NCBI GenBank assembly: GCA_963850305.1
Contig: CAWKKR010000001.1
Coordinates: 32,001-96,000, forward strand
Reading direction: 5' to 3'
Source: an uncultured delta proteobacterium
GTDB lineage: Bacteria; Myxococcota_A; Polyangia; Polyangiales; Polyangiaceae
DNA: 64,000 bases
The notes beneath the pieces were generated by a model. The model was not told where the DNA came from. It did not search any database and was given only the letters and a program-made list of their open reading frames with translations. Below, in pieces: positions 1 through 64,000 of the stretch; position 1 is the first letter of the stretch, and every line of letters starts with the position of its first letter. The position numbers and the translations under genes are program-made.

Positions 1-1
1 T

Positions 2-334
2 CACAATATCGCCAAGGTGACGGCGTTCTTCGTGTCTCTCGGGATTCCGGCTCCAGGCTTTCAAGCCGTGCTCGTCGGGTACAGTGAGCTTCTGTGTGGA
101 ACCGCGCTCGTCGTCGGACTCCTCTCCCGGTTCGCCACGGTACCGCTCATCGTCAGCATGATCGTCGCGCTGATGACCGCGAAGCGCGGCGACATTCACG
201 GGCTCTTCGACCTCGTCGGGCAAGACGAATTCACGTATCTCACCGTTCTCGTAATGATCGCGATCCTGGGGCCCGGGCGCGCGGCCCTCGACCACTTCGT
301 CGCACGCGCGATCGACCCGGCGAAGCCGGGCTAA
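2..334 (+). CDS. DoxX family membrane protein (5' partial)
   Basis: Frame is open from the window edge. FFVSLGIPAP..AVLVGYSELLCGTALVVGLLSRFA...GPGRAALD is a typical DoxX pattern. Confidence 0.85.
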   Translation, partial: HNIAKVTAFFVSLGIPAPGFQAVLVGYSELLCGTALVVGLLSRFATVPLIVSMIVALMTAKRGDIHGLFDLVGQDEFTYLTVLVMIAILGPGRAALDHFVARAIDPAKPG

Positions 335-404
335 CGAAAGCCGCGAGCGACGCCCGGGAAAACCCTGCTATCCTGGGCACGCGCGGCGACAGGAAGGACT
401 CGCA

Positions 405-1301
405 TTGTTGCTCTCGGTATTGAAGACCGTAGGATTGATCCTCGAGACGCCCAAGCTTCTCCTCAGCAGGACTCCCGTCAACTATTACGAGTCGCTGGGT
501 GACGACGTCGTCGAAGGCGAGCATCAGGGATTTGGAGACCCGAGCAAGCCCCTCTGGCTGAACCTCGGATTTTGGCAAACCGCTCGTTCTTACCCGGAAG
601 CGGCCACAGCGATGGCCCGCCTGCTTGCCGACGCCGCCCGACTCGGTCCCACCGACGAGTTACTCGATGTCGGCTTTGGCTACGCAGAACAGGACTTCTT
701 CTGGGTCGAGCACTTCGACGTCAAGAAGATCACGGGACTGAACATCACCCCCGTGCACGTGGAACGAGCCATGGCGCGCGTCAAGGAGCGCGGGCTCGAA
801 AGCAGGATGGACCTGCGTGTCGGCTCCGCCACCGAGATCCCCTTCCCTGACGCGTCGTTCGACAAGGTGACGGCGCTCGAGTGCGCCTTTCACTTCGATA
901 CGCGTCAGCGCTTCTTCGATGAAGCGTTCCGCGTCTTGCGCCCCGGAGGCAGATTGGCCCTTGCCGACGGCGGCCCCGTCCCGGGTCACAAGCCACTGAA
1001 CTTCCTCAATCGGATCGCGCTCAAGAGATGGTCCGTACCGTTCGAGAACTTTTACGACCGTGAAGAGTACGCGCGAAAACTCACGGCGGTCGGATTCACG
1101 GACGTTAACGTGGAGTCGATCCGAAATCACGTGTTCCCCGGATGCACCAAGTACGCGAGCCTGCGGAAGCAGGGGCGCTCGATGGCCGACGCGATCGTGG
1201 AACTCACCCAGGAAGAGATCGATCGCTGCGAGGGGATCGAGCAGTGGTCCCACATCGGCATGACGGATTACTTCGTCGCATCTGCGGAAAAGCCGCGTTG
1301 A
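405..1301 (+). CDS. Class I SAM-dependent methyltransferase (sterol/EryG-like)
   Basis: Motifs WLNLGFW, LLDVGFGYAEQ, ITGLNIT, PFPDASFDKVTALECAFHF, EAFRVLRPGGRL. RBS AGGAAGGA precedes a TTG start. Confidence 0.9.
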   Translation: MLLSVLKTVGLILETPKLLLSRTPVNYYESLGDDVVEGEHQGFGDPSKPLWLNLGFWQTARSYPEAATAMARLLADAARLGPTDELLDVGFGYAEQDFFWVEHFDVKKITGLNITPVHVERAMARVKERGLESRMDLRVGSATEIPFPDASFDKVTALECAFHFDTRQRFFDEAFRVLRPGGRLALADGGPVPGHKPLNFLNRIALKRWSVPFENFYDREEYARKLTAVGFTDVNVESIRNHVFPGCTKYASLRKQGRSMADAIVELTQEEIDRCEGIEQWSHIGMTDYFVASAEKPR

Positions 1302-1393
1302 GCGGCGGCACCACGGACACGGCCCGAGCGTCCTCGGAGGACGACTCGGCCGCGATCGGCGCCACGGGTAGCGAGGCGGCGCTGATCCGTCTC

Positions 1394-3133
1394 ATGCGGC
1401 TGCCGCGCCTGGGCGTATGGCTCGCGTTGATCGGCGTCGTCCTGACGGCGCCGAGTCTGTTCATCGGCTTCCACCTCGACGACTACGTCGGCCGATACAT
1501 TTACTCCGACCTCGCCGGCGCGAAGAAACTTTATCACGTCTACGTGGGCGGGTACGGCATCGCGACCGGGATTCCGGCCGAGACGCACTGGCAGATCGAG
1601 CAGGGTTACGCGCCCTGGTGGACGTATCCGAAGCTCCTCATCCGTCTGTGGCGTCCGCTGAGCCTCAGCACGCATCTTCTGGACGGGAAGCTCTGGCTCC
1701 ACAGCGCGTTCATGATGCACGCGCAGAACGTCTTCTGGTTTGCGCTCATGATCCTCGCCGCGACGCGCCTCTACCGCGGCATCATGGGACGGACCGTCGG
1801 CGGCCTTGCCTCGATCCTTTACGCTTTCGACCACACCCACGGTTTTCCCGTCGGCTTCATCTGCAACCGGCACGCGCTGATCACAGCGATGTTCGGGTCA
1901 CTCGCGCTCGATCAGTATTGCCGCGGAGCGACGGGCAACGTCCGCATGGCGCGCTGGCTCGGGCCGTTCGTCTATGCGTGTGCGCTCCTCTCGGGCGAAG
2001 CCGGCACCTCCGTGCTGATTTACGTCGCGGCGTACGCGCTCTTCGTCGAAGAGACCTCTCTGTCGAAGCGCGCGCGAGCGGTTCTTCCGTACTTCCTGGT
2101 GACGGTGTTGTGGCGGGCCGTGTACACACGAATGGGTTACGGCGCGAGCGGCTCAGGCTTGTACATCGATCCGGGGCGCGAACCGCTGCACTTTCTCTCC
2201 GCACTGCTCGTCCGCGGGCCCATCCTGCTCGTCGGCGAGCTCTTCGTCCCGCCTTCGGAGGCCTACATGCTCTCGAGCCCCGGAGTCGCCGCGGCGTTGC
2301 TGGTCTTCGCCGTGGTGTTCGTTCTGGCGCTTTCGGTCGCGCTGTTCCCGATCCTGAAGCGAAGTCGTGTGGCTCGATTCTGGTGCTGCGGGATGGTGTT
2401 GTCCGTGGTCCCGGCGAGCACGACGCACCCGAACAACCGACTTCTGTTCTTCTGCAGCCTCGGGGCCATGGGGCTCCTGGCGTCGCTGTGGGAGCTCTAC
2501 GCCATCGTGTTGCGTGACCTCGCGGTTCGCGGGGTCGCGTGGTTCTCGCGAGCGATGTCCGCGTTGCTCGTGTTCGTACACCTCGTGGTATCGCCTCTCG
2601 CTTTACCGGTGGTCGCGTGCAGCTTACTCTTCACGTTGCCGATAAAGCGCGCATTTGCCGATGTCGGCCCCGACGTCGAGGGTCGCGATGCGATCTTCGT
2701 GACCGCGCCGGACTACTACTCGGTGAAGCTCATGCCGATGCAGCGGCGTGTAGAGGGGTTACCCCTGCCTCGCCGCTGGCGTGTCCTCTCGTTCGGTCCG
2801 GAAGATATCCTGGTTCGCCGTACGGACTCTCGCACGCTCGTGCTCGACTACGATGGCGGGATCCTGTCGAGCCCACTCATGGAGCTCTACCGCGATCGAC
2901 GGATCCCCATGGCGCCGGGCGACACCGTGACGCTGAAGGGCTTGAAGATCGAGGTCCTCGAGGTAACGCCTCAGCACCTCGCGAGCGAGGTGCGATTCGC
3001 CTTCGATACGTCACTCGATTCGCCCTCGTTTCGATTCTACTACTGGGCGAAAAACCACTTCCATCCGTTCACGCCGCCCGCGATCGGCGCGAGCCAGCGC
3101 TTGCCCGGCGCACGCATCGACCTCGGGCTCTGA
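1394..3133 (+). CDS. Polytopic membrane protein, possibly GT-C-like glycosyltransferase
   Basis: Likely ATG at 1394 within the 663-aa ORF. GFHLDDY follows the first TM helix, then WRPLS and about 11 TM segments, with a soluble C-terminal domain. Confidence 0.6.
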   Translation: MRLPRLGVWLALIGVVLTAPSLFIGFHLDDYVGRYIYSDLAGAKKLYHVYVGGYGIATGIPAETHWQIEQGYAPWWTYPKLLIRLWRPLSLSTHLLDGKLWLHSAFMMHAQNVFWFALMILAATRLYRGIMGRTVGGLASILYAFDHTHGFPVGFICNRHALITAMFGSLALDQYCRGATGNVRMARWLGPFVYACALLSGEAGTSVLIYVAAYALFVEETSLSKRARAVLPYFLVTVLWRAVYTRMGYGASGSGLYIDPGREPLHFLSALLVRGPILLVGELFVPPSEAYMLSSPGVAAALLVFAVVFVLALSVALFPILKRSRVARFWCCGMVLSVVPASTTHPNNRLLFFCSLGAMGLLASLWELYAIVLRDLAVRGVAWFSRAMSALLVFVHLVVSPLALPVVACSLLFTLPIKRAFADVGPDVEGRDAIFVTAPDYYSVKLMPMQRRVEGLPLPRRWRVLSFGPEDILVRRTDSRTLVLDYDGGILSSPLMELYRDRRIPMAPGDTVTLKGLKIEVLEVTPQHLASEVRFAFDTSLDSPSFRFYYWAKNHFHPFTPPAIGASQRLPGARIDLGL

Positions 3134-3192
3134 CCCCGGAGATCGCCTGGGGGTCCGACCCGGCGTCGCTCCGCCGGTCGAGCGAGGCCTGA

Positions 3193-4086
3193 TTAGATCC
3201 TGAGCAGCAACCCGGCGCTATGTCCGGCGAAGAACACGAAGCCACAGACGAAGAGCCACGTCACGCCATAGATCAGCTTCACGCGAGTCCAGTATTGAGC
3301 CACCCGGTCAGCGGCAAATGGAACGACGAGCGCCATGGCACTGATGACGGCGGCAATCGGATGCAGCGCGAGTGCGGCGAAGACCGTACACACGACCATC
3401 AGCACGCGCGCGAGCAGCAGCGTATGCGCCTTGCCCAGAACTACGCCTGTCGTTCGGACTCCCTCGACGGCGTCCTCGTCCGCATCGCGCATGACCTGAA
3501 TGGCCTCGAAGACCCCCGAGAACAAGCCGAGTTCGATGGCCATGCACCAACCAAGTCGGTCCTGCCATGGAAAGCCGCAGGCCGGCATCGCGAGGCCCCA
3601 GAGCATCATCGACGGCACGTCGAAGAATGGCTTTCGTTTGAGATGGGCGGAATACCAGACGCAGATGCCGCCACCGAACACGAGAGGAGCGAGCAACCCG
3701 ACGTCATGAACGAAGGCCGCCGCCACCAGCGCCGCCACCATCGCCCACTGCGCGAACAGGGCCGCGCCCTGGTGTTCGTTCAGAAACCGCGTCTTCTTCG
3801 AATCCTTGCCCGTCGACTGCATGTCGAGCGCAACGTCGATGTAATCGTTGTTGAGATAGACGAGCACATTGAGCACGAGCGCGAACGCCGTGCGAAAGAC
3901 GACGTCCGACCCCCTCAGATGCAGGGCTACGGCGATGGACGTCGCCGCCGCGAGGTTCGCCATCTCGAGCTTTTTCAGCCGGTACGCGAGGACGTCGATG
4001 ACGATGCGAGCAGCAGCGAACATGTTCTCGGAGAAATCCTGATGATGACGCGGCGCGCCGCTATCGCCGGATTTCCAAGATATCAT
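3193..4086 (-). CDS. UbiA family prenyltransferase
   Basis: Asp-rich motifs NNDYIDVALD and RDADEDAVEGVRTT; multiple TM helices. Confidence 0.8.
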   Translation of the reverse strand: MISWKSGDSGAPRHHQDFSENMFAAARIVIDVLAYRLKKLEMANLAAATSIAVALHLRGSDVVFRTAFALVLNVLVYLNNDYIDVALDMQSTGKDSKKTRFLNEHQGAALFAQWAMVAALVAAAFVHDVGLLAPLVFGGGICVWYSAHLKRKPFFDVPSMMLWGLAMPACGFPWQDRLGWCMAIELGLFSGVFEAIQVMRDADEDAVEGVRTTGVVLGKAHTLLLARVLMVVCTVFAALALHPIAAVISAMALVVPFAADRVAQYWTRVKLIYGVTWLFVCGFVFFAGHSAGLLLRI

Positions 4087-4175
4087 GTTCGCCGCTTACG
4101 ATGCGAGTCGCTCTGGCTTGGCCGCCATGATTTCCAAGAGCAGCTCAACTCGAGTTTCGCTGTGGTCCGGCGCGT

Positions 4176-5153
4176 CTAGCTTTCCCCCAGATGCGCTTCT
4201 CGCCGCCCGAAGTGCTGCCATATCCACACAACGGCACCCGCACCGGTCACCGGAACCCATTGAACGACTCGATATAGAAGTGCGAACGCGAGCGAGCCCT
4301 CTCGACTCACGCCCAGCGCGATGAAGCCCAGAGACGCCCCCGCCTCGAGGGCGCCAAAGTGCGCGGGTGTGGATGGGATGGCTATCGCGACGTTGACCGC
4401 TGCGTAGACCACCAGGCAACCGCGGAGGTCACTTTCGATCCCCAGGCTGCGAGCGCAAAAGTAGATGAGTGCCACGTCGAGCGCGTCGGCGAGAATCGAC
4501 CATACGAAGGCTCGCAGCACCGCGGCCCGGCGCGGCCACCGCAGCGGTCGACGCGACGCAAATCGCGCTTCTTGCATGGCGCGAAGCCCCCGTCGGATGA
4601 GCCAAATGAGGATGGGTAGGCCAAGCACGGCCACGCCAAGCATCACGAACGACAGTCGCCCATGATGAATCGCCGTTGCTAGAACGGGAGCGGTGCAGGC
4701 GACGAGGCTCGTCCCCTCGACGGCCTTTTCGATCAACTGCGCAAAGGCAACCGGCAGCACAGAGTAACCGCGCGACGTGAAGTACCTGGTCCGCACGAAA
4801 TCCCCGGCACGCAACGGCAGGACGTTGTTGGCGGCGTGGTTCAGCAGGACCGCGGCAACGAAGCCGCTACGGGGCACACTCGCATGCGGTGCCCTGTCGA
4901 GTAGCTCGGTAAAGCGGAGGCCCCGACACACGATGTTGAGCGCGAGCAGCGGAACCGTAGCGAGCAAGAGCTCCATGCGCGCTCCGCGCAGGACCTGGGC
5001 TACCCGCGCAAATGAGACCGCTCCCACGACGAAGGCCAGCCCCACGCCAACCGCTCCCGCCGCCGCCCACCGCAAAACTCCCGCCCCGCGCGGGCGCCAC
5101 GCCGGTCGGCTCGACGTGGCGCCCGCTTTCGGACCGCGGCTCTCATCGGTCAG
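4176..5153 (-). CDS. Lysylphosphatidylglycerol synthase TM / flippase-like (UPF0104) protein
   Basis: C-terminal third of the 903-aa ORF: NNVLPLRAGDFVR, IEKAVE, IPSTPAHFGALEAG, LLYRVVQW. Start is approximate. Confidence 0.8.
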   Translation of the reverse strand: MTDESRGPKAGATSSRPAWRPRGAGVLRWAAAGAVGVGLAFVVGAVSFARVAQVLRGARMELLLATVPLLALNIVCRGLRFTELLDRAPHASVPRSGFVAAVLLNHAANNVLPLRAGDFVRTRYFTSRGYSVLPVAFAQLIEKAVEGTSLVACTAPVLATAIHHGRLSFVMLGVAVLGLPILIWLIRRGLRAMQEARFASRRPLRWPRRAAVLRAFVWSILADALDVALIYFCARSLGIESDLRGCLVVYAAVNVAIAIPSTPAHFGALEAGASLGFIALGVSREGSLAFALLYRVVQWVPVTGAGAVVWIWQHFGRREAHLGES

Positions 5154-5963
5154 AACGCGCTTGATCCTTTCGACGCGTTCGCGACGCCCGTTCCGAGGGA
5201 CGGGCCGCCGACGTTGAAGCGCGCCTGCAACCCACCGAAGAGGAAGAAGTTGACCCGCGGGTCTCCGACGTTCGAAAAGGTGGACACGCCCGGCCCTTCG
5301 CGACTCAGAAAGATTCGACGTGTCTCCGCCCACGACGGGCGCGACCGCGACTCCCCGGGTCATTCGAAAGTCCGCACCGAGCTCAACGCGGGCGAGTTCA
5401 AGCCCGAGGAGCGACGTGTTCGCTCCGTGATCCGGCGCAATCCACAGTCCTCGCATACCGGATGACAGCGAGAGCCATGGGTCGATTGCGTAGGACGGAC
5501 GGAAATGGAAATCTGCTTCCAGTCCTGCCGTCGCCGAACGGAGTTCGGTACCGGCAGCGGACAGATCGCCGCGGGAGAACTCCGATCCGGTTCCGTAGAC
5601 GCCCAGCAGAAAATGAGGCGTGAATCGGTACCCGATGGCGGCCTGAACGGTGCCTCCGGGCCCGGAAAGATCGCTCATGGTCGGGAGATGGCCACCCACG
5701 TCCCCGAGGCCCTGACCATAGCCGGCGCCGATCTGAAGCTCGACTGCCTTCCGGACCGGCATCACATAGTGATCCAGTTTGTCCGAGTTACCTACACCGG
5801 TGTCGCCGGTGGTCGCATACGTCGTATCGACGGTCCCGGGCACCGGAGGGGGCACGACGGCACTCTGGCCGTCGTGCGTCACCCAGGGTTCCTGAGCCTT
5901 CGCACCGCGCGCCGAGGTGACGATCACGAACGCACTGAGCACGGTTACGGCTTCGATCTTCAT
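5150..5963 (-). CDS. Outer-membrane beta-barrel protein (apparent frameshift near 5316)
   Basis: RBS AGGAGG, ATG 5963, signal peptide MKIEAVTVL..AKA and amphipathic beta strands. The shifted frame continues IFLSREG...NFFLFGGLQARFNVGG to TGA at 5150-5152. Confidence 0.7.
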
Positions 5964-6312
5964 GGCGAACCTCCTTGGTTTCGTCGAAACGAACATCGCG
6001 TTCTCGAGGCCGAACGCATGACAGAACGTTCGGCTGATTCCGATCCTCGTGTCGACCGTGCCTACTCCTGCAAACCGCGCGCCCCACGCAGGAGCCGGGC
6101 ATCGAACGACGGAATCACGTGCCGGCGCTCCCGCTTGCCTACGGCGCGCCGGCCTCCGCCGTCGCCAGGAAAGGGCGCCACCATTTGTCCCGACTCGCGA
6201 CGCATCGCGGCCGAACGTCTCGATGCCCAATCGGAGCCGGAACCCTTCGACCCGCGCGTTCACTTCGCTCCGTGACGAGCGATTCATCGAAAATCGCGGG
6301 CAGCGCGCGACC

Positions 6313-6328
6313 GGGCATGTTTCGTGCT
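6313..6328 (+). promoter_or_regulatory. Possible sigma-54 -24/-12 promoter for the 6.4-10.6 kb operon
   Basis: GGGCATGTTTCGTGCT has GG-N10-GC spacing, about 75 bp upstream of ATG 6402. Confidence 0.4.
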
Positions 6329-6401
6329 GTGTCGTCCGCTGTATGAAACGCGTTGCGACTTCGCGTTCAGAACGATCACGACGACGAGAGCGCGGTGAAC
6401 C

Positions 6402-7453
6402 ATGCTGAAGGGCGCCATCGTCGGCTACGGATTCATCGCCGAAAACGGGCACGCGCCGGCCTACCTGGTGACTGCGAACGGGAGCACGCCGATGGAGATC
6501 GTGGCCATCGCGGACCCATGTTTGCCCCGCCTCGTGAAGGCGGCTTTGGATCGTCCCAACGCGCGGCTTTACGAGGACTACCGGACGCTGTTCGAGCGCG
6601 AACGTGATCTCGACTTCGTCGACGTCACGACGCCGCCGTCGGAGCACGCCGCGATCGCGCACGCGGCGTTCGATCGAGGGCTGCACGTCTATTGCGAGAA
6701 GCCGATCGCAACTCGCGCCATGGACGCGCGCGGCATGATCGAGCACGCGAAACGGGCGCGCCGGGTACTGTTCCCGTCCCACAACTACAAGCACGCCCCG
6801 GCCGTGCGTGCCGTGAGGCGCGCCATCGATGGCGGTCTCGTCGGACGCGTCCACCTCGTGACGCTGCAAACGTTTCGGAGCACCCACGCACTGGGGGTGC
6901 CGGAGTGGCGACCTGACTGGCGCCGCGAGCGGCGCTTTTCAGGGGGTGGCGTGGCGATGGACCACGGAAGCCACACGTTCTATCTCGCCTTCGACTGGCT
7001 CGGCTCATTCCCGACCTCCATCACCGCCAAGACCTCCTCCCTCGGCCTTCACGACACGGAGGACGATTGGCCTGCACCGTCACCTTCCCGAACGGCGTCG
7101 CTACCGCGTACCTCACGTGGAACGCCGGGATCCGGAAGGTGATCTACACGGTACATGGAGACCAGGGAGCCGTCCGCGTCGAAGACGACGACGTGGAGGT
7201 GTCCATCATGGGCACCACGAGAGACGGCAAGCAGACGTGGGAACGGCGGCCCGAGCACCTGTGCTCGGATTGGATGGACGCGAGCCATGTCAATTGGTTC
7301 GGATCCGTCTTCAAGAAGTTCGCGGAAGCGATCGAGCACCGCGAATACGTGGGACGCGATGCCGTGGAGGGGCTCAGGTCCGTCGAACTGATCGAAGCCG
7401 CTTACGAGTCGGCGCGGCAGAATTCCAGGGAGCTGCCGCTTCTCCGGAACTGA
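6402..7453 (+). CDS. Gfo/Idh/MocA family oxidoreductase (apparent frameshift near 7068)
   Basis: Motifs GAIVGYGFIA, DVTTPPSEH, HVYCEKP, GGGVAMDHGSH. The C-terminal half is in ORF 7067-7453. Confidence 0.9.
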
Positions 7454-7460
7454 GAGGTAA

Positions 7461-8279
7461 ATGATGTTGGACGTCTGTTCGGCCGCGTCGTTGCTCGCCG
7501 CATGCATGATTGTGCGGCTCGCCTACGCTGGTCGATCCACGCTGTACGGGCCACTCCGGGTCGAACGCCTGGAAACCACGAGTGCGTCGCCACTGCTCCG
7601 AAAGCCGACGATGGAAGCCGCGTACTGGGTCCTCGCTCCTTTCGCGAGGATGCTCGTCCGAAGTGGCGTGTCCGCGAACGGAGTCACGGCCGCTTCGCTG
7701 GCGTTCGGCTCGCTGGCGGGCCTGGCGCTGGCGTACGGGCATTTCGGGGTTGCAGGCGCGCTGGCCACGATCTCGGCACTCTCGGACGCTGTGGACGGTT
7801 TCGTCGCTCGCGAAACGCAGACGGCGTCCGAAGCCGGCGAGCTCTTCGACGCTACCGCCGATCGTTACAACGAGTTTTTCTTTCTCGCCGGGGCCTCCGT
7901 CCTCGTCCATGACAGCGTGCCGGGGTTGTTGCTGGTCCTGTTGACCGTGCACGGCTCCTTCATGGTCAGCTACGCAACGACGAAAGCCGAAGCCCTGCGA
8001 CTCGACGCGCCGCGCGGCTGGATGCGTCGACCCGAACGCGCCACATACCTGACGGCGGGCGCCGTCCTCTCCGCGCTCGCCCCTGTCGATTCGGGCATCC
8101 CCGGCATCCCCTGGCCGATGGTCCTGTCACTGCTCGTCGTGGGCGTCGGCTCGAACGTGTCCGCGGTTCGTCGCCTGATGCATGTCGCGCGGGCCTCAAC
8201 GGACCGGCAGCGTCGGGCCGTCGTCCCGGGAGACCATGGGCCTCGTGCGGTGGCCACGGCGATCAGGTCGAACGCATGA
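7461..8279 (+). CDS. CDP-alcohol phosphatidyltransferase (PIP synthase-like)
   Basis: Signature DAVDGFVAR-x8-GELFDATADR; MVSYATTKAE..GWMRRPER resembles the PI/PIP synthase subgroup. Confidence 0.9.
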   Translation: MMLDVCSAASLLAACMIVRLAYAGRSTLYGPLRVERLETTSASPLLRKPTMEAAYWVLAPFARMLVRSGVSANGVTAASLAFGSLAGLALAYGHFGVAGALATISALSDAVDGFVARETQTASEAGELFDATADRYNEFFFLAGASVLVHDSVPGLLLVLLTVHGSFMVSYATTKAEALRLDAPRGWMRRPERATYLTAGAVLSALAPVDSGIPGIPWPMVLSLLVVGVGSNVSAVRRLMHVARASTDRQRRAVVPGDHGPRAVATAIRSNA

Positions 8280-9643
8280 CTCCTCGCCACCCCCGCAATC
8301 AGGAGGCCCACCTCCGCACCCAGGTACCAGGGCCGAACAGCCGCGCCTTGCGACAGCGAGAAGATGCACATATCGCTCCGGGACTCCAAAACTACGCCGT
8401 GCTCGCGGGCATCACGGCGGAGCGCGCCGAGGGCAGCGCCATCACCGACGTCGATGGGAATACCTTCCTCGATTTCGTCGGCGGCATCGGCGTCAACGCG
8501 CTGGGTCACTGTCATCCGTCGGTCGTCTCCGCGCTCGTCGAACAGGCGACGAAGATCAGCGTTGGTTCGCTCACGAGCGAACCACGCGTGCGTCTGCTCG
8601 AAACTCTGGCGCGCCATGCTCCTGGAGGGACGCTGCACCGGGCTCAACTCTATTCGAGCGGCGCCGAAGCCGTGGAGAGCGCCCTGAGGCTCGCCAAGTC
8701 GCACACTGGCAAGTTCGAGTTCGTGAGCTTCTGGGGCGGCTTTCACGGCAAGACGCAGGGAACGTTGTCGCTCATGGGCAACGCGGGCAAGGCAGGATTC
8801 GGCCCGGCCAGCCCGGGCTCGAACGTCGTTCCTTATGCCGACTGCTACCGCTGTCCCCTCGCCCTATCGTATCCGTCGTGCGGCCTCGGCTGTGCGGACC
8901 TAGTCCGGAAGCAGCTCAGGGCGTCCTCCAGCGGCGCGATCGCCGCCTTCGTGGTCGAGCCGATGCAAGGCACCGCCGGAAACGTGGTGCCGCCGAACGA
9001 GTTTTTGCCGGCAATTCACGAGATCGCGAGGGAACACGACGCGTTGCTGATCGTCGACGAAATGCTCACCGGGTTCGGACGGACCGGCGAATATTGGGGC
9101 AGCGATCACAGCGGCGTCGCGCCCGACATCGTCACGATCGGGAAAGCCTTTGGCGGCGGATTTCCGATCTCCGCGGTCCTCACCGGCGACTCCATCGCGA
9201 GCGCCAAACCCTGGTCGTTACCCTCGGGTTCGTCTTCGAGCTACGGCGGAAACGCCCTCGGCGCAGCCGCTGGCGCCGCCGCGCTGCGAACAATCGATGA
9301 AGAAGGGCTCGTCGAAAACTCACGACACGTCGGCGCACGGATGCTCGCCGAGCTCGAGCCGTTCGCGGAACGCTACTCGTTCGTCGGGAAGGTCTGCGGG
9401 CGTGGCCTTTTTCTGTCCCTCGAACTCGTCCGGGACAAGAAGACGAAAGAACCCCTGGATCGGCGGAGCACCGAGAGGATCTTCCACGAGTGCCTCCGCC
9501 GGGGCCTGCTGACGATGTCCTACTCGCCGCATTTCCGGATGCAGCCGGCGCTCACCATCGACGTCGACACCGCGCTGAACGGCATAGCAATTTTGCGCGA
9601 GGTCTTCGATCGCTTCGACGAGCAGCGCTCCACGGGCGCATGA
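8276..9643 (+). CDS. Class III PLP-dependent aminotransferase
   Basis: Motifs SGAEAVE, GGFHGKT, VEPMQG, DEMLTGFGRTG, PDIVTIGKAFGGG. ATGA overlap with the upstream gene. Confidence 0.92.
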   Translation: MTPRHPRNQEAHLRTQVPGPNSRALRQREDAHIAPGLQNYAVLAGITAERAEGSAITDVDGNTFLDFVGGIGVNALGHCHPSVVSALVEQATKISVGSLTSEPRVRLLETLARHAPGGTLHRAQLYSSGAEAVESALRLAKSHTGKFEFVSFWGGFHGKTQGTLSLMGNAGKAGFGPASPGSNVVPYADCYRCPLALSYPSCGLGCADLVRKQLRASSSGAIAAFVVEPMQGTAGNVVPPNEFLPAIHEIAREHDALLIVDEMLTGFGRTGEYWGSDHSGVAPDIVTIGKAFGGGFPISAVLTGDSIASAKPWSLPSGSSSSYGGNALGAAAGAAALRTIDEEGLVENSRHVGARMLAELEPFAERYSFVGKVCGRGLFLSLELVRDKKTKEPLDRRSTERIFHECLRRGLLTMSYSPHFRMQPALTIDVDTALNGIAILREVFDRFDEQRSTGA

Positions 9644-10646
9644 CGTCGGCACCTGACTCGGTCGTGGCAGCGTGGCGACGGCTGCGGAGCCACGTGCGCA
9701 CGCTCTGGCCGCGAAGACCGCTCCTGCCGGCAGTCCCGTTCGTGGGCTGGACGATCGTTTCGCTCGTGCGGGGACCGGTACGCTGGGAAATACTGGTGCT
9801 CGGCCTCTTCGGTCTCATCACGCCGTACGTGGGGCCGCGCACGAAGAAACTCTACCTCGGACTGATGCCCGCGGCCCTCGTCGCCGTGCTCTACGACGCG
9901 ATGGGACTCGTGAAAGACGTCGGGCTCGACCCGGAGCGGATCCATCTCTGCGACCTTCGCGAGTTCGAGATCCGCTGGTTTGGCGTCACGGTCAACGGCT
10001 CCCTCACCACGGTGCACGACCTGCTCGAAGCGCACGCGACGCTCCCGCTGGACCTCTTCTTCTCGATCCCCTACGGCACATTCCTCTTCGCGATCGTTCT
10101 CTTCGCCGTCTTCGCTTACTTCGTGGACTACCGGGCGATGCGAAGGTTCACGTGGGGATTTCTTGCGCTCAACGTCGCGAGCTTCGTCACGTATCACATC
10201 TATCCTGCCGCACCTCCTTGGTACTACCACGCACATGGCTGTATCGCAGACCTCGCGACGAAGGCGAGCGAGGGACCGAACCTCGCGCGCGTGGACGCCT
10301 GGCTGGGTGTCTCGTACTTTCGAAGCTTCTACGGACGCTCGAGCGACGTCTTCGGCGCGGTGCCCTCCCTGCATGTCGCCTATCCGCTTCTCATCTTGCT
10401 CGAGGGGTGGCCGCTCTTCGCACGGCTCCGACACCTCAAGTGGCCACTCTGCGGGTTCAGCGCATTTTCTTGGTATGGATGTGCGCAGCCGCCATCTATC
10501 TCGATCACCATTGGGTGATAGACGTGATCGTCGGGCTGCTGTACGGCCTCATTGCCTTCGCTACGCTCCGCATGGCCATCCCGCTCCGCCGTCCCGTCGC
10601 GCTCGTCGCGGGAGACACCCCCGTCGTCGAACCCGTCTCGAAATGA
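9640..10646 (+). CDS. PAP2 superfamily, inositol phosphorylceramide synthase (AUR1)-like (apparent frameshift near 10460)
   Basis: YPAAPPWY and FGAVPSLHVAY, with YLDHHWVID in the shifted frame, match AUR1-type catalytic motifs. ATGA overlap with the upstream gene. Confidence 0.85.
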
Positions 10647-10654
10647 GCGACGCC

Positions 10655-11911
10655 TCAGGGCTGGAGCGGAGCCGAGATCGTACCCACCAGCTTGTTGAGC
10701 TCCGATTCCTTCTCGGGCCCGAGCACGCTGCCTGCGCTGAAGACCGCGAAACCGACGTAGTCGAAGAGCATCTGCTTGAGGATGCGCTCCGGATCGTCGC
10801 CTCGCGACACGAGCGCCGCGTTCTCGGCCACGCGTAGCGCGTCGAGCGCTCCATCGAGTCCCGGCCCCGCACCGCGGAACAGAATATCGTACACACCGGC
10901 GCCCTGAGCGAAGGACACGAGGCTCGCCCGTAGATCGTCGCCGATCGAAAATTCGTTCGCGACGCGATGCACCAGCCGCAGAGCCTCGTTCGCCGTCGCG
11001 ACGACGGCCTCGAGCCCACCGCCGAGGTCCGGTGGATGAATCCCGACGTGTTTCGACTGAACGAGTGCATAGACGTCCTTGGTCGTCGCGAATTCGCCGC
11101 GGCCCGTGGCGCGCCCGATGCCCTCGACCGTGCGCACACCGTCCACCGCAGCGAGCGTGGCGGCGAACTCCTCGGACGGGACGTCCGCATTCGCGAGCCG
11201 ATGAGGGATGTGTTCGCCGGAGGGGATCTTCTCGCGGAAATAGCGCATCTCATCCATGCGCGTGACCGCGTCCATCAAGAGCGCGTTCGCGCTCACCGCG
11301 TGTCGTGCAACGAGCCGTGCCTCGTCGAATCCATCGAGAAAGAAGAACGTCCCATCGCCGACGGTCAACGTCGCGAAGACGACCTCGTAAATCTGCTTCC
11401 CCAGGTATTGAAATACCTGCTCCTGCGTCACCGTTCCGAGCTCGACGGCCGCGCCGCCGTAACGGGCGCCGGCGCGCACGCGCTCCATGATCCCCTCGTG
11501 TTGTTCCATCGTGATCACGCCGAACTTGTAGAGCACCATGCCGATGCGCTCGGCCTCGACGTTGGTCTGCGCGCCGACCACGTTCCCCTGGTCGAAATAC
11601 ACGGAACGCACGGTGGGTCCGTCGAGGACGGAGAGCTCGCCGCGCCAGCCGGTCTGGCCGAGCAACGCGAACACGTCGCACATGGCGCCGTGCGCCGTGA
11701 TTTCTCCCGCCAGGCGCACGATCGCGCCATCCTCTGCGTCGCGCCTCCCGTCCTCGCCCGTGAAGCGCATGAACACGACGTGGTCGGGCGCGGGCAAAAG
11801 TCGGAACGCCCCCGCGCGCCCGCGCAGCCGCTGACTGGCGACGCTACCGATCGGATGAGCTACTCCGCTGGGATCGATGCGCACCAGCTCGGACCGCGGG
11901 TCTTTGACCAC
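10655..11911 (-). CDS. DUF4388 (PATAN-like) domain protein
   Basis: LAGEI..MCDVFALLGQTGWRGELSV..RSVYFDQGNVVGAQTN..ERIGMVL, G.FFF, ANALLMDAVTRMDE. Confidence 0.8.
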   Translation of the reverse strand: MVKDPRSELVRIDPSGVAHPIGSVASQRLRGRAGAFRLLPAPDHVVFMRFTGEDGRRDAEDGAIVRLAGEITAHGAMCDVFALLGQTGWRGELSVLDGPTVRSVYFDQGNVVGAQTNVEAERIGMVLYKFGVITMEQHEGIMERVRAGARYGGAAVELGTVTQEQVFQYLGKQIYEVVFATLTVGDGTFFFLDGFDEARLVARHAVSANALLMDAVTRMDEMRYFREKIPSGEHIPHRLANADVPSEEFAATLAAVDGVRTVEGIGRATGRGEFATTKDVYALVQSKHVGIHPPDLGGGLEAVVATANEALRLVHRVANEFSIGDDLRASLVSFAQGAGVYDILFRGAGPGLDGALDALRVAENAALVSRGDDPERILKQMLFDYVGFAVFSAGSVLGPEKESELNKLVGTISAPLQP

Positions 11912-11965
11912 GCCCTTACGTTATCATCGAGGCCCTTGCCGCCAAAGCGGCGGGCGCTCCCGGCC

Positions 11966-14900
11966 TTACCGAAGCTCTGCGACGGAATCGCCAAAAAGGC
12001 GCTCTAGGCTGGCAAGCATGGCGTCGCTCGGGTCCACGCGCGCTCCCTCGATTGCGAGGACGGCACGCCCGCCCTCCGGCAGCGACAGAACCAGATCTGA
12101 CCGGACAGGCCCCGGGAGAGTCGAGGAGCAGCTGGCGGAGGTTGCGGAGCTGCTCGGTTCGCGTCCCGTCGGCATCCAGATGAATCAGGACTGCGCGCGT
12201 CGCTTTTCGAACAGCGTCGGAGAGTGGCACGACCTCGTCCACCAGCAATGTCGGTTCGGCTTCGTCGTCGGCCTCGTCCGTGATCGGAAAACTGACCTTG
12301 CCGGTCACGAGCACGGGATCGCCGCTCGAAAGGAGCGGCCCATACGCGTCGATCCTGTCTTGCCGGACCTTCGCCTTGACCCTCCCCGACATGTCCTCGA
12401 CCTCGAAGAACGCAACCTTCCCACCCGACCCGCCCTTGAAGAGCTTCTCCTGATAGTTTTCGATCATTCCGGCGACCGTCACGGCGCTCCACGCTTCCTG
12501 CTCCGTCACCTTGATCGCCGGGAGCGCACCGATGCGACCGAGCTTGTCGCCGTATCGAAGGAGCGGGTGCCCGGAGACGTAACAGCCTAGCGCCTGCCTT
12601 TCCTTTCCGAGGAGCGTCACCCGATCCCACTGTTCGACGTCGGGATAGTCATCGAGACCCGCGGCGGTTTCCTTCCCGTTCTTGTCCGCCTTGGGAGCGG
12701 CGGCGTCGAAGAGCCCGAAGAGCGTCGTCTGTCCACGCTCGCGATCCCGGCTCGCGCTGCGCGATCGCTCGAGCGCGCGGTCGACCGCCGCGTACGCGCG
12801 CGCGCGAGTGATCCCCATCGGACCGAGCATCGAGTCGAACGCACCGCACTGCACGAGCGCCTCGAGTACGCCCTTGTTCAGCCGCTTCGCGTCCACGCGA
12901 ACGGCGAAATCGAAGAGATCCAGGAACGGGCCCCCGGCCGTGCGCGCCTCGAACACGGTCTCGAGCGCCGCCTCGCCCGAGCCCGCGCACGGCGCCGAGC
13001 CCGAAGCGGATTTGCGGCCTGAAGCGATCTCGCAGGCGTCCTGGCCCGCGCGGGGGGCCCGTGCCGTCGGGCGCGCATAGACGACGGTGAAGTCGGTGTC
13101 GCTCGCGTTGACGTCGGGCGGCAGCACGCTGACGCCCCAGGTCGCGCGCCTCGGCGATCGTGCGCACGACCTTCTCGATCTTGTCCTTGTCCGCCGTGAG
13201 GAGCGCGGCGAAAAACTCCGCCGGGTAGTGCGCCTTCAGGTACGCGGTCTGGTACGTGATGAGCGCGTACGCCGCCGAGTGGCTCTTGTTGAAGCCGTAG
13301 CCCGCGAAGCACTCGAGCTCCCCGAAGATGGCGCGCGCTTGCTCCTCGGTCACGCCGTTGCCTTTCGCGCCGTGCACGAAGGCAGCCTTCTGCTTCGCCA
13401 TCTCCTCTGGCTTCTTCTTGCCCATCGCGCGGCGGAGGAGATCGGCGCCGCCGAGCGTGTAGCCGCGCGAGCTGCTGCGCGATCTGCATGACCTGCTCTT
13501 GGTAGACGATGACGCCGTAGGTCGGCGCGAGCACTCGTCGACGAGCGCGTGCAGCTTCCGGATCGGCTTTCGGCCGTGCTTGCCGCTCGACGAAGTCGTC
13601 GACCATGCCCGTGCCGAGCGGGCCCGGGCGGTAGAGCGCGACGGCGGCGACGATGTCCTCGAAGCAGTCGGGCTTCAGGCCGCGAAGAGCTGCTGCATGC
13701 CGCTCGACTCGAGCTGGAACACGCCCTTCGTCTCGCCGCTGGAAACGAGCGCGTACGTGTCCCTGTCGTCGAGCGGGAATCCGGTTCACGTCGAGCAGCC
13801 GACCCACGGCGGTCGGGCCGCGCGTTGACGAGGCGCTCGGCGATGTCGATGACCGTCAGCGTCTTCAGGCCGAGGAAGTCGAACTTGACGAGGCCCGCGG
13901 CCTCGACGTCGTCCTTGTAGTACTGCGTGACGATGGCGGCGCCGCTCGTGAAGCACGGCACGTGGGTGTCGAGCGGGCCTTCGCTGATGACGACGCCGGC
14001 GGCGTGCATGCCCGCGTGGCGCGTGAGGCCCTCGAGCTTCTTCGCCTGATCGAGGAGCTCGTTCACGCGCGGGTCGGTCTCTGCGAGCGTCTTCAGCTTG
14101 GGCTCGAGGTCGAGCGCCTCGTCGATCGTGTACATCTTGCCCTGGCCCTTCTCGGGACGAGGCTCGCGATCCGCTGCGCCTCGGGCGGCGCGATCCCCAT
14201 CGCGCGCGCCACGTCCTTGATGACGCTGCGCGCCTTCAGGTTCTGGAACGTCGCGATCTGCCCGACGCTCGTCTTGCCGTACTTCTCGCCGACGTAGACG
14301 ATGACCTCGTCCCGCCGCTCCATGCAGAAGTCGATGTCGAAGTCGGGCATGCTCACGCGCTCCGGGTTGAGGAAGCGCTCGAAGAGCAGGTTGTAGGGGA
14401 TGGGATCGAGGTCGGTGATGTCGCATCGCGTACGCGACGAGGGAGCCGGCGCCCGAGCCGCGGCCCGGACCGACGGGGATACGCCGGTCCTTCGCGTCGC
14501 GGATGAAGTCCCAGACGATGAGGAAGTACCCCGGGAACTTCATCCCGACGATGACGTCGAGCTCCGTTTCGAGCCGCTTGCGGTACGCTTCCTCGTCGAT
14601 CGAACGGCCCACTTCCCGGAACTCGGAGAACCGTCGCTCGAGTCCGTCCCGGGCGACGTGGCGGAAGTAGCCCTCCACGTCGTAACCCTCCGGCACGGGG
14701 AAGTGCGGGAGCATCGGGCTGCCGAGCGAGAGCTGAATCCCGAGCACATCTCCGCGACGCGGAGCGTGTTCCGGAGCGCGTCCGGCCGATCGCGGAAACG
14801 CCGCGCTCATCTCCGCCGGCGACTTCAGATACATCTCGAAGCGCCCGTGGTGGTACCGCTTCGCGTCTTCGTATCGGCGGTTCAGGCGAATGCACTCGAG

Positions 14901-15537
14901 GTAGAGCTGCGCCTCGCCGTCCTCCTGGTTCATGAACTGGACGTCGTTCGTCGCGACGACCGGCAGATCGAGCTTCTTCGCCGCACGCTCCAGGATCCCG
15001 TTGATCACGGGCTGCTCGGGCAAGCCATGGTCCTGGAGCTCGACGAACAGTGCCCCTGGGTCGAACCGCGCCGCCAGCTCCGCGAGCGTCTGCTCGGCGG
15101 CCTGCTCGCCGTGCTGGCAGACGGCCTGAGGCATGATGCCGCCGAGGCAGCCCGTGAGGGCGACGATACCCTTCGTGCGTGCAACGACGTCGTCCATCGT
15201 CACGGTCGGGACCGTCTGACCTGCGCCCTCGAACCCGAGGGAGACGAGCTTGATGAGATTCTGATAACCCTCGGCGGACGCTGCCAGCAGCACGAGGTGA
15301 TTCGGGTGCTCTCCCGCGGATTCGGGCGACATTGAGCTCGCAGCCTACGATCGGCTGGACCCCTGCCGCCTTGCACTCCTTCGAATGCTTCACGGCACCG
15401 AACATGTTCCCGAGATCCGTCAGCGCGACGGCCGTCATCCCTCGCTCACGGACCCGCTTCGGCAGCTCCGGCAGCTTCACGGTACTGACGAGGAACGAGT
15501 ATTGCGAATGAACGTGGAGGTGGACGAACTCCGACAC
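11966..15537 (-). CDS. dnaE: DNA polymerase III alpha subunit (multiple apparent frameshifts)
   Basis: [67 protein letters not shown] and an OB fold, spread over several minus-strand frames. Confidence 0.95.
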
Positions 15538-15798
15538 GTCGGGTACCGGTTATCGCTTCCGAGCGCTGGGCGCCACCTCGACATCCGAGAACCCGCCCGG
15601 GTGGCGCTTGCGAGAGCCCGCGAAAGCCCGCGGGTGGGAACGGTGGGAAAAATAAGGAGCCAATTTTCGCCCTCCACGCCAATCCGCTCTAAACCCTTGC
15701 GCTCGCCCGTCGAGTTCGATACCGGTTCTCATCGGCGAGGGTCGGTTTTCTTCACGGGGCCGGCAGAGCCGACCCACTTACGGAGGACTTCGAGAAAA

Positions 15799-16482
15799 AT
15801 GATTCGCAAGACGGCTGTACTGGTTCTATCCACTGCCCTTTCGGCGTCCGTCGTCGTGGGCTGCCACCATCACGAGAAGCCGGCGAACACGCCAGCAACG
15901 CCGCCCCCGGCACCGCCCCCGCCCCCGCCCCCGGCGGCGACGACGCCACCGGCCGCGACCGCCGCACCGGCGCCGGCACCCGCCCCGGCTCCGGAACCTG
16001 CCGCAGCGCCGAAGCTACCGGTTCTCAAGGGTCCGCCGAAGACCACCCAGAAGGGTGGCGTCGTCACGCTGCCGGGCGCGATCGTGTTCGAGAGCGGCAA
16101 GGCAACGATCCAGATCGGTTCGGGCAGCGATGAGGTGCTCGCGGATCTGAGGCAATTCTTGGTCGACAACGCGAAGAAGATCGCGCTGCTCCGCATCGAG
16201 GGCCACACCGACAATACCGGCACCACCGAGGGGAACCTGGAACTGTCGGGCCAGCGCGCGCTCACCATCAAGAAGTGGTTGATCGACAACGGGATCGACG
16301 CCGGTCGTCTGGTCGCCGTCGGCTTTGGTCAGACCAAGCCCATCGCGGATAACAAGACGGAAGAAGGTCGCGCGAAGAACCGCCGGACCGAATTCCACGT
16401 TGCGGAGATCTTCGACAAGAAGGGCAAGCCTTCGAAGTATCTCGGCGGGAATATTCTGGGCGGCGGCAAAGAGTTCCAATAG
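15799..16482 (+). CDS. OmpA-family peptidoglycan-binding lipoprotein
   Basis: RBS GGAGG, lipobox VVGC, Pro/Ala linker, IEGHTDNTG..NLELSGQRA..KNRRTEF. Confidence 0.92.
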   Translation: MIRKTAVLVLSTALSASVVVGCHHHEKPANTPATPPPAPPPPPPPAATTPPAATAAPAPAPAPAPEPAAAPKLPVLKGPPKTTQKGGVVTLPGAIVFESGKATIQIGSGSDEVLADLRQFLVDNAKKIALLRIEGHTDNTGTTEGNLELSGQRALTIKKWLIDNGIDAGRLVAVGFGQTKPIADNKTEEGRAKNRRTEFHVAEIFDKKGKPSKYLGGNILGGGKEFQ

Positions 16483-16579
16483 AGCCGGCATTTCTCCGCA
16501 TTGACAGTACTTTTTCTGCTGTGCGGGCCCGTGTCGTCGTAGACATCGGCCCGTGCGAGTTTTGCGGAACAAGGGTTCC

Positions 16580-17110
16580 ATGATCCGATTCGCGCGGTCG
16601 CTCGTTGCGCTCTGCGCGATCGCCCTGTGCGGGGCGTGCAACCGTACTCCTGACGATCTCCGCGAGTGGCGTCCGTCGGATCACAGTACGGAGCCAGCTC
16701 CCGCTCAGGATGCACCGCAGGTGTCGGGTTCCGCGGAACCCACCGTGCCAGGCCTCGACGCCGTGACGATCGCGGCCTGGCAGCGCGCGTGCGTGACATG
16801 CCATGGCTCCCTCGGCAGGGGCGACGGTCCGCAGGGCCCCATGGTCCAGGCGCGCGACCTGTCGGACCCTGCCTGGCAGCGCGCCGCCTCCGACGCCGAG
16901 ATCGTCGATGCGATCACCAAGGGGCGCGGACGCATGCCGCCGTTTCAGCTTCCCGCGTCCACGGTCGCCGGGCTCTTGCATCTCGTGAGGTTGTTCAATC
17001 GCGAGCGCGTCGCGAGTCCCGCGAGCACCGAACCTGCCCGGTCGGACGCCGGTGTCGCACCCACCGAGCGAGGCGCGAAGAAGGCAAGCCGCGCCCGAAG
17101 GGCCCGCTAG
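16580..17110 (+). CDS. Monoheme cytochrome c lipoprotein
   Basis: Lipobox-like GAC, heme motif CVTCHG, GRGDGP, distal Met in GRGRMPPF. Confidence 0.85.
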   Translation: MIRFARSLVALCAIALCGACNRTPDDLREWRPSDHSTEPAPAQDAPQVSGSAEPTVPGLDAVTIAAWQRACVTCHGSLGRGDGPQGPMVQARDLSDPAWQRAASDAEIVDAITKGRGRMPPFQLPASTVAGLLHLVRLFNRERVASPASTEPARSDAGVAPTERGAKKASRARRAR

Positions 17111-17207
17111 GCGGAAGAGAACGCCAGCTCTCCCTTCGCATTATCCGGCGAGGGGCTCCCCCGACGCGCCATTCATCGCAAAAGCAGGCTACTCTTTCCG
17201 GATATCC

Positions 17208-18566
17208 GTGAGCGAGCCCGTGCATACCAACGTCTCGACGATGGCCGCCGACGGCGCGGCCTCCGTTCCCGCCGAGCTCGTTCTGGTCGTCGTCACGGGG
17301 AAAGCTCGCGGTCAGCACGCGAAGGTCGGCGCTCGGCTCAGCATCGGGAAATCCAGCGACAACGATCTCGTGCTCGCCGACGACACCGTTTCTCGACACC
17401 ACTGTGAGGTCGTCCGAACGCCGCGAGGACTCCTCGTGCGAGACCTCGGCTCGACGAACCAGACGCGGATCGGACGCTCGCGTGTCACGGAGGCAACGCT
17501 CGAACCCGGCGCCACCCTGACGATCGGCGACGTGGATCTCGTGCTGCGCGTCGGCGCCCTTCGCGCGAACCTGATGCCGAGCGACTCGAAGCGATTCGGA
17601 GAGGTCATCGCGACGAGCTTGCCGATGCGCTCCATCTTCGGCGTCCTCGAGCGCATCGCGCCGTCGGACGCGACGGTGCTCCTGGAGGGCGAAACGGGGA
17701 CCGGCAAGGACGTCCTTGCACGCGCCGTTCACGCGGAGAGCCCGCGCCGCGCCGAGCCGTTCGTCGTGGTGGACTGCGGCGCGATCAGTTACAGCCTCAT
17801 CGAGAGCGAGCTCTTCGGGCACGAGCGTGGCGCGTTCACGGGAGCCATCGCGTCGCGCGCAGGCGCGTTCGAAGCGGCGGGCCGCGGCACCCTCTTTCTC
17901 GACGAGGTCGGCGAATTGCCCCTGGACGTTCAGCCCAAGCTCCTCCGTGTGCTCGAGTCGGGGGATTTCCGCCGCGTGGGCGGCAATCGCCCACAGCGCA
18001 GCTTTGCCAGGATCGTCGCCGCGACCAAGCGAAACCTGCGTGAAGAAGTCGACCGCGGCAAGTTCCGGGAGGACCTGTATTTCCGCCTCGCCGTGGTGCC
18101 CGTCGTGGTGCCGCCGCTGCGAGTGCGGCGCGAAGACGTCGGGCTCCTCGTCGATCATTTCCTCGCCGTCGCCAAGAAGCGCGACGCGCGCATGGCGGAC
18201 GTCACCATTGGTCCCGATACGCGTAGCGCGCTCGAGGCCCACGACTGGCCCGGAAACGTGCGCGAGCTCAGGAATGTCCTCGATCGCGCGCTCTACGTCG
18301 CGGCGGCGAACGATGAACACGACCTCCGCCTCGTCGATCTGCCCCTCGCGGCAAGCGGCGTGAGGAATGTCTCGACGTTCGACCCCGCGAAGAGCTACCG
18401 CGAGCTCCGCACGACCTTCGAATCCGACTTCGAGCGGAACTACGTCGCGTGGCTCCTCGATCGCCACACGGGCAACATCAGCGCTGCCGCCCGCGAAGCC
18501 AAGATGGACCGGAAGTACCTTTACGATCTCGCGCGCAAGCACGGGCTCCGGGGGACGCGCGAGTAG
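17208..18566 (+). CDS. FHA-domain sigma-54-dependent transcriptional activator
   Basis: FHA ([14 protein letters not shown]), AAA+ [33 protein letters not shown], Fis-type HTH. Start is approximate. Confidence 0.93.
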
Positions 18567-18728
18567 ACGGTTCCTACGGCGAACCGGCGATCCTTGCCCG
18601 GCGCTTCTCCAGCGCCCAGACCAGTCCAATCCAACTCGCAATCTGATATCGACCGGTATCTACGCGGGATCGTCGGTTTCGACGCGAAGGTCGGTCGAAC
18701 CGCGGCGCGCTGGCGTGCGGCTTCGACG

Positions 18729-19358
18729 TCAGAGCTCACGTCCGAGCAGAACGCCGAGCTCCCGTAGCGCCGCTCGGGGCTCACCGACCTTGACCGTGGA
18801 CATGCCCAGGGCTTTCGCGGCCTTGAGGTTGCCACCGATGTCGTCGAGAAAGATGGCCTCGGACGGACGAAGGGCGAGCCTCTCGCAAACGAGCTCGTAG
18901 ATCGCAGGGTCGGGTTTTCGCATGCCGACCTTGCACGACTCGACGAAGACATGGAATTCGTCGCGAAGTGGGCGCATGAGCTCGTCGTGGTTTTCGTGCG
19001 TCACCCAGTTGTTGGTGAGCGCGGCGACCTTCAAGCCGGCCATCCGCAGGGCCCGGATCGCCTCGATCATCACGGGGCGAACGGAAGAGCGCTCCGCCAT
19101 TTCACGCATGAGCTGCGCCGTGTCGAGATTCTGGCCTGCGGCCCGCGCATCCGCGTCGAACATCCTGCAAAAGTCAGCGAGCGCAATCTCTCCGCGCTCC
19201 AGCCGATGCCAGGCGCCGTCCTCTCCGCCATAGCCACCCACGATGCGCGCGATGAAATGCTCCGGCAGTCCGTGGCTTCGCTCGTATTCGCCGATGAATG
19301 CGAGCGGCGAGTCGAACACCACACCGCCGAGATCGAAGATGACTGCCTGGAGGGCCAT
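18729..19358 (-). CDS. HAD family phosphatase
   Basis: Motifs FDLGGV, LTNNW, MRKPDPAIY, FLDDIGGNL. Confidence 0.9.
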   Translation of the reverse strand: MALQAVIFDLGGVVFDSPLAFIGEYERSHGLPEHFIARIVGGYGGEDGAWHRLERGEIALADFCRMFDADARAAGQNLDTAQLMREMAERSSVRPVMIEAIRALRMAGLKVAALTNNWVTHENHDELMRPLRDEFHVFVESCKVGMRKPDPAIYELVCERLALRPSEAIFLDDIGGNLKAAKALGMSTVKVGEPRAALRELGVLLGREL

Positions 19359-19364
19359 CGACGA

Positions 19365-22300
19365 CTATTGACCGATCCGGCGGCGCACCGTCGTGGCGAC
19401 ATCGCTCACGACGAAGCGGAGCGCGTCCGCGAGCACGGCCATGCCACGGTCGAGCGCAGGACCTTCGACGCCGGCGAGATCGGCTTCCGTGCGCCGGATG
19501 AGGTCAATCGCGGACGCGGGATCCCCCGAGACGAGAAGGGCCGCGCGGGTCGCCGACTTTCGAACGCGGAGCAACCAGTCATCGAGCCGCGGGCGCGGAG
19601 AGGGGCCGTACGCGGCAGCGGCTTCTTCGAGGGGGCGCCGTGCTCGGCGGGGCAAGCCCTTGTAGAGATTCTTGGAGAACGTGTCGAGGTACTCGGCGTT
19701 GGCCTGGCCCCCACCGAAGCTCGGGTCGACGGTCCGCATCGCGCCGGCCAGGACGTCCGCGATCGCCGACGGGGCGAGCTTGTCCACGGCGTGCAGACCA
19801 CGCGCCACGTTCGCGAGAACGCGCGCGAGCAGGAAGGCCTGGCGCGTCTCGGAGAGCGCTGTCACGTGAAACGGCACCATCACCGAGACTGGATCCGAGA
19901 ATTCGACCTCGATACTGCCGGCGTGCGCTTGATGTACGTACATATCGAGCTCCTCCAGCCCGAATACCCGCCCGATGCGATCGACGAGCGCGCGCGTCGG
20001 GTGGCCCGACCTCGACGAGATCCGATCCCCGCGCGAGACGCCGTACGCATCGAAGTCCGGTGGATACACGCGCTCGAGTCCGAGCGAAGCCGTCGCGAGC
20101 AACCGCGAGGTCGTGACGTCCTCCGGAAGACCCGCATCGAACAGGCTCCGCGTCTCCGGCGAGAGCGCGTTCGCCTCGAGGTCGGGCAGCAGCCGACCGC
20201 GCGTATCGATCGCTGCGCGCTCCAGGTCCGTCCCGCCCCCGAGCGCGACGAGGATCTCGCTGGCAAGCTCGGCGACACCCGATTGCCCGAGTGCCCGCAG
20301 CGTCTCCGAGAGGCTCTGCCAGACGTCCCTGGAGAGCGGCTGCAGTTCGATGAGCTTCCGGAGTTCATCGGCTGCTTCCGGTAGCCGGGAGTGAGCGCGC
20401 AGCCGCGCCGCCAGCTCCGTTCGAAGGGCGACGGCATGGGGAAATCGCCCGAGGCCGGCGCGCAGCGTCTCGATGGCGTCATCGACCTGGCCGAGCTCGT
20501 CGGAAAGGACGCGGCAGAGCTCGAAGTAGGCGGGTGCGAGCCGCGCCTCCTCGCCGACCGCGCGCTCGAGGTAACGGGCGAGCGCATCGCCATAGAGGTC
20601 CCACGGAGCCCGTTCACCGCGCCTCCTCGCATCGGCGCATAGCGCGCGCATCTCTCCGAGCGCCGGGCCGTCGACGCCCGTGAGCGCCACGGCCTGACGA
20701 TACGCCTCCGCCGCGGCCTGCGTCGAACCGCGCCGCGTCTCGAGCCGGGCCAGCCGGGTGAGTGCGTCCGCGCGCTCGTCGCCGTCCGGACAGACCTGGA
20801 CGAGGCGCGCGGCCGTCTCCGCCGCCGCATCGAACTGCGACGAGCTCATCTCGACCTCGAGCAACAGCGCGAGCGCCCCCCGGTGAGCCGCGTCGATGGC
20901 GAGGACCGCGCGCAGACTCGCCGCAGCTCGCGCGGGCTCCCCGAGCTCGACATAGAGCGAACCGAGCTCGAACTCGGCGGCGAGCAAGACGGAGGGTGGC
21001 GGCGAGCTCGCGACGGCACGGAGCAGCCGCTCGACGGCGTCCGCAGGTCGCCCGTCTCGTCTCAGAAGCTCGGCTTCCTTCATGAACGCCGGGACGAAGG
21101 CGGGCTGCTCCTTGAGCGCGCGGGCGAGTGCCCCGAGTCCGGCACCGATGTCGTGCAAGCGATCCGCGTGTAGCCCGGCGACGGTCACCCAGAGCGTCGC
21201 GCGTCGGTCCGCGTCCTTCGCGCGGCCGGCCGCGTGCGACAGAACGTCGGCGAGCCGTCCTGGATCCGTGGGCGCGAGCAACTCCGCGAGGAGGCTCGCG
21301 CTCCCCTCGTGATCCGGACACGCCTCGAGGGCCTGCACGAGGTCCGCCGTGGCTCCGCCGACGTCACGCTTCTGAGCGAACCTCACTCGTGCGCTCCGGA
21401 CGAGGAGCGAAGCGGAGAGCTCGGCATCTCTGAGAACACGCAAGGCGTGGGCCGCAGCGTCGGCGAGGACGGCAGGAGCGTTCGTGCGAAGCGCCAGTCG
21501 CGCAAAGCCACGCGCCGCAGCGATGTTCTCCGGATCCCGCGCCAGCGCGGCGCGGTACGTGTCGAGAGCAGAAGGATCCCTGGCGAGCTCGAGCGATTCT
21601 GCGAGCCGGGTCTGGTGCGCGGCGGCGAGCGACGCCTCTTCGGTGAGAGCCCCGAGCTTGGCGTCCACCTGCGACAGGAGACCGAAGTTCTTGAACCCGA
21701 TGGCCACGCGCTCGAGCGACGTGAGCGCGGCGCCGTCGCTCGGCGCGACGCGCACGATCGTGAGGTACTTCTCGATGATCTCGCTCGGCGCCGCCGTGAT
21801 CCGGAGTTCTTCGAGGCGGGCGAGCTCCCGGAGAACTGCGACTCGGGCGAAGCCATTCTCGACAATCCGCGCTTGCCCCATGAGGGCCTGCGAGAGCTTT
21901 TCCGTCTGCCCGAGCTCCGCGCACAGGGTCTCGAGTGCCATCAGGGCCCCGAGGTGGCTCGGATCGAGTGCGAGCACCGCCTCGAACGCGGCCACGGCGC
22001 GCTGCGGTTCGGCAAGGTGATCCCGCAGAATCTCGGCGGCACGCACCCGCGCTGCGATGGCGAGGCGCCCGTCCTTCGACGCCGTCGCCTCGCGCTCCAG
22101 CGCGTCGACGAGTCCGCGGAAGTCCTTCGCCCGCTCGAGCAGTCGCGCGCGGCCATCGAGCGCCGGCCGGAACTCTGGCGCTTCCGCGAGGGCGCGGTCG
22201 TAAGCCTCGAGCGCCTTCGCCCGGTCTTCGATCCGGTTCTCGTAGACCTCGGCAATCCTGAATGCCGTGCGCGCGCGCCCCGGCTTGTCGTCGTGCACGG

Positions 22301-24786
22301 CGAGCGCGAGCTCGAGCAGGCGTACGACCTCTTTCCACTGACCCCGGTCGCTCTCGAGGCGCACGAGGGCGGCAATGGCAGTCAGGTGACGCGCATCCGC
22401 GTCGACGGCGGCGCGGTAATGACGGAGAGCGTCCTCGTCGCGCCCGACTCGTTCCTCCGCGAGCTCGCCCATCTTGTAGAGGAGCGCCGCCGTCGGAGCG
22501 CCCGGAGCCGTGACGGCAAGCTCCATCTGGTACGTCGCGAGCAGATCCTCGAAGCGCCCCGCGGCGTACTGCAATCGTCCGAGGGTCGAGAGCGCCGGCG
22601 TGTACCTGGGGTTCATCGCGAGCACGGCCTTGCAGCGTGAAAGCGCGCCGGGGACGTCGCCCAAGCGTCCCTCGCAAATCTCCGCGGCCCGGTGCAAGAG
22701 CGCCGCCCGTTCCCCCTTGTCCGCCGTACGCTCGGCTTCGACGTCGAGCGCGCGCACGAGCTCTTCCCAGCTCTCGCCGCGCTCCGCGGCGCGCTGCAGC
22801 GCGTGGAGCGCGCCGAGATGGCCAGCATCAATCTCGAGAATGCGCTTGTAGGCGGAGACCGCCGAGAGCGGCGCCGAGAGCGCGTCCTCGTGGATGCGAC
22901 CGATCTTGAACAGGTACGTGATGCGCGTCTCGTCGTCCCGCGCGAGATCCACGGCGCGCTCGTAGAGCTCCGCGAGCTCCCGGAACCGCGCACCCTGCGA
23001 ATACAGGCGCACCAGCGCCTTGAAGGACGCAGCGTAACCCGGAACGAGCCCGAGCGCGCGGGCGTGATGCTCGATCGCTTGATCGATGTTACGGAGCTGT
23101 CGCTCGAGGATATCCGCTACGCGCGCGTGAGCCGCCGCGCGACGCGTGTTGTCCCGTGCGGTGCCCGCTTCGCCGAGGTGCATCGCGATGAGCGCGGTCC
23201 AGTGGCCCCGCTCGGCGTAGAGCTTGCCGAGTGCCTGGAGAGCCGGAACGTGCGCGGGGTCGTTGTCGAGCGCGCGCCGGTACCAGTCGACGGCGCGATC
23301 CGGCGCCCCGAGTCGCTCCTCGGCAATCTGCCCGATCCGGTGCATGAGCGCGACGCGCTCGCTCGTCGAGTCCGTCGACGAGACGATCGTCTCGAGGACA
23401 CCGGTGAGCTTTCCCCAGCGCTTCCCGAGCTCGTAGACGCGCGCGAGTTCGGCCAGGATCATCGGATCGGTCGGTGTCTCGGCGGCCGCGCTCTCGAGCG
23501 CCTCAATCGATTCATCGAGCGCCCCGAGCCGATCGAGCTCGATGCGCGCCACACGATACCGCGCGAGCGCCCGCGTCTCCGGGTCCGTCGCTTGCGTCGC
23601 CTCCGCTTCGAGAACCTGCACGAGATCGCGCCAGCGCTCGGCAGCGTAAAGGAGGCTCTTCAGCGCCGCGAGGGCAGATGGTGCGCGCGGGTCGAGCTCG
23701 AGCGCCGTCTGGTAGAGGGCGATCGCGCGACTCGGGTCGGCCTTCTTCGCGTCGACCACGCGGGCGCGCGACGCGATGAGCGCCGCCCGGTGACGGGCGT
23801 CCGAGGACACCGCGTTCGCTTCGCGCTCCACGGCTCGTTCGACGTCGTCCCAGGCGGCGGCGAGCGCGCTCGCGCGCTCGAACGCCTTCAAGATGGTCGG
23901 GTTCGTCTCGTCGATATCGAGTGCCGCGGCGTAGGCGCGGCGCGCCTCTTTCCGTTGCGCGAGTCGATCCTCGAGCATGACGCCCTTCTCGTAGAGCACC
24001 ATCGCCTTGGCTTGCGGAATCCCCGAGGAGCCGCGCTTCGGCGTCGAACAGGGGCAGCGCCTCGCCGTGACGCCCGAGAGCGCAGAGGACTCTCCGCGCG
24101 CCGCGAAGGGTCGGCAGGTGGTCCGGCAACCCCGCGCGAGCAGCGACATAATGCTCGCGGGCCTTTTCCGCGTCGTCGAGCGAAAGCTCGAAGGCGCGCC
24201 CCATTTCGTAGTGGAGCCTTGCCGCACGAGCCGGTTCGGGCTTGAGCGCGAGCTCGGTTTCACACGCCGCGATCAGCTCATTCGCGAGTGTCGCCCGCGT
24301 CGCCTCGCTGCCGGGCGGTTCCTCGGCGAGCGCCGCGCGGAAAGTGCTACCCTCGCCGAACAATCGAGTCGGATCGGTGTCGGGCTGGGCCGACTCTTCG
24401 GGAAGGGGGGGCACCTGCGGCGGAAATACCGGCGCGGGTCCTGGCGGGGGCACGGCTACGGGCGATGAAAACGGCTGTGGCGACAGGATCCGGCGCGGCG
24501 GCGGAGGAGGCAGGGGTCCGCGGCGCGCCTTGGTCGCGGCGATGTCCGTCACCGGAGCCAACCGCGACGGAGGCGGGGGCGGCACGGAGCGGAGCTTCGG
24601 CTTGGGTGCCACCGGCGGCGGCGGCATGGAAGCCGGGCGCGGCGGCGCTCTCGGCAAATCCGGCGGCGGTCGCGGTACTTTCGAGGCCACGGGAGGAGGC
24701 ACGGACGCCGGCCGCAATGCCCGTGGCGGTTTCGGTACGGCCCTCACCGGCGGTACAGGTTTGCCCTTTTCCGAGTCGTCGCTCAT
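19365..24786 (-). CDS. Very large TPR-repeat protein, AgmK-like architecture (apparent frameshift near 24010)
   Basis: ATG 24786 (MSDDSEKG), Pro-rich N-terminus, then about 1500 aa of TPR-like repeats. Two ORFs join at about 24010. Confidence 0.8.
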
Positions 24787-24918
24787 TCGGCCCTCGAAAT
24801 AGGCAAGAGACTCTATCACGCCCCTCGGGTCAATCCGGGGAAGTCTCTTTGGTCGCGGTTTCCGGACCGGCCGCCCGCGTTGCCCGCGTCCACCCGACAG
24901 TGTAGAGCCGCTACCCGC

Positions 24919-26226
24919 GTGGTCACGAAAATCGAACTTCTCGTCATCCGGAACGTCCGCGCTGTCGATCCGTCTCGTGGCCTCGACGCTCTCGCGGACG
25001 TCGTGGTGGAGAACGGAATCGTCACGCGCATCGGCCTCGGTGCGGCCGCGGAACCCGCGAAGAGCGAGCGAGCCCGGGTCATCGACGGCACTGGGAAGTG
25101 GGTCCTGCCGGCCTTCGTCGACCTGCACGCACACCTCCGGGAGCCCGGGTACGAGTACAAGGAGGACGTCACCAGCGGCCTCGCCGCCGCCGCTGCAGGC
25201 GGCTACGCGCACGTGTGCGTGATGCCCAACACGAAGCCCGTGAACGACACGCGCGCCGTGACCGAGCTGATGCTCCGCCGCGCCGCGGACTTCGATGGGC
25301 CGAGGCTCCACCCGATCGCGGCCATCACCGTCGGGCAAAAGGGGGAACAGCTGACCGAGATGGCCGATCTCCGCGACGCGGGCGCGGTCGCCGTGAGCGA
25401 CGACGGCGTGTGCGTCATGTCGGCGTCCGTGATGCGGCGCGCGCTCGAGTACGCGCACGTGTTCGGCATGCCCGTGATCCAGCATTGTGAAGATCACACC
25501 CTGACGGTCGACGCCGACATGAACGAGGGCGCCGTCGCGACTCGACTCGGGCTCCGCGGGTGGCCGAGCGTCGCCGAAGACGTCATCCTCGCGCGCGACG
25601 TGCTCCTCGCGGAGTACACGCAGTCGAAGTATCACGCGGCGCACCTGTCGACACTCGGCGCGGTCCGCATCATGCGCGAAGCCAAGAGCCGCGGCTTGCC
25701 GGTGACCTGCGAGGTCACGCCGCACCACCTCCTGCTCACCGACGCAGCCGTCATCGGTTACGACACTGCCTGCAAGGTGAACCCTCCCCTTCGTGGCGAA
25801 GAAGACGTCGAAACCCTCCGGAAGGCGCTCGCCGACGGCACCATCGACGCCATCGCGACGGATCACGCGCCCCACTCGCGCCTCGAGAAGGACTGCGTGT
25901 TCTCCGAAGCGAGCCCAGGAATGATGGGCCTCGAGCTGTGCTTCGGGCTTATCGGCGAGCTCGTTCGGGACCAGACGCTGTCGCTTGCCCGCTTCGTGGA
26001 CGCCCTCTCCACGCGCCCCGCCCGGATCGCCGGCCTGGATGCTCCTTCGCTCGCGGAGGGCCGCGAGGCGAACCTCGTCCTCGCGGACCCCGACCTTGCC
26101 TGGGTCCCCGAGATGAGCTCGCTCCGCTCCAAGAGCCGAAACACGCCGTTTCTCGCCAGGGAGATCCGGGGCCGCGTGCTCCTGACCGTCGCAGGCGGTA
26201 AGGTCGCGTTCGAAGCTGGAATTTAA
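24919..26226 (+). CDS. pyrC: Dihydroorotase
   Basis: DLHAHLREPG, MPNTKP, CEVTPHHL, KVNPPLR, IATDHAPH; directly upstream of carA. Confidence 0.95.
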   Translation: MVTKIELLVIRNVRAVDPSRGLDALADVVVENGIVTRIGLGAAAEPAKSERARVIDGTGKWVLPAFVDLHAHLREPGYEYKEDVTSGLAAAAAGGYAHVCVMPNTKPVNDTRAVTELMLRRAADFDGPRLHPIAAITVGQKGEQLTEMADLRDAGAVAVSDDGVCVMSASVMRRALEYAHVFGMPVIQHCEDHTLTVDADMNEGAVATRLGLRGWPSVAEDVILARDVLLAEYTQSKYHAAHLSTLGAVRIMREAKSRGLPVTCEVTPHHLLLTDAAVIGYDTACKVNPPLRGEEDVETLRKALADGTIDAIATDHAPHSRLEKDCVFSEASPGMMGLELCFGLIGELVRDQTLSLARFVDALSTRPARIAGLDAPSLAEGREANLVLADPDLAWVPEMSSLRSKSRNTPFLAREIRGRVLLTVAGGKVAFEAGI

Positions 26227-26241
26227 CCCAACGACGAGCTC

Positions 26242-27396
26242 ATGACGACGGAAACGACGCGACGCAAAGCCGCTCTGGCCCTCGCCGACGGCACCATTTT
26301 CGAGGGTTTCTCGTGGGGAGCGGAAGGCTCGGCCACGGGTGAGGTCGTCTTCACGACGGGGATGACCGGGTACCAAGAGGTGCTGACGGACCCGTCTTAT
26401 TGCGGGCAGATGGTGACGATGACGGCCCCGCACATCGGCAACACCGGCATCAACGCGGAGGATCCGGAGAGCCGCGACGAGAAGCCTCAGGTTGCGGGTT
26501 TCATCGTCCGCGCGCCGAGCCCCCTGACGTCCAGCTGGCGCTCCCGCGAGTCGCTCGACGATTATCTCTCCCGGCACCGCGTCGTCGGTATCAGCGGAGT
26601 GGACACGCGTCGCCTGACGCGCTTGCTCAGGGACCATGGCTCTCAGAACGGATGCATCGGCACCGAAACTCCGTCGACCCTGGTCGACCGGGCGCGCGCC
26701 GCGCCCAGCATGGACGGGCTGGATCTCGCCTCGCGAGTCACTCCGAAGGAGGCGTATTCGTTCGGCGAGACGCGCGGCGTATGGGCAGTACCGTTCATCC
26801 CCCTGTCCGGGGCCGCCGCGCCGGAGGAGCGAGAGCGCCCCTGGCACGTCGTGGCCATGGACTTCGGAGCGAAGCGCAACATTCTCCGCTGCCTCGTGGA
26901 CCTCGGGTGCCGCGTCACGGGCGTCCCGGCATCCACGTCAGCCTCGCATATTCTCTCCCTGAAGCCGGACGGCATCTTCCTGTCGAACGGCCCGGGAGAT
27001 CCAGCGGCCATCGACTACGCCGTACGCACCATTCGCGAGCTCCTCGGAAAGAAGCCCATATTCGGCATCTGCCTCGGGCATCAGCTGCTCGGGCTCGCGC
27101 TCGGCGCGAAGACCTACAAGCTGAAGTTCGGCCACCGCGGCCTGAACCAGCCGGTGAAGGATCTGGAGACGGGCCGCGTCGAGATCACCACGCAAAACCA
27201 CGGTTTCGTCGTGGACGTGGCCTCGATCGGGAAGCGCGCGATCACCACGCATCTGCACCTCAACGACGGCACGAGCGAGGGTCTCGCCGCGCCGGACGCG
27301 CGCGCGTTCAGCGTGCAATACCATCCGGAAGCCGCCGCAGGACCGCACGACGCGCTCTACCTGTTCCAGAGATTCGCGAGCGCGATGGCGGAGTGA
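26242..27396 (+). CDS. carA: Carbamoyl-phosphate synthase small subunit
   Basis: [39 protein letters not shown]. Confidence 0.97.
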
Positions 27397-27408
27397 GCCC
27401 CGACCCGG

Positions 27409-28829
<1,421 letters not shown>

Positions 28830-28888
28830 CTCCCATCGACCTCGCTGACGGGGAGAGGATGGATATGGGCCGACCGCATCGGTTTACG

Positions 28889-29269
28889 TCATCGATCGGC
28901 GCCCGCGTCCCGCCCGCCATCGAGTGGCAGGGTTTCACCAGGAGCGGTTTCTATCTGGAAGATCGTCGTATCGCTCGCACTGTTGCCCACGTCGTACCAG
29001 AAGACGATCGAGTCGCCGTCGCGTGCAGAAATCACCAGATCGTAAGAGGTTACGTTGGCCTGGCCGTAGATGAGCGAGGTCCGCGCATCCTGGACGATCA
29101 CACTGCCTTCGACCGGCAGCGTCCCTTGAAGACGATATTGCTCCGCACCCACCTGCGTGATCTCGGGTACCTCGGGCGGCGGGAGCGGCAAGGTGGGGCT
29201 GATACAGCTCGTCGCCATCACGCTCGCCGTCGCGAACGCGAGCAAGAGCCGTCGCGAGAGGCGCCACAT
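28889..29269 (-). CDS. Hypothetical lipoprotein
   Basis: MWRLSRRLLLAFATASVMATSC lipoprotein signal, then ISPTLPLPPP and a small beta-rich domain. Confidence 0.65.
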   Translation of the reverse strand: MWRLSRRLLLAFATASVMATSCISPTLPLPPPEVPEITQVGAEQYRLQGTLPVEGSVIVQDARTSLIYGQANVTSYDLVISARDGDSIVFWYDVGNSASDTTIFQIETAPGETLPLDGGRDAGADR

Positions 29270-29403
29270 CGCTCGGAACGGTAGCATGCGGCGTGCCGGC
29301 GGGTTCGACCGCACGCTCCGCGGATCCCTCAGGCATTCCCTCGTGTTAAGAGAGACCATATGGGACCCGCTACGGCGGGCGTTGTCGCTAATCGAAAACC
29401 GCG

Positions 29404-32013
29404 TTGTCGTCAGAACCAACTCAGTTGGCGTACCGGCGGTCATTCCTGAGGCTGCTCGGCCCCTTCCCCGTCGTCGCCTTCGCGGCCTGGCTCGCGGCGC
29501 CGCGCAGGCCGGCGCTCGAACTTGGGCCCGGCGGCAGGTCCCCCGCCCTCGTTGCCGATCTGCAGGCGCTACACCTCGAGACCGCCGCGAGCGACGTGCA
29601 CTGGATCGATGCGTCCGTCGGCGCGCTGGCATCGCGGTTCGTCGAGGCCCGCGCCGTCGTGCGCGCGCGGCGTCCGGGCGAAGCGTGGGACATCTATCTC
29701 GCCCGGACTCGGCTCTCGCCGGAAGGCGCCTTGCTCGAAACCAGCGCCATTTCGAACCTCACGCGCACGTCGGTCGCGAGCGAAGCGTCGCTCGTGACGG
29801 AAGGCGAACACGCAGCATGGACGATCGGTGACGCGGCGCGGACGTACCGCGTCGAACTCGTAGACTTGCACGGCGAGCCGCGGCCCTCGGGCCCGGACTG
29901 GACTCGTCTCGGACGGGTGCAGCACGCGATCTCCAACCTGCAAGGAACAGGGCAACTCTCGGGCGTCGGATATCGGTCGTTCAAGCTGGATCCGGCAGCG
30001 CAACGGCTCACCCTCGGGTTCGAGGGGGAACGGCTCATCGTCTTCGCGGACGGTCACCGCATCTCGATTCCGTTCGACGCGCACGCACCCATCGACGGCC
30101 TACGATACCTGCGCGAAGACGACCGCGAGATTGCACGACCCGGCAACCTGATCACATGGGCCGTCGATCGAGCGCGGGCGCTATCCTGGTTCGGCGACGA
30201 GCGCATGCAGTTCACCAAGGCGATCGCTTATGCAGCCCTCGACCGGGTCGATCGCGCCATCGGAGCCGTGCACGAAGCGGCGGCGCAAGAACCGGACGCC
30301 GAAGAACTGGGCGGCGACGCGGCGCCAGCCGTGCACGCCGATCCCGACAGCGGGTTTCCGCCGGGAGCCATCACGCCGCCGCTGGCCCCTCCGCTTCCGG
30401 GGGAAGGTCGATGGTTTCTGCTCGACCACGATCCCTACGTGCGCACGACACCCGGCGTCCCGGTCCCCCTTGCCACGACCTTCATCCGCCCCGACGGCGC
30501 GCGCCCGGATTCGCTCGTCTACGTGATCGCATGGGATCCACGCCAGGTGGATCTCGACGTCGTGGCAGGAACGGAAGAGCCGCAGAGCGCGACCGGCGAG
30601 ACCGGAGACGGCCTGATTCCGAGGAAGCCAGGAACCATGTCGCACCTCATCGCCGCGTTCAATGGGGCGTTCCAGTCCACGCACGGCGACTTCGGCATGA
30701 TGGACGACGGGGCGATCGTGGTCCCGCCGAAGCCCTTCGCGGCGACGATCGCGAGACTCGATGATGGCGCGACCGGGTTCGGAACCTGGCCGAAGGACCT
30801 CACGATCCCCGCAGGGATGACGTCATTCCGCCAGAATCTCACGCCGCTCGTCGCCGACGGCAGGTTCAACCCATACAATCGAGACTGGTGGGGCGGTGTC
30901 CCGCACGACTGGGAAGACGAAACTCATACGGTGCGAAGCGGGCTCTGCCTGACCAAGGAAGGGTTCGTCGAGTACTTTTACGGAACCAACATCGATCACG
31001 TGCACCTCGGCCGCGCGATGCTCGCGGCGCGCTGTGACTACGGCGTGCATCTCGACATGAACCAGGGTCACACCGGGCTCGAGGTCTACCGCGCCGATCT
31101 CGCGAAGAATCTGCCTCCGTTACCCGACAAGCTGGATGGTCACTGGCAGGCGGAAGGAGACGTGAGCGGCATGCCGGGCTGGAGGTTTCGCGGCCGGCGG
31201 CTCATCCGGAACATGCAGCTCATGCATTTCCCGCGATACATCCGGCGAGGGGCTCGCGACTTCTTCTATCTCACGGTGCGGCCCTTGCTGCCCCTCGCCC
31301 CACTCACGGGCCTTTCGCACGAGGGAGACGAGGGCACGTGGAAGGTCCGCGGGCTGCCGCAGCACGGGTTTCCTTACGCGATTGCCACGACGTCGGTTCG
31401 TCCACTCGAGGGCAGGCCAGAGACCAAGGTGCGGATCGTCGCCATCGACACGAAACAACTGCGGCTCGCCTCGACCGACGCCAGCGACCTCGTACTGTCG
31501 CTGGACCCGATCCACCCGGCCGGGCCTGCGCAGTCGTCGCTTTGGTTCACGGCGAGCGGTGGAGTGCTCGGGAAATCAGCGCCTTCTCCGACGGCCGTTC
31601 GCGTCGCGACAGGCTCGCTCGATCCCGCCGGCGCCGTGGCCGCGGCGCTGGGTGTCGATCCGGACGGGATCATCCTTTATGCGGAGGTCGCAACGGCGCC
31701 GGATCCCGCTCGTGACGGGGCGATGCTCGGCGGAGTATTGGCCGCGGAAGGCTGCACGGGTCAACTGTTCCTGTCCTCGGCCATGGGGCTCGCCTTGGGC
31801 GGCTCGCGAGATCTCGCGGATCATCCCGTCCGGATCGTTCCGGGGTCGCTCCGATTTGCGCGCGGCCCCGTGGCTGGGAGCCGACGGATCTTCCCGGAGA
31901 CCCCGATATTGCCGCCCGAACAATGGATGCCGCTGCAGCGCCAAACCCGCTGGTTCCCCAAGGAAGCGACGAGCGCAGCCAGTTCTCCGGCGGCGCCGGC
32001 GGCCCCGCCGTGA
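29404..32013 (+). CDS. Large exported/membrane-anchored protein with phosphodiester glycosidase (NAGPA-like) central domain
   Basis: 869-aa ORF with an N-terminal TM helix and motifs AAFNGAFQ..HGDFGM, SFRQNLTPLV, RSGLC, HLDMN. Confidence 0.6.
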   Translation: MSSEPTQLAYRRSFLRLLGPFPVVAFAAWLAAPRRPALELGPGGRSPALVADLQALHLETAASDVHWIDASVGALASRFVEARAVVRARRPGEAWDIYLARTRLSPEGALLETSAISNLTRTSVASEASLVTEGEHAAWTIGDAARTYRVELVDLHGEPRPSGPDWTRLGRVQHAISNLQGTGQLSGVGYRSFKLDPAAQRLTLGFEGERLIVFADGHRISIPFDAHAPIDGLRYLREDDREIARPGNLITWAVDRARALSWFGDERMQFTKAIAYAALDRVDRAIGAVHEAAAQEPDAEELGGDAAPAVHADPDSGFPPGAITPPLAPPLPGEGRWFLLDHDPYVRTTPGVPVPLATTFIRPDGARPDSLVYVIAWDPRQVDLDVVAGTEEPQSATGETGDGLIPRKPGTMSHLIAAFNGAFQSTHGDFGMMDDGAIVVPPKPFAATIARLDDGATGFGTWPKDLTIPAGMTSFRQNLTPLVADGRFNPYNRDWWGGVPHDWEDETHTVRSGLCLTKEGFVEYFYGTNIDHVHLGRAMLAARCDYGVHLDMNQGHTGLEVYRADLAKNLPPLPDKLDGHWQAEGDVSGMPGWRFRGRRLIRNMQLMHFPRYIRRGARDFFYLTVRPLLPLAPLTGLSHEGDEGTWKVRGLPQHGFPYAIATTSVRPLEGRPETKVRIVAIDTKQLRLASTDASDLVLSLDPIHPAGPAQSSLWFTASGGVLGKSAPSPTAVRVATGSLDPAGAVAAALGVDPDGIILYAEVATAPDPARDGAMLGGVLAAEGCTGQLFLSSAMGLALGGSRDLADHPVRIVPGSLRFARGPVAGSRRIFPETPILPPEQWMPLQRQTRWFPKEATSAASSPAAPAAPP

Positions 32014-32137
32014 CATTTGTTCTCAGAAATCCTGGTGTTTTGCCAGGAGCGACGTAGATCTGCGATCCTACTCGCAATGACTAATCCCTGGAGTTAAGCT
32101 TCGGGTTCTTCGTGTTTCGGCGTGGCGTCCGCTACGC

Positions 32138-33893
32138 TTGACCGACCAGCTGGTTCATTCGCCTGAGACCATTCCTGCCGCCATGCGTGAAAAGGGCAGC
32201 TCCGACCTCGACATCTTCCAGGGCCTCACGAAAGGGCCCGGTACCGCGGCCGCCAATGCACCCGCAGCGGCTCCCGCGCCTCCCCCTCCCGTGAAGCAGA
32301 AAACACTGCTTGGACTGCAAGCCCCTGGTTTCCCGGCAGCTAACCGTGGAGGAGTCGCACCGATTCATTCCGCGCCGCCGGCCATGCCCAGCCGTGCTGC
32401 GAGCTTGCCCCCTCCCCCGCCGCCATCGAGAGGAAACGGTCCCCCTCCAATGGCAAGCGGCGTTGGAAGTGCGCGCCCAATGTCCACATCCGGCGTCTCC
32501 ATGCCGCCGGCCAAAGCTCCCGCCGGCGCCCCCGCCGCCGTCGACATGGACTGGGACGACGAAGACGAGCAGACGACAATCTACGACAAGATGGGCGAGG
32601 GGGATGGGGCTCGTTCCCTGCTGGAGGGAAGTGCGCCCCCACCGGCTCCGTTACCGGCCGCGGGGATGCCGGCTCCGTCGATGCCGCCAGGTCGTATTCC
32701 TGCGCCGGCGCCTCCGACGCGACAGAATCCACCGAGCGCCTGTCGCGGTGCCCCCTTCAATCTCACAGCCCATGCAGCAGGCGGCCCCGATGCCGCAGAT
32801 GCTGGGCGCGGATCGGCGCTCGAGCATGTTCACGGCGATCGGTGTGGCCGCTGCCGTCGCCCTGGTCGTTGGCGCTTTGCTACTCGTCCTTTGGCCGCGT
32901 GCGGGCTCCCTCGTCGTGACGGTGTCGGGACCCGGCAATAAGCCTCTGGACGCCGTCGAGATCATGGTCAACGGCGAGAAAAAGTGTGCGAGTTCGCCGT
33001 GCACGATCGAGGGACTGAAGGCGGACACCTATTACGTGCGTGCGCACGCGGCCGGATATCAGGCCATGGCGGATCTCGCTGTCGCCGTGGCTGGGGGCGG
33101 CAGGGCCGTGCAGAATCTCACGCTCGTCCGAGCGCTCGGCACGGGCATCAAGGTCATCGGTGAAGGTACCGGGCTCAAGCTCTACGTCGATGGCCGCGAA
33201 ATCGGCCCGCTCCCCCAGGAGATCAAGGACATGGATCCGGGGGAACATCTCGTCCGCGTCGCGGGCAGCGATCGATTCGAACCCTTCGAAAAGCGGGTCA
33301 CGGTCGAGGCCGAGCAGATGCAGACGATTGGACCGCTGAAACTTCGTGTCCTCAAGGGCCTGGCCACGATCGTTCCCGGCGCCGGCGCCGACGGAGCCAG
33401 GGTCATCCTCATCAGCGGGTCCGATCGACGGACCCTGCCGAGATTGCCGATCACGCTCGATATTCCAACGAGTGAACCGCACACGCTCGTCGCAACGCGA
33501 CGCGGATACGAACAGTTCAAGCTACCGATCCTGTTCGACGACGGCGAGGTGGAAAAGACGTTCGAGGTTGCCATGGCGCCGATCGGCAGCGGAGGCGGTG
33601 TCTCTCCGTCACCGATGGTTCAGACGTCTGCACCCTCGCCGCGCACGTTCACGCCGGAGCCCACATACACACCGGCGCCCGTCAGCGCGGCCGGCCCTGG
33701 GACGCTCAACATCAACTCGATTCCCATGTCGACCATCATCCTGGACGGGCGTCCCCTCGGTCAAACACCGAAGGTCGGTCAACGTGTCTCGGCCGGGACG
33801 CACACGGTCGTGTTCATGAAAGACGGCACGCGAAAGATCGCCTCGGTCTCCGTGAGCTCGGGGCAGACGAAAACGGTGGCGGTCCGCTTCTGA
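32138..33893 (+). CDS. PEGA domain membrane protein (apparent frameshift near 32740)
   Basis: Pro-rich N-terminus with DMDWDDEDEQTTIYD, a single TM helix, and several PEGA-like repeats (LNINSIP..IILDGRPLGQTP..VSAGTHTV). Confidence 0.8.
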
Positions 33894-33895
33894 CC

Positions 33896-34843
33896 TCACT
33901 CCGTCGAGGGGTCGACCTGAGCGGCCCAGTCGCGGAACGTCGTGGCGCACGTGGCCTTCGCAGCGGGGGCCGCCCCCGCACAGGCAGCTGTATCCACGCT
34001 CGGCCCGAGGATGAGCATCATGTCCTTGGAGATGAATGGAAGGTCGCCCTTCCACACCGCCCGAAACATGTCCTTCCGGCGCAGCTCCAGATCTCGTTCT
34101 CGCTCGCCCAGTTTTTCTCGCAAGAAGCCGAGAGCTAGTTTTTCGACGTGCGGATCGTCCGTGACGGCGAGCAACCGGCGCATCGACTCGATCGCCGCCT
34201 CGCGCTCACCCACGCGTTCGAGCAGAGGCCCGGCCGTCACGCAGTTGTACGGGACGTTCGCGTTCTTGTCCGTCAGCTCGCACGCCCGCGCGAGAACCTT
34301 CGCCCCCTCGAGCCTGAACGACTCCCTGAGCTTCGGATCGGCAAGCTGCATCGGCGCGAGGTACGTCAGATATTGTCCCGCCGTCAGCCAGAGCTCCGTG
34401 TCATAGGGTAAATTCCGCATCCCCCGTTCGAGGATCTCTCGCGCCTTCAGGTATTCCTTGAGACGGGGTGGCTCGGGAGCCATCACGAGCAGTGTGTCCG
34501 CGAACCGATAGGGCTCCCGAAAGGTCGGGTCGAGCGCGTTGATCGTGTCGAGATATTCTCCTACGAACTCGAACCGTCGGTTCTCCTGAAAGTGCAGGCC
34601 GTAAGAAACGAGGACGCTCGCGAAGAGGGCGCCGGCAAGCGCAGACCGGTAGCCGAGGCTCGCGACGACCATGTCTTCGGGCGGGGCCAGTGGGTACACG
34701 TCCGACTTGACCCGCAACCGATGGAACCTCTCGGCGGCCACGGGTCGGACCAGGCCGACGACGAGCGCCGCCGCACCGATGACTGCGTACGCCGGCGCGG
34801 CCCGGCGGAACGCGTGTGGAGCGCTCACTCGACCTCGCGCCAC
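33896..34843 (-). CDS. Pilus-associated protein (PilG-like, helical)
   Basis: N-terminal TM helix; SLGYRSALA...LDPTFREPY..ILERG pattern seen in pilin-adjacent deltaproteobacterial genes; overlaps the pilin-like gene. Confidence 0.55.
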   Translation of the reverse strand: MARGRVSAPHAFRRAAPAYAVIGAAALVVGLVRPVAAERFHRLRVKSDVYPLAPPEDMVVASLGYRSALAGALFASVLVSYGLHFQENRRFEFVGEYLDTINALDPTFREPYRFADTLLVMAPEPPRLKEYLKAREILERGMRNLPYDTELWLTAGQYLTYLAPMQLADPKLRESFRLEGAKVLARACELTDKNANVPYNCVTAGPLLERVGEREAAIESMRRLLAVTDDPHVEKLALGFLREKLGERERDLELRRKDMFRAVWKGDLPFISKDMMLILGPSVDTAACAGAAPAAKATCATTFRDWAAQVDPSTE

Positions 34844-35310
34844 GACTCCAGTGGCTTCACGGTCGGCTCGGCTCCGTCGCGCGACTCACCGGACACCTGG
34901 AACGTGCTGAGCAGGCCGTCACCATCGAGATCGCCGTGCGCCGTTGCCTGGAACGTGGCGACGCCGGGCGCGTTCCGGCTCTCGAATTCGAAGCTGTACG
35001 AGTGCGCCACATCGAATGAAAAGTCGAGCTCGCGCCAGGTCGGTGCGTCCCAGGTGCCGGGCGGATCTACCATCGGCACTCCTCTCGCGACGTGTTCGGG
35101 GGTCAGTGGGACGGACTCCGGATAGGCTTCCGCCGCAGGTTTGGCCGCCGCAAGCGCCGTCGCGTGCGCGGAGATGCGCGAGAGACCATCGATCGGCTCC
35201 GAAAGCCGTGACGCATGCAGATTGGTGAAGAATGTCGGGATCGCGACGGCCAGGACCGACCCAAGAATGGAAACCCCCGACGCGGCTTCGAGTGGACTCA
35301 GCGGGCGCAC
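34825..35310 (-). CDS. Pilin-like protein lacking canonical prepilin cleavage motif
   Basis: LSPLEAASGVSILGSVLAVAIPTF pilin-type helix; C-terminal ATAHGDLDGDGLLSTF is homologous to the adjacent pilin. Confidence 0.7.
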   Translation of the reverse strand: MRPLSPLEAASGVSILGSVLAVAIPTFFTNLHASRLSEPIDGLSRISAHATALAAAKPAAEAYPESVPLTPEHVARGVPMVDPPGTWDAPTWRELDFSFDVAHSYSFEFESRNAPGVATFQATAHGDLDGDGLLSTFQVSGESRDGAEPTVKPLESWREVE

Positions 35311-35365
35311 GCCACGTAGCCTATCACCGGTCTCTCCGTTCGGAGCGCTCGAGAAGTCCAAAATG

Positions 35366-35398
35366 AAAAACGCCCCGGGCCGTAGATGCCCGGGGCGT
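35366..35398 (-). terminator. Rho-independent terminator after major pilin
   Basis: Stem ACGCCCCGGGC/GCCCGGGGCGT with a 7-nt loop, followed by a T-run on the minus strand, 20 bp after the stop. Confidence 0.85.
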
Positions 35399-35418
35399 CT
35401 TCCACTCGAGAGGGACGC

Positions 35419-36006
35419 TTATTCGTCCGGTTGGCTCTCGAGAATGTTCGGGGCGATCGTGACGACGAGCGTGTTGTTCGTCGAGTCCTTCTGGATCTGC
35501 CCGAGGAGCGTGAACGATGACAGGATGGTGTTGCCATCGAGGTCGCCTTGAGCTCCCGCGGTGAAGATGTCGTTGGCCGCGCCGAGCGTGCCCGATGAAG
35601 TGTACGAGTACATGTAGTACTGCGGATCCTGCATCGTGAACTTGACGCACGTCCAGCCGCTCGACTGATCGCCAGTCGACCACTCGCTCGGCTGCGACTG
35701 GTACTTCTTCCCCTGGATATCGGCCGCAGCGTTGGGAACGGTGGTCGTCGACCCACCACAGAGGTGATTCGTGACGCCAGTGCTGGCTCCCATTCCCAGC
35801 ACCGCCGCGGACATTCCTTCACGGTTGTACGCAGCGGCAGCGTCCTTCGCCATCTGACCGATGCTGTTCCGCGCCTCCGCCGTCTTCGAGTTCAAGATGT
35901 ACTTGCGGACACCGTAGATGGCGAGTGCCGCCAGAACGCCGATGATCGCGACCACGATCATCAATTCGACCAGTGTGAATCCTCGCTTGCCCTTTATCGC
36001 ACGCAT
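35419..36006 (-). CDS. pilA: Type IV major pilin
   Basis: MRAIKGKRG|FTLVELMIVVAIIGVLAALA, strong RBS GAAGGAG, own terminator, two Cys. Confidence 0.88.
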   Translation of the reverse strand: MRAIKGKRGFTLVELMIVVAIIGVLAALAIYGVRKYILNSKTAEARNSIGQMAKDAAAAYNREGMSAAVLGMGASTGVTNHLCGGSTTTVPNAAADIQGKKYQSQPSEWSTGDQSSGWTCVKFTMQDPQYYMYSYTSSGTLGAANDIFTAGAQGDLDGNTILSSFTLLGQIQKDSTNNTLVVTIAPNILESQPDE

Positions 36007-36118
36007 TTTTCTTTTCTCCTTCGGTGACTGGGTGGGTCTCTTGCTTCCTTGCGCCGGCGGGCCACCCATTCACCCGCACTGCGTTTCCAAACTCTGCCGG
36101 CAGAGCGCCGGAGAAACG

Positions 36119-36706
36119 TTACTCTTGCTTGATGTAGACCTCGTTGGTCAGACTGTGACTCATCACGTAAGTGTCGTTGTCGCCGCTGCCGTCGAGGTCC
36201 GCCCTGGCAAGCGCCACGTACGTCCACTGGGACGCCGCGCCGGAGAGGCCGAACGCCGAGTTGGACTTGCCGAGATCCGTCGGGAGCGTGGGGATGTTGG
36301 AGCCCGGGGCAACTGCGACGCAGGCGTACTCGAACAGGACGGGGCCGTCCGGTTGAACGCCGAGCGTCGCCCAATTCTTCGCCGCCGTGCTCGTACCACC
36401 TCCCCATTGCACTTTCGTGGTTCCAGGACCGCCCCCCGACGGCCACGTCGGATACCAGTTCGACTCCGCGGCAAAGTCGCTGGACACGTCCAGATAGACG
36501 AACGTCTCTCCCTTGAACGCCTCCTCGGCGCTCTTGATCGTCGTCATCATGGCCGTTGCCTCCCCAGTCTTCGACGCCATGATGTATTTCCGGACGCCGT
36601 ACACCGCGAGCGTGGCGAGAATGCCGATCAGGATGACGACGGTCATCATCTCGATGAGGGTGAACCCTCGAAGGCTGGAGCGAGATTGGGAGACGATCAC
36701 GACCAC
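36119..36706 (-). CDS. Type IV pilin paralog
   Basis: LRG|FTLIEMMTVVILIGILATLA. Start moved to GTG 36706 because the TTG at 36736 lies inside the sigma-54 promoter. Confidence 0.88.
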   Translation of the reverse strand: MVVIVSQSRSSLRGFTLIEMMTVVILIGILATLAVYGVRKYIMASKTGEATAMMTTIKSAEEAFKGETFVYLDVSSDFAAESNWYPTWPSGGGPGTTKVQWGGGTSTAAKNWATLGVQPDGPVLFEYACVAVAPGSNIPTLPTDLGKSNSAFGLSGAASQWTYVALARADLDGSGDNDTYVMSHSLTNEVYIKQE

Positions 36707-36719
36707 GGCACTGGTCGGA

Positions 36720-36736
36720 AGCAGCCCCCGTGCCAA
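36720..36736 (-). promoter_or_regulatory. Sigma-54 promoter
   Basis: TTGGCACGGGGGCTGCT is near consensus YTGGCACG-N4-TTGCW with GG-N10-GC spacing. Confidence 0.8.
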
Positions 36737-36820
36737 CGCGGCCGAATCGATTGCCTACATCGCCATACCGCCGTCGTTCGCGACGATTCGTCCGCTCCGA
36801 GCGCGAGTGGACGGCTCAAG

Positions 36821-36868
36821 TGACAAAAATTGTCAGCGGCAGGGGCGAGCGACCGACAATCTCCGCCA
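36821..36868. promoter_or_regulatory. Probable PilR enhancer (UAS)
   Basis: Palindrome TGACAA-AAA-TTGTCA (36821-36835) and degenerate CGACAATCTCCGCCA 33 bp away, about 85-130 bp upstream of the sigma-54 site. Confidence 0.6.
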
Positions 36869-36928
36869 CCCACACGGGAGCAGCGCCGCGCAGGGGTGCG
36901 CACAGACCGCGGCCGCACGTCAGGCGCC

Positions 36929-37541
36929 CTATTCGCCGTCGTTCTCGTGGTAAACGTCCGCGCGAACGCTCGACGCCAGGAACTTGGAATACACCTGATC
37001 GCCGTTCGCATCGGCGATCGCCTGAATGACGTACCAGTGCTCGGTGTTCGTAGGCCATCCACTCCACCCCGTCGGCCTCGCGAGGGAGTCCGGTTCCGTC
37101 ATCACCTGGGAAGGGGGGCCCGCCGTCACCATGAAACTGAACTCGGTTGGACCCGGGATCGTCGGATTCAAGAGCTTCCAGCGACAATCATCCGTGTCGG
37201 GCAAGGGGATGCCACACACACCCGTGTTGTAGAAGGCGTGTTTCGTCAGAACCGAGGAATTGTGCCCCGACGTGGCGGGGTCCGTGCCCGGAAGCACCGG
37301 GTACCAGCTCGACGTCCGTGTGACGTTCAGGTACATCAAGTTGTCGGCTTTCCAGCGTTCTTCGGCCGCACGAATGCTCTGGATCATCGCCAATGCATCC
37401 GCGGGCTTCGAATCCATAGACATACTTGCGAAAGGAGGTGACCCCGATCACGCTCAGAATGCTCATGATGACCACGACGACCAACAGCTCGACCAGCGTG
37501 AAGCCACGCACAGCCGCGCGAGGACGAACTCGGCCTCTCAT
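36929..37541 (-). CDS. Type IV pilin paralog (apparent frameshift near 37418)
   Basis: VRG|FTLVELLVVVVIMSILSVI..FRKYV joins MDSKPADALAMIQSIRAAEE...QAIADANGDQ after removing one base. Confidence 0.82.
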
Positions 37542-37558
37542 GAAGTTGCTAGCAAGCA

Positions 37559-37575
37559 TGCGAAACGCGTTCCAA
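37559..37575 (-). promoter_or_regulatory. Sigma-54 promoter
   Basis: TTGGAACGCGTTTCGCA, GG-N10-GC spacing, about 18 bp upstream of ATG 37541. Confidence 0.6.
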
Positions 37576-37642
37576 CTTGTCGAACGATAGCACCCCGGAC
37601 GTCGCGGGCCGAAAATCGGAGCAATCCGGAAGGGGCGGAGGC

Positions 37643-39082
37643 CTACTGATTCGCCGGGTCTAGCCCACTCTCCCCTACATCATCGGTGTCGACGTCGAGC
37701 CCATGTTTTTCGAGGCGGTAGCGAAGGGATCGAAAGGTGATACCGAGCAACTTCGCGGCGGCAGTGCGCAGCCCGCCGGTGCGCTCGAGCGCATCGACGA
37801 GGAGTCGTCGCTCGAGCTCGTTGAGGACTTCGTCGAGTAAACAGCCCTCTGCAGGGAGAGTCGCGAAGGAATGGGACGCGGAAGCGGCCATACCGCTCAC
37901 CTCGCGTGGGAAATCGCCGAGACCTATCGTACGCGCACTCGCCAGGGCGACGGCGCGTTCGATCATGTTCTCCAGCTCACGAACGTTGCCGGGAAAGGCG
38001 TAGCGCTCGAACGCCCTCAGGGCATCCGGACTGAGCGAAGAGACCTCCTTTCCCATCTCCCGGGTGTAACGGTGAAGAAACCGTTCCGTCAGAATCGCGA
38101 TGTCCTCGCGTCGTTCGCGAAGCGGGGGCAGCTCGACCCTGATCACGTTGAGGCGATAGTAGAGGTCCTGCCGAAACTTCCCGGACGACACGTCGGCTTC
38201 GACGTCCCGGTTCGTGGCGGCGAGGAGACGTACGTCGACGTTCACCTCGGTCGTCGCCCCCACCGCCCGGACCTTCTTCTCCTGAAGCACACGCAGGAGC
38301 TTGACCTGCAAGCTCGTCGGTAGCTCGCCAATCTCGTCCAGGAGAACGCTGCCTCCCTCGGCATTGCGGAAGATGCCGGCGTTCTTCGCTGTCGCACCGG
38401 TGAACGCCCCCTTCTCGTGGCCAAAGAGTTCGCTCTCCATCAGGGCTTCGGGAAGCGCGCCGCAGTTGACGACGAGGAACGGCTTTCCGGCTCGCTCGGA
38501 TTGCTCGTGAATCGCGCGCGCGATTCGCTCCTTTCCGGTTCCGCTTTCCCCCGTGATGAGCACGGTGGTCCGTGTCCTTGCGACCCGACTCACCAGGTCG
38601 AGCACCGCCCGCATCGCGGGGCTCCGCCCGACGACCATCGAGTCGTCGCGAGCCTCGTATTGCGCGCGCAGACGCGCGTTCTCCTCACGGAGAGACCGCT
38701 TTTCGAGCGCCTTCGTGACGAGCGCCGCAAGCTCGAGCGGATCGAAGGGCTTGGTGACGAAGTCGTACGCGCCGTTCCGCATCGCGACGATGGCATTATC
38801 GACGGACGAGTGCGCGGTGATGAGGATGACCTCCGTTGAGCTCGATCGCGCCTTCGCCGCGGCGAGTACGTCGAGGCCCGTCCCGTCCGGCATCGCGAGG
38901 TCAGTGAGCACGACGGGGAATGGCTGCGGGCTCTGCGCGATCGCCTCGAACGCGAGCCGCGCGCCTGGAGCCGAGATCACTTCGTGCCCCTCGCGGCGGA
39001 AGAGGATCTCCAGCATTTGCCTGAGCGCGGGTTCGTCGTCGACGACCAGCAATCGATTGGGTTGCGAAACGAGCGACTCCAT
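37643..39082 (-). CDS. pilR: Sigma-54-dependent response regulator, PilR-type
   Basis: Receiver LVVDDE..TDLAMPD, AAA+ GESGTGKE and GAFTGA, HTH AAKLLGITFRSLRYRLEK; adjacent to the pilins. Confidence 0.85.
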   Translation of the reverse strand: MESLVSQPNRLLVVDDEPALRQMLEILFRREGHEVISAPGARLAFEAIAQSPQPFPVVLTDLAMPDGTGLDVLAAAKARSSSTEVILITAHSSVDNAIVAMRNGAYDFVTKPFDPLELAALVTKALEKRSLREENARLRAQYEARDDSMVVGRSPAMRAVLDLVSRVARTRTTVLITGESGTGKERIARAIHEQSERAGKPFLVVNCGALPEALMESELFGHEKGAFTGATAKNAGIFRNAEGGSVLLDEIGELPTSLQVKLLRVLQEKKVRAVGATTEVNVDVRLLAATNRDVEADVSSGKFRQDLYYRLNVIRVELPPLRERREDIAILTERFLHRYTREMGKEVSSLSPDALRAFERYAFPGNVRELENMIERAVALASARTIGLGDFPREVSGMAASASHSFATLPAEGCLLDEVLNELERRLLVDALERTGGLRTAAAKLLGITFRSLRYRLEKHGLDVDTDDVGESGLDPANQ

Positions 39083-39207
39083 TCTCGGCGAAATCGAAGC
39101 GGGACTCCGGTCCGGAAGATCTCGGACCTCGCCCTGAGGCGGAACATACTCGAGTTTCGGAGCTCGGAGGGGTGGCAGTGACCCAGATCCGTTGTACGAC
39201 TCGGGTC

Positions 39208-40249
39208 GTGGCGAACCGCACGCCAGCCGACGTGCGCCTCGGCGCAAAATGGACTGTCGCTCAGGAGTTCAAGAATTTCTTCATCGTGTGCGCCGTGCGG
39301 GCTGGCCTGATCATCAGCGGATCGCCTTCCCGAGCGCGTCCTCCTCGCGGTGGGACGTGGCCTGGGACGCCTCGCTCGAGTGCTCTTCGGCGACGCGCGA
39401 AGGATCGCAGTTGAAAACGCCGTGGAGGCTCTTGCGCCCGAGGATGCGGCCATCGTCGCGCGCACTTGCTTCGAGCGCGCCGGGCAAAATCTGGCAATCT
39501 CGCTCCTGCTCCGTCGCAGACGCACCCGAGCCCTCGACTGGGTCGAGGTGCCGGACTCTTCGCGTGCTTGCCTCGTTGACGCCTTGGCGCGCGGGCGCGG
39601 CGCCATCTTCGTGTGCGCACACCTCGGTCCGTTCGAGCTCGTGCCAGCCGCCCTCGCTGAACTCGGCATCGCTCCGACCATCGTCGTTCGTGAAAGCTAC
39701 GACCCTCGATTGGACGAGTGGGTCGACGCTCATCGTCGAGCTCGCGGAGCGCAGGTGATCCACCGGGGCGACAGCGGGGCTGCCGCTGGCATCGTCCGCG
39801 CACTCCGCGCCGGACGACCAATCGGTCTCCTTCCAGATCTAGGGGGCCGCGTTCCGTCGACTGCAACGACCTTCCTCGGTTCAACCGTCGCCTTCCCTAT
39901 TGGTCCCGCCCATTTGGCATGCCGCCTGGGCTGCCCCCTGGTGGTCGGAACACTGGTGTCGCGTTCCGGGCCCGGGGTCGGTACCCTGTCCTTCGAGCTT
40001 CGAATCCGCGAGCTCGACACGGACGCTCCCCTCACCGAACTGACGCAACGCATTGCGCAAGCCCTGGAATCGGAGATCCTGCGCGTGCCCGAAGAGTGGC
40101 TTTGGATGGCAAACCGCCGCCGGCTGGACCTCCAGCACGACGACCAGCGCGAGCCCGTGGAGAAGCTCGCCGCGGGCCTCGAGATCTCCCCCGGGGAACA
40201 ATCTGCTCGAGTAGTGTTATCGTTGTCGGCTAATTCAAGATCCGCATGA
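39208..40249 (+). CDS. Lysophospholipid/lipid A late acyltransferase family (apparent frameshift near 39316)
   Basis: CAHLGPFE (HxxxxE), LLPD, FLG, PEEWLWM. The N-terminus (KWTVAQEFKNFF) is in an upstream frame. Confidence 0.8.
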
Positions 40250-41886
40250 CGGGAAACGCGCCTGGGAGTCGAGATGTGACACAGGGCGAACAGGGCAAGG
40301 CGACTTACACGCCGACGCTTATCGCAACGGTGAACGTGCGTGCGCTCCCGATTGGCCCGCTCGAAGCCTTCGTGCTGTCCCGGGTAGACGGGCAAGCCAC
40401 GGATGCCGGGATCGCGCTGGCGACGGGGCTTGCCGTCGCGGAGGTCGAGGCAACGCTCTCTCGACTCGCGACGCTGGGCGCCGTCAACTACCGTGACCCT
40501 CGGCCATCCGGGACGAACCCCACTCCACCGACTCAGGCGGGCGAGCTCTCGGGAATGCACGAGCGGATCCGGGATCCGGCGATCATCGACGCGTCGCCTC
40601 ATCCCTTCGTCGACCGCACGGAACTCGACGAGCCAGCAGACCTCGATCTGGACCGGAAACGCCTCATTTTGGAGACTTACAAGGCGCTTCCCGACTTATC
40701 GCACTACGAGGTCCTTCGGGTCTCGCCGTCCGCCGACAAGAAGGCCATCAAAGCCGCCTACTTCGAAGTCGTGGGCCTTTTCCACCCTGATAAGTACTTC
40801 GGTAAATCGCTCGGCTCCTTCAAGCTCAAGCTCGAGAAGATCTTCACGCGGGTGACCGAGGCGCACGACACCCTCTCGCGGCAGAGCCGCCGAGCGGAGT
40901 ACGACAGTTACCTCGCCAGTCAACGCGCAACTCGCGCTCTCGACAACGTCGTCGACGAGAAAAGCGCCCGCGCGACGCTCGAGGACATTCGTCGTGAGAT
41001 CGAGCGGAAGGCACTTGCAGGGGGCTCCGGCGAAAGGCCGAGCGCTCCCGCGGGTGCGGCACCGCCCCTGCCGGAAACAGGTCTCGTCCGAGACGGAATG
41101 ACAGGTCCGCCAGAACCAAGGCGCCCGTCCTCCAACGACCCCGGGCGCGATCGTGGGCACCCTGTCCCGATCGAGTTTCGGCAAGCCGCGCCAGCGACAG
41201 CCGAAGAAAGGCGTCGAGCCCTTGCTCGAAAGCTCGGCGCGAGCGTCCCGCCCCCTGCACAGCGGGGAATCTCTTCTTCGCCGCCGCCAGCCCAGGGGCC
41301 ATCGGCACAAGAGGTCGCGACGGAATCGTTGCGGCGACGGTACGAAGCTCGGCTGACTCAAGCCCGCGACGAGCAGGTCGGTCGCTACATGAAGCAGGCC
41401 GAACAGGCCATGACCAGCCGCAATCTCACCGCGGCCGCCAACGCCCTCCGCATCGCGGTGTCGCTCGCGCCGGAAAACAAGAGCTTGGGCGAGGAATACG
41501 AGCGAATAGAACGGCTGGCGAGTGCGGCCCTTAGCGACCAGTACCTCGAGCAAGCCCGTTATGACGAGCGCCGTGGCCACTACGCAGAGGCAGCTCAGGC
41601 CTACGAACGCGTGCTCCGAGGGCGGCCGAGTCCACACATCTACAACCGAGCAGCCCACTGCCTTCTCGAGGCGCGAGGCGACGCCAAGCGAGCCGGCGAT
41701 CTGGCACGAAAGGCCGTCGAACTGGCACCCGCCGAGACCGCTTATAGAATAACGCTCGCGCGCGTCTACGCGATGGCGGGAATGGACCAGAGCGCGCTGG
41801 GAGAACTCGAACGGGCGCGCGCGCAGGACCCGAGCGATGATACGATCAAAGACTGGATCAAGCGCGTGAAACGCGGAGAGATCTAA
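40246..41886 (+). CDS. J-domain (DnaJ) + TPR protein
   Basis: HYEVLRV..IKAAYF..FHPDKYF..RRAEYD; N-terminal winged-helix-like segment and C-terminal TPRs. Confidence 0.88.
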   Translation: MTGNAPGSRDVTQGEQGKATYTPTLIATVNVRALPIGPLEAFVLSRVDGQATDAGIALATGLAVAEVEATLSRLATLGAVNYRDPRPSGTNPTPPTQAGELSGMHERIRDPAIIDASPHPFVDRTELDEPADLDLDRKRLILETYKALPDLSHYEVLRVSPSADKKAIKAAYFEVVGLFHPDKYFGKSLGSFKLKLEKIFTRVTEAHDTLSRQSRRAEYDSYLASQRATRALDNVVDEKSARATLEDIRREIERKALAGGSGERPSAPAGAAPPLPETGLVRDGMTGPPEPRRPSSNDPGRDRGHPVPIEFRQAAPATAEERRRALARKLGASVPPPAQRGISSSPPPAQGPSAQEVATESLRRRYEARLTQARDEQVGRYMKQAEQAMTSRNLTAAANALRIAVSLAPENKSLGEEYERIERLASAALSDQYLEQARYDERRGHYAEAAQAYERVLRGRPSPHIYNRAAHCLLEARGDAKRAGDLARKAVELAPAETAYRITLARVYAMAGMDQSALGELERARAQDPSDDTIKDWIKRVKRGEI

Positions 41887-41896
41887 AAAGGGCTAC

Positions 41897-43723
41897 ATGG
41901 AGCGCGTCATCGGCATCGACCTCGGGACGACCAACTCGTGCGTGGCGATCATGGAGGGTGAAGCGCCCGTCGTGATTCCAAACCGCGGTGGCTACAAGAC
42001 GACCCCTAGCATGGTGGCCGTGACAGAAGCCGGAAAGCGTCTCGTCGGGCACATTGCGAAGCGGCAAGCCATCACGAACGCCGAGAGCACGGTCTACGCA
42101 GCCAAGCGATTGATCGGCCGAAAGTGGAACTCCCCTCAGGTCAAGAACGCACTCATGACGTCAAGCTACTCGATCGTCGAGGGACCTCATGACGACGTCC
42201 GCATACGCCTCCGCGACAAGGAGTACAGCGTTCCCGAAGTTAGCTCGATGATCTTGCAGGAAATGAAGGTCATCGCGGAGGATTACCTCGGGGAACCGGT
42301 GAACAAGGCGGTCGTTACCGTGCCGGCCTACTTCAACGACAACCAGAGGCAAGCCACCAAGGACGCCGGCGCGATCGCGGGACTCGACGTCATCCGTATC
42401 ATCAACGAGCCGACTGCCGCGTCGCTCGCCTACGGGTTCGGCAAGAATATCGACAAGACGGTCGCAGTTTACGACCTCGGCGGCGGCACGTTCGACGTGT
42501 CCATCTTGGAGATTGGATCCCACGGTATCTTCAAGGTCATCGCGACCACGGGCGACACATTCCTCGGCGGAGAGGACTTCGACGCGCGCATCATCGATTG
42601 GCTCGTGCAAGGGTTCCAGGAAGAGCATTCGATTGATCTGAGGCAAGATCGAATGGCGCTTCAGCGGCTTCGAGACGCGGCGGAAAAAGGCAAATGCGAG
42701 CTCTCGAGCGTGAGAGAAGCGGAGATCAACCTCCCCTTCATCATCTCGACAGGCAGGAACGAAGCGCTCCACTTGCAGAAGACATTGTCCAGGGACACGC
42801 TGGAGCGGCTGACCGGCGATCTCGTCGAGCGCACGGTTTCAATCTGCCGGGAAGCACTCCAGGACGCGAGTCTGGGCACCGACGAGATCGACGACGTGAT
42901 CCTGGTCGGCGGCATGACTCGGATGCCTTCCGTTCAGCACGCGGTCGCGGCTCTGTTCAAGAAGGAGCCGAACAAGAGCGTGCATCCAGACGAGGTTGTC
43001 GCTCTCGGTGCAGCGATTCAGGGCGCCGCGCTGACGGACGACAAGCGCGAAATGATCCTGCTCGACGTGACGCCGCATGCCCTCGGCATCATGACCTTCG
43101 GAAGTTACTTCGAAGAGCTCATTCCTCAGAACACGACCGTCCCAACGAGCCGCACCAAGGTCTTCACTACCAGCCGCGACAACCAGACAGCGGTGAAGAT
43201 TCTCGTCATGCAGGGGGAAAGCAAGAAGGCCCACGACAACGAACTTCTCGGCGAATTCATCCTGACGGGTCTCCGCGCCGCACCGAAGGGCCACGTCGAG
43301 ATCGAAGTCACCTTCGAGATCAACACGGACGGAATCGTCAGCGTCCACGCGAAGGATCTGGAGAATGGTCAGGCGCAGTCGATCCAGGTGACCGCCTCGA
43401 GCGGCCTCACCCAGGACGAGATCAGTCACATGATCGAGAACGCCCGCGACTATCTCGTCGAGAGACGCACTGACGAAGAATTCGAAAAAGCGAAGCAGGA
43501 AGCCGAAACTTTGATCTCCGAGATCGAACGAATGTTCCCGGAGGTCGAGAGGATCGTCGCGTCGAGCGATTTCGGACGCGACGCGATAAGCAAGGCGCGC
43601 AGCGTCCTGGAGAAGTCCCGCGACGCCATCCGAAAAAAGGAAGCGCAGGGCGTCCGGGAGCAGGTCGAGGGGCTCGCGCGTACGCAGCGGATGTTCAAAG
43701 GCGTAGTCTCGCGGGCACAATAG
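41897..43723 (+). CDS. dnaK: Hsp70 chaperone (DnaK paralog)
   Basis: GIDLGTTNS, TVPAYFND, INEPTAA, YDLGGGTFDVS, LVGGMTRMP; lacks the usual acidic C-terminal tail. Confidence 0.93.
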   Translation: MERVIGIDLGTTNSCVAIMEGEAPVVIPNRGGYKTTPSMVAVTEAGKRLVGHIAKRQAITNAESTVYAAKRLIGRKWNSPQVKNALMTSSYSIVEGPHDDVRIRLRDKEYSVPEVSSMILQEMKVIAEDYLGEPVNKAVVTVPAYFNDNQRQATKDAGAIAGLDVIRIINEPTAASLAYGFGKNIDKTVAVYDLGGGTFDVSILEIGSHGIFKVIATTGDTFLGGEDFDARIIDWLVQGFQEEHSIDLRQDRMALQRLRDAAEKGKCELSSVREAEINLPFIISTGRNEALHLQKTLSRDTLERLTGDLVERTVSICREALQDASLGTDEIDDVILVGGMTRMPSVQHAVAALFKKEPNKSVHPDEVVALGAAIQGAALTDDKREMILLDVTPHALGIMTFGSYFEELIPQNTTVPTSRTKVFTTSRDNQTAVKILVMQGESKKAHDNELLGEFILTGLRAAPKGHVEIEVTFEINTDGIVSVHAKDLENGQAQSIQVTASSGLTQDEISHMIENARDYLVERRTDEEFEKAKQEAETLISEIERMFPEVERIVASSDFGRDAISKARSVLEKSRDAIRKKEAQGVREQVEGLARTQRMFKGVVSRAQ

Positions 43724-43763
43724 GATCGTATGAGCGCGCGACCAGTCTCGGAGATCGCCTGAA

Positions 43764-44621
43764 GTGGCCACGCGAGGGACCCCCCCACCTGCTTCGCGCC
43801 GTCCCGAGACGGCACCGATAGACGATAGCTGGGACGAGCTGGTCGTCGGCGCGCTGAGAAGCGAGAAGCCCGCCTCCGGTGCCGACGCTTTCGATCGAGC
43901 GACGGTTCCCACTTCACCCCCCGGCGCCTCCGGTCTTGAGCTCGACACGACGTCGGAGCCCCCACGAGCGTCACCCGGTGCACTTTCCCGGCTGGCACAA
44001 AATCCCACCAACGATAGGCGGAACACCGTCCCCGAACCGGTCATGGAGCGTTATCTGTCGCGCCTGGAGAGCGGGCTAGCCTCCGCCGCCTCGTCCCTCG
44101 AATCGGAGCGAGACTCGGAGCCAGTCAGCGGTGAGGCCGACCGAAACTCTCCGCTCGACCTGGTCGAGACGTATCGCCGCGCGACACAATCGCTACCGCA
44201 ACCAACCGCTGACGGCCCCACCGATGGCGACCGCGCCGGGCGCGAGAGCGGCACTCTCCGCGACATGCAGGACCGGTACGCGGTCGGCGATTTCACCGGC
44301 GCCCTGGTGGTCGCCGAGAGCATCCTCGAGGCAAACCCCGAAAATCCGGACGCAAAGCGCTATGCGCAAAGCTGTCGCGAGGTTCTCACACAGATGTACG
44401 CCGCCCGCCTCGGACCGATGGACCAGGTCGCGGTCGTCTCCGTGCCGCAGGAGCAGATCACGTGGCTGTCCCTCGATCATCGGGCCGGTTTCCTTTTGTC
44501 CCTCGTGGATGGTGTTTCCTCGATCGAGGAGATCCTCGACGTCAGCGGGATGACTCGCCTCGACGCGCTCCGGATCATGTACACACTCTACCAGCAGAAC
44601 GTGATCACGTTGCACCATTGA
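43764..44621 (+). CDS. Hypothetical protein (disordered N-terminus, TPR-like + winged-helix-like C-terminus)
   Basis: C-terminal WLSLDHRAGFLLSLVDGVSSIEEILDVSGMTRLDALRIM; directly after dnaK. Confidence 0.7.
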   Translation: MATRGTPPPASRRPETAPIDDSWDELVVGALRSEKPASGADAFDRATVPTSPPGASGLELDTTSEPPRASPGALSRLAQNPTNDRRNTVPEPVMERYLSRLESGLASAASSLESERDSEPVSGEADRNSPLDLVETYRRATQSLPQPTADGPTDGDRAGRESGTLRDMQDRYAVGDFTGALVVAESILEANPENPDAKRYAQSCREVLTQMYAARLGPMDQVAVVSVPQEQITWLSLDHRAGFLLSLVDGVSSIEEILDVSGMTRLDALRIMYTLYQQNVITLHH

Positions 44622-44653
44622 GGTAGCCCTGGGCCGCGCTACTCTCGCGCGCA

Positions 44654-46708
44654 ATGTCCACCCTCTCGGCGTTGAGCCGCGTAGTCGCGGGGGGGCTCCT
44701 CGCCGTGTCGGGCGAGTTGGCGTTTTCTCGCGGCGCCCCCGCCCCGGTCTCGGCAACGTCCTTCGCGAACCGGCTCCCGATGCGAGACGAACGGCGCTCC
44801 GACGTCCAATCGTTACGTGACGCCGAACCGCCGCAGCAGGTGGGCGCTGCCTTCGACGACGACCGGAGCATGCCCCTGCACGCCGCGAAAGTCGCTTCGT
44901 ACGTCATCGCCGCGCGCCTCGACGCGCTCGCGCACACCATCGATGGCCACGCGACGCTTTCATGGGTCAACGCGTCGAGCAGACCTGCAACCGAACTTTA
45001 CGTTCACCTCTATCTGAACGCGTTCAAGAATAACCGCACCGTGTTCTTGCGTTCCCCCTTCGGCGCCGGCCGAAGCGGCCAGGGCGCGAGGACGTGGGGA
45101 TTCATCGACGTGAAGAGCTTCGTCATCCGTGAACTCGGGAGTGGCGACCTCTGGCCTCACGGTGCCCATGACGACGACGACCCGAACGACGAAACGGACA
45201 TCCGCGTCCCGCTCCCTAAGCCAATCGAACCCGGCGAGCACATCACGGTCGACTACGCGTGGTCGAGCCAGCTTCCGGAGGTCGTCGAGCGGACAGGGTA
45301 CGTCCGCGACTTTTACATGGTCGGCCAGTGGTTCCCGAAGATCGCTCGACGAGAACCGGATGGCGTATGGGCGCACTTCCCCTTCAATGCGCAGAGCGAA
45401 TTCTACTCGGATTTCGGCAGCTACGACGTCACCCTCGACGTTCCGGCAAACATGATTGTCGGCGCGACCGGTGAACGCGTCGCCGACGACGTCGTCGCCG
45501 ATCGTAGACGCGTTCGCTATCACGCCGATGACGTGCACGACTTCGCGTGGACGGCATGGGCCCGCTTTCGCGAACGCGACCGAACCCTCGACGGTGTCGA
45601 GGTGCGCCTCCTCTACCCGCCCGGCAATGAAGCCAACGCCGACGCCACAGTCCTTGCCGTGGATCACGGGCTCCGTCAGTTCGGTGCCGCGTTCGGTCGC
45701 TATCCATACCCGACTCTGACCGTCGTTCACCCGCCGGTCTGGGCGCCCGCCGCTACCGGCATGGAATATCCGACGCTCATCACGACCGGATTTCCCTGGT
45801 ACACCGCGTTCGTCTCGAGCCTCGTGGAACGTGTGACGCTCCACGAACTGGCGCACCAATGGTTCTACGGCCTCGTCGCGACCGACGAGCATTCGTGGCC
45901 CTTCCTCGACGAGGGCATCACCACGTATGCCGAATCGTCGGCCATGCGAACGCTCTTCGGCGGTGCGAGCGGATTTCGTGCGCCCGGAATCGCCATCGAC
46001 GGCGACACGTACCTGCGGGGGCTTGCCATCGACGCCGGGCACGACGACGTCGTCGCGCGGCCCGCCGCGGACTTCGCGAACTTCGGCGAGCTCGGCGCAC
46101 TCGTGTACGCACGCACGGGCACGATTCTCGAAACGCTGGCCCGGGTGTACGGACGCGACTCCCTACGTCGAGCGATCGGCCGGTATGCGCGGCGTTACCG
46201 CTTCGAACACCCGAACCCGAAACACCTCGTCGCGACGTTGCGAGAGGTGATGGGTGATGAACCCGCCGATTTCCTGAGCTCCGCACTCTTCGAGGGCGGC
46301 ACCGTCGACTTCGTCGCGAAGGATCTGCAATCGCTACCCGCTCGTGACGCGGCCGGAGTCTTCGACGGACCCCGCGGCCGCGAGACGACCGCGCAGCACA
46401 CGCATCCCGACGACTGGGCGTCCCGCGTGCTCGTTTACCGCCACGGGACACTGCGGGTACCGGTGGACGTGGAACTCTTTTTTGCCGACGGTTCCAAGAC
46501 ACGACGTCACTGGGACGGGCAGAGCCGCTTTCAGGCGTTCTCGGCTCGCGGCCGGAGTCCCCTCGTCGCAGCTCAAGTCGATCCGGACCAGCGAGTGCTG
46601 CTAGACGACGACCTCGCGAACAATGCCGTCGGAAAAGGCGCGCGCGCACGTGTCGTCGAACGTTCCCTCTACGCCGCAGAGCTCGCGTTCGGAGCCGTTG
46701 GCCCATGA
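44654..46708 (+). CDS. M1 family metallopeptidase
   Basis: TGMEYPT, HELAHQWF-x-LDEG (HExxH..E), putative signal peptide. Confidence 0.92.
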   Translation: MSTLSALSRVVAGGLLAVSGELAFSRGAPAPVSATSFANRLPMRDERRSDVQSLRDAEPPQQVGAAFDDDRSMPLHAAKVASYVIAARLDALAHTIDGHATLSWVNASSRPATELYVHLYLNAFKNNRTVFLRSPFGAGRSGQGARTWGFIDVKSFVIRELGSGDLWPHGAHDDDDPNDETDIRVPLPKPIEPGEHITVDYAWSSQLPEVVERTGYVRDFYMVGQWFPKIARREPDGVWAHFPFNAQSEFYSDFGSYDVTLDVPANMIVGATGERVADDVVADRRRVRYHADDVHDFAWTAWARFRERDRTLDGVEVRLLYPPGNEANADATVLAVDHGLRQFGAAFGRYPYPTLTVVHPPVWAPAATGMEYPTLITTGFPWYTAFVSSLVERVTLHELAHQWFYGLVATDEHSWPFLDEGITTYAESSAMRTLFGGASGFRAPGIAIDGDTYLRGLAIDAGHDDVVARPAADFANFGELGALVYARTGTILETLARVYGRDSLRRAIGRYARRYRFEHPNPKHLVATLREVMGDEPADFLSSALFEGGTVDFVAKDLQSLPARDAAGVFDGPRGRETTAQHTHPDDWASRVLVYRHGTLRVPVDVELFFADGSKTRRHWDGQSRFQAFSARGRSPLVAAQVDPDQRVLLDDDLANNAVGKGARARVVERSLYAAELAFGAVGP

Positions 46709-47547
46709 AGGCGGCCTTCCGCGCCGAACTGCGTGGAGCGGTCGTGCTCTACGCCTTTCGCTTGCTCGCCGGGTTCCTCGTCGCTTATCCCTTCGCTCGT
46801 ACGCTGACCTCGTTCGGGCCTTCGACCTCGCCGTACGGCGATCGCACGCTCTTTGCGCCTGGCGGATGGTTGCTCCTCGAAGCACTCCGTCTCGGCAGTC
46901 GTGCAGTGACGGCCTCGCTCGAAAGTGCGAGCGTCGCCATCGTGCTCTTGTCGATCGCCGGCCTCTTACCGCTCGCGTTCGTTGTTGGCCTGATTTCAGA
47001 TCCTGGGGCGCGCGGAACGGACCTGGTCAGGCGAGCAACCGAGCGTTTTCCGATCCTGGCGTTCGTCGCGGGGGTGGTCATCCTGGTGCAGGCGCTGGTC
47101 GTCGTCGGCACCTCGGTTCTCCTTGCGCACGCGATCGTACCGCTGGGCACACTCTTCGATGAACCCGGCTCGGATCTTTGTCTCGCGCTCATCGCAGCCT
47201 CCGGGGCTGCAATGGCGCTTGGCGCCGGTGTCCTTCACGACGTCGCCAGCATAGCCGTCGTTCGGAATCGCGCTTCTGCCGGAGAAGCGTTGACGGCGGG
47301 CTTCCGGGCAATGGCCGTCAGACCCAGGTCGATCTTCTTCAGCTGGGGCAGCGCGGTCCTAGCCGCAGCCGCCGCCATCGGCGTTGCCGCGTGGCTCACT
47401 GGACGCATCGACGTCTCGCGCCCGGGAGTACTGCGCATTCTCGGCGTGCTTGCAACACACCAGCTCGCGGCCTTTGCGCTCGCGATCGTCCGCATGCGCT
47501 GGCTCGGCGACGCGGCGCGCGTGCTCGAAGGACCGCTCGGGGTCTGA
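46705..47547 (+). CDS. Hypothetical membrane protein
   Basis: ATGA overlap with the peptidase; about 6 TM helices. Confidence 0.7.
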   Translation: MKAAFRAELRGAVVLYAFRLLAGFLVAYPFARTLTSFGPSTSPYGDRTLFAPGGWLLLEALRLGSRAVTASLESASVAIVLLSIAGLLPLAFVVGLISDPGARGTDLVRRATERFPILAFVAGVVILVQALVVVGTSVLLAHAIVPLGTLFDEPGSDLCLALIAASGAAMALGAGVLHDVASIAVVRNRASAGEALTAGFRAMAVRPRSIFFSWGSAVLAAAAAIGVAAWLTGRIDVSRPGVLRILGVLATHQLAAFALAIVRMRWLGDAARVLEGPLGV

Positions 47548-47561
47548 GTCACGCGAGCGGT

Positions 47562-48977
47562 CTATGTCTTGGCGCGCACCGTCATTGCTTGCTTGTAGAC
47601 CTGGACGTACCGGCGGGCGGGGCGATCCCACGACAAATCGAGCCGCATGACCCGGCGTCGGAGAACGGGCCATTCGGGGGACGCGTATGCCGAGAGGGCG
47701 CGATCGACGGCGCTCGCGACCCCCGACGGAGTGGCGTCCTCGAACAGAAAGCCGGTGCCGGTCTCCAGCGCGGCGTCCGCGTCCACGACCGCGTCCATCT
47801 GGGCTCCCCGGGCGCGGGCCACCGGAAGCGCACCGTACCGCTGAGCCGTCCGCGCGAGCGTTCCCGTTTCGTCGTACGACGCAGGAAGCAGCACGATATC
47901 CGCGGCCGCCGAGACGCGCCGGACGAGCGCCTCGTCCATGGCGCGCTCGATCACCAGACGCTCGCCGAATTCGCCGCGCAGGGCGTCGAGAGCCGAAAGG
48001 GGCCGAGGACTGCGGTTCAAAACGAAGAACGTCAGATCATTCTTGAAGAGTCCCTCTGCAGCTCGCTCAACGAGATCCGCCCCATCTTCATCCTCCACGA
48101 TTGCAGCCACGAGCGGGCGGCTCGTCTCGAGCTCCAGCCCGCGGCTCCGAACGAGCTCCGTCTTCGAGCTCCCCTTGTTCGACGGATCTTCCGCATCGTA
48201 ACGAGACCTCAGTGCGACATCCGTCGACGGATTGAACAGCGCATAGTCGAGCCCGCTCGGAATGCCGACGACCGGTGATGCGAGGCCCGCCGCGACGCGG
48301 CCGAGCGCACCGAAACGCATCGGATCCGAGAGGTCGCTGGCCACTGTCGTCGACACGGTCGTAACGGCGTGCGCCGCCCGTGCCCCGCATGCGAGCAGGC
48401 TGACTCCGCCCGGTTCGCGGCAGCTATCATCGACGTTCTCGAAGGAGAATTGTTCGACCTTCGCTGGCGCCACGACGCCGCGCCTTGAGCCGTCATGAAT
48501 CGTCAGCACCGTCGCGACCGCGTTCGAGGAGCGGAGGACCGCTGCCGCCGCGCCAGCAGCGGGCCAATCGTGGAGGTGAGCCACGTCGAATGGCTCGCGC
48601 TCCGCGCGCTGCTGAACGAGCGCCGCCGACGCCTCGCAGAGAAACGCGAACCGCTCGGCGTTGTCGTCGTAGGACGCCTGCTCACCATAAATGCCGGCGC
48701 GATCGAACAGCGCCGGCGCGTCGAAGAGGACGAGCGACACGCCGGTCGGAAGCTGCGCGTCGTGGACGGTGACGTGTACGTCGTTGCGGAGTTTCAACGG
48801 CGTCAGCCGCCGGGCGGCGAGGAGTCCGCTCGACTCGAAGCCTGGGTAGCGCGGAACCGCAACCGTGACGCGGTGACCGAGCTGGCTGAGCGTCTTGCTC
48901 AGCGCGAACACGGCGTCCCCGGCGCGCGTCGCCCGTGCCTGAGGCGACAGTTCTGGCGTCACCATGAGGATTTCCAT
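47562..48977 (-). CDS. Glycogen/starch synthase-like protein with degenerate active site
   Basis: GT5 layout (ILMVTPELSP, VPRY, DNAERF, HLHDW, LTIH, TTVS, RYGALPV, TGFLF, DLSW) but KTGGL is absent. Confidence 0.85.
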   Translation of the reverse strand: MEILMVTPELSPQARATRAGDAVFALSKTLSQLGHRVTVAVPRYPGFESSGLLAARRLTPLKLRNDVHVTVHDAQLPTGVSLVLFDAPALFDRAGIYGEQASYDDNAERFAFLCEASAALVQQRAEREPFDVAHLHDWPAAGAAAAVLRSSNAVATVLTIHDGSRRGVVAPAKVEQFSFENVDDSCREPGGVSLLACGARAAHAVTTVSTTVASDLSDPMRFGALGRVAAGLASPVVGIPSGLDYALFNPSTDVALRSRYDAEDPSNKGSSKTELVRSRGLELETSRPLVAAIVEDEDGADLVERAAEGLFKNDLTFFVLNRSPRPLSALDALRGEFGERLVIERAMDEALVRRVSAAADIVLLPASYDETGTLARTAQRYGALPVARARGAQMDAVVDADAALETGTGFLFEDATPSGVASAVDRALSAYASPEWPVLRRRVMRLDLSWDRPARRYVQVYKQAMTVRAKT

Positions 48978-49071
48978 CGGGCCTCGTGTACCTCAGCGTC
49001 ACCCCGAGCCGCAACCGAAGCCGCGGGAAACCCCTGGCTACCGCTGAAAAAGCGACTACCCTCCGCGCCTG

Positions 49072-49965
49072 ATGGATGACCTGGTCCACAAGGCCGCGAT
49101 CCTTCACGAAGCCCTCCCCTACATACGGCGGTTCCACGGACGCACGTTCGTGGTGAAATACGGGGGCCACGCAATGATCGATCCCGCGCTGAAGGAGAGC
49201 TTCGCGCGGGACGTCTGCCTCCTGCGCTACGTCGGAATTCAGCTCGTCGTCGTCCACGGCGGCGGCCCGCAGATCGACCTAACGCTCGAGAAGATGGGCA
49301 TAAAGGCGCATTTCTCCGGCGGCCTGCGCGTCACGGACGATGCGACCATGGACGTGGTCGAGATGGTGCTGTCAGGGTCGGTGAATTCCGATCTGGTCGG
49401 ACTCATCTGCAAGCAGGGAGGCCGGGCAATGGGCCTCTCCGGGCGCGACGACGCGTTCCTCCGCGCGAGGCGCATGCCGCAAATCGACGCCCAGGGGGAC
49501 GACGGCGCCAAGGTGAAGGTCGATCTCGGCCGTGTGGGGGAGATCTCGCAGGTCGATCCGAGCTTGGTCAGGAACCTCATTTCGAACGGCTTCGTTCCCG
49601 TCATCGCCCCGGTTGCGATGGACACGGATGGACACGCTCTGAACGTGAACGCGGACTCGGCGGCGGGCCGCATTGCCGAGTCCCTCGGCGCGGCGAAGCT
49701 CATCCTGATGACCGACGTGGACGGGGTGAAGACGAAAGACGGCAGTTTTCTCTCGTCGCTCGGCGCGGCAGAGGCGTCGCGCATGATCGAGGACGGCACG
49801 ATTTCAGGCGGCATGATCCCGAAGGTAGAGTGTGCTCTCGAAGCGGTGTCGAACGGCGTTGAGAAGGTTCACATCATCGATGGGCGGCGCCTCCACGCGA
49901 TGCTGCTCGAGATTTTCACGGACAAGGGCGTCGGAACCGAGATCCACCATCGCTCGGGAGCCTGA
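49072..49965 (+). CDS. argB: Acetylglutamate kinase
   Basis: EALPYI, VVKYGGHAM, VHGGGPQI, NVNAD, GGMIPKV. Confidence 0.96.
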   Translation: MDDLVHKAAILHEALPYIRRFHGRTFVVKYGGHAMIDPALKESFARDVCLLRYVGIQLVVVHGGGPQIDLTLEKMGIKAHFSGGLRVTDDATMDVVEMVLSGSVNSDLVGLICKQGGRAMGLSGRDDAFLRARRMPQIDAQGDDGAKVKVDLGRVGEISQVDPSLVRNLISNGFVPVIAPVAMDTDGHALNVNADSAAGRIAESLGAAKLILMTDVDGVKTKDGSFLSSLGAAEASRMIEDGTISGGMIPKVECALEAVSNGVEKVHIIDGRRLHAMLLEIFTDKGVGTEIHHRSGA

Positions 49966-49969
49966 AACC

Positions 49970-51019
49970 TTGGGGGTCCTGGGTCAGCCCGAGCGCCCCT
50001 GGAAGGCTGCGACGCGTCCCCCGGACGTCGAGGACGCTGCCATCGTCCGGGTATTTCGCGTGCCGCCCGAGGCGGCGGGCACCCGGGTGGACGTGTTTTT
50101 GAGCTCGCAGCTCCGGAACACGAGCCGGACGCGCGCAAAGCGCATCGCCGAGCGCGCCGTATACACGCTCGACGGCCGGAAGCTTCGGGGAAACGATCGG
50201 GTCCGCGTCGACGATCACGTCGCCGTATGGCGGCTTCCGCCCGACGAAGCCGACGACCCTGTTTCCCTCCCCGTCGTCTACGAGGACGAGCACCTGCTCG
50301 CGATCGACAAGCCGCCGATGCTCGCCGTGCACCCGACGGCAAGGCACCACAGGGCGACGGTGATCAAGCTGCTCCAGGCACGATTTCCGGCGCAGTTCTT
50401 CTCGCTCATCCACCGGATCGACCGCGAGACGAGCGGCGTCCTCCTTTGCGGCCGGTCGCCCGCCGCCGACCGAGCCTTCAAGCGGCTCATCGAAGATAGA
50501 TCCATCGCCGCGTCGAAGTCCAACTCGCGCCCCGTGGGTCCGAAAATTCAGAAGACCTATCTAGCGATAACCTGGGGCATTCCCGACTCCGGCATCATCG
50601 ACTTACCCCTCGAGCGCGATCCGACGAACCCGCTTCGCGTGAAGATGCGCGTCGCGAAGGGCGCCCTCGAATCGCGAACGGAGGTCTCCGTTCTCGAAAC
50701 TGCGGACGGCTATGCGCTCGTCTCGTGCGATCTGCTCACGGGACGCCAGCACCAGATCCGCATTCACCTGGCCGAAGCTGGCTGCCCGATCGTCGGTGAC
50801 AAGCTCTACGGACCCGACGAGCGCATGCTCGCGCGGGCCGCCGATCGCGAGCTGACGGCGGAGGACCTGGCGCGCCTCGAGCTACCTAGGCACGCGCTTC
50901 ATGCGCACCGATACCGGCTGCCACATGCCGTCACCGGCGCGCCGTTGGATCTCGTCGCGCCGCTTCCGCCCGATCTCGCCGCATTCTGGCACTCGCGACC
51001 GCAGATTCGCTCGACGTGA
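49970..51019 (+). CDS. RluA/RluD family pseudouridine synthase
   Basis: S4-like N-terminus, DKPP, HRIDRETSG, TGRQHQIRIHL, GDKLYG, ALHA. Start is approximate. Confidence 0.93.
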   Translation: MGVLGQPERPWKAATRPPDVEDAAIVRVFRVPPEAAGTRVDVFLSSQLRNTSRTRAKRIAERAVYTLDGRKLRGNDRVRVDDHVAVWRLPPDEADDPVSLPVVYEDEHLLAIDKPPMLAVHPTARHHRATVIKLLQARFPAQFFSLIHRIDRETSGVLLCGRSPAADRAFKRLIEDRSIAASKSNSRPVGPKIQKTYLAITWGIPDSGIIDLPLERDPTNPLRVKMRVAKGALESRTEVSVLETADGYALVSCDLLTGRQHQIRIHLAEAGCPIVGDKLYGPDERMLARAADRELTAEDLARLELPRHALHAHRYRLPHAVTGAPLDLVAPLPPDLAAFWHSRPQIRST

Positions 51020-51026
51020 ATCGCAC

Positions 51027-51581
51027 TCAGTCGCGAGCAGCGTCGCGCGGCCCGGCATCGGTGCCTCGGCCGCCATGCGGCGCTCGGGCGTCGCCGACCG
51101 CGGCATCTGGCTTCGATGCCCCCCCGCTGTCCGCCTCGCCGCCCTGCGGTCCCGAATCTGGAAGCGCTGCCGGGGCGTCTTCACCAGCGTCCCCGATCGC
51201 GTTCGTTGCGCCGCAGGACGATGCTTCGACCGTGACAACGCAAGGGTGCGTGTCGAAGTCTGCGCAGGCGCTGTAGGAGGAGATCGCCGATACACAGGCG
51301 GCCACGGTCGCGCTCTCCACCTCGCCGCAAGAGGACGAGCCGGCGACTCGCAAATACCCGGGACAAGATACCGCGGAGGCGCTGCATCCGAGTCGAGTCC
51401 GCGCCGCCGTCACGGCGGACAGCAGCGTTCCGCATGCGGCGTCCAGCGAAGTCGTCGCGCCGCCGTCCGACTTGGGTTGCGTGATGCCCACCAGAGGCGG
51501 CACCTCATCTTCGATCTTGGGGTCTTGTACGCATCCCGCCGCCAGAACCAGAGCGCTGAGCGCCGAAAGAATCCGGGACAT
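51027..51581 (-). CDS. Cys-rich hypothetical lipoprotein
   Basis: MSRILSALSALVLAAGC lipobox; several Cys; low-complexity DAG-type tail. Confidence 0.7.
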   Translation of the reverse strand: MSRILSALSALVLAAGCVQDPKIEDEVPPLVGITQPKSDGGATTSLDAACGTLLSAVTAARTRLGCSASAVSCPGYLRVAGSSSCGEVESATVAACVSAISSYSACADFDTHPCVVTVEASSCGATNAIGDAGEDAPAALPDSGPQGGEADSGGASKPDAAVGDARAPHGGRGTDAGPRDAARD

Positions 51582-51772
51582 GGCGCGACATCCTAACACC
51601 GAAGGTGCCCCCCATCGTCCGTCCTCACTCGCTCCCGCTCGCTGCGAGCGGCCGGTTCCCCGCCAGGCCTCGCCCCGAGGCCGGGCCGAGGCGGGGGGAA
51701 CGCCGGCACGCGGGTCGAACGGCGACCCGTTGACGGCCGCCCCCACCGACGATATCCGAAACCCTGGGTCCC

Positions 51773-52348
51773 ATGACGCTTCGCACGGCACTGCTTTCCG
51801 TGTCCGACAAGACCGGCATCGTCGATTTCGCAAGAGGGCTCGAAAAGCTCGGCTTCACGATGCTATCGACCGGCGGCACGTATCGCAGCCTGGTCGACGC
51901 GGGCGTCCGCGTCGGCACCGTGGAGGCCTACACGGGCTCCCCGGAAGTGATGGACGGCCGCGTGAAGACACTCCATCCACGCGTTCATGGCGGACTGCTC
52001 GCCCGCGCCGGTAAGGACGACGCGGACCTCGCGCGGCTCGGCGGCAGCTACATCGACCTCGTCGCCGTGAACCTCTACCCGTTCGAAAAGACGCTGGAGA
52101 AACCGAACGCTACCCGGGCAGAGCTCATCGAGAACATCGATATCGGTGGACCCAGCATGCTCCGCTCCGCGGCGAAAAATCACGACCGCGTCGCCGTGAT
52201 CTGCGATTCCGCGGACTACGCTCTCGTCCTCGAAGAAATCCGTGAAGCCGGCTCCGTCCGCGCCGAGACCCGTCGACGGCTGGCAGGCAAGGTCTTTGCG
52301 CACACGGCAGCGTACGACTCGGCCATCGCGAGCTGGTTGAACGGTTGA
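51773..52348 (+). CDS. purH: IMP cyclohydrolase domain (N-terminal half of PurH only)
   Basis: ALLSVSDKTG, STGGT, GRVKTLHP, VNLYPF, NIDIGGPSMLRSAAKN, HTAAYD, then a stop; no transformylase domain follows. Confidence 0.88.
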   Translation: MTLRTALLSVSDKTGIVDFARGLEKLGFTMLSTGGTYRSLVDAGVRVGTVEAYTGSPEVMDGRVKTLHPRVHGGLLARAGKDDADLARLGGSYIDLVAVNLYPFEKTLEKPNATRAELIENIDIGGPSMLRSAAKNHDRVAVICDSADYALVLEEIREAGSVRAETRRRLAGKVFAHTAAYDSAIASWLNG

Positions 52349-52532
52349 GGTCCTGACCTCGAACTTGCAGTGCTCACGCGCGAGATGGTCCGGTCACGGG
52401 CCGCAATTTTCAGCGCAAAGTTGGCCCCGCGCCGACTCGCATGACATTCCCTGTCGCATCCAACCTCCGCCCCGCGGGCGGGGCCAACGGAGCGGGCGCA
52501 CCCGTGCGCCATCGCTCTAGCAGGAGGACGAC

Positions 52533-52832
52533 GTGAGCGAACGCGAATTGAGAGAGGCTACCGCAAGGGTCCTCCACGCAGACGATGATCGAGGCTCGGG
52601 CGCGTTTTTCGCACCGCCGAAACCGGTGGTCGGCGCGGGAAGCGAAAAGGCCGAAAGTAAGCCCCTTCACTACAAGGTGATTTGCATTTCGATGTACACC
52701 GATGACCTCAAGCGTCTCGACACGATGGTCGAATCGCTGAAGGCTCGCGGACTCACGAAGGCCAACCGAAGCGCGCTCATCCGCTACGCTCTATCCAACG
52801 TCGATCTGGAGCAGGTGCCCAAGGGACTCTGA
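52533..52832 (+). CDS. Small ribbon-helix-helix-like DNA-binding protein
   Basis: RBS AGGAGG; C-terminal [31 protein letters not shown] fits an RHH pattern. Confidence 0.7.
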
Positions 52833-52845
52833 AGCGGCCGCCACC

Positions 52846-53913
52846 TTGACTCCGGCAAGACGCGACTTCGATCCGGTCCGGATTGCGCTCAGGCTCGGTA
52901 TCTCGAGGGAAGCCATCGAGCTCTACGCGACAAGCGACGTGGTCGATCTTCACGCGGATACGTTCATCTGGACCCGGCTGTTCGGGTACGACCTGAACCG
53001 TCGTCACGGTCCCGGACCGCTCGGGGCGCGGTTCATGGGCCAGGTCGACATCCCTAGACTCATCGAAGCCGGTGTCACAGGCGCGACCTGGGTCGTCACC
53101 ACGAACCCCCTGCGCTCAGCGCGCGGGCGCGCAAAGACATTTTTCGAGAACCTCGGGCGTCTGAGGTCACTGCTCCGGCAGTGTCCGGAAAAGGTCGCTC
53201 TCGTACGCAATGCGGCCGAATACCGAGCAGCGCGCGCCGCGGGCAAGCTCGGTGCGTTCATCGGCATCCAGGGCGGAAACGCCCTCGACCACGATCTCGA
53301 CGATTGGGCGAAGATTCCCGAGGATCTCGTCACGCGCGTGACCCTCGTGCACCTATCCCCCTCGAGGATCGGGACGACGAGCTTTCCGGTGCGCGGCCGT
53401 GACGCCGGACTGACGCCGCTCGGGCATGCCGTCGTGGAGCGCCTCAATCAACGACGCATTCTGGTCGACCTTGCGCACGCTTCGAAGAAGACCTTCCAGG
53501 ACGCCGTGGCGTGCCATGATCCCGCGCTCCCTTTCGCCGTAACCCACACTGGTGTTTCCGGCGTCCGTCCTCACTGGCGCAATCTCGACGACGATCAGCT
53601 TCGCGCCGTCGCGAGAGCGGGCGGGACCGTCGGCATCATGTACCACGGCGACTACCTGAGCTCGCGACGCGGCAGGGCTCGAGTGTCCGACATCGCGGAC
53701 CACTTGCAGCACGTCGTGCGCGTGGCGGGGGAAGATCACGCTTCACTCGGCAGCGACTGGGATGGCGCTATCGTGACGCCGAACGACATGCCCACCTGCC
53801 TCGAAGTGCCGCGTCTCGCGCAGATTCTACTCGAACGGCGGTGGAGTGCGGAACGCGTTGGGAAGGTCCTCGGGGGCAACTATCTCCGCGTGTTGACCGC
53901 ACTCCGCGGCTGA
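52846..53913 (+). CDS. Membrane dipeptidase (M19 family)
   Basis: [46 protein letters not shown]. Confidence 0.9.
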
Positions 53914-54597
53914 TCACACCTCAAGCAAATCGGCGTCGACCGACTCGCTCGCCGGCTCTAGGTCGACGTCCTCGACGTCATCGTCGTCGTCGTCCGGGAC
54001 GGGCAGATCAGCCTTCGAGAGCTGGGGCAAGCGTCGCTTTCCAACCGGGCCTTCGTCCACGTATTCACGAAGCGCCTCCATGTCTCGCAGGGCTTCGAGC
54101 TTGGCGAGAGCTTTTACTTCGACCTGTCGAATGCGTTCGCGCGTCAGATTCATGATCGCCCCTACATCCTCTAGAGTGGTTCCGCCGCGATCGGCAACGT
54201 CGAGGGCGCAGGATTCGCCCATGTCCCAGACCTCGAGATCGGGAAAGTTCAACTTGATGGCACCGGTCCGCGGCGAAACGTCGATGAACAGATGATGCTT
54301 GCAGGAAACGAACGGGCACGGACGCGGGCCATCGAGACACTCCTCGCGAGCGCGCGGCTTCCAGTACTCGGTCTCGGGATAGAGCAAGCGCCCGATCTCG
54401 AGCTCCCGCTTGGTCATGCGCTTCACGCTGATCGTGCGAGCACGAACGACGCGCTTTCGTCGCGAACGGCGCTGTTCCCGGGTGATGACTTCTTCGTTCG
54501 AGTCGCTCGAGAGAGCCGTCGCACCCTCCGTCGCGGGCGCAATCGGGCTTTCTGCTAATTCCGCTGCCGCGTCGATCGTTTCCGCAATGTTGGACAT
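53914..54597 (-). CDS. Stand-alone sigma-70 region 4 HTH protein with Cys cluster
   Basis: RBS GGAGG before ATG 54597; C-x6-C-x4-C-x30-C, then [27 protein letters not shown]; acidic tail. Confidence 0.8.
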
Positions 54598-54779
54598 GAT
54601 GGTTGCCTCCACTCGCATTTTCGCCATTCGGTGAGCACACGATCCCCGTCGCGTCCCGAGGGCGTTGCCCCCTCGGCGCCTGATCCATGTTTGATTCGAG
54701 AAGAGAAAGAGGTCCGAACGCCCTCAGGCGCGCGTACGCACCTCCACTGACCGCCGTGCCGCTGAAGACACGTCCGCGC

Positions 54780-55295
54780 TCATGACGCCGACACCCGCCT
54801 CAACGTCGATCGCGCCGAAAGCCGCGATTCAATCGTTCCAAGCCGGACCACAAGATCGCGACTCAGTGCCTTTGCACCTTCAACATCGCGAGCGACTGTC
54901 TGCGCATACGCCTCGGCGCGGCGCTCCTTGAGGACGCGGCCGAGCGTGTCGAAAATGTTGTCGAGCGTGGCCTCGAGCGCCTGGATGTCGCTCCGCATGA
55001 ACAGGACATCGCGCTTGATCTGCTCGATCGTATAATTGTCCGCCATCATCTCCTTGATCCGTAGGATCTGGCGAATGACGGTTACGGGATAAACCCCCTG
55101 GGAACCCTGGTGTTTGCCCTTCCGACCGACGCGGACGCTGCGCGGCAGGAGGCCGACCTGCACGTACTTACGCAGTGTCGCCTCCGTCAGATGAACGCCA
55201 CCGGTCGCAAAGAGATCGAGGATCTCGGCGGAAGTTAGGCCCGCCGCATGGTCGCGTTCGATGCGGTCCAAAGTGCTCTCGTCGATTCGGTCCAT
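54780..55295 (-). CDS. MerR-like HTH DNA-binding protein
   Basis: LTSAEIL..LTEATLRKYVQVGLLPRS..GVYP..IRQILRIKEMM..YTIEQI, followed by a coiled coil. Confidence 0.75.
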   Translation of the reverse strand: MDRIDESTLDRIERDHAAGLTSAEILDLFATGGVHLTEATLRKYVQVGLLPRSVRVGRKGKHQGSQGVYPVTVIRQILRIKEMMADNYTIEQIKRDVLFMRSDIQALEATLDNIFDTLGRVLKERRAEAYAQTVARDVEGAKALSRDLVVRLGTIESRLSARSTLRRVSAS

Positions 55296-55340
55296 CGGTT
55301 TCAGGGGCCTCGGGTGCGTCAATCTCACCGAAGCACGCGC

Positions 55341-55516
55341 GAATATATTCTACTCAGTGGATTCACCAAACGATTTTCCAAGGAATTATTTGGCCATTCC
55401 ATGCGACAGCTCCATGGACCCGGGTTCGCCTCGAAGACGTGACATTGATTGTCACAACTAACGAAATGTCCATGGAGCTTTTTTAGCGTCCATACACACA
55501 TGGACACACATTGGAC
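55341..55516. promoter_or_regulatory. AT-rich divergent control region with multiple palindromes
   Basis: GAATATATTC; AGCTCCATGGAC/GTCCATGGAGCT; GTGACA-N5-TGTCAC; GTCCAT-N6-ATGGAC. Confidence 0.6.
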
Positions 55517-55606
55517 GGGGCGCCCGTTCAGCGGACGTCACGGAGCGCCGGCCGATCGGAAATCTGCGTCGCGGCCCGGCGCTTTTCCGCTGTAATCTCC
55601 GCGCCG

Positions 55607-56440
55607 ATGTCCGGGCCGGAGCGCCATCGCGACGTTAAGGCGAACGGGGTTCGTCTCCGCGTCGCCGAAGCTGGAACGGGCGCACCCATCGTACTACTGC
55701 ACGATCTCCTGGTCGATCACCGGGCGTGGAACGGCGTGATGCGCTTTCTTTCGACGGAGTTCCGGCTGGTCGCGCCGGACTTTCCCGGCTTCGGCGAGAG
55801 CGAAAAGCCGTCACCAGCTCGCTTCGCGTATGATGTTCCGGCGTTCGCCGAGGTCGTGGCGGATCTTTACGCTGGCCTCGATCTGGGTCGCGCCGCGATC
55901 GTGGGGCACGGTCTGGGGGGCGCCGTGGCCATCGCGCTGGCGGCGCAACACCGGGAGCTGGTCTCGCGCCTCGTACTCGTCGATTCCGTCTGTTGCGACG
56001 GCCCTCTCGATCTCCGACGACGGGTCGCCTCGCTACCCGCAGTGGGTGGCTTCGTGATGAAGCAACTCTGGGGACGCGCGACTTTCCGGGGCTTCTTTCG
56101 CGAGGTCGTCTCATCCGGGCGAACCTCGCTGCCACTCGAAGTGATTGACCGATATTACGACGCCTTCAACGACCCGGCGTCACGCGGGAGCGCGCACGCC
56201 ACGCTGCGAGCAACCCTCGACACTCGGTCGGTGGCGGCGCAGACCGCCCGGATCGGGGTGCCGGCCCTGGTGATCTGGGGACGAAATGATCGAATGTTTC
56301 CTGCGGGCCTCGGCCAACGGCTTGCCCGTCAGATCAGAGGCGCCGGATTCGAGTTGATGGACGCGGGACACGCTCCCCACGAGGAGTCTCCGGAAGAATT
56401 TTCGGCCATCGCGGGACGGTTCCTGCGCGCGGAGAGATAG
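55607..56440 (+). CDS. Alpha/beta hydrolase fold protein lacking catalytic Ser
   Basis: APDFPGFGESEKP, nucleophile elbow reads VGHGLGG, IWGRND, AGHAPHEE. Confidence 0.88.
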   Translation: MSGPERHRDVKANGVRLRVAEAGTGAPIVLLHDLLVDHRAWNGVMRFLSTEFRLVAPDFPGFGESEKPSPARFAYDVPAFAEVVADLYAGLDLGRAAIVGHGLGGAVAIALAAQHRELVSRLVLVDSVCCDGPLDLRRRVASLPAVGGFVMKQLWGRATFRGFFREVVSSGRTSLPLEVIDRYYDAFNDPASRGSAHATLRATLDTRSVAAQTARIGVPALVIWGRNDRMFPAGLGQRLARQIRGAGFELMDAGHAPHEESPEEFSAIAGRFLRAER

Positions 56441-56486
56441 CGGCCGCGCGGTTCATTCGGGGGTTCCGCCGCTCGAGACAGGGCCT

Positions 56487-58733
56487 TCACTGGATGGGGA
56501 ACGACGCGGTCGGCGGATTCTCCGACGGATGGACCGGCGTCGATGGCCGATGCGGCTCGGGCGCAGGCTCCGGCTCTTCGACAGCGGGCTGCAATCTTCG
56601 CGGCGATGGCCGTGGAAGATACGGCCGCTCCAGCGGTCTGGCGCGTTCGACGGGGCGCATCGGCGTGACGGCGGGGACAGTCGTGACGACTTTCGAGAGC
56701 CCTGCTCGTGGCGGAGGCTCCTCTGAATTTGCAGCTGTGGACGGCGTCGGCGGCGCCGATTCTGCGGACATCGTGGGGAGTTCGATTGGTACTTCCGGGG
56801 CGTTCCGAACCGAAGGCTCGAGTTGCCCCGGAGTGCCTAGTTTGGCCGGCGCCGATCTCCTGACCGCTGGAGCGACTGGCACCACGGCATGAACACTTTG
56901 TTGCGCGTCTTTGCGCTCCCTCTGTAGCCAGACGCCGATCACCAGCCCCACCACCAAGAGGCCGACGACCACCGCCACCAGCGCCTTCAGGCGTTCCCGT
57001 CTCGCGATCTGCTCTGGCGTGCGGGAAACGAGGGGCCCGTCGTAAGTGGTCGGCGAGGACTCCCCGAGCCCCGATGCCGCCGGGCCCCCTTCATAACGCC
57101 CCTCGTCGCCAGCAACGAAGAAGTCCTTGTGAATCGGATCCCCGTGATCGGGCAACGCGTCAGCGAACGGCGCCTCGACTGCGAGCGCGGCTCCACGCGG
57201 CTCCGCTTCGCGGTGCGTGAGCGGCAGCGGCTCGTTGGAGTCGCTGTGATGCTCCTTCTGTGCAGGAAATGGTATCAACTTCCCCCCATGGCTCCTGGCC
57301 GCAAGCGACGTCCCGGCGGTGCCACCGCCGAGTTGTGACGCCCGCGGCGCTCCAGCGCCCTCGGCGATAGCCGCGCGGGCCTCCGGAGTCGCTCGCACGG
57401 TCGAGGCGGCCGCCTCTCGGATCTCGGCTTCGATCTGGTCCAGCCCGATGCGCGGGGCACCCACCCCCGCCAGCGTTTGGCCCACGATCTCCGCACGAGT
57501 CGTGGTTCGCACGTAGGCAGCCGTGGACGGCGCTCCGTCCGCCAGATCTCCGGGTGGTGCCGAGCGCTCCTGAGGCGGGCCTTGGGGACCCGGCGGCACC
57601 GACTCGAAACCGATGAGCGTCTTCGTTACGAGCTCAGCACCGATGGCGGGAGCTGGCGGACGGGAGGCCCTCGACGCGGCATCAGGGCGTGGCTCCCTCC
57701 CTTGGCCGGGCACGACATCGTATTCGTTACCGACCTTGTCGTGAGCGGGGGCACTATCACCGTCGAGGTTCGGTACGACCTGCTCTTCCCGCTCGGCGAG
57801 GACAAGTAGTCCCTCGAAATAGAGCTTGGAAATGACGGAAAGCGTGGACAGATCGTCGAACGGCGATTCATCGATGATATCGATCAGATTTCGGCGCCCG
57901 TCGAGAAGCCGCAGGATCGCGTTGAGCTCGTCGGGAATCTCCGTGAGCCGCTCCACGAGCGTCTCGTGATCGACGTCGAAGACCGCGTCGAGAGACGGCA
58001 ACTGTTCCGACAGGCGACCCCATTCGTCGACGCGGCGCATCCCCTCCATCAAGAGGCCCTGCGTCGACGTGGCGATCATCTCCGGATTGTCGACGTGCTT
58101 GAACTCGACTTCGAAATTCCCACTGGTCCAGAGTAGCGCGCGATAAATTGCTTCCTCGCCGCGGAGCTTGCCGATCTCGGCATCCACGAGCTTGCCCTCA
58201 CGGAAGTACACCATCGCTTCTCTCCGCCCGTCGGTAATCCGCGCAGTCCCGCTCTTGCGACTCACTTCGATCGTCTGCAGGAGGTCCACGACGCCCATAT
58301 CCTCGAGCGAACCAGCGAACCGCGTCCGTGATGCTGGGCCCGTGGCGATGCGTTCTTGCGTTCGACGCGCCAGCAGCATGTGCACGCGGGTGATGAGCTC
58401 CCGAACGAAAATCGGCTTGATGAGGTAGTCCTCGACCCCGAGTTCGAGTCCGCGGATCTTGTCCTCGATCGACTTCTGACTTGTCAGAAAGACGATCGGA
58501 ATCGCCGCGTGCTCGGGGCGCGACTTTAGCTTTCGCACCATCTCGTAACCATCGATACCCGGCAGACGCGTATCGCTCAGGATCAGGTCGGGCGTCGCGT
58601 ATTCGAGCTTCGCGAGCGCATCGGAACCGTCCGACGCGGTGGTGACGTTGAAGCCTGCGTTCTTCAAGCTCACTTCCAGGACCCGAACACTGCGCGGGTC
58701 CCCGTCCACTAGGAGCAACTGCTGCTTCGCCAC
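56487..58733 (-). CDS. Receiver + DUF4388 + TM signalling protein
   Basis: REC ([19 protein letters not shown]), [36 protein letters not shown], long disordered linker, one TM helix. Confidence 0.85.
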
Positions 58734-58818
58734 GCAAACCTTGTCCTATCAGATTGTCGCCCTAACGCTGACCGAAGACGTACCCACCCGCGAAATCATG
58801 CGCTTCCGGACGGCACTG

Positions 58819-60339
58819 TCATCGCGACCATGGATCGACGATGTCGCTACCGCCAATTTTTTCTTTGCCTTTCATCGGTTTGGTGCCCGGTCGCTCCGTC
58901 GCCGCTGGCGGAATTCGCCCGCCCGTCCGGGAGGCCACGACTGGCGTCGCGTGGACCCGACCGGGGACGGTCGGTGCAGAGTCCTTCGTGGCCCACGCGC
59001 TCGGTTCTGGCTCAGGGACGGCGCCCCGCAAGGTTACTGGCACCGCCAGCGGCGGGGGTGCGGCGGCGCTCCGGGGCCGGCTAGGGACGTAAGGGATGTA
59101 GGCCGCATGCGACGACGATGGGCGGTGTGCCCAAAACAAGGTTGCGGTGCCGAAGGAGATCACTGCGAGAACGCTCGCCCATGAGATGATGCGAGCTTTC
59201 CTGCTCGTTCGCGTATCGGCGCTCCTGTGGTCGGATCCTCGGCCGCTCGCGACCGGTTCTCGTGGCGGGTCCTTCCGAGCGCGGGGCTCCGCGGGGATCA
59301 CCCGGACCGTTCCGTCACCGACGTGCCTGGCGACCCTGCGGAGCTCGGCCCCGAGGGCTAGCATGGTCGGAAATCGGCGCTCTGGTCTCTTCTCCAAGCA
59401 ACACAACGTGACTTGTTCCAGAGCGCCCAGCGCCGACGCGTCACCGAGGCGGACGCTGGGCGGTGTTGGATCGGCGTAGAGATGCTTGGTGAGGACGCCC
59501 ATGGATGTGTCGGCCTCGAACGGCACGCACCCCGTGAACATCTGATACATCACGATACCGAGCGCATAAACGTCCGTGCGCTCGTCGATCGTGGCGCCGG
59601 CTGCTTGCTCCGGACTCATGTACTGTGGAGTGCCGAAGACGATTCCGTTCTGGGTCAGCCGGCTCTGACCCGCAACTTTGGCGAGCCCGAAATCGAGTAC
59701 CTTCACGCACTCACCCGACGGCGTGTCGCAGACCAAAATGTTGTCCGGCTTCAGATCGCGGTGGACGACACCCGCTGCGTGCGCCGCAGCTAGGGCGCCT
59801 ATCATCTGCTCGAGTAGCGGCACCGCGCGCGAAGCCGGGAGCGACCCGTCCTTGCGAATCAGCGCGCTGAGCGATCGGCCTGAAACGAGCTCCATCACGA
59901 AGTAAGGCTGGCCCGACGGCAAATTGCCGAAGTCCGTGATCTGCACGACGTTCTGGTGCGAGATGGACGCCGCCGCACGCGCCTCGCGGAGAAACCTCAA
60001 ACCAAGCTCTTCGTCGCGAGAGAGATCCGCACGCAGCACTTTCAGGGCGAACAGTCGTTCGATGACTCGATGACGAACGCGATAGACCAGACCCATCCCG
60101 CCCTCCCCGAGTACGGCATGAACCTCGTACCGCCCGTCAATCACGGTCCCGATCAGCGGATCCCTGCGCCGCTCGCCCTCGAGTGCCGCTCGCAGCGGCG
60201 CGCCGTCGAAGGGGCAGAACCGCGCGTCCGACGAAGTGAAGCGGCTGCTGCAACGATCGCAAACCCGACCTGGCGGCGGGGCCGCCTCGAGGCTCACGAC
60301 CTCTTCCGCAAACTGCCGCGATGTCGGATCGCTCACCAC
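58819..60339 (-). CDS. Ser/Thr protein kinase with N-terminal zinc ribbon and TM helix
   Basis: CDRC..CPFDG; LGEGGMG, ALKVL, HRDLKPDN, DFGLAK, GTPQYMSPEQ. Start is approximate. Confidence 0.93.
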   Translation of the reverse strand: MVSDPTSRQFAEEVVSLEAAPPPGRVCDRCSSRFTSSDARFCPFDGAPLRAALEGERRRDPLIGTVIDGRYEVHAVLGEGGMGLVYRVRHRVIERLFALKVLRADLSRDEELGLRFLREARAAASISHQNVVQITDFGNLPSGQPYFVMELVSGRSLSALIRKDGSLPASRAVPLLEQMIGALAAAHAAGVVHRDLKPDNILVCDTPSGECVKVLDFGLAKVAGQSRLTQNGIVFGTPQYMSPEQAAGATIDERTDVYALGIVMYQMFTGCVPFEADTSMGVLTKHLYADPTPPSVRLGDASALGALEQVTLCCLEKRPERRFPTMLALGAELRRVARHVGDGTVRVIPAEPRARKDPPREPVASGRGSDHRSADTRTSRKARIISWASVLAVISFGTATLFWAHRPSSSHAAYIPYVPSRPRSAAAPPPLAVPVTLRGAVPEPEPSAWATKDSAPTVPGRVHATPVVASRTGGRIPPAATERPGTKPMKGKEKIGGSDIVDPWSR

Positions 60340-60367
60340 GCCCTTGAAACGTGCCCCGTGTGCGGAA

Positions 60368-61624
60368 TCACACCAGTGACCCGCCGCACTCGGTGCAGAA
60401 CTTGGCGCCCATGGGGTTGCCGGCGCCGCAGCGCCCGCACGGCACCAGGCGCGCCGCATTCCCCGCGGACGGTTGGGGCGGCGCAGGAGAGGGGTCCGGA
60501 GGGCGCGGCGCGTAGCCCTGCGGCGAAACGGCGTAACCCGGAGCGGGCTGCGCCTGCGGGTACGCAGGACCTTGGCCGTAACCAGACGGGGGATATCCTG
60601 GAGGGTATCCTTGTGGATACCCAGGCGGGTAGCCGTGCCCGGCATTTGCCATGCCCATGGCCATCCCCATCCCGGCCGCCACGCCGGCGCTGGCCACCCC
60701 AGCAGCAGGCCCATCGCCTCCGCGACTCATACCCTGACCCATTCCTAGCATCGCTTCAGCGCCGGCGTATTGTTGATAGGCGGGCATATTCATGTTCTGG
60801 AGGTATCGCTGTCGATTCGCGAACTCCTGATCGAGCTGAAACTGCTTTTGCTGCGCTTGCGACTCCGCCTGGGAGACGGCAATATGAGCCTTCCGCGCGT
60901 CCAGCTTGGCCTGGACGATCTGATCTTGAAACTGATCGATGCGCTTCTGGTCTTCATCCGACAAATTCAGAACGAGTTTCGCGATTTCGAGAACCTGGAC
61001 GCCAATCCTCGCAAGGTCCGGGCAATCCTTGACGATCGCACGCCCAACGTCCGGACCGGCCGTCCCGAGATCCATGAATGTGAGCTCACCCGATTTGATC
61101 AGCCGGGTGAGCGTGGAGCGAAGGCCCATCATCAGCTGATCCCTCACCCACGTGAGTGTCGCGTCGGGGTCGGTCGACGCCTTTTGACCCCAAAACTCAA
61201 GCACGAAGCGCACGGGTTCGACGACGCGAAATGCGTACGTGCCGTAGGCGCGCGGCTCGACGCGGAGTTCGAGTTCGGGATCGCGCATGGACCCGATGGG
61301 ACCACCGAATCCTTGGTTGTAGAGTGGCCGCGTCGTGACGAAAAAGAGCTCGCTGATGAACATGTTTCCGCCGCTGAACTTGTCGACGAGGTTGTTCAGA
61401 AACGGCACGTTCTGAGTCTGCAGCGTGTGGCGACCGGGACCGAGAGCGCCCACGTACTGCCCGTCCTTGAAGAACAGGCAGACTTCGTCGGAATCGACGG
61501 TCACCTGGGACCAGAAGGGAAAGGTTTGGTCTGGATGCTTGTAGACGACCGCATCCTTGTGAGAGTCCGCGCGCGCGATCATCATGCGCTCGACGCCGCT
61601 CTTGACGAAGTTCAGGATTCCCAT
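60368..61624 (-). CDS. SPFH/band-7 (YdjI-like) protein with C-terminal zinc ribbon
   Basis: GPGRHTLQTQNVPFL, RDPE..RAYGTY, GMGMAMG, GYPP repeats, CGRC..FCTECG. Confidence 0.88.
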   Translation of the reverse strand: MGILNFVKSGVERMMIARADSHKDAVVYKHPDQTFPFWSQVTVDSDEVCLFFKDGQYVGALGPGRHTLQTQNVPFLNNLVDKFSGGNMFISELFFVTTRPLYNQGFGGPIGSMRDPELELRVEPRAYGTYAFRVVEPVRFVLEFWGQKASTDPDATLTWVRDQLMMGLRSTLTRLIKSGELTFMDLGTAGPDVGRAIVKDCPDLARIGVQVLEIAKLVLNLSDEDQKRIDQFQDQIVQAKLDARKAHIAVSQAESQAQQKQFQLDQEFANRQRYLQNMNMPAYQQYAGAEAMLGMGQGMSRGGDGPAAGVASAGVAAGMGMAMGMANAGHGYPPGYPQGYPPGYPPSGYGQGPAYPQAQPAPGYAVSPQGYAPRPPDPSPAPPQPSAGNAARLVPCGRCGAGNPMGAKFCTECGGSLV

Positions 61625-61729
61625 GCGTTTCGCCTCCGCTGAAAGAAGGGCTCGTGTTCTCCGGCCTTCTTGGCATCATGCCATAGTTCCGGAGCCCTCG
61701 CCTTTGACGGACTCCAGGGCCGATTTCCC

Positions 61730-62866
61730 ATGACCCGTCACCACGACATCGATCTCTCGAAGCTCGCTCCCCAGGCTCAGAGGGTTCTCGCCCCCGGCGC
61801 GCCGCTTCCCGCCAAAATGATGGCAGCGAGCGGCGTCGTTCCCGGGCTTCAGGCCGGCGATGTCGTGTGCGTCGTCACACTTCTCACGGGATCGGACGAA
61901 TCGCAGGTCGCCGCGAAAGCGAAGGAGACTCTCCGGAGGCTTCCCGGACCGATCCTGAATGGTGCCCTCGGGGCGGACCTTCCGGGCTCGGTGCTCGAGC
62001 AACTCGCGGACGCCTACTCGTCCGATGCGGCCGTCGTCACGAAGTTGCTCCGTATGCCCCGCATCGGCGCTCTGGCCCTCGAAATCCTGGCGGAGCGCGC
62101 AGACGAAAGCATCGGCGAGATCGTCGCGACGAATGAACAACGGCTTCTCGAAAACCCTACGGTCATCGAGAAGCTCTACATGAACAAGAGGGTCCGCATG
62201 TCCACCGCGGACCGCATACTCGAGCTCGCCGTTCGCAACGGACTCGAGCTCGCAATCCCCGCGTTCAAGGAGGCCTCCCAGGCGATCAAAAACGAGCTCA
62301 TCCCCGAGCCGGGCCCGGAGCCCACGTTCGAAGACAATATTGCCAAGGAGCTCGACGAGATTGCGTCCAAGCTCGAGCTCGACGCCGCCGTGGAAGACAC
62401 CCACGTCATCGACGAGGAGGGCGAAGAAAAAGTCTCAGAAAAGGTATTGCCTCTCCACGCGCGCCTCGCGGAGATGACCATCGCCCAGAAGATCCGGCGC
62501 GCCACGCTCGGAACATCGGCGGAGCGACTGCTTCTCGTACGCGACAAGAATCGGCTCGTCGCGAGTGCGGCGGTCCAGAGCCCGATGCTCAACGAGCACG
62601 AAGCGGCACGCATCTCTGCAAGCCGACAGGTCTCGGAAGACGTTCTACGCCTCGTCGCGATGAACCGCGAGTGGACGCGGAGCTACCAGATCAAACTGAA
62701 CCTCGTTCAAAATCCAAGGACTCCCTTCTCGTTCGTGTCGCGGCTCATTCCCCAGTTGCACGACCACGACGTGCGCGGGCTGTCCAAAAGTAAGAACGTG
62801 CCCGCGTCGGTCCAGCAGCTTGCCCGGCAGCAGATGTCCCGAAAGCTGGCGGGCAAGAAGGGCTGA
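61730..62866 (+). CDS. Conserved-looking hypothetical helical protein
   Basis: Long ORF; C-terminal MTIAQKIRRATLG..LVRDKNRLV..WTRSYQIKLNLVQNPRTP looks like a helical-repeat domain. Confidence 0.7.
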   Translation: MTRHHDIDLSKLAPQAQRVLAPGAPLPAKMMAASGVVPGLQAGDVVCVVTLLTGSDESQVAAKAKETLRRLPGPILNGALGADLPGSVLEQLADAYSSDAAVVTKLLRMPRIGALALEILAERADESIGEIVATNEQRLLENPTVIEKLYMNKRVRMSTADRILELAVRNGLELAIPAFKEASQAIKNELIPEPGPEPTFEDNIAKELDEIASKLELDAAVEDTHVIDEEGEEKVSEKVLPLHARLAEMTIAQKIRRATLGTSAERLLLVRDKNRLVASAAVQSPMLNEHEAARISASRQVSEDVLRLVAMNREWTRSYQIKLNLVQNPRTPFSFVSRLIPQLHDHDVRGLSKSKNVPASVQQLARQQMSRKLAGKKG

Positions 62867-63011
62867 ATTCGGGTCGCAGACGCCGGCCCGCCGGGGAGAA
62901 TCATCGCGTGCCGCCGTAGATCAGCGAAGTTCACCACTTTGGTGGAACCCACAACAGTTTCTCAATAATTCGCTTTTATCGTGGCGCGACTCGAATTCGG
63001 AGGTGATCGCG

Positions 63012-63266
63012 ATGAATCCCTGGAAAGTCTCCACGCTCGTTCTCACGGTTGTTCTCGGTGGCGTGATGTCACTGGATCTCGTTCAGGTCGCTCAGGCGTT
63101 CGAGCAGCCCCGCATGCGAGCGGCCGAAGAAGCGTTGCATCGCGCGAAGGACGATGTGGTCCACGCTGAACACGACAAAGGCTGGCACAGGGCAAAGGCG
63201 ATCGAGGCCATCGATAGGGCGATCGCCGAGGTGCACGCCGGCATCGAGTACGCCGATCACCACTGA
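63012..63266 (+). CDS. Small secreted His-rich helical protein
   Basis: RBS GGAGGT; signal peptide ending AQA; QPRMRAA..HAEHDKGWHRAKAI..YADHH. Confidence 0.75.
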   Translation: MNPWKVSTLVLTVVLGGVMSLDLVQVAQAFEQPRMRAAEEALHRAKDDVVHAEHDKGWHRAKAIEAIDRAIAEVHAGIEYADHH

Positions 63267-63382
63267 CTGATCGACTGTTCTCCGAGCTCCGACTCTGTCG
63301 AGCAAGGCCGGCCGGGAGTCCTTCCGATCGCCTAATCAGCAGGCCACGAAACCGCCGCCGGGGGGCCTTTGCGCACCGGGTA

Positions 63383-63847
63383 CTAGCGCCTGCTTCGGCC
63401 GCCGGACCGGGGCTTCCTCGGTAAGTGAGCATGGGACGGCTCATCGGGGAGTGCCGCAGCCGCGACATCGCCTGACAGCACCCCCTTCGCGCCCAGGAGA
63501 CGCTCGGACAATCGTTTGATGTCGGCGGCGGGACCGCGCGCGGCGATCACCTCCATGCAGTGATCGTGGTCGAGGTGCACGTGCAGTGTCGAAATGATGC
63601 GCGAGCCGAAGTCATGCTGGATCTCGGTCAATCGCTCCGTCAATTCACGGACGTGGTGATCATAGATCAGCGTCACCGTCGCGACAATCTTGCCGCCGGA
63701 CTCCCAGGTATCGCGGTCGAGCTCGTGCCGAACTAGGTCGCGCAGGGCCTCCGAGCGATTGGCGAACCCGCGGCGGTCAATCATCTCGTCGAAGCGGCCA
63801 AGGAGTTCCTCCTCCATGGCGACGCCGAACCGAACCAGCTTCGTCAT
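63383..63847 (-). CDS. nikR: Nickel-responsive regulator
   Basis: RFGVAM..FD..NRSEALRDL RHH; YDHH, QHD, HVHLDHDHCMEV Ni ligands. Confidence 0.93.
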   Translation of the reverse strand: MTKLVRFGVAMEEELLGRFDEMIDRRGFANRSEALRDLVRHELDRDTWESGGKIVATVTLIYDHHVRELTERLTEIQHDFGSRIISTLHVHLDHDHCMEVIAARGPAADIKRLSERLLGAKGVLSGDVAAAALPDEPSHAHLPRKPRSGGRSRR

Positions 63848-63854
63848 GAGGAAA

Positions 63855-64000
63855 CTATTGTTCCTGAACGTCGGGACGCGACGCAAGCTTCGATGCGCGC
63901 AGCGCCTCCTGACGCTTGACCTTGGCAGGGTCGACGAGAAACGCGGTCATTCGCTCCTTCTTCTCGAATGCTTCCTTGTATTTCTCCGCGCTGAACTTCG
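63855..64000 (-). CDS. 3' end of an unidentified CDS (partial)
   Basis: Open frame KFSAEKYKEAFEKKERMTAFLVDPAKVKRQEALRASK..QEQ ends in TAG just upstream of nikR. Confidence 0.5.
   Translation of the reverse strand, partial: KFSAEKYKEAFEKKERMTAFLVDPAKVKRQEALRASKLASRPDVQEQ

Follow-up and report, generated by a model that had tools for sequence, protein, structure and literature searches.

A dehydrogenase–aminotransferase pair within a conserved inositol-lipid operon of the Polyangiaceae suggests an amino-inositol membrane lipid

Described inositol-lipid systems and the present locus

Bacterial inositol lipids have been traced to their genes only recently. The cluster BT_1522–BT_1526 from Bacteroides thetaiotaomicron (Heaver et al. 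2022, PMC9246714) holds an AUR1-like PI-dihydroceramide synthase, a PIP synthase, GtrA, a PgpA-type PIP phosphatase, and MIPS, and its reported products are PI-DAG and PI-dihydroceramide. For Bacteroides vulgatus and Prevotella, the same paper presents a putative alternative, a CDP-inositol route encoded by an NTP transferase, a CDP-alcohol transferase, and a HAD protein. PIP synthases are also known from mycobacteria and Renibacterium (PgsA1/PIPS; 6H59, 6WMV, 5D92), and roles have been assigned to the residues of the inositol-phosphate site of PgsA1 (PMC6506517). In the hygromycin A branch Hyg18/Hyg25/Hyg17/Hyg8 (PMC10949010), MIPS is combined with a Gfo/Idh/MocA dehydrogenase and an aminotransferase; Hyg17 and Hyg8 are proposed to swap a hydroxyl of myo-inositol for an amine, and activity of Hyg17 on myo-inositol has been shown.

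The operon described here lies in a 64,000-nucleotide stretch of DNA (the window) from an uncultured member of the Polyangiaceae (contig CAWKKR010000001.1, positions 32,001 to 96,000). Its inositol-lipid backbone is known from BT_1522–BT_1526, as presented in PMC9246714, and what it adds is a dehydrogenase–aminotransferase pair. The operons of its relatives hold the gene set of the Bacteroides cluster plus MMPL and the pair; the main text of PMC9246714 mentions no dehydrogenase, aminotransferase, or MMPL for that cluster. The window operon itself differs further from it, since its MIPS, PgpA, and GtrA genes (as well as MMPL) lie elsewhere in the genome and its two lipid enzymes score far under the BT_1522 and BT_1523 family cut-offs; moreover, an aminated lipid is predicted from its sequence, whereas the reported Bacteroides products are plain PI lipids. 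It follows the PIP-synthase route, unlike the alternative cluster, although a more distant branch of the pair stands behind such a CDP-inositol gene set in one genome (G116) and one metagenome locus (L201). The hygromycin A branch resembles the proposed pathway, but it makes an antibiotic moiety from free inositol instead of a lipid, the likeness being drawn from its published description.

A preliminary description of this DNA had held the pathway to be undescribed in bacteria. To judge from PMC9246714, the route through a PIP synthase and an AUR1-like enzyme to PI and PI-ceramide is known (BT_1522/BT_1523), while the amination module is indeed undescribed: the literature searched, with most subscription papers outside reach, described neither an amino-inositol lipid nor an operon of this dehydrogenase–aminotransferase–lipid type.

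Operon layout and gene company

Four co-oriented genes, each with Pfam domains, occupy positions 6402–10646, with a 7-bp gap after the first and ATGA overlaps at 8276–8279 and 9640–9643, as had been noted before:

6402..7453, + strand: Gfo/Idh/MocA dehydrogenase gene, in pieces 6402–7142 and 7067–7453 (PF01408/PF22725/PF02894)
7454..7460, + strand: 7-bp gap at the dehydrogenase/synthase junction with a GAGG ribosome-binding-like sequence (from the sequence)
7461..8279, + strand: CDP-alcohol phosphatidyltransferase gene, PIP-synthase-like, 272 aa (PF01066)
8276..9643, + strand: class III PLP aminotransferase gene, 455 aa, intact (PF00202, 1.8e-94)
9640..10646, + strand: AUR1/BT_1522-like PAP2_3 head-group transferase gene (PF14378, 1.2e-11)

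Two one-base frameshifts, absent from the preliminary description, interrupt the dehydrogenase gene (at about 7064) and the AUR1-like gene (at about 10465). Of the AUR1 motifs reported earlier, PAAPPWY and FGAVPSLH are found in the frame starting at 9640, but YLDHHWVID lies in a different one. Both frameshifts are single-base losses within short T runs, and, since the two genes are each one continuous frame in relatives and the assembly shows breaks of this kind in further genes, sequencing error is their likely cause. Genuine frameshifts, in a decaying window copy of a pathway that is real in relatives, would agree with two of four genes being broken, with the missing GtrA, PgpA, and MMPL, and with the long branch of the synthase (0.89–0.98). 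We give this reading little probability, however, because all key residues are kept on either side of each break, the breaks are of the kind seen in other genes of the assembly, and the missing genes are present elsewhere in the genome. A promoter and terminator scan returned no promoter-like and two terminator-like sites, with no excess over shuffles.

The operon is real and conserved. Its gene set was found again in six of the 17 other genomes having an AUR1-like match (40 relatives searched), a recurrence that argues against chance, and the synteny holds both across these relatives and among the best 80 aminotransferase loci. In the latter, on which all counts of gene company are based and which take in many close relatives, the synthase is found in 72 and the dehydrogenase in 70, followed by GtrA (58), PgpA (42), MMPL (37), the AUR1-like gene (29, two of them weak), and an adjacent MIPS (12). 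GtrA, PgpA, MMPL, and sometimes MIPS complete the operons of relatives, and in some linked loci MIPS immediately precedes the dehydrogenase or the operon as a whole. MIPS is present in 33 of 34 operon-bearing genomes vs 189 of the 301 genomes (63%) of a phylum sample. The aminotransferase orthologue is patchy, occurring in 7/41 relatives and in 10/301 genomes of the phylum sample.

Among further neighbours that recur in these 80 loci, the larger clusters were not taken as members of the system, as they resembled either lineage-specific synteny (by eye, trp genes and a serine hydroxymethyltransferase-like gene) or a heme-type radical SAM gene. A divergent LPG_synthase_TM gene at 4179 to about 5100 was likewise not counted, since its relatives occur in just five of the 80 loci, two of these five being profile seeds.

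The synthase and the dehydrogenase–aminotransferase pair

The best NCBIfam models for the synthase are those of AIP/PIP synthases and BT_1523, all under cut-off (81.3 vs 350 for the BT_1523 equivalog), and its best PDB matches, by sequence as well as by fold, are PIP synthases (TM-score about 0.6 on the query, about 25% identity). It holds the motif D1xxD2GxxAR...G2xxxD3xxxD4, with D109, D112, G113, A116, R117, G126, D130, and D134 invariant in alignment A5. R94, S132, R152, R155, and R195 of the PgsA1 inositol-phosphate site, as described in PMC6506517, are retained as R135, S170, R190, R193, and R238, and Y133 is also shared; R94, R155, and R195 occur in each of 70 linked synthases, S132 and R152 in 69 of them. 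Relative to PgsA1/PIPS, A86 is replaced by Glu, K135 by Thr or Ser, and R137 by Lys. The basic residue at K135, a position less sensitive to mutation (PMC6506517), gives way to Thr173 in the window and to T/S in 80 of 82 linked copies. The PIP-synthase matches, the kept phosphate site, and MIPS in 33 of 34 operon genomes make an inositol-based head group very likely, in line with the preliminary description.

The other substitution places Glu127 directly after G2 of the motif (G2+1, the position of A86 in Mtb PgsA1), where a small residue is expected. This Glu occurs in 82/82 aminotransferase-linked synthases vs 1/48 others, and the locus of the sole exception holds a cut-off aminotransferase. 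Within the linked clade (SH-aLRT 99) lie five synthases from operons that lack the pair; they hold A, A, K, Q, and Q instead, and no aminotransferase orthologue was found in their genomes. No position but G2+1 is both invariant across linked synthases and lost in all five. As these counts, too, take in many close relatives, the Glu losses represent some three or four events (supports 80–91 within the clade). Outside the linked clade, a divergent aminotransferase adjoins a synthase in G167, and that synthase has Glu. In these alignments, the synthase residue is found to co-vary with the dehydrogenase–aminotransferase pair. Aligned positions suggest that the Glu lies in the pocket, on the acceptor side, and for the Glu at G2+1 of CHPT1 a role in acting on the acceptor alcohol has been put forward (PMC10182977).

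The dehydrogenase, with PF01408 (8.8e-20) and with PF02894 on both pieces, is 41–71% identical to intact copies in six relatives. It reached no cut-off in the NCBIfam profile search, and an intact relative's copy scored 65.7 bits on the IolG model TIGR04380 (cut-off 355). Its closest structural matches, at about 22% identity, are to sugar and inositol dehydrogenases, with levoglucosan dehydrogenase on top; neither fold nor sequence search discriminated the substrate, inositol dehydrogenases being no closer than other sugar dehydrogenases. The predicted model has a soluble alpha/beta layout.

These matches bear on the possibility that the pair makes a non-cyclitol amino head group, which the synthase then attaches. 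It could be an amino-sugar phosphate from glucose-6-phosphate, following the logic of NtdC/NtdA, or an open-chain amino-polyol phosphate, for which aminopentanetetrol lipids provide a precedent. Class III aminotransferases often act on aldehydes, the nearest folds and families of the dehydrogenase are hexose dehydrogenases, and several positions of the synthase pocket (A131, T173) depart from those of plain copies. However, the phosphate-site residues of PIP synthases are retained, and MIPS, upstream in linked loci, also lies directly upstream of the synthase in three pair-less operons (G042, G103, and G108; four of the five in the same clade were judged), so that we consider a non-cyclitol head group unlikely.

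The aminotransferase is matched in Pfam by PF00202 alone; PF01041, the DegT/DnrJ/EryC1/StrS family to which the inosose aminotransferases StsC and BtrR presumably belong, gave no match. It reached no NCBIfam cut-off (best 344.6 vs 552), those of the GABA-transaminase models included (TIGR00700, 262.2 vs 506.65; PRK06058, 292.4 vs 639). Its best matches are GABA transaminases, acetylornithine transaminases, racemases, and dialkylglycine decarboxylase, with no cyclitol enzyme among them, and databases name it '4-aminobutyrate aminotransferase'. The class III fold, the PLP lysine K290, D261, and R421 are shared with GabT (PDB 4ATP and others). Nevertheless, HGR, QGEGG, and DEVQ of 4ATP are changed to HGK, QGTAG, and DEML (Arg to Lys, Glu to Thr, Gln to Met), and the window protein bears a poly-Ser loop. 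In GabT, the HGR Arg and the QGEGG Glu take part in binding the substrate carboxylate and in the Glu–Arg switch. K290, D261, K159, T233, M263, W313, and S319–S322 are invariant in 93/93 orthologues; K159, T233, and M263, together with the scores under the family cut-offs, indicate that this is not a canonical GABA transaminase, as had been anticipated.

An ordinary PI and PI-ceramide operon, with the pair as passengers from amine or sugar catabolism (a GABA or ornithine transaminase), would explain the database label and the best PDB and NCBIfam matches to GABA and acetylornithine transaminases. Such a reading is largely refuted, and in our view very improbable, given the NCBIfam scores under cut-off, the replaced GABA-transaminase residues, the patchy distribution of a gene that overlaps the lipid genes, and its co-variation with the synthase Glu.

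The preliminary description had relied on the standard logic of a dehydrogenase plus a PLP aminotransferase. Both enzymes are present, although class III is the less usual partner of Gfo/Idh/MocA enzymes. Gfo/Idh/MocA enzymes are counted beside DegT-type aminotransferases in 15,139 occurrences vs 1,236 beside class III ones (PMC10949010). Hyg8, probably a class III enzyme too, is named just 'aminotransferase' in that paper and its supplement.

Proposed pathway and its meaning

The addition of the pair to an inositol-lipid route, together with the matching synthase change, suggests an amino-inositol membrane lipid. We consider it probable that the operon first makes an amino-deoxy-inositol phosphate, which is then placed onto diacylglycerol and, in this organism, probably passed to ceramide. 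MIPS, encoded outside the window, would provide myo-inositol phosphate, of which the dehydrogenase is proposed to oxidise one ring hydroxyl to a ketone and the class III aminotransferase to turn this ketone into an amine, giving amino-deoxy-inositol phosphate. The synthase, of the PIP type by family and with a predicted substrate, would couple the aminoinositol phosphate with CDP-diacylglycerol, the new amine forming a pair with Glu127. A PgpA-type phosphatase, encoded elsewhere in the genome, would then remove the ring phosphate to yield a zwitterionic phosphatidyl-aminoinositol, which in relatives the GtrA and MMPL proteins would probably flip and export. Where its gene is kept, the AUR1-like enzyme, assigned by family and with ceramide as the presumed acceptor, may finally move the head group to ceramide, a step to which we give about an even chance.

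The order of these steps is fixed by none of the data, and the same lipid could arise if amination took place in the membrane, on completed PI or PIP, or else ahead of cyclisation, with MIPS closing an amino-glucose phosphate. A second, plain synthase in the window genome could supply PI for the late variant, and the likeness to hexose dehydrogenases would suit the early one. Against either order, the synthase Glu follows the pair, a pattern not to be expected of a synthase that met plain inositol phosphate alone; the CDP-inositol route is served by the pair as well, and the intermediate common to both routes is soluble; and the modelled dehydrogenase appears soluble. We therefore regard another order as improbable.

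Transfer to ceramide had been proposed in the preliminary description, and the AUR1-like gene is indeed present. Its only NCBIfam match is NF052609 (PI-dihydroceramide synthase; 1.4e-33, 116.6 bits vs a cut-off of 480), and the PAAPPWY, PSLH, and H..D motifs are common to the window protein and its relatives: the catalytic His of PSLH, H245, is found in 31/32 linked copies and H..D in 30/32, the latter lying beyond the frameshift in the window. No convincing residue of the AUR1-like sequences follows the pair, with one position, W49, in 28/32. Since the gene occurs in 29 of the 80 loci, transfer to ceramide appears to be optional, and a glycerolipid is the more likely core product. In the window genome an SPT-like gene lies next to a GNAT gene, the latter a candidate ceramide synthase; a GNAT match is present in 18/18 genomes with AUR1 in the operon vs 1/22 without, a pattern that follows lineage, and three of these 22 hold an AUR1-like gene elsewhere and have no GNAT match. 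The SPT model NF047600 matches at 1e-90 in 7/12 AUR1-bearing vs 5/22 AUR1-lacking genomes, and controls such as E. coli match the model too; 2/34 genomes exceed 400 bits and 0/34 reach the cut-off.

On balance, we see the chances as even that a zwitterionic aminoinositol lipid forms an undescribed class in several phyla, made by the soluble pair with a co-adapted PIP synthase and converted by the AUR1-like enzyme into aminoinositol-phosphoceramide in Polyangiaceae and Myxococcaceae. The aminotransferase gene is also present in cultured organisms, namely Minicystis rosea and two species of Pendulispora. Its head group being isomeric with hexosamine phosphate, the lipid could hide among 'unknown aminophospholipids' or be misassigned in lipidomics. 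If true, an otherwise anionic lipid would become zwitterionic through its amino-inositol head group. Bacteroides that lose inositol lipids are reported to become more resistant to LL-37, a cationic peptide (PMC9246714), so we infer that amination could retain the lipid and yet drop its net charge. Such a lipid would also provide a function for a large clade of class III aminotransferases at present annotated as GABA transaminases, and would point to a single residue that switches the specificity of CDP-alcohol transferases, where the Glu at G2+1 would predict the lipid from sequence.

Operon layout and assembly quality

The domain scan and surrounding frames give the following arrangement (window positions):

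405-1301: SAM methyltransferase
1142-3133: hydrophobic 663-aa frame, no Pfam or NCBIfam match
3193-4086 (-): UbiA-family prenyltransferase
4176-6000 (-): frame with an LPG_synthase_TM domain (PF03706, 3e-33), divergent upstream of the operon
6402-10646, co-oriented: Gfo/Idh/MocA dehydrogenase, CDP-alcohol phosphatidyltransferase (the synthase), class III aminotransferase and PAP2_3 (AUR1-like) protein, in this order
11916-15537 (-): dnaE-like gene (recognised by eye), in at least four overlapping frames

The four co-oriented genes of the preliminary description are thus present, and its 7-bp gap and two ATGA overlaps are confirmed in the sequence. One-base frameshifts interrupt the first operon gene near 7064 and the last near 10465, each inside a short run of T. 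Both genes are a single intact frame in relatives, and the same kind of split affects several further genes of this assembly, which makes sequencing error the most likely cause. The fragmented dnaE-like gene is a further sign of assembly indel errors.

None of the genes at 405-4086 was found beside the operon in the relatives examined. The LPG_synthase_TM frame, apparently joined to an outer-membrane-like protein (by eye), is weakly linked to the operon (5/80 loci, the best 80 of at least 582 aminotransferase relatives); the Bacteroides cluster described below is also flanked by an LPG-synthase homologue, BT_1521 (PMC9246714).

A known backbone and its conservation

The genes BT_1522-1526 of Bacteroides, described by Heaver et al. 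(PMC9246714), comprise an AUR1-like synthase, a PIP synthase, a GtrA protein, a PgpA-type phosphatase and MIPS. The last gene of the operon has the PI-dihydroceramide synthase NF052609 as its sole NCBIfam match (1.4e-33, below cut-off), while the second matches AIP/PIP synthases and BT_1523, all below cut-offs. The earlier claim that no bacterial pathway of this kind had been described therefore fails for the PIP synthase plus AUR1 route. Unlike BT_1522-1526, however, the operon holds a dehydrogenase and an aminotransferase, and the words "aminotransferase", "dehydrogenase" and "MMPL" are absent from the main text of that paper. For this addition the claim holds so far: the literature searched contains neither an amino-inositol phospholipid or sphingolipid nor an account of the operon, although subscription papers and supplements beyond it may. 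The operon is real and conserved, a bacterial PI/PI-ceramide cluster plus an amination module.

An AUR1-like match was obtained in 17 of 40 relatives, and six of these 17 hold all four genes together. The rest carry a module of plain synthase (that is, lacking the dehydrogenase-aminotransferase pair) and AUR1-like gene, or, in one case, an AUR1-like gene without a detected synthase. The source genome carries both types. A GTDB scan with the aminotransferase alignment recovered at least 582 relatives; at the best 80 loci, many ended by contig edges, the neighbours were the synthase (72/80), dehydrogenase (70/80), GtrA (58/80), PgpA (42/80), MMPL (37/80), AUR1-like (29/80, two weak) and MIPS (12/80). 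The gene set is thus kept across relatives, in agreement with the synteny proposed as a check, and its core consists of dehydrogenase, synthase and aminotransferase, with AUR1 optional. Among these best 80, the closest named records are MAGs of Polyangiaceae and other Myxococcota, and carriers extend from Myxococcota to records titled Binatia, Gemmatimonas, Pseudobdellovibrionaceae and Acidobacteriota. The aminotransferase is patchy (7/41 near genomes, 10/301 in a phylum sample), and occurs at 70-71% identity in the cultured Minicystis rosea, Pendulispora albinea and P. brunnea.

Probable head group, proposed amination and co-adaptation of the synthase

By both sequence and fold (model pLDDT 92.9), the best PDB matches of the synthase are PIP synthases. 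Residues of PgsA1 that bind inositol phosphate include R94, S132, R152, R155 and R195 (PMC6506517); among 70 synthases adjoining an aminotransferase, counted after dropping three duplicate loci and ORFs below 180 residues, R94, R155 and R195 are kept in all 70, and S132 and R152 in 69. MIPS is found in the source genome, in 33/34 operon genomes (hand-picked, with long flanks) vs 189/301 of the phylum sample, and in some lineages directly upstream of the operon. These data make inositol the probable head group.

The PLP lysine K290 and D261 are retained in the aminotransferase, which reaches no family cut-off. Among structures, it best matches GABA transaminases, racemases and one decarboxylase. 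Compared to the GABA transaminase 4ATP, HGR is replaced by HGK, QGEGG by QGTAG and DEVQ by DEML, and K159, T233, M263, W313 and a Ser loop are kept in 93/93 orthologues. Sequence, family and fold comparisons gave no close characterised relative of the dehydrogenase. A precedent for the paired chemistry is Hyg17/Hyg8 of hygromycin A, of which Hyg17 alone was assayed; in that survey, neighbours of the dehydrogenase family included 1,236 class III vs 15,139 DegT-type aminotransferases (PMC10949010).

The linked synthases form their own clade in quick trees (SH-aLRT 98 and 99). Across 142 loci, the residue after the second Gly of the CDP-alcohol transferase motif (E127 in the window) is Glu in 82/82 aminotransferase-adjacent synthases vs 1/48 others, this one adjoining an aminotransferase interrupted by the contig end (L207). 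Five in-clade synthases lack the pair (genomes G034, G042, G103, G108 and G207); they hold A, A, K, Q and Q there, respectively, and lie in synthase-AUR1-PgpA-MMPL operons, three of which have MIPS immediately upstream. The search of these five genomes (95-100% complete) gave no aminotransferase orthologue. E127 is the sole position that never varies in linked copies and that all five have lost. Many of the rows are close kin, and the Glu losses represent some three or four events, modestly supported. Outside the clade, a divergent aminotransferase adjoins a Glu-bearing synthase in G167, with no dehydrogenase alongside. The synthase is co-adapted to the pair. For eukaryotic CHPT1, action on the acceptor alcohol has been proposed for a Glu at this position (PMC10182977); with the pocket geometry taken from alignment, E127 may pair with an amine on the acceptor, in which case amination would precede lipid attachment.

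A more distant branch of the pair (G116 and locus L201) lies behind a DIPPS-like transferase, a HAD hydrolase and an NTP transferase, a set for which Heaver et al. proposed a CDP-inositol route (PMC9246714). Use of the pair in both routes would be consistent with an inositol-phosphate substrate that is soluble. At L165:3456-9294 (G116) and L198-L203, an NTP transferase and a 285-aa protein without Pfam or NCBIfam match come before the aminotransferase, which in most cases has the dehydrogenase after it; the HAD and DIPPS-like genes precede where the contig extends far enough. At L206:5959-9591, aminotransferase and dehydrogenase, without synthase, precede a possible LPG_synthase_TM gene (by eye), and at L159:4997-8164 synthase and aminotransferase are followed by a radical SAM/SPASM gene replacing the dehydrogenase, a possible alternative oxidant.

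Other putative inositol-lipid loci, the possible ceramide step and the predicted product

Outside the window, the source genome holds a second MIPS, riddled with frameshifts, at contig C8:125161-132162, followed by an aminotransferase that by eye we take to be of the DegT/StsC type, membrane genes and the MMPL most like that of the relatives' operons (55%). A further amino-inositol lipid route, with a different aminotransferase family, may be encoded here. With a plain module at C6:124935-129650 (MMPL, synthase-GtrA fusion with Ala at the E127 position, AUR1-like), this genome probably makes ordinary PI and PI-ceramide as well. At C1:123271-127649, the intact MIPS gene and, divergent to it, genes for an NTP transferase and for an IPCT-like NTP transferase carrying a fused HisC/CobD-like PLP domain possibly form another head-group pathway. 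Plain operons at L038, L040 and L041 hold MMPL-PgpA fusions (943-1009 aa), tying phosphatase to exporter.

The AUR1-like protein contains the PSLH and H..D motifs attributed to it. An SPT-like gene of the source genome (449.5 bits to NF047600, cut-off 640) is followed by a GNAT-family gene; in bacteria, the genes for Spt and ceramide synthase frequently lie in one cluster (PMC11334938). Matches to this GNAT, a candidate ceramide synthase, occur in 18/18 genomes with AUR1 in the operon vs 1/22 without, two sets that differ in lineage, the query coming from the first; SPT family matches, none above cut-off, occur in 7/12 AUR1-bearing vs 5/22 AUR1-lacking genomes. For Myxococcus xanthus, PMC9246714 cites the presence of ceramide phosphoinositol. 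That the amino head group is passed on to ceramide has roughly an even chance of being correct.

From the gene families, synteny and residue co-variation, we infer the substrates, order of steps, product and acceptor. An amino-inositol lipid aminated before its attachment is the somewhat favoured mechanism, and that the operon makes an amino-inositol lipid, by whatever order of steps, is rather probable.

What the first reader, a model, noticed from the sequence alone, without database searches (positions are those of the whole stretch)
53914..55295. MerR-like gene paired with a Cys-cluster protein carrying a stand-alone RpoD-type region 4.2
Seen: [27 protein letters not shown] closely matches primary sigma region 4.2, but regions 2 and 3 are absent. 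An Arg-rich stretch and C-x6-C-x4-C(KHH)-x30-C precede it and an acidic tail follows. The upstream co-oriented gene is a MerR-like HTH with a basic wing insertion (RVGRKGKHQGS) and no evident effector domain. Known: region 4 binds -35 elements, the RNAP beta flap and activators. Inference: a metal/redox-gated sigma mimic or -35 binder working with a BldC-like DNA-binding protein, possibly an undescribed regulatory system.
Basis: partly seen in the sequence, partly recalled or inferred. Interest (0 to 1): 0.75.

Follow-up and report, generated by a model that had tools for sequence, protein, structure and literature searches.

The report
Myxobacterial AsgB operon with self-regulating partner
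The 'sigma mimic' is this genome's copy of AsgB, a gene regulator known from Myxococcus since 1989 whose mechanism is still unresolved, and comparison shows an invariant four-cysteine (likely metal-binding) domain, many phage copies and an upstream MerR-like gene that likely controls the operon's own promoter.

Summary
The Cys-cluster/region-4.2 protein is the orthologue of Myxococcus xanthus AsgB: 55% identity over 126 aa to a protein identical to Q1D899, best hit in this genome, same gene order. The upstream gene is the orthologue of MXAN_2912 (45%). It is not a sigma fragment, and region 4.1 is missing as well as regions 2-3.

Not found in the papers searched:
(1) four Cys invariant in 136 of 136 cellular and 80 of 80 viral loci, in a confidently predicted domain with no solved-structure match;
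(2) AsgB is a mostly single-copy core gene (181 of 301 phylum genomes), while the MerR-like gene (56 of 301) was not found without it and is repeatedly lost;
(3) an 11-bp palindrome between -35 and -10 is present in 73 of 98 loci with the MerR-like gene, at chance level elsewhere, and gone from the same promoter position in 10 of 10 MerR-less relatives, so it is likely that protein's autoregulatory operator.

The partner has a long coiled-coil tail and is not BldC-like. Metal identity, DNA target and polymerase binding are untested. The scan found this operon before on other DNA (e1-2228153).

The parts
53914..54597 (-). asgB orthologue (227 aa from the likely start; 237 aa from the upstream ATG at 54627)
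54403..54483 (-). Arg-rich segment and first strand (residues 49-75, RRSRRKR..R.RTIS), conserved across the family
54187..54360 (-). Four-cysteine domain (C97, C104, C109, C140), predicted metal site; no solved-structure match found
54097..54183 (-). Primary-sigma-type region 4.2 helix-turn-helix (TRERIRQ recognition helix)
54052..54096 (-). Extension aligning with the last helix of sigma70 (L186); in this lineage but not in M. xanthus AsgB
53917..53997 (-). Acidic, low-confidence tail; lineage-specific
54780..55295 (-). MerR-superfamily gene, orthologue of MXAN_2912: winged HTH with basic wing plus two-helix coiled-coil tail, no Cys
55350..55360 (-). Motif A, pseudo-palindrome CCACTGAGTAG (consensus CYAYTSARTRG) in the promoter spacer; inferred operator of the MerR-like protein
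55342..55369 (-). Inferred sigma70-type promoter of the operon (TTGGTG here, TTGAC in many relatives; TATATT); below the threshold of the simple scan
55440..55454 (.). Motif B, palindrome TGACA-N5-TGTCA upstream of the promoter; at this position only in the window's own family; binding protein not assigned

Best explanation
This is the myxobacterial asgB operon: AsgB is likely a sequence-specific transcription factor whose four invariant cysteines likely bind one structural metal ion (zinc more likely than an iron-sulfur cluster) and whose sigma70-type recognition helix would read TTGACA-like DNA, while the upstream MerR-like protein likely binds a palindrome in the operon's own promoter and tunes AsgB levels. 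Shown: identity as AsgB and MXAN_2912 orthologues, invariance of the Cys and of the recognition helix, absence of sigma regions 2, 3 and 4.1, the distribution of both genes, and joint loss of the palindrome with the MerR-like gene. Inferred: metal binding; that the Cys domain takes the scaffolding place of region 4.1 so that the HTH folds and acts off the polymerase; that the Arg-rich segment adds DNA-backbone contacts; that AsgB acts at sigma70-type promoters by occupying -35-like sites; and that the MerR-like protein represses rather than untwists the promoter (spacer 16-18 bp, operator abutting the -10).
For: Orthology: the published MXAN_2913 primers (PMC3986340 Table S2) match with 0 mismatches inside the family ORF in 8 of 20 large-genome loci (L261-L268). 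That ORF is 163 aa and identical to UniRef 'DNA-binding protein AsgB' Q1D899; the upstream protein clusters with MXAN_2912. P0001 vs AsgB is 55% over 126 aa, E 1e-48; P0002 vs MXAN_2912 is 45%, E 1e-40. AsgB's best hit in this genome is this gene, E 1.5e-42; the other two hits are region-4-only sigma matches. The start-to-start distance of 567 bp in L261 equals the +279/-288 offset in PMC4320627. purH is adjacent from Myxococcales to distant classes and lies 1.6 kb away in the window. Cys: 137, 139, 139 and 140 of 140; all four in 136 of 136 cellular and 80 of 80 viral loci; R163, E164, R165, R167 and Q168 in 136 of 136 cellular. AlphaFold core pLDDT 83-97 for residues 51-180. Core-gene behaviour: 58 of 58 same-class genomes and 181 of 301 phylum genomes; 150 of 151 in the order of an Anaeromyxobacteraceae record. 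M. xanthus RS14110 (492 nt, 'DNA-binding protein', RPKM 560; matched to asgB by length and by offset to purD) took no transposon insertion in PMC11046052 Table S5, and no upstream neighbour tag is in that list. Operator: strict motif in 73 of 98 loci with the MerR-like gene (shuffled expectation 1.9), 1 of 38 without (1.3), 1 of 80 viral (2.4); absent at the homologous position in 10 of 10 MerR-less promoters of the window's family that could be aligned, although the -35, A-tract and motif B persist; MerR-less loci fall at three or more separate places on a weakly resolved tree.
Against: No call shows DNA binding, a target site or metal binding by AsgB. No conserved dyad was found upstream of 27 distant MerR-less or 80 viral asgB genes, and motif B could not be tied to AsgB. 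The 98 pair loci are heavily related, so 73 of 98 is not 73 independent events. 25 of 98 lack the strict motif; a relaxed pattern tuned afterwards gives 88 of 98. The Tn-seq call is weak: asgB has only 2 TA sites, and PMC3986340 reports a stable disruption. Motif A shows no genome-wide enrichment over its control, so there is no sign of a wider regulon.
Confidence: 0.6

Rival explanations
1. AsgB works on the polymerase as a sigma adapter or appropriator: it docks on holoenzyme (beta flap or sigma4) and its HTH replaces or competes with sigma70 region 4 in reading the upstream promoter element; phages carry copies to redirect host transcription.
For: The recognition helix is as invariant as in primary sigmas. 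In this lineage the similarity runs on through sigma70's last helix (L186 in 102 of 140). There are 80 viral loci, and 1 of 25 scanned has the module fused to a sigma with regions 2 and 4 (L209). asgC, another A-signal gene, is an rpoD allele (recalled).
Against: Region 4.1, which forms much of the flap-tip pocket (established knowledge), is absent. The last-helix similarity is missing from M. xanthus AsgB and from about half of the cellular loci.
Confidence: 0.2
2. The four Cys hold an iron-sulfur cluster, and AsgB is a WhiB/SoxR-like iron or redox sensor whose DNA binding is switched by cluster state.
For: Exactly four invariant Cys and no invariant His (H112 is His 116, Asn 20 of 136). The asgB mutant resembles tan variants that over-express iron-acquisition genes (PMC3986340, passages; bioRxiv 10.64898/2026.08.28.747804).
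Against: The Cys spacing differs from WhiB's (recalled), and no Fe-S protein was matched by sequence or fold. The iron phenotype is shared by unrelated tan mutants. asgB expression changes only about twofold in development.
Confidence: 0.2
3. AsgB and the MerR-like protein form one functional complex.
For: The MerR-like gene was found only in genomes with asgB (56 of 56) and sits directly upstream in 98 loci, in both Polyangia and Myxococcales.
Against: 125 of 181 asgB genomes and 80 of 80 viral loci lack it. Its linkage is fully explained by a local operator that is lost with it.
Confidence: 0.1
4. The gene is a broken piece of a full sigma factor.
For: Only region 4.2 matches RpoD models.
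Against: Homologues across the phylum have the same short architecture with intact frames, the genome has separate long sigma genes, and the protein is a named, studied gene product.
Confidence: 0.01

Closest known systems
AsgB (MXAN_2913, Q1D899) of Myxococcus xanthus
   Same: 55% identity over the whole conserved core, all four Cys, same recognition helix, best hit in the genome, same upstream gene, purH nearby.
   Different: This copy is longer (227 vs 163 aa), with a sigma70-like last helix and an acidic tail; His instead of Asn at position 112; purH is split and rearranged here.
MXAN_2912 (annotated MerR family; noted only as the possible first gene of the asgB operon in PMC4320627 file 9)
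   Same: 45% identity, same basic wing, same position, same palindrome in the promoter.
   Different: One operator copy here, three copies at 14-bp spacing in L261-L268; no function found in the papers searched.
Primary sigma70 (RpoD/SigA) region 4
   Same: Region 4.2 HTH with the -35-reading residues.
   Different: No regions 2, 3 or 4.1; a Cys4 domain precedes the HTH.
GlnR/TnrA/NmlR-type MerR-superfamily regulators; BldC
   Same: Winged HTH matches GlnR/TnrA at rmsd 2.6-3.9 A over about 80 residues (Foldseek probability 0.98-0.99 but E above 0.1); no sensor domain recognised.
   Different: Extra N-terminal helix, longer basic wing, two-helix tail, compact 11-bp site; BldC is an HTH-only protein of about 70 aa (recalled).
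WhiB-like (Wbl) Fe-S regulators
   Same: Small essential-type regulator with four invariant Cys, linked to sigma region 4 biology.
   Different: Different Cys spacing, no GVWGG turn (recalled); carries a region 4.2 rather than binding one.

Membership tests
AsgB | Sequence homology to M. xanthus AsgB over the conserved core | tested here: met
   55% over 126 aa, E 1e-48; reference identical to Q1D899 and matched by published primers
AsgB | Best hit and only full match in the genome | tested here: met
AsgB | Downstream of an MXAN_2912 orthologue, near purH | tested here: met
AsgB | C-terminal HTH similar to sigma70 region 4 (PF04545) | tested here: met
AsgB | Needed for A-signal production, growth and phase variation | not testable with these tools
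   needs genetics; the organism is known only as an assembly
sigma70 family sigma factor | Region 2 (core binding, -10 melting) | tested here: not met
   no Sigma70_r2 match at E up to 0.1; NCBIfam matches cover residues 146-192 apart from one weak diffuse ECF-superfamily match
sigma70 family sigma factor | Region 4.1 | tested here: not met
   Pfam model positions 20-48 of 50 only; alignment starts at sigma70 residue 571
sigma70 family sigma factor | Region 4.2 recognition helix | tested here: met
sigma70 family sigma factor | Binds core RNA polymerase | not tested
MerR superfamily (upstream gene) | MerR winged HTH | tested here: met
   MerR_1 E 2.8e-4, just under the cut-off; Atlas clusters named MerR; fold matches
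Canonical MerR activators | Operator in a 19-20 bp spacer, and an effector domain | tested here: not met
   inferred spacers are 16-18 bp (start sites not mapped); no Cys and no recognised effector domain
BldC | HTH-only protein without a dimerisation tail (recalled) | tested here: not met
   171 aa with two long C-terminal helices
BldC | Head-to-tail binding on direct repeats | tested here: inconclusive
   three tandem copies in L261-L268, a single palindrome in most other loci
WhiB-like | Cys-x19-22-Cys-x2-Cys-x5-Cys and GVWGG turn (recalled) | tested here: not met
   spacing is x6, x4, x30; no WhiB Pfam match
WhiB-like | Fe-S cluster | not testable with these tools
   needs metal analysis

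The most novel reading that the evidence does not exclude
AsgB defines a phylum-wide class of essential regulators in which a new metal-binding fold (possibly an Fe-S sensor) is grafted onto the -35-reading helix of the housekeeping sigma factor and substitutes for or competes with sigma region 4 at promoters; myxobacterial phages have captured it many times to reprogramme host transcription.
Probability: 0.2. Interest if true: 0.75.

Novelty: new member of a known kind. Interest (0 to 1): 0.38.

Why it matters
AsgB is one of the founding A-signalling genes of Myxococcus development, yet a 2026 preprint still calls it only 'likely a transcription factor'. The comparison gives concrete handles. 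There are four invariant Cys to mutate and assay for metal, and a confidently predicted domain without a solved match. There is a candidate regulator and an 11-bp operator for asgB expression. There is evidence that AsgB is a core gene of genomes as small as 2-3 Mb in the group, and that it occurs on many viral contigs. The disruption primers also suggest why one study obtained an asgB 'disruption' while others infer essentiality. As a discovery of a new system it is modest: the gene is known, and the scan reported the operon before.

Tried and rejected
Motif B (TGACA-N5-TGTCA) as the AsgB site was attractive because it is an inverted -35-like repeat. It sits at this promoter only in the window's family (22 of 33 with and 6 of 11 without the MerR-like gene by the strict pattern; 0 of 15, 0 of 50, 0 of 27 and 0 of 80 in the other groups). 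It also occurs in genomes with no AsgB match (for example 5 of 7 in f27, 9 of 19 in f39). Not assigned.

Motif B as the LexA box was rejected: it is not upstream of lexA, and lexA, one recA and imuA share a different GTTCAG-type site (LexA consensus recalled).

Dyad search upstream of distant and viral asgB genes found nothing convincing. Motif A is not enriched genome-wide.

Fold searches of the whole AsgB model gave no match at E 0.001 or better in PDB or BFVD, and best Z 2.6, confined to the HTH. The Cys domain was not folded and searched alone, so this does not show that the fold is new.

No match in GenBank phages or PLSDB plasmids. The promoter/terminator scan found nothing at its threshold. 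No RNA holder was listed. Complex prediction (homodimer with Zn) was not available, so there is no result. Plamann et al. 1994 was not held; its content is cited only through other papers or marked as recalled.

Literature searches. None of the listings or passages read mentions Cys or metal in AsgB, a function for MXAN_2912, or phage homologues. Most subscription papers, including the 1989, 1994 and 2012 asgB papers, and bioRxiv supplements were not searchable and could contain such statements.

Full report
Observation. Pfam gives only Sigma70_r4 on residues 149-177 of P0001 and a sub-threshold MerR_1 on P0002. NCBIfam and PDB sequence matches to primary sigmas cover about residues 144-193 and begin at E. 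coli sigma70 residue 571, so region 4.1 is missing along with regions 2 and 3. The likely start is 54597 (GGAGG upstream, 227 aa). Named homologues are Polyangiaceae/Myxococcota.

Distribution. The core (residues 60-162) was found in 181 of 301 phylum genomes, including 58 of 58 of the same class, mostly as one copy. It was also in 150 of 151 genomes of the order that holds an Anaeromyxobacteraceae record (the tally includes one unpublished genome, on which nothing else rests). The MerR-like gene was found in 56 of the same 301 genomes with a profile (58 with the single sequence, two of them marginal), all among the 181. In fetched loci it lies directly upstream in the same orientation in 98 of 136 cellular loci, and is absent from the other 38 and from 80 of 80 viral loci (four duplicate loci and 60 plain-sigma loci L091-L150 were left out). 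So the Cys/sigma4 gene is the conserved core and the partner is dispensable.

Identity. An earlier scan note suggested AsgB, and I tested it. PMC3986340 (passages and supplement file 2) describes AsgB as 163 aa with a C-terminal region-4-like HTH and lists MXAN_2913 primers. Both primers match without mismatch inside the family ORF in 8 of 20 loci from large genomes. The ORF is 163 aa and identical to UniRef 'DNA-binding protein AsgB' Q1D899, and the upstream protein clusters with MXAN_2912. One discrepancy: the primers span 290 bp, while the paper states 212 bp. The distance between the two starts, 567 bp, equals the offset given in PMC4320627 (passages and supplement file 9). P0001 is 55% identical to AsgB over 126 aa and is AsgB's best hit in this genome. 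P0002 is 45% identical to MXAN_2912. purH lies next to the gene from Myxococcales to distant classes, and 1.6 kb away here. The window's genes are therefore the asgB operon.

AsgB anatomy. In 140 sequences (P0001 plus 139 of the 150 listed representatives; 11 partial or repeated ones left out) C97, C104, C109 and C140 are kept in 137, 139, 139 and 140, and H112 in 119. All four Cys are present in 136 of 136 cellular and 80 of 80 viral loci. The viral search patterns included two of the Cys, the 80 are the best of 463 confirmed stretches, and I did not verify that each contig is a phage. The recognition-helix residues R163, E164, R165, R167 and Q168 are invariant in the cellular set. AlphaFold models residues 51-180 at pLDDT 83-97 as a small alpha/beta domain followed by the HTH, with pTM 0.57 overall. 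Whole-model fold searches matched only the HTH, and weakly; the Cys domain was not searched alone. Four invariant Cys without an invariant His indicate a Cys4 metal site by inference. Zn is the more common occupant (established knowledge), but Fe-S is not excluded. One of 25 scanned viral ORFs carries the module fused to a sigma with regions 2 and 4 (L209), which agrees with note e1-5917210.

Essentiality. A 1994 title and PMC4320627 call AsgB essential or apparently so (the 1994 paper itself was not held). A 2026 preprint got no fitness score for it (passages). Table S5 of PMC11046052 lists a 492-nt 'DNA-binding protein' at the matching offset from purD as uninserted, with no upstream neighbour listed. 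Against this, the gene has only two TA sites, and PMC3986340 reports a stable disruption. The disruption fragment starts within codon 1 and ends near codon 97. By inference, integration would leave a promoterless copy with Met28 and all four Cys and the HTH downstream, so that allele may not be null.

The partner and its footprint. P0002 is modelled as a MerR winged HTH with two long C-terminal helices, and its best structural neighbours are GlnR, TnrA and NmlR, without significant E-values. It is not BldC-like. Upstream regions show a conserved promoter with a pseudo-palindrome (consensus CYAYTSARTRG; window 55350-55360) between a TTGAC-like -35 and the -10. The strict 9-bp core is in 73 of 98 loci with the MerR-like gene (shuffled expectation 1.9), 1 of 38 cellular loci without it (1.3) and 1 of 80 viral loci (2.4). 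A relaxed pattern, adjusted after seeing the misses, gives 88 of 98, 6 of 38 and 11 of 80, against expectations of 6.9, 5.0 and 9.1. In 10 of 11 MerR-less loci of the window's family the promoter could be aligned: the -35, the A-tract and motif B persist, and the palindrome is gone in all 10. The losses fall at three or more places on a weakly resolved tree, including one in Myxococcales. The site is not enriched genome-wide. The simplest reading is a local autoregulator. Repression is inferred from the 16-18 bp spacer and the overlap with the -10; start sites are not mapped.

Motif B. A second palindrome, TGACA-N5-TGTCA (55440-55454), looks like an inverted pair of -35 elements, but it is at this promoter only in one family and occurs in genomes without AsgB. 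In the family search 9 of 28 fetched sites were at asgB operons; others were before imuA-like and pilin genes. It is left unassigned, so no AsgB target was identified.

Mechanism. Best reading (0.6): AsgB is a metal-scaffolded, sequence-specific transcription factor using a sigma70-type helix on -35-like DNA, with its dose set by the upstream MerR-like autoregulator. Rivals: a polymerase-bound sigma adapter (0.2); an Fe-S sensor (0.2, compatible with the best reading's DNA role); an obligate two-protein complex (0.1); a sigma fragment (0.01). Co-folding could not be run, so dimerisation and flap binding are open.

Verdict. This is a new member of a known kind. The Cys4 domain, the operator and the viral homologues were not found in the papers searched, but most subscription papers on asgB were out of reach. 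The scan had already reported the operon, the Cys site and the phage relatives; the direct proof of orthology and the operator co-loss test were done here. Interest 0.38.

Noticed in passing
window 51773-52348 (+); G000:C6:164428-165609: purH is split in this genome: the window holds only the N-terminal part (51% to residues 1-205 of a full PurH), and a divergent C-terminal part (about 30%) lies on another contig; relatives have the fused gene beside asgB.
   Followed up: partly
window 36821-36835 (G000:C1:68821-68835); L286: A perfect motif B (TGACAAAAATTGTCA) lies upstream of a type IV pilin-like gene; the same 15-mer recurs once in many phylum genomes. It may be a pilin-activator site (inference).
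   Followed up: partly
G000:C9:35369-35383; L283, L289, L308: Motif B also lies upstream of imuA-like genes in three genomes and, with one mismatch, of one recA, in G000 beside a separate GTTCAG-type site; it may mark a second regulator of DNA-damage genes.
   Followed up: partly
window about 55390-55510; L001-L031: Repeated TCCATGGA / TCCAT-N-ATGGA palindromes flank motif B in the promoter of this family; no factor assigned.
   Followed up: no
L209:4014-5339: Viral sigma factor with regions 2 and 4 fused to an AsgB module.
   Followed up: partly
L078, L088; G282, G112: Some genomes carry extra AsgB paralogues without the MerR-like gene (up to 5 matches); L088 groups with viral sequences and has a changed recognition helix.
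   Followed up: partly
window 52533-52832 (+): 99-aa ORF with no Pfam match, kept near asgB in close relatives and with a hit in viral locus L213.
   Followed up: no
L261 asgB ORF; PMC3986340 Table S2: The published asgB disruption primers span 290 bp, not the stated 212 bp, and start in codon 1, so the insertion allele may leave a near-complete copy.
   Followed up: partly
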